A DNA stretch of 20,000 nucleotides from Takakia lepidozioides (taxonomy: Eukaryota; Plantae; Bryophyta), in the NCBI GenBank assembly GCA_030704615.1, contig JAKLZA010000108.1:1-20000 (forward strand), in the 5' to 3' direction. The translations under genes and the position numbers were made by a program. The notes below the pieces were generated by a model that saw only the letters and a program-made list of their open reading frames with translations, searched no databases and was not told where the DNA came from. Below, in pieces: positions 1-20,000 of the stretch (within the stretch, counting starts at the first letter, position 1; each line of letters opens with the position of its first letter).

Positions 1-907
1 CCAATAGATTGATAAAGCAAACTGATACTTAATTATCAATGGTAAGGTAGCTAACATGAATGCCAAAGGGAAACAAATAGGAAACACCCCCATGATACAC
101 TAGCTGTAGGTCATGACTGATTGTTCTGCGCGGGCTGAGTACTTAGAGATTTCCAACTCTTCTATCTTGGAGTTTCCGCCTCGAATAGCGAAGGGATGGG
201 TGAGTAAATGCCGCGCGACATTTGGCGACCATACTGGGGAACTGAGGCTTGAACAACCAGATGTGACAGGCATCTGGTGGATCATGGTGGTTGGACCATT
301 AAAGAATTTGAAGTGAATCAAATCCCTGTGATCGAAGGAAGAAAGATTGTCCAAACAATTCTTTCAAAGGTTCTTGGAATTGCCAGACGGTTGTAAGGAA
401 AATATTCTTAAGCGAGTGCATGATGCTGATCCGGAATGGGGTCTGGAGAAAGGAGTGATAAAGATTTATCAGGTAGCCTGTAGAGGAAGAGCACGTTGGT
501 TACCAACATTGGTATATGTGATAGCATTGCTATCCATTAAGCGAGTAGAGTTTGAAAGCTAGGAAGAAAGAAAGGTGAATGTTTATACTCATATGTATGA
601 AGAGCTTGTACTGGTAAAGAATTGGATTCCAAAGTATATTTTGTGGATCAAACTCACACCAAGAACAGCTTTTCAAACTTGTTTGCCATATGGTTATATG
701 GTAACGGAGACTTCAAGTATAGCCAAGGGTGCATTGAAGCTTGAAAGAAACCCAGGCATATACGAGAGATATTACAGAAGAGAGTTTTGGTTATTGCCAC
801 ATTAAAAAGAATTGAAAGACATGGGACATGAGTGATGAAAGAGAAGCTAGATGCCAGAGATATTCAGCAAAAAGAGAAAGCTATCTGAAAGCTAATTATC
901 CATATCT

Positions 908-2677
908 TTGGGAGAGAGGAATAGACATAGGGAATCATCTGGACCTCTCACACCATTAAGATCAAAGAGTACATCACCCATACCGGAAGAACTAGAGTTG
1001 GATGCCACTCCTTCTGTTTCTTTGCAAGAAAGATTAAGGGAATTGGTACAGGAAGAAGATCAATCACGAGGTGAAAGATCTGAGGTACATCCCTGGATAA
1101 AAGATTTGACAGAAATCTTTGATAAGAGTTGGCATGGAACACCAAAAGCAGGAACTCCAGTTTCTGAAGCAGAAGGAAGAAGAAGGAGAAGAGGATGTGG
1201 CAGAGCCAACGGAGAGTTCAGACTCTCCAACACCATTACAGTTGAGTTACATGAGTGAAGAAGAAACCCAAGGGCAGAACTTGGAGGATGAAAACAGAGA
1301 GAAGAAATTGGAAGAGGAAGAGGAAGAAGAAGAAGTAGACCCAACAGCTGAGGTTGAGACTACAACTAGGACATCCCAACCCGTTGGACCTGGATCAAGT
1401 GGAGCACTTGGATCACAGGCCAACGAAGGTGTCGGCTCAGGGGGATCAGGCGGGCTGCCTGGATCTGGCTCTGGGGGGACAGGGAGTGTGGGAAGTAGTG
1501 CAACTGAAGCTGGGAATACTGTGAATATCGTGGGGCCAGAAGCAGGGAGTGCTCAAGGGCCACCACTTGGTGGAAGATCCACCACAAAAACAACAGGTCC
1601 AGAAGGACCAGCACCAGCAAGGGTGCCAGCACCTGTCAGTGGGCAGAAGGTAGGGCCACAGATGGCGTTACAACCAACACGGGCAAAACCACCCTTTCCA
1701 ATATATTCAGGAAAAGGGGATCCCGATGTACACATTAGCCAATTTGAGCACATGTGTATAGTGAACAATGAGAATGGCGATGATGCCAAGATGAGATTGT
1801 TTCCTTGTTCACTCATCAAGAAAGCAAGTGAATGGTATGCAAGATTCCCTGATAATCATTTCCTAACCTGGAATGGCTTGAGTACAGCATTTCGAAATAG
1901 GTTCAGGACAAGTAAAACTGAAGATGAAGTGTATGGAAGTTTTTACAACAGTTAAAGCAAAGAAGCATGAAACTGTTGAGGAGTATATGGAAAAGATGGA
2001 ATTGATGATGAAAAAGCTGGCTGCAGTACCAGCACCCGGTTACAGAAGACTTGGTTTGTGAGTGGACTAAGACCAGAGTTGCAAAAGAAAGTGGATATGT
2101 TATCCCATAATACAGTGGAGGAGGCATTTGAAACTGCAAACAGAATGTGCAATTGGGAATGCTCAGGAGAGAGAAAAAGGAAGATGAGGACTCTGAGGAT
2201 GAGTCAGATGAAGAGAAGAGCAAGAACTAAAAAGAAAGAGTAAGAGAAAGGAGAAGTTGAAGAGGGATAACTATGAAAAAAATTGGAAGAAATCTTGAAG
2301 AAGTATGCCACAGAGGCTGTAACACATTGGAGGAAGGGTGTATGGTGTGCAAAGTGCCAGAATGAAGGCCATACCACCACAGAATGCCACATGAAGGAGA
2401 AACACTGTACTATCTGTAAAATGGATAACCATTCTACTGAGAATTGTTACTACAACAGAAGGACAGCTGCAAGAGAACCTAGGCAAGTAAGGGTGCATCA
2501 GGTGCAGCCCAGCCAAGAAGAAACAATGATCAGGACCACTATTGTAGGTCTGGTGGTTATAACAATGGATGGAAGGGAGAGGTAATTCAAGAAATAATCC
2601 CAAACAAGACCAAGGGCGAGGACCCAATGGTGAGAGCTATGTTACTATTGTAATCAGCCCGGACATCGCAAGGACAG
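908..2677 (+). pseudogene. gag: Frameshifted gag of a second LTR retrotransposon, truncated at its third zinc knuckle
   Basis: Retrotransposon capsid-like segment FPIYSGKGDPDVHISQFE...LFPCSLIKKASEWY...TWNGLSTAFRNRF (ORF 1119-1955), then ETVEEY...FVSGLRPEL in shifted frames. CCHC knuckles CAKCQNEGHTTTEC and CTICKMDNHSTENC, and a third, CYYCNQPGHRKDS, cut off at ~2677. No pol follows. Confidence 0.85.
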
Positions 2678-2687
2678 CCTTTTCATT

Positions 2688-2770
2688 CGGGGCTGCTATT
2701 TTCAAGAGCGGGCAATGATTTCATGAGCGGCATGAGCATGAGCGGAAAAAAAAAAAAGCATGAGCAGACC
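2688..2770. repeat. Left TIR-like end with CATGAGC(GG) subterminal repeats (putative non-autonomous DNA transposon end)
   Basis: cggggctgctattttcaagagc at 2688 is an imperfect inverse of 18259-18280 (revcomp cgaggtttgctatttcatgagc). It is followed by catgagcggcatgagcatgagcgg...gcatgagc. Confidence 0.55.
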
Positions 2771-3649
2771 ATTGTGATTCCCACGGAAATAGGGTTAGGA
2801 GGCACGGAAATAGGGTCATGTGAAGTTGGAATGTGGCACCCAGTGGACTTGAATGCCAACATTTTTATTGCAAATTTTGTGGCAAGCCACGTCTATACAA
2901 GTGTGTTCTAACTGTCATAGCCGAATGGGCACTACTCTCCTACAACCCTCCGAGGAACTTGCCCACCTTCTTCCCTCATCCCCCTCATCCCCTCATCCTC
3001 CGAGCTCTTGATGATGCATCAGTTCCACTATGCCTCTCAAAAATCCCGTCCTCTCTCCTTGGGGGACTGTCCACCTCACCTCCTGGAATCTTCTGCGTCT
3101 TCTCCCCCACTTTCCTCAAGGCAGAATCCAACAAATCTACGAGCCCGACGGGCTCTAATAGCTGCTGCCGCCTCCTCCCTCATCTTCATTTTCTCTTGAG
3201 GCTTGCCTCGTCTAAAATCTGCTGTACACGACTCCGTTCGGAACCCTCCTAATGGACACCGAAGCAAGCCGGGCAGCATAAGTAGGAAGGATGTACTCCC
3301 TTTCTGGACCTAGGCATGAAAATCCCCCCTGGCAAAAAAAGGCACGTTCTCCTCCTGCCCATGACTCCGGTGTAGACGTCCCTCCGGCAGTACTTGGCAT
3401 CCTACAGTAAGAACAAATCCACTTCAGAATGTCAATACCCAGCACAACCAGAAAGGGTTTTCAATGAATAAGAGAGTGGAGGGAGGTGCCTCACAAAATC
3501 TGGAGGCAACTTACAATGCCACCACTCACTCGTAAACCGGGGGCTCCTCGGCCTCGATCCCAACTTCCTCCCCCTGCCTCCTTCTCGGATTTTTCCTCTC
3601 CTCCGAGATGCCTCTTCCTCTTTCGGCAGACGTTCACAGCCGCTGCAAG

Positions 3650-4440
3650 TTCCGAGTTGTGGAGGGCAGTATCTGGCTCGAAGGCGAACACATGCCTGTC
3701 GGTCAACGTCCCTGCCCACATTGAAGCACCTGAGAACAAAGCGGCGGTTAATAGCTTGCGGCATGCATTGCAATGGGCCCAGGGGAAAACTGAGCACGTG
3801 AAGGCTTACCCGTGCCGCATGTGAGGTCCAGAATCCGCCCTTGGACATCCGAGCACGTCTCCATGGAGGTTTGGATGAAAGCAGGGCTCCGGGTCCGGCT
3901 GTACCGCCACGTTTGCCCTGGGTCTTTGTGTCCTTCGGCATACTGGAGTGGGGCACATAGTTGTAGAGGGGACATCGTAGGTTACAAGGTCCACAAGCGG
4001 CATCAACAAGACGACCGTCGTTGCGGAATTTGAACGTAGACCCTCTCTCACAAAGCATTATGCCTCAAACACCAATGTCTGCACATCCAACAAAGAAGGG
4101 ATCAATTCCAGGGTCTACTTAACATACACCACAATATGAAGTGAATGCAAAGATTGATAACTTACACTTTGGCCCTCTGTTCGCAACCCCTGCGTACTGA
4201 TGCAGAACCATTTTCTGAGGAGGACCGGGGTGACACTTTTCGGTGTCCACCTTGCCACCGCATTCTCTGTGTCTTCCCTCTCGTGGCAAGGACAACCACA
4301 CATCCACCTTCATCCAGAAGCATCCCCGCCAGCCCAAACCCGGCTTTCCAGTAGTCCTCAGTAAACCTGTTCCAGGTGGGCACACATCCACCAGCCCTCC
4401 AGCAGCTCCCCATCTGGAATGTCGAGGAGATCATGTCGCA
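3650..4440 (-). other. N6_N4_Mtase-like domain (motif IV-like element before motif I, i.e. beta order)
   Basis: CDMIxLDIPDG (DIPDG at 4423-4409, in the DPPY position)...VPTWN...GMLLDEGGCVVVL...RSPAFIQTSMETCSDVQGRILDLTCGTG|ASMWAGTLTDRHVFAFEPD. This parallels the consensus KP..l...li...s..gd.vLDpF.GsGtt..Aa...gR...g.E.d. Confidence 0.7.
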
Positions 4441-5313
4441 AGCTCTCTCCACCTCAACCCCCCCCCCCCCCCCCCCCCGAGTGCTCTTGCAATTCGTGCT
4501 CACAGCCGTGAAGAATTCCATCATGGCTTCAACCAGGGGTGTCTTTAGGCTCTGTCCCGCCAGCCCCTCTTCTTGGCTTTCCCCTTCTGCTCCGCCAGAG
4601 ACTTGTTTTCGCCCTGGCAGCGAGAGCGTCAAGGAAGCTCTCATTGACGCATTGGATGATGGTTGGAGGTTCTAGCTTTGGCCTGTGCGTAACGTCACCG
4701 CCGAATACCGGCGTGTAGGCTCGCCCTCAAATGCCAACTTCTTGGCAGAGCCAGTCCCACCCCGAACTGACTTGGGAACCCGGACGACCGGTGACTGGGT
4801 AGGAGCAACAGCAGTCGAAGGACCTTGAACGAAGTCGTCGTCCAAGTCACTCTCTTGGGTCCCCTCCTGCGCCTCCTCCGATGCCCCGATGGTTTTCTTC
4901 TTTTTGGGTGTTACTACTGCAGTCACCTGTTTCCTTGTCCTTTTCCTTTGACCTTTACTCTTCTCATGCATTTCTCCTGAATTCCTGCTGAGCAAGCTCT
5001 GCCGCTTTCCTGGAGTTCGCAAGCGCTTTTGCTTCTTTTGCACCCAATGGAGGCAGCGGAGCCCGGTTTCGTCGGAATTCAGCATCCAGCTTCAATTGAA
5101 CTCGGATGGGTCGAGCGAGCCGGGCGGAAGGTCCACATACCAAGGGCAATCACGCAAATGTTCCAGATGCCACTCCTTCACAATATCGTCAGTGTACATG
5201 GAGTCAGCCCCAGGGTTCCTCCATGCCAGGAAGAATGGTGGCTCGAAAGACAGATGACCTTTCTCCAAAAGGGAGAACTTACAGTACCTGCATTCATGAA
5301 AAACACAATGAGG

Positions 5314-6172
5314 TCCGAAAATGGCTAAGTCCCTGAACGGCAATAGGGCCTACAACTGGAAAATGGCGCCGAATTTCCACTTCAGGGCCAGCCAGTCTAG
5401 GGACTTAGCCCGAAAATGGCTAAGTCCCTGAACGCAATAGGGCCTGGAACTGGAAAACGGCGCCGAATTTCCAGTTCAGGGCCAACCAGTCTAGGGACTT
5501 AGCCCGAAAATGGCTAAGTCCCTGGACGGCAATAGGGCCTAACTAGAAACGGCGCCGAATTTCCAGTTCCGGGCCAGCCACCCTAGGGACTTAGCACGAA
5601 AATGGCTAAGTCCCTGGAACGGCAATAGGGCCTAGAACTGGAAAACGGCGCCGAATTTCCAGTTCCGGGCCAGCCACCCTAGGGACTTAGCACGAAATGG
5701 CTAAGTCCCTGGACGGCAATAGGGCCTAGAACTGGAAAACGGCGCCGAATTTCCAGTTCCGGGCCAGCCACCCTAGGGACTTAGCCCGAAAATGGCTAAG
5801 TCCCTGAACGGCAATAGGGCCTACAACTGGAAAATGGCGCCGATTTCCACTTCAGGGCCAGCCAGTCTAGGGACTTAGCCCGAAAATGGCTAAGTCCCTG
5901 AACGGCAATAGGGCCTGGAACTGGAAATGGCGTCGAATTTCCAGTTCAGGGCCAGCCAGTCTAGGGACTTAGCCCGAAAATGGCTAAGTCCCTGGACGGC
6001 AATAGGGCCTAGAACTGGAAAACGGCGCCGAATTTCCAATTCCGGGCCAGCCACCCTAGGGACTTAGACCGAAAATGGCTAAGTCCCTGGACAGCAATAG
6101 GGCCTGGAACTGGAAAATGGCGCCGAATTTCAGTTCCGGGCCAGCCAGTCTAGGGACTTAGCCATTTTCGGA
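5314..6172. repeat. Tandem array of 9 x ~95-bp palindromic units inside a predicted intron
   Basis: atggctaagtccct recurs at about 5321, 5416, 5510, 5602, 5697, 5792, 5886, 5980 and 6076. Each unit is gctaagtccct...ctggaaa-ggcgcc-tttcca(g/c)...agggacttagc. The array is bounded by a 21-bp inverted repeat (5314-5334 / 6152-6172). Confidence 0.95.
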
Positions 6173-6426
6173 GCCCTGACTGGAAATTCGGCGCCATTTT
6201 CCCTAACACCACTTGAGGCCTCTAACATCCTGAAATGCCAGGACTTGAAAAAAGGCGGCGCGTATGTACCTGTACAGAAGGCGCATTGCTGCTTTGTCCG
6301 CGTTTGGCTGGTCGGTGAACTCGTGGCTCCGGCGAGCATCTGCTATCTCCCGAAAAAATAGGTTGGTTTTGTAGAGTAGAAAGTACCTCGTCACGTAGTC
6401 ACGTCTGCTCTCTGCTGCAGGAGATA

Positions 6427-6511
6427 TGTCGTGCGCATACATATCGCTACACAACTACATCGCTGTCCAAACCACACCACACATATATGCACAATAAAGT
6501 AGTCTAGCACA
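6427..6511 (-). repeat. Extra copy of the first 85 bp of the LTR, joined to the end of the 3' LTR
   Basis: Identical (85/85) to 6870-6954. Confidence 0.9.
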
Positions 6512-6512
6512 A

Positions 6513-6954
6513 TGATAAACAAAGCTAAAAAGGACATACACTTCCAACACAAGAAATATGAAATCCATCGCTATCACTCATTGAAACTGAAGTCGAGCCA
6601 GGGGCACCCCAAGCTATGGGGACTCCACCCCACAACAACCTACATCCCTACATAAGCACACTCAAACCTAAACATGCAGGAGCTCGGTCGCGCAGGCTCA
6701 ACTCGAGAGAGATGAGCCGCGCGACTGCCGCTCTCGTGAAGATAAGACAGACCAGGTGTCAAACTAAACTTGACACCTGATTTAACACTTGACCTAAATC
6801 CAAGTGTTAAATACAAATAACTAGTTTTATTCTAGCTGTTTTCACACTGTGCTTATTTAACTTGACAGCTGTCGTGCGCATACATATCGCTACACAACTA
6901 CATCGCTGTCCAAACCACACCACACATATATGCACAATAAAGTAGTCTAGCACA
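6513..6954 (-). repeat. 3' LTR, 442 bp, TG...CA
   Basis: On the minus strand it starts TGTGCTAG 2 nt after the PPT and ends GTTTATCA. Its last 76 bp match 17850-17926, which is followed by the putative PBS. Confidence 0.8.
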
Positions 6955-6956
6955 AT

Positions 6957-6965
6957 CGCCCCCCT
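6957..6965 (-). promoter_or_regulatory. Polypurine tract
   Basis: Minus strand reads aggggggcg-at-TG at the LTR start. Confidence 0.75.
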
Positions 6966-7214
6966 AGCTGGTGGATAGGTCCCTCTACCTCCAGATAGCT
7001 ACAAGATGTAATAGCCACAGCCGTACTAAGTCCTCTATCACTGTCATTATCGTGCTCAAACTCTATCAACCAAGAGGCCGGGTACAAGAGTAGCCCCATC
7101 GTTAGTCGCCGTCTTGCAATCTATGAACTTGAGCCAAGATCTCGTGTGTTCAAGGTCTCCTAGTAGCTGGGCCTTGCGTTTCTTGTTAGCCTCCCATGGT
7201 TGTATCCACTCCCA

Positions 7215-10200
7215 CTATCCAATGCAATGTGGACATAACCAATCCCCATCCGGAACCATCTCAAGAGGTGGAGTCAAGCATCCCATATGCCAACCTCTAG
7301 AGCACCGATCACATACCAGCATGGTGGCTGCCCCTTTAGCAGACCCACACAACATGCACCTCAAACCTGCAGATACCACTGCCAGGTTTGGGTCAATCCT
7401 GCCATCGACATTCGGAAGGTGACATGGCGCACAATTACGCACATGGTCCTTCCAAGTGATGCCATCCCGACCCTCCAAGACCAAGACGCCTGAGGGCAAG
7501 ACCTCTCGAACCCTCAAAATAACACGTCCTGCAGTCACATCCAGGGTCGTAGGAGCAGTCTGCTGCAGATAGACATAGTCACCAGGGTTGAATCTCCGAA
7601 CCCCAGGACGATAGCCCCCACCACGTATGGTAGCATACCTCAACGTATCACGGTGTTGTGCAATGGCAAGGTTCTCGAAAGCCATGGGCATGACTCTCTT
7701 GAACAACTCTGCACGCTGCTCACATGCACGTGCCCACACGTCCGGATCGTCAAGGTTAAGAACTGTAGCAGCTTCTCTGCGAATGGATGTAGGCAAATCC
7801 GGCTCTCGGCCAAAGAGAAGAAAGTATGGTGAGAAGGAGGCAAGTGATGCTTGCTTGCTGAACCTGTAGCCCATGGCTAACCAGGGTAACTGAAGGTCCC
7901 AATCTCCTAGGTGTCCCTTCTGCAAGCCATACTTGCGCAAACCCCTCTTTACTGTCTGAACAACTCTCTCTGCCAAGCCATCGGCTTCAGGATGATCCCG
8001 AGAAGTGGTGCGGTGGTCTATCAAGGCCTTTGTCACACAAAGCCTGAAACTCCCCCAAGAACTCTCTCCCTTGGTCCGTGAGTACCTCAGCTGGAGCACC
8101 GAATCGGCTAAGCACACAATCCAAGAATGCATACGCAGCTCCCTCACTAGCCTTATCAGGCAATGGAACCAATTCAATCCACTTGGAGAAGTGCTCCACC
8201 ATCACCAACACGTACTTGTTGTGGCGCATGGTCAGTGGCAACGGCCCTGCGAAGTCAAGACTCCACCTGTAGCCCAATCCCATGATCGGAAGAGGGTGCA
8301 ATTGTGGAGTAGGGGCGTTGAATGAAGCACGCACCCTGTCACACACCATGCACCTAGCCACAAAGTGTTGTACCTCTGTGTGCATACCACGCCACCAATA
8401 CTGCCCCTGCAGTAGACTATGAGTGCGTCGCACCCCAAAATGCCCCAACTCCTCATGGGCATGCCGCACTAACCGTGCCCGCTGTGTTGGGTGAGGCACA
8501 ATCCTCACTCGACCATCCTCCCACACTCGGAGCAGGTGTGTCCCCTCCCACCTGAACCTCTTGGCTCGTTGTAGGATCCGATCCCTCTCCTTGGCAGTCA
8601 TAGTGGCTGCCGTGTCTCCACTGCGGAGGTAGTCCAACACAACTGAATCCTCATGTATATCTTTGGCGCCACCCTGCTCATTGCTGGCCTCAGGGTCCTC
8701 AGACACTTGATCTACAGTCATCCCTGTTGTAGGTCCAACCTGGCCTTCCGCTGCCAAGATACACAGAAATGCAGATGCATGCCATCCGGGCACCATCTCC
8801 TCGTCCGTCTCACCATGCCACCGAGCTCCAGTGTCATCCTGCTGGCTCGTGCATGGATTGCGACTCAACCCATCTGCATTTCGATTGACCAAACCCGGTC
8901 GATGCACCACCTGAAAGTCATACTCTTGAAGGATGAGTGCCCACCGTGCAAGCTTCCCCGTAAGCTTGTCTGACTCCATCAACCACTTGAGTGGTTGGTG
9001 ATCCGTGACAAGGGTGAAGAGATTGCCGTATAAATAGCACCTGAAGTGTGCCACGGCCCACACTGCAGCTAAGCATTCTCCCTCATATGAGCTATACTTA
9101 GACTCTGCAGCATTGTTCGAGCGGCTAGCATAAGCCACTACGAACTCTCTTCCCTCATCATCCACCTGTGTGAGCACCGCTCCAAGCCCCAGCATGCTCC
9201 AATCTGTATGCAGCTGAAAAGGACGCCCCCTGATAGGTCGTCTCAAGATGGGCGCCGAGGTCAACCTCGCCTTGAGCTCTTGAAAAGCTTGTTCTTGCTC
9301 ATCTTCCCACTGCCACTCCTGGTCCACCTTGGTCAGCTTGGTTAGAGCCTTTGCAATGGCACTAAATCCCTTAACAAACCGTCTGTAATAGTTTGCTAAC
9401 CCCATGAAAGCTCGAACTCGGCTCACATCCGTGGGGCGTGGAACCTGTGCAATGGACTCTACCTTAGTCTGCTGTACCCCCAATCCTCCAGGATATATCA
9501 TGTGACCCAGATACTCAATCTGGTTGTGGAAAAACTTGCACTTGCCCGGATGTAACTTCAATCCGTGCGTCCTCAAGCGCTCAAATACCCCTGAAGGTGT
9601 CTCTCATGCTCCTCCACCGTAGCACTAAAGATGATGATGTCATCTATGTAGCACCGAGCAAACTCCACCCCTGCTAGAATCCTGTCCATGACTCTTTGAA
9701 ACTCAGCGGGAGCGTTTTTAAGCCCAAATGGTAAGAACCGCCACTGGTATAGGCAATCCTTCCCGTGCTCATTGATCCCCCAGAATGCCGTCTTTTGCTT
9801 ATCCGCCTCCTTGATCGGCAACTGGTGATATCCGGATCGTAAATCCAACGTGCTAAAGACCTTGGAATGCCCAATGGCATCAAAGATCTCCTCTGGTGTT
9901 GGCATGGCATACCTATCGGACTTGGTCTGACGATTTACAGGCCGGTAATCACCGCACATACGTCTCTCCGTCCAATTGCCATAGACATCCTTCTTGCTGG
10001 CATCACTGTGGCTGAAGCATACTCTCCACCAGAGAGCTCCACCAAACCTGCCTCCCAGAGATCTTGAGTCCTCATCTGAATCAAAGACCTCTCCATGTCA
10101 CTGTATCTATAGGGTCTCCGAAAGATTGGCGTGTCAGTGGCCAACTCAATACGGATCTCTTGACCCTTCAGTGCTCCCAAGTCCTTCAAACTGAAGGCAA

Positions 10201-10348
10201 AGCAATTCCTGTAAGCCCTCAGGAACCGCCGTATACGTCGTCTCTCTCCTCCGGTGACAATGGGTCCAATATCAGGCTCCCAATTGTCCTCCGTAACTGC
10301 AACCTTAAGTCCAGTGGGCTTAGAGGTAGAGGACGCGTCCCGTGGTTG
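7215..10348 (-). CDS. pol: pol: reverse transcriptase, RNase H, integrase and PHD finger (three 1-nt frameshifts)
   Basis: RT: RMCGDYRPVN, LDLRSGYHQ, LPFGLKNAP, YIDD (9650-9639). RNase H: LHTDWS...YEGECLA...TDH...ADGLSR. Integrase: HHCC, SLDF, TDQG, GLAER. Frameshifts near 9990, 9585 and 8027. Confidence 0.93.
7224..7358 (-). other. PHD finger (C4HC3) at the integrase C-terminus
   Basis: CMLCGSAKGAATMLVCDRCSRGWHMGCLTPPLEMVPDGDWLCPHC has all eight ligands and the conserved Trp. Confidence 0.93.
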
Positions 10349-10635
10349 CTATGCTGCAACCTCTTGAGCAGTACCCCCTTCCTGCTCAGTCAATGACAAG
10401 GCCTCATCCTGCCCCATCATCTCATCATTGAGAACCTCCTCATCCCGAGAAGAATCCCCAACCTCATCCATCACAGCTGCCTTCGCTGCCAACTCCCTCT
10501 GAACCTCGAGCACCTCCCACATGTGCCATGGATGTCTACACCTCGTGGTCCTCACCGGCTCGCCCCCACTCGCTGCCTGTACCGTCTCGGTAGGCAGAGA
10601 GACCATCAAGGGAAGTGCACTCCGCACTCTACGTT

Positions 10636-11594
10636 GCTCAGCCATAGCCAAGCTGACAATCCAGGTCAAGCAATTGAGATCCATTGCTTGCCCCAACACC
10701 TGACGACGTGATGCCTCAGAAAGAGAAGGCACCGCCGTGGTCCCAGTGGAAAACCCCATAGCCCGCTCTCGCTCGTCGGCATTAGGCTCCACTAACTGCT
10801 GCAACTGAGCATCCCACAGGAGGCCAGGTCCACCATCCCGAAAAGCATGGGATCCTGGGAAGCTGAGCAGTGTAGGTAATGCTGCTCGTGGTTGACCCAC
10901 CCTGTTGACCACTGCCAAAGGGAACGGTCATCGTGTCTCACACGTTGAGACTGCCTTCCTGTGTCCAAAATGCCATCCACGGTGAGGTGTGCTGGCCGCT
11001 GCACCCCATCAAATGCACGCTTGAGCAGTGCGGGTGGCATCAAGTTAGTCCACCATAGTCGTGGACGATGAGCCCGTGACCCCACTGCAGCTGCATCCAG
11101 CAATACTGCTGACCCAAGCCACGACCGGACTTGATGCACACTGGCCATCACCCTGGCCCGAGAATCACCCATCAGTGGCACATTCTCCAAGATGTATGCC
11201 GGAGATACAGCCTGATGAAGCTGCAAGTGGCGCAAAATCCGCACCATCTCCCAAAACAGACCCGTCCTCGAGTCTCGCAATCCATTGCCATGCCCGGCTG
11301 ATGAATGCCCTTGGCAGGGCCAACCTGCCACTACCAGATCAATGGAGCCAACCCGCTCCAAATCCTGCGCCCCCAGCAACGAAATGTCTGCTGGCAAGGC
11401 TGCTGATATCCACGAACTGCAGACACCTGCAACAACTCAGGGTGCTGCTGCACCATCTGAGCCACATGGCGCAGTGAGACGCGTCGTGCAGTCTCATCCC
11501 TCTCCACATACAGGTAACGCCTTACCCGCACACCTGCCTGTAGCACAGCAGCCAATCCGGTGCTGATCCCGCCAAACAAGTCCAGAAGGCAAAT
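10636..11594 (-). CDS. C5 cytosine DNA methyltransferase domain (DNMT3/DRM-like) within the polyprotein
   Basis: Motif I LDLFGGIS, II YVERD, IV IDLVVAGWPCQGHS (PCQ at 11319-11311), VI ILENV, VIII RAHRPRLWWTNL, IX ERERAMGFSTGTT, X RRQVLGQAMD. 1-nt frameshifts at ~11395 and ~10920. Confidence 0.95.
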
Positions 11595-11989
11595 GCCTTC
11601 ATCCGGCCGCTGCCACACAAGAGGTGTGGTGTCCAATGGCGACAACTGAGGTGGCCCTGGTGCAATCACCGCACTCTCCTCCTCTCCTGACGGTACAAAA
11701 GCTTCTACCCAAGCTTGTTGCACCCGTCCATCAGCAGCTTGCTGCAAATCCTTGCTCGTACCCCACAACGGAGTGTGAGCAACCATGGCAGGCAACTCCG
11801 CCGTACCATGCATGTCATCCTGCTCTGCTGGAGGTGGCACATCCTCTGCATGGGCATTGCCTTCCAGCAACTCTCCAGGCCAACTAACTGCAGCTGTGAA
11901 GGCGGCTAGTGTTGGCATCTTGCCCCGCTGGGCAGCTGCAATACCCCCAATGAATGTCACAGGGAGCTGTGCACGGCGACCATCCCCTG

Positions 11990-12330
11990 ACTGCCATCCA
12001 GGCCTGTAGGATGCTGACTCCTCCCAGAAATCCAGGGTGAAGCCCATGGGGTATAACACTGCCCCACCAACGAGGACATCGTAAGAGACCGCGTCTGTCA
12101 CAATGGCCTTGGCTCGCATCACTGAGCCATCTACAGGATGATCCGGCTGCAGTCTAATAGCCAACTGATGCCGTGTCATGCCGCGAGCCTGCTCTGATCC
12201 TCCCAGAGATGTCTGTATCTGGAAAGGACAAGGCTCCATATCCGCCTCCATGAGGCCCAAACCTGCAATAGCAGCTCTGCCCAACATCAGTGGCTGAGCT
12301 CCTGAGTCCAACAAGACCCGCAGTGGCCGG
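11990..12330 (-). CDS. Retroviral-type aspartic protease domain
   Basis: VLLDSGAQPLML (DSG at 12308-12300)...YDVLVGGAVL, in the same ORF (11331-13022) as DNMT motif I. Confidence 0.88.
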
Positions 12331-12999
12331 TACTTCTTGCCTGCCGGTCCACTCAAAGTGAAAATGCCTCCCTGGTTGTCTAACAAGACAACTCCAGGTG
12401 TCACCATGGCGCGCTCAATGGCTGGCCTAGCTGGCAGCTCCGTCAATCTGGCAGCTGCAGCTTGCCAGGGCGCTGCCGTGGCAGTCTTGACCCTCAAATC
12501 CGAGGATCCCTCTGCCACTACACCTTCCACTAACTCCGCAGAAGATGAAGTGACCTCTCCACTCTCGCAGAGTGTTGCTGCTAGTCTGAACACTGCAGCT
12601 GGTCTCACTCCCGGCGTCGCAATCATGGTTGCCGAGAACAATGGGGCTTGACACACAGAGGTGGCTGCCCCCAATAACACACCGGCTGCACTAGCCTTGG
12701 CAGCAGGTGTCAGTGCTGCACGTGTAGCTCTCCCCAATGGCATAGTAACCTCCGCCTCGGTAACAGTCGGGCGAGAACTAGGTGCCATGGATGGCGTTGA
12801 CACTGTCTCCGCCAAGGTGAATGACTGAGGCAGCCTTGCCTGACGGCTTGCCTCCCCACGTTGTGGATCCAACTCCACCTCTGCACCTCGTGGCTCAGGA
12901 ACTCGTGCTGCTCCTCGAGTCACGGCTGCAGCAGACTCCACCTGCTCTAGTGGTAGTGCTGCTCCGCACATAAATCCCATGCCTCCCATATCTCCTCCC

Positions 13000-14556
13000 T
13001 CAGGAGCAGGAGGTGGGACCATCCCGCCTGGGAGCCGGTACCGCCTGAGCTATAGCCATGGCAGCGAGCCTCTGCTCTAGCTGCTGAAGCCGATTGGCCA
13101 TGCCTTGGTCAACACCCTGACCTCCGCGTCCTTGGCCATGTGGAGCTTGCCCTTGGCCTGCACCTCGTGCCCGACCACCTCGTCCTCTTTGGGCTGGTCC
13201 ACCTCGCCCCCGGCCACCATTGTTCCCTTGGAACTGGCCTGGGCGCAACTCAGGATGCAAGTCATAACACTGGGCATCTCCATGCCCATACTTGCCACAA
13301 TGCCCACACTGCAACTGTGCAGGCTGTGCTTGTGCCGGCCTTCTGCCACTCTCTGGGCAATCTCTCTTGACATGGGGTCCTCCACATGTCCAACATATCA
13401 CCCCTGGTTGCTGTTGGCCTGCAAAAGATGCCACGGGCCTCTGCACCTGAGGTCCCCTGTAAGCTCCATGGAACTTGGGCTGGGCAACCTTGCCCCCCTG
13501 ACCACGCTGTTGGGCAGTCCCTTGTGCTTGTGGGCTGACAGCTGTGCCCCGTACAGGCATGTCCTTGCCAAATCCAATTGTAACAACTCGCTCCTCCACC
13601 ATGTTGAGCTCAATCCGCTCAGCCAGCAGAAACACATCTGCTAATGTGGGTTGGGCTGCTTGTAACAGGGTTGCATCTCGCACCCTTCTCTTGAGCTCCT
13701 TGTCCAGAATTCCATACCAAAACTGGATTGCCTGAGCTTCAGTAACCCCTTGGGTCACACTTATCAAGCGCCTCATACGAGTGTACGCCTCTCGCAGGCT
13801 CTCACTGGGTTTGCGCTGGAAGTCTTGCAAACTTCGCAGCTTCTCTGTCCGTACACCTTGGTAGTTCCTCCGCAACTCCTGGAAGAACTCCACCACCGGG
13901 TTGAATCTAGGCACATGTGTTGTAGCTGTGGCAGGAGGAGTAGTAGCACCTTCTGAACTGGTACCACCTGCAGAAGTACCAGCACTACCTGCTCCACTAC
14001 TAGTGCTGGCAGTGGGAGCTATTGGTACTGATGCAGCTACTGGTCGCGTCATGCCTCGAGTAATGGAGATGTAGTCAGGTGACCAATACATCCTCCACTC
14101 CTCAATCTCTGCTTCATGTCCTCGCCTGAACTCGTGGTAATCGTCCATAGGCGGGCCTTCCAAATGCTGGAACAGTCCCTTCCACGCCATGAATGGGGTG
14201 AATAGATGTGGATTGCGCATCTGCTGCAAATCACACCAGCTGTCGAACTCCTGGATAAAGTCATCCAACTCGATTGTGCCCACAGCTCCAGAGTACCTAC
14301 GAGGCCCCTTGGTAGCTCCATACATCTCCTCCATGTCGTCCCACAACAATGGCGAATGAAAGTGCACACCTGTTGATGAAGCCTCCGAGCCTGTGTCTGA
14401 CTCTACAGTAATTGAGGGTGGCGGTGAAGGTGGTCTGAACCGAATACCTCGTCTTGTGAACCCACTCTCACTGTTACTGCCTGTAGCCGTACTCCCCTCA
14501 AAACCCTTGGGTAACTCCGTAATGACACTCACAATGTGCACCTCCTCCAGTGACAC
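13000..14556 (-). CDS. gag: gag of the DNMT-bearing element
   Basis: QRKPSESLREAYTR (major-homology-like), FWYGIL, knuckles CWTCGGPHVKRDC and CGHCGKYGHGDAQC, and an RGG-rich tail. The true start may be the internal ATG (MEEMYG). Confidence 0.9.
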   Translation of the reverse strand: MSLEEVHIVSVITELPKGFEGSTATGSNSESGFTRRGIRFRPPSPPPSITVESDTGSEASSTGVHFHSPLLWDDMEEMYGATKGPRRYSGAVGTIELDDFIQEFDSWCDLQQMRNPHLFTPFMAWKGLFQHLEGPPMDDYHEFRRGHEAEIEEWRMYWSPDYISITRGMTRPVAASVPIAPTASTSSGAGSAGTSAGGTSSEGATTPPATATTHVPRFNPVVEFFQELRRNYQGVRTEKLRSLQDFQRKPSESLREAYTRMRRLISVTQGVTEAQAIQFWYGILDKELKRRVRDATLLQAAQPTLADVFLLAERIELNMVEERVVTIGFGKDMPVRGTAVSPQAQGTAQQRGQGGKVAQPKFHGAYRGPQVQRPVASFAGQQQPGVICWTCGGPHVKRDCPESGRRPAQAQPAQLQCGHCGKYGHGDAQCYDLHPELRPGQFQGNNGGRGRGGPAQRGRGGRARGAGQGQAPHGQGRGGQGVDQGMANRLQQLEQRLAAMAIAQAVPAPRRDGPTSCS

Positions 14557-15067
14557 TATAAGGCTCTAGTACTAATCTAATAGTGACACGGGTGGGCACC
14601 TGTTGCAGTCTAAGGGTCATATCCCAGTGGCTCAGGGCACCTGCACCTGCATCCACCGCAAGAACTCCTATGGTTGGCTGGTCATCAACCCAGCCTCACC
14701 ATAGAAGAAACACTGGTGGTCTTGCTGGTCATCACTCCAGCCTCACCACCGACAGCATACTCTAGGATTGACCGGTGATCAAATCCGGCCTAATCCCTAT
14801 GAAAGCAAGCGCCCACACAAAACCAACATGGCGCACAGTCAAGCATGCAGGTGTTGGGGGGATCCAAACACAAGAAATCAAAACATCAACACCCCCACAC
14901 CAAAATCCAGCTGCAATGCTGATCCTGCAGAATATCCCAGCCCAAAACCCCGGACTGACTGGCCTCCACCAAGAGAGGCTTTGGCAACTACAAGTACAAG
15001 GTAATGAAAATAGTACAGAGATGGAGGGGAAGAATAGAAGCCCGCCCAAGCAAGATCTAACCCTGAT

Positions 15068-15904
15068 CTATGCTATCAACTTCCAGACTTCTCTCAAAGT
15101 ACCTCGCTCTGCTTGATGGTAAGGTGTAGGAGGTATATCTATGTCCAGAAACCTGCCACTAACCTTGTCCCAAGCTACAGTAGCTCGCTCTAACCAACCC
15201 TCCTCCTCTTTCTGCCAGGTAGAGACAAAGCAACACTCTGCTATCTCCCGCTCACTGAACACTAAAGAAAACAAAGGTAGGGTCTGATAGTCTCTCAACT
15301 CGAAAGCTTTGAGACGGTTGCGGGTGTCTTCATTGCGAATGACTGCATCGCCTTCAAACAGAACAAACTTGTCCTCGCTAATGAACCCCCGCTCGTGGTT
15401 GCCTTGTGCAGAGCGTGTCCGACTGCAACACTGTCTAATTGCACAAACTTGTGCAGCTCCTGCTCCTCTGCTCCAGTACACCACGGCCTTGTGGCTGAAC
15501 ACCTTGGTCCCCGGTGCTGTCTTTGGCTGTGTTCCAAGCCTAGCTTTCACCCACTTTGGTATTTCACCTACAGCTGCAGAACTGCTGGCTCCAACAGAGT
15601 TCTGACTGTCCAAGGCGATATTGAGGCCCTCAATGCCAACTACAGCAGTCTGTTGTCTACTGCTAATGCCTGACTCCCAGTATGCAATCAACTCGTCCAA
15701 CTGTTCTCCACTCAAATCAGTCTGAGTTCCTTGGGAAACATAGATCCTGTCCCCTTGTGTGCACAGGCTAAGAGAAGAGACCTGCCCTTCAATTACATCC
15801 TCATTTCCCCCAGCCATACAGGGAGTACATCCACAGGTTTGTCTCTCATATAGGCCAGCACAGGTTCTAGAAACAGGATTGTGGATATTTCGTGGCACAC
15901 TCAC
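15068..15904 (-). CDS. Extra ORF upstream of gag, unknown function
   Basis: Uninterrupted 278-codon ORF, co-oriented with gag, between the PBS and gag. Globular-looking C-terminal half; no recognisable motif. Confidence 0.55.
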   Translation of the reverse strand: MSVPRNIHNPVSRTCAGLYERQTCGCTPCMAGGNEDVIEGQVSSLSLCTQGDRIYVSQGTQTDLSGEQLDELIAYWESGISSRQQTAVVGIEGLNIALDSQNSVGASSSAAVGEIPKWVKARLGTQPKTAPGTKVFSHKAVVYWSRGAGAAQVCAIRQCCSRTRSAQGNHERGFISEDKFVLFEGDAVIRNEDTRNRLKAFELRDYQTLPLFSLVFSEREIAECCFVSTWQKEEEGWLERATVAWDKVSGRFLDIDIPPTPYHQAERGTLREVWKLIA

Positions 15905-16427
15905 ACTCTAAAAATTCCATAGATTTTTAGCAGAGTCCCCAAAACAGAAACCAGGTTTAGATAGGTAGATTTCCCCTTTCTGTAGGTCCCTGTGCAAATT
16001 TGAGGTCAAACAGCCTTTGTATGACCAAGTTATGGCAAAAACAGGCTCTGTATAATTTAAATTGGATCAAAGCAAAGCTCCAAATGTATTTCAATAAATA
16101 CAAGTATTTTTGGCGTACCCTACATGTTTCATGCGAATACCCGTAATTCCGAGGACGGATCTCTACATATGCAGGAGCTTTAAAACTGGGAGTCGGGGAT
16201 TTGCTACTGGTCGGTGTAGGAAAGAAAACTTCGCAGTCTGGTGCCAAGCGTCACGAATACCACTCCAAGCAGCGATGGCCTAATGCCCAAGATCCTGTCT
16301 TAACTGCGTGATTTGTTCAATCAATGGAGCCCCTTCAAGCAACTGCTTCGGTCGTTTGTACTGATCATGTCTTCTTAGCTAGCCCCCCACCCTGCCCCCT
16401 CCCTCTCACATTGTGTCAGATGAACAC

Positions 16428-16674
16428 CTTAGCACGGAAGAGGCCATCGAGCAGAATTGACATCACGGTGGACATAGTGGGCCTTGGTGTAATCGTGGAT
16501 GTACTCCAGCCCCCTCGCTACATCCAAGGCTATCTGCACTCTGCCTGACCACGGTAATGGCCGATGCCCATTTGCAGCAGCGTTATGAAGACGATCGGTG
16601 AGAGCTCCCTTCTCAACCAACTCGTAAACCAGGAACAGACTAGTCTCACCTGCCGAATATCCGATCAACTCCGC
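16428..16674 (-). pseudogene. Isolated exon of a LysM receptor-like kinase (CERK1/LYK-like), kinase subdomains IV-VII
   Basis: [24 protein letters not shown]...[33 protein letters not shown], then after a short deletion [10 protein letters not shown]. Bounded by AG (16676-16675) and GT (16427-16426). Confidence 0.85.
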
Positions 16675-17833
16675 CTTCGGTGGAACAACCCAACTCACAA
16701 AGAATTCAGACCAGTTCCCAACGTATCTGGAGCGACCCTGGAAATTGTATTCTCGCACGGTACATTTGGGAGTAATTGTTAACCCAACTGGCTGGCTTCC
16801 TTGGTTGGGTACCTTTGCATTCAAGACCCTTTTTTATGCAGAGTATCAAAGCAGGCGGTCTCATGGGGTCTCATACAGGTCCACGCAAATCACCAGTCCA
16901 AAGGTGGCCGACCACTTTTCAGGCTTCAAACACCTGGCTACCAGGTACATGAATCAATGGGTTTTATACTTCGCTCTGATTTCTTCAATAGCTGATGTCG
17001 TAGCTTCCTTTGTCTGGAATGTCGCTTAGACAATCGTCTTCTGCATCCCTCATGTTGATGCAAAAGATCCGCAAGCTGGAGAATTTTTTTAAGACAAATA
17101 AAATAAAATAAAACCCAATGTGACCAGCAGCAGCCGACAGAGGCTGATAGGTGGCAGACCTCCTACTAGCTCTCCAGCAGCCCGCAGTAGTTTGAACCTT
17201 CCACCCTGAGCCTAGCAGGCATGAAGAAGGGCGGGAATCTTCCAGCTTCCCCGAATGATACACCCGATGCAGTGAAAATCAGAATAATACAAAGCTCTAC
17301 CCTGTTTCCACAAGAAAATCGCAGTGATAGAGACGTCCCAGTGAAATGATATTGCTCAAGAGTTGACGCATTACATCACCAATAAGTACAATCGACATCT
17401 GCACGCATTGGCTGATGACGTGCAATCCAACACGATGCCCAGGTAGCAGTTCCGCACACTGTCACCGCCTGCTCTACATTCTCGTGGCCTCACTAGCCCC
17501 AATACATGCTTCTACTTGTGCTCGACTCGGTGATTTCAGATGCCACTAGTACTTGGACCGGCCCCCATGGTGAAGATTGAACCTGCTCGACCTTCAGTGT
17601 CCGGCAATGCACCGGTTAACCTATATTACGGGAAGCAATACCTTCTTTCAACAATATGGGCTTCTCAGTTCAGCCCCTTCCAACAACCTTGTACAAAGCA
17701 AAGCATTCTGTTCTCGACAGATATATATATAGATTACATAATTCTCCACTTCACCAGCTCTCAAACAAGCTTTGAAACAAAAACAAGTATACTAGTGCTA
17801 ACTAAAAACTCACATCTAGCACTGACAATGCAA

Positions 17834-17849
17834 GCTCATCTCTCTCGAG
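17834..17849 (-). promoter_or_regulatory. Putative self-priming primer-binding site
   Basis: Directly follows the LTR-terminal CA. It has no TGG. 17834-17850 is the exact reverse complement of LTR positions 6701-6717. Confidence 0.65.
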
Positions 17850-17926
17850 TGATAAACAAAGCTAAAAAGGACATACACTTCCAACACAAGAAATATGAAA
17901 TCCATCGCTATCACTCATTGAAAACT
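17850..17926 (-). repeat. 5' LTR remnant (last 77 bp only)
   Basis: Matches 6513-6588 except for one extra A in an A-run. Confidence 0.88.
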
Positions 17927-18018
17927 ATTTCGACCCACCGCGAATGCACAACATGCGAAACACTAGCCAAATACCATTTTTCAATACTGGCCCCTCGCCG
18001 CTGCCCAAAAATTCGCAT
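17927..18018 (-). pseudogene. 5' part of the exon interrupted by the retroelement
   Basis: MRIFGQRRGASIEKWYLASVSHVVHSRWVEI joins in frame to SPAAESRRDYVTRYF at 6424. Confidence 0.7.
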
Positions 18019-18070
18019 TTTTCAAGACGGACCCTATTACCTAAGATATTTGCACATGTCGCTGGGAATG

Positions 18071-18280
18071 GCATGAGCGGAACGAAATATCATGAGCACA
18101 ACTGTCAAAACTGCAATTTTCCCTTCGGGGCCGAATAATATATTTGTTTTTCCTGACACATTGCATTAAATTATTGTTTTTTATTGTTTTTTATTCTCGA
18201 AATTTGTACTTCTGCTCATGAAAACCGATTGTCTTACTACTCCGCTCATGCCGCTCATGCTCATGAAATAGCAAACCTCG
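18071..18280. repeat. Right TIR-like end / MITE-like segment with CATGAGC(GG) repeats
   Basis: ccgctcatgccgctcatgctcatgaaatagcaaacctcg (18242-18280) is an imperfect inverse of 2688-2746. Forward catgagc copies occur at 18072 and 18081, and the core is AT-rich. Confidence 0.55.
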
Positions 18281-18880
18281 AGTAAGGTTCATGGGTATGA
18301 TTGTAAGCCAACCGGTGGTATCATTGCAAACTTGATGACAAGGGGCATTGTCTATGAAAAAAGGACTGGACAAAAACTCAATTGGGCAGCATACACGGCA
18401 TGGACAACTAAGCAACAAGAAAGAATGAAGGAGCATCGAGAAACAAAGGACCCTGGCAGCACAGACAGTAAGCCAAAGCTAGGAGTTTGTGAATTGAAAG
18501 ACAGGCTACGCAAAACCCCAGGTAGAGGCAAAGAAGGACTGATACAAACGCCTGAGCAAGTGATTGCAGAGATAGAAAGGAAAAAACATGAGCAAGAGTA
18601 TGTGGCAACTGCTCTAGCGAGTCTTCAGGAACTACATGATTTGAAGTATGAGGAGATGTGTGGGGCAAAGGAAGAGTTGGAGAGGTTAAAGAAAGGGAAG
18701 TTGGACTTGATGGAGAAGACGCGGACTGTTCGGGTGCAAATGGAAGACAGACAATGGTGTCTTGCAGAGTGTCGGAACAAGATTGCAGACCTAGAGGCCA
18801 AACTCACCCACAAGGGTGCCACAATCCGAGCCGAGGAAGAGACCTTAATGCAAAAGGGGAAGAGAGTGTTGGGTTACTGA
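18281..18880 (+). CDS. 5'-truncated coiled-coil protein, probably TE-associated
   Basis: The frame is open from the TIR boundary (SKVHGYDCKPTGG...KLNWAAYTAW), followed by an E/K/L heptad-rich tract. No family recognised. Confidence 0.4.
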   Translation, partial: SKVHGYDCKPTGGIIANLMTRGIVYEKRTGQKLNWAAYTAWTTKQQERMKEHRETKDPGSTDSKPKLGVCELKDRLRKTPGRGKEGLIQTPEQVIAEIERKKHEQEYVATALASLQELHDLKYEEMCGAKEELERLKKGKLDLMEKTRTVRVQMEDRQWCLAECRNKIADLEAKLTHKGATIRAEEETLMQKGKRVLGY

Positions 18881-19674
18881 ATTGTGGAAAGGGAAGACAG
18901 TCTGAGATGCAAAGGGAACTTGACCAGAAGAAATCAATTGAAGCAGAATTTTGGCTCAATGCTGATAAGACCGAAAAGAGTTCAATGCTTTGTGTGATGC
19001 AGGGGACCAGGAAGACAGGGACATTAGAGTGGCAGAGATGTGGTCGATGTTGCTGACACAGAGAGGAGTCTTATCCAAGATCAGATTGAGGCCTTGACAA
19101 ATGGGGACAAAGGACTCGTCATCTATCCTATGCCTATATGTCATCCTCAAGTGATCAAAGATAGTACGTCCATCAAGGATTTCTGAAGGTCTCTCCTTGC
19201 CCTGTTTGCCACAAAGGTTTCCACTGTTGGGACATGGTGGTGGCATCTTGTAAGCACACTTACATCCTGCTTGTATGGCATCCCATATGAAGACGTCAAA
19301 CAGGTGTAGGGACTTCAGCTGTTCAGAGATCATGCATCCTGATTGGTGTTCTAGTTTTGGGTTTAGGATTCTTGACCCAGAGGTGCAGGCACTTGCGGAA
19401 AAGCTGAGAGTGGTTGAGCTGCGCCAAAGGTGGATGTCAAAGCAACTTCACGAAGCCAGGGTTAGAAACACCCAAGTTCCAGGTAAGATTGATTGCAACA
19501 TTTCCATGTTTTCTTCTTCAGAAAACTTGTGTGGTCCAAGGCTGTACCTCTTCATGTCCAATCCTCAGGACTTTAGTCCCAAGATTGGACCTTCAACCCC
19601 TTCAACTGACTATGAGTCTGAATGTGGGACTGCAAATGTTATTATTTGTCCTTTTGGTGGAGTGAATCCTTACT

Positions 19675-19990
19675 GGGGAGTCCTTATTGAGGAGTGTCAT
19701 TCTTAACTAGAATTCTGAGTCTTCAGTCATGTGGAGTGTGAGTCCAAGTGCTGACTCATGTGGAGTATGAGTCGATGTGTTTAGTCATGGGGAGTGTGAG
19801 TCCACTTGCTGACTAATTATTGGGAGTATGAGTCCTTAATGATTTCCACTGATTTCCAGTTTGGAATCAGAGTCCTGTGGAGGGTCAGTCCATGTGCTTA
19901 ATCATGTGGAGTGTGAGTCCAACTGCAAAATAATGGATGTGGAATGCGAGTCCTTATTGAGGAGCTTGCTTCTCAACTTGGAATCTGAGT
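19675..19990. repeat. Degenerate short direct repeats (catgtggagtgtgagtcc-like, locally ~29-30 bp spacing)
   Basis: Copies near 19728, 19757, 19786, 19820, 19903 and 19937; gagtccttattgaggag occurs at 19678 and 19948. Confidence 0.7.
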
Positions 19991-20000
19991 TATGGACCAG

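Follow-up and report, generated by a model that had tools for sequence, protein, structure and literature searches.

The stretch of DNA analysed here (20,000 nt, hereafter the window) raises the question of whether an LTR retrotransposon, apparently from a land plant, encodes a cytosine methyltransferase (MTase) of its own, and what such an enzyme could be for. Since 2018 the role of retrotransposon-borne DNA methyltransferases (DNMTs) has been an open question, and the hosts in which they were known have been hard to work on. The original prediction had placed a DNMT3-like C5-MTase between the protease and the reverse transcriptase (RT) of such an element.

A Ty3/Gypsy retrotransposon with a methyltransferase domain

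The window element is a multi-copy Ty3/Gypsy retrotransposon with a DNMT3-type C5-MTase in its gag-protease frame. Its coding span runs on the minus strand from about 14334 to 7215 and comprises gag, protease, cytosine MTase, RT, RNase H, integrase and a PHD finger (Table 1). The order gag-protease-RT-RNase H-integrase, the DDE integrase, the polypurine tract (PPT), the TG...CA ends and a short target duplication are those of a Ty3/Gypsy element, the duplication being taken from relatives and the window copy itself being 5'-truncated. Membership of DIRS/Ngaro was rejected, as no tyrosine recombinase was matched by Pfam in the 14 scanned ORFs and an rve integrase is present instead; so was membership of the chromoviruses, as the integrase is followed not by a chromodomain but by the PHD finger. 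No tRNA genes were found within the window.

Table 1. Positions of the features in the window, in the direction of the element
Feature	Position	Strand	Basis or remark
5' repeat A1, only last 74 nt, ends CA	17850..17923	-	self-BLAST; identical to 6513-6586
Primer-site position, self-priming candidate	17834..17849	-	16 nt with complementarity to an internal part of repeat A
Single-copy DNA within element 5' part	16008..17675	.	depth contrast
LYK3-type LysM receptor-kinase exon, frame-broken	16425-16671	-	between primer site and 5' region of element
279-codon open frame, multi-copy 5' region	15068..15907	-	coding status only putative
gag, two zinc-knuckle-like motifs	13042..14334	-	54% identity to Marchantia Mp4g09160 residues 1-417
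Aspartic protease, motif LLDSG (12314-12300)	12033..12326	-	Pfam and motif
DNMT3-like C5 cytosine MTase, unpermuted I-X, catalytic Cys and Glu present	10619..11600	-	Pfam, motifs, fold of relative
MTase motif I, LDLFGG	11585-11568	-	
MTase motif II, YVERD	11510-11496	-	
MTase motif III, PADI	11394-11383	-	
MTase motif IV, AGWPCQ	11328-11311	-	
MTase motif VI, LENV	11190-11179	-	
MTase motif VIII, RPRLWW	11067-11050	-	
MTase motif IX, ERERAMG	10774-10754	-	
MTase motif X, LGQAMD	10696-10679	-	
Conserved in-frame stop, end of ORF1 gag-PR-DNMT	10343..10351	-	CARYYA-type context (TAG CAA CCA)
Reverse transcriptase, YIDD (9650-9639)	9520..10147	-	Pfam and motif
RNase H	8860..9234	-	PF17917, E 2.7e-36
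Integrase, zinc finger and DDE core	7815..8475	-	Pfam and motif
C-terminal PHD finger after integrase	7218..7376	-	PF00628, E 6.7e-11
Polypurine tract	6957..6965	-	
Repeat B1, 87 nt	6870..6956	-	
10-bp palindrome GACAGCTGTC at B1/A2 joint, element ends joined over GC	6864..6873	.	candidate integrase cut site
Repeat A2, ~355 nt	6513..6867	-	stretch complementary to primer site at 6702-6717
Repeat B2, element 3' end (GACA)	6427..6513	-	87/87 nt identical to B1

The window copy contains six frame breaks, near 13015, 11400, 10921, 9995, 9587 and 8029, of which those near 11400 and 10921 fall in the DNMT, those near 9995 and 9587 in the RT and that near 8029 in the integrase; no nonsense codons were found within its domain matches. 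Whether these breaks are real or assembly errors has to be weighed between length variation of the family contigs at each of the six sites (four public runs, at most two samples), together with the identical repeats, and single-copy contigs that match the window almost gap-free. Contig depth in X6 was 116-342 for element contigs (four listed records) and 7-8 for single-copy DNA (three records), values that separate multi-copy from single-copy DNA and are not a copy number. This contrast bears out the expectation that the element is multi-copy, and depth over the DNMT is as high as over the RT.

The 279-codon frame upstream of gag has no family in Pfam, Atlas or the locus comparison; a TraN-type identity for it was dropped, the Atlas matches lying below 0.9 at low recognition.

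Nature and conservation of the methyltransferase domain

Every MTase motif that had been named in the retroelement coding region was recovered in place and in unpermuted order, and motif I shares one ORF with the protease motif, as had been predicted. Consistent with this, PF00145 matched the middle piece of the DNMT with an E-value of 1e-13 and 51.9 bits against a cut-off of 22. The further claim, that the DNMT lies between protease and RT in one polyprotein, stood for the position but not for the continuity: in the window copy the domain is spread over three frame pieces, and a TAG codon (10351-10349, followed by CAA CCA to 10343) separates it from the RT.

The predicted combination of DNMT3-like character and unpermuted order is upheld by the ranking of PDB profiles, by Foldseek matches and by the motif order itself. 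In a search of the PDB with a 15-row family profile, DNMT3A (E 6e-21) scored ahead of DRM (6e-10), HhaI (2e-7) and DNMT2 (1e-5); with this profile, as with a Calypogeia relative as query, DNMT3A/B came first, followed by DRM, bacterial enzymes and DNMT2. Identity as a DRM enzyme was rejected, as DRM is circularly permuted and the window domain runs from motif I to motif X. The evidence on the fold comes from a model of the stop-free DNMT domain of a relative, locus L001, and not from the window copy; it reached a pLDDT of 89, and the Foldseek matches listed were all DNMT3A/B/C. Locus L001 as a whole is not one open frame, having two stops.

Of 97 aligned domains, 92 retain the catalytic Cys and 94 the ENV Glu, and the Cys, Glu, Arg and SAM-binding motif are nearly invariant. 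The original prediction had made its case depend on a dN/dS that is not close to 1, and comparison of the window with four diverged loci (L001, L007, L008 and L011) gave pN values of 0.17-0.21 against saturated synonymous sites (pS 0.74-0.77). Among decayed Sphagnum-type copies dN/dS was 0.37-0.83 for the DNMT and 0.20-0.67 for the RT. The window almost certainly holds a genuine DNMT3-type domain under purifying selection. Base composition added little: CpG depletion is unspecific (o/e 0.50 in the element versus 0.17 in the other gag of the window, where no DNMT was seen), and CpG and CHG o/e were uninformative.

The element family and its relatives

A search with the DNMT gave 25 proteins; those with a named source come from Calypogeia, Marchantia and Sphagnum and are 54-71% identical. 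The matches listed from an RNase H-integrase search (120 of 1345) include Coleochaete, Klebsormidium, Closterium, Chlamydomonas, Pleodorina, Tetrabaena and Haematococcus. Two layouts occur, protease-DNMT-RT, in which the named members are streptophytes, and RT-RNase H-DNMT-integrase, in which they are chlorophytes. In the DNMT tree (support 91) as in the RT tree (100), a single branch separates the two layouts. Both trees drew FastTree warnings of long-branch joins, and 33 of the 120 RT rows were re-run with IQ-TREE; this placed the window RT-RNase H as sister to L001, Marchantia and a Sphagnum-type copy (99/95), with one unnamed protein and then Coleochaete outside that group.

Kinship with Klebsormidium elements had been suggested, and K. 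nitens KFL_009030040, which is presumably the published KnitGypsy-Dnmt3 element, does have the protease-DNMT-RT order and falls in the same DNMT group. In the DNMT tree, for which the outgroups were bacterial-type only, it groups with the window at 91 (unstarred); in the IQ-TREE RT tree K. nitens sits in an open fork. The proposed land-plant host, in particular a non-seed plant, is likely, given the RT-RNase H grouping with Marchantia and Sphagnum-type sequences and the LysM exon, but it is not proven: a charophyte is conceivable, since there are close relatives in Coleochaete (71% identity over RNase H-integrase) and in Spirogloea (60% identity across a portion of the DNMT).

Among 70 metagenome loci, seven are distant enzymes without retroelement domains; of the other 63, 56 have retroelement domains beside the DNMT and seven have the DNMT alone. 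Clustering at 50% gave 237 clusters at an E-value of 1e-30 or better, and 74 of 78 long representatives among the best 150 clusters carry retroelement domains. The DNMT is kept in relatives, its retention in other copies being a point on which the original prediction had also staked its case, but it is not universal in the clade: K. nitens P0083 and Tetrabaena P0064 showed none. The DNMT-bearing family is real, under selection and old, and the window element belongs, as a recent copy, to an old Ty3/Gypsy lineage of green plants.

The catalytic Cys and Glu are both lost in Chlamydomonas P0144 (CHLRE_09g398141v5), Pleodorina P0089, and P0096. In these three volvocine proteins a DNMT-like domain lies between RNase H and integrase; Pfam misses it in P0144 and P0089. 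One clade member, P0175 (CAA9586175.1), is deposited under an uncultured cyanobacterium, probably through bin contamination, and four Marchantia copies (P0337, P0338, P0339 and P0342) are on the V sex chromosome. An IMG/VR scan gave 22 candidates, none of which was confirmed.

A conserved stop codon between DNMT and RT

The stop that separates DNMT and RT in the window recurs, in the frame of the RT and with a context of CA(A)CC type, in all 28 sequences compared (16 TAG, 12 TAA). Besides the window, the set comprises 27 of the 28 loci with both domains, L017 being omitted for its interrupted linker, and it amounts to about 20 distinct insertions plus the window, in four lineages. Between lineages the DNMT-RT linker varies in length with its frame preserved, and apart from the single stop it is open in all four. 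The linkers of the window and L001 are 51% identical overall, and 12 nt at the stop are among their two longest identical runs. Five Marchantia models of 1278-1281 aa, four of them with all motif patterns, terminate at the matching position. Three Marchantia models bridge the stop, each skipping a different stretch, and in the relatives P0040, P0047, P0061 and P0078 the DNMT runs into the RT with no stop.

The conservation of the stop in all 28 sequences indicates that ORF1 is gag-PR-DNMT, and the DNMT would then be made at the level of Gag; the RT is in the frame of the DNMT, so that readthrough would join them. CARYYA is a known readthrough signal according to the available part of PMC3441728. 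Judged from these sequence features, the RT-integrase-PHD part is probably made by occasional readthrough of the conserved stop. In 24 of 25 Sphagnum-type copies an ATG lies two codons past the stop, where the context is CAACCC rather than CARYYA, and reinitiation is therefore conceivable in these copies; P0026, P0028 and P0029 begin with MP near the stop. The window and L001 have no ATG just after it.

Split ends and a palindromic joint

Twin identical full LTRs were sought and rejected, the structure being A...B-GC-A-B or A...B instead; a normal 5' LTR near 16000 was dropped as no twin LTR was found there. The 3' end of the window element has the order PPT, B1, GC, A2, B2, and where its A1 is truncated, A is complete in relatives, at about 340 nt. 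The DIRS-like A-coding-B-A-B repeats of KnitGypsy-Dnmt3 are found in the window, in L010 and, up to its contig end, in L007; the two-joint end is seen in these three copies only. L010 is a complete A1...B1-GC-A2-B2 between 4-bp target duplications, and L030, L036 and L016/L022 have the A...B form with duplications.

TGTC...GACA ends with 4-bp duplications occur in L010, L003, L036 and L016/L022 (3/4 bp in L030); all 12 of 12 5' ends start with TGTC after host DNA, none with B, and 12 of the 14 B ends listed finish with GACA. The target duplications abut TGTC and GACA, never ends defined by the PPT or the primer site. At the B/A joint stands the palindrome GACAGCTGTC (window, L007, L010 and the chlorophyte-type L050) or GTCAGCTGAC (L046/L047); in the window, in L007 and L010 and in two loci of chlorophyte type, L046 and L050, a palindrome comes after the PPT. 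The A2/B2 joint differs by 0-2 nt between lineages, which is what joined ends would give. The 16-nt complementarity of the primer site has a chance probability of about 1e-7.

Retroviral integrases can cut palindromic circle junctions. Together, the split ends, the palindrome, the 4-bp duplications and the self-complementary primer site point to self-priming and to integrase cutting of an LTR circle. Integration from such a circle, opened at the palindrome, appears a better-than-even proposition, the route being drawn from three copies and the published Klebsormidium structure.

Within L003 (13098-13240; the same insertion as L013) an A end is followed by 9 nt from the primer site, a few letters and then directly by B; this looks like either a circle junction that kept its primer ends or an internal deletion.

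The PHD finger

The best PDB matches of the PHD finger are CHD4, PHF12, KDM5 PHD1, ATXR5, DPF3, BHC80 and UHRF1. The PHD pattern was found in 87 of 144 proteins, in none of which a Trp stands two before the zinc His (79 have Gly), and a PHD is present in 96 among the 120 of 1345 RNase H-integrase matches listed. By sequence, the finger is of the CHD4/KDM5-PHD1/BHC80/UHRF1 kind, without the cage tryptophan of H3K4me3 readers. We take such features to mark readers of unmodified H3 tails, and the finger of the element would presumably share that preference.

Neighbouring DNA

The LysM receptor-kinase exon is possibly captured host DNA. Its named rows among the 120 matches listed are all from land plants (Marchantia and Diphasiastrum at 65-68% identity), and no further LysM receptor-kinase exons were found within the window. 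Directly past the 3' end of the element, a 94-bp satellite unit that itself contains inverted repeats occurs nine times (5315-6163), and letters related to it precede 18046 in some contigs. The window also contains a second, unrelated gag with zinc knuckles (1110-2585, plus strand, CpG o/e 0.17), a 202-codon coiled-coil-like frame in a multi-copy region (18272-18880, plus strand) and a 29-bp tandem repeat at 19727-19835.

A model for the element and its alternatives

In the model that we favour, with a probability of roughly 0.55, DNMT made from ORF1 would be released by the protease, packaged at Gag-like amounts and methylate the element's own cDNA in the particle; taken by itself, cDNA as the main substrate has about even odds. 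Occasional readthrough of the stop would supply RT-RNase H-integrase-PHD. The element RNA would prime itself, and standard reverse transcription would give a linear DNA with B-GC-A as the LTR at both ends. Closure of this DNA would yield a two-LTR circle, and cutting of the palindrome in the 5' LTR by integrase would produce A...B-GC-A-B; the A...B form could come from a one-LTR circle or from recombination between B1 and B2. The integrated forms would then correspond to circles with two LTRs or one that have been opened at the palindrome and so are circularly permuted. The PHD finger may steer integration toward nucleosomes with an unmodified H3 tail, and the new copy would arrive methylated and so look like host chromatin, or stay quiet.

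That the domain is a piece of host DNMT3 caught by chance or misassembly in one dead copy can practically be dismissed: six frame breaks and a single-copy host exon in the window copy would suit such an origin, but the retroelement domains beside the DNMT in the metagenome loci and cluster representatives, the equal depth over DNMT and RT, and purifying selection argue against it. It is rather unlikely that Pol is made by splicing across the stop or by reinitiation, and that the split ends come from ordinary LTR copies that recombined, instead of from circle integration. Ogre elements splice over a stop, and the post-stop ATG of Sphagnum-type copies, the MP starts of three proteins and the bridging Marchantia models could all be read in this way; however, the ATG is missing from the window and L001, the linker is single-stop, open and in frame in four lineages, the bridging models skip different stretches, and the position of the target duplications, with no 5' end beginning with B, speaks against LTR recombination.

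The conserved stop also favours methylation of cDNA in the particle over an integrase-tethered enzyme that marks the insertion site. Action of the DNMT in the nucleus in trans, after release from the abundant ORF1 product, on the insertion site, other copies or host loci and with the PHD serving as the ADD of DNMT3, is improbable. The DNMT3 fold, the PHD of unmodified-H3-reader kind in 96 of the 120 relatives listed and the DNMT adjoining integrase in chlorophyte-type elements would accord with it, but the PHD lies beyond the stop, at the integrase end, so that most DNMT molecules would be without it, and the K. nitens methylome is described as ordinary and plant-like despite such elements in the available part of PMC5890265. 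More improbable still is that the domain persists for binding nucleic acid or in a structural role, or as an enzyme acting on RNA, with DNA methylation secondary. Catalytically dead versions do persist in volvocine elements, and the Klebsormidium domain produced no methylation in yeast, a result that its authors judge inconclusive (PMC5890265, available part); against this stands the near-invariance of the Cys, Glu, Arg and SAM-binding motif.

Returning to packaging in the particle, the position of the stop predicts where, and in what amount, the enzyme acts. Marchantia polymorpha has several full-length gag-PR-DNMT frames, annotated as hypothetical proteins, which brings the question within reach of a genetic model. 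The structure of the ends points to DDE integration from circles, and finders of twin LTRs would miss the family; copies of the element can also confuse inventories of bryophyte methyltransferases. The full combination, a Gypsy lineage as old as the green plants with MTase-loaded particles via a readthrough stop, self-priming and a DDE-cut LTR circle at an internal palindrome, is put forward tentatively, with the odds somewhat against it. If true, it would be a replication route between the retroviral and DIRS types, with full-length gag-PR-DNMT frames in Marchantia.

Comparison with known systems

Elements of this kind have been known since 2018. The conserved stop, the palindromic split ends and the land-plant members are apparently undescribed, no description of them being found in the literature searched, outside which most subscription papers and Repbase lie. 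What follows draws on the available parts of the sources cited, and of PMC12885004, PMC11982613, PMC6673714 and 10.1101/2021.02.12.428880. The literature available on the Phygy and Selgy lineages (REXdb) mentions neither PHD nor DNMT.

SymbioDIRS-Dnmt3 and SymbioLINE-Dnmt of Symbiodinium (PMC5890265) are likewise DNMTs borne by retrotransposons, and SymbioDIRS-Dnmt3, which has split repeats, carries out de novo CG methylation in yeast (PMC5890265). These are tyrosine-recombinase or LINE elements, whereas the window element has a DDE integrase, with 4-bp duplications in its relatives. The EpiLTRs of Cymbomonas and Euglena (10.64898/2026.05.21.726589) also combine an LTR element with a DNMT and a histone reader, but their DNMT is sister to DNMT4 and is accompanied by DAM and a chromodomain, in contrast to the DNMT3-type domain and PHD found here. 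The self-priming Gypsy elements Tf1/Sushi and Tcn1 likewise have a primer site that is complementary to their 5' repeat; they are chromoviruses with ordinary twin LTRs, and the available part of PMC6317226 reports no DNMT for them. A PHD in a green-lineage Gypsy polyprotein is known from Gypsy-7a_cRei of Chlamydomonas (10.1101/2022.06.16.496473), in the available part of which no MTase is described.

The closest match is KnitGypsy-Dnmt3, known from Klebsormidium only in de Mendoza et al. 2018 (PMC5890265), where its repeats are DIRS-like; 'streptophytes' are given as the host range in PMC12344493 and in 10.64898/2026.05.21.726589 ('Gypsy-DNMT3'). The PHD, the palindromic joint, the self-priming site and the chlorophyte branch go unmentioned in the available text of PMC5890265, the figures or supplement of which may show a PHD or termini. 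Both elements have the Gypsy domain set, an intronless, unpermuted Dnmt3-type domain under purifying selection and the A-coding-B-A-B arrangement (PMC5890265). They differ in that the host of the window element is likely a land plant, and in that the DNMT of KnitGypsy-Dnmt3 lies in the Pol ORF, whereas here it lies in the Gag-protease ORF, before the conserved stop.
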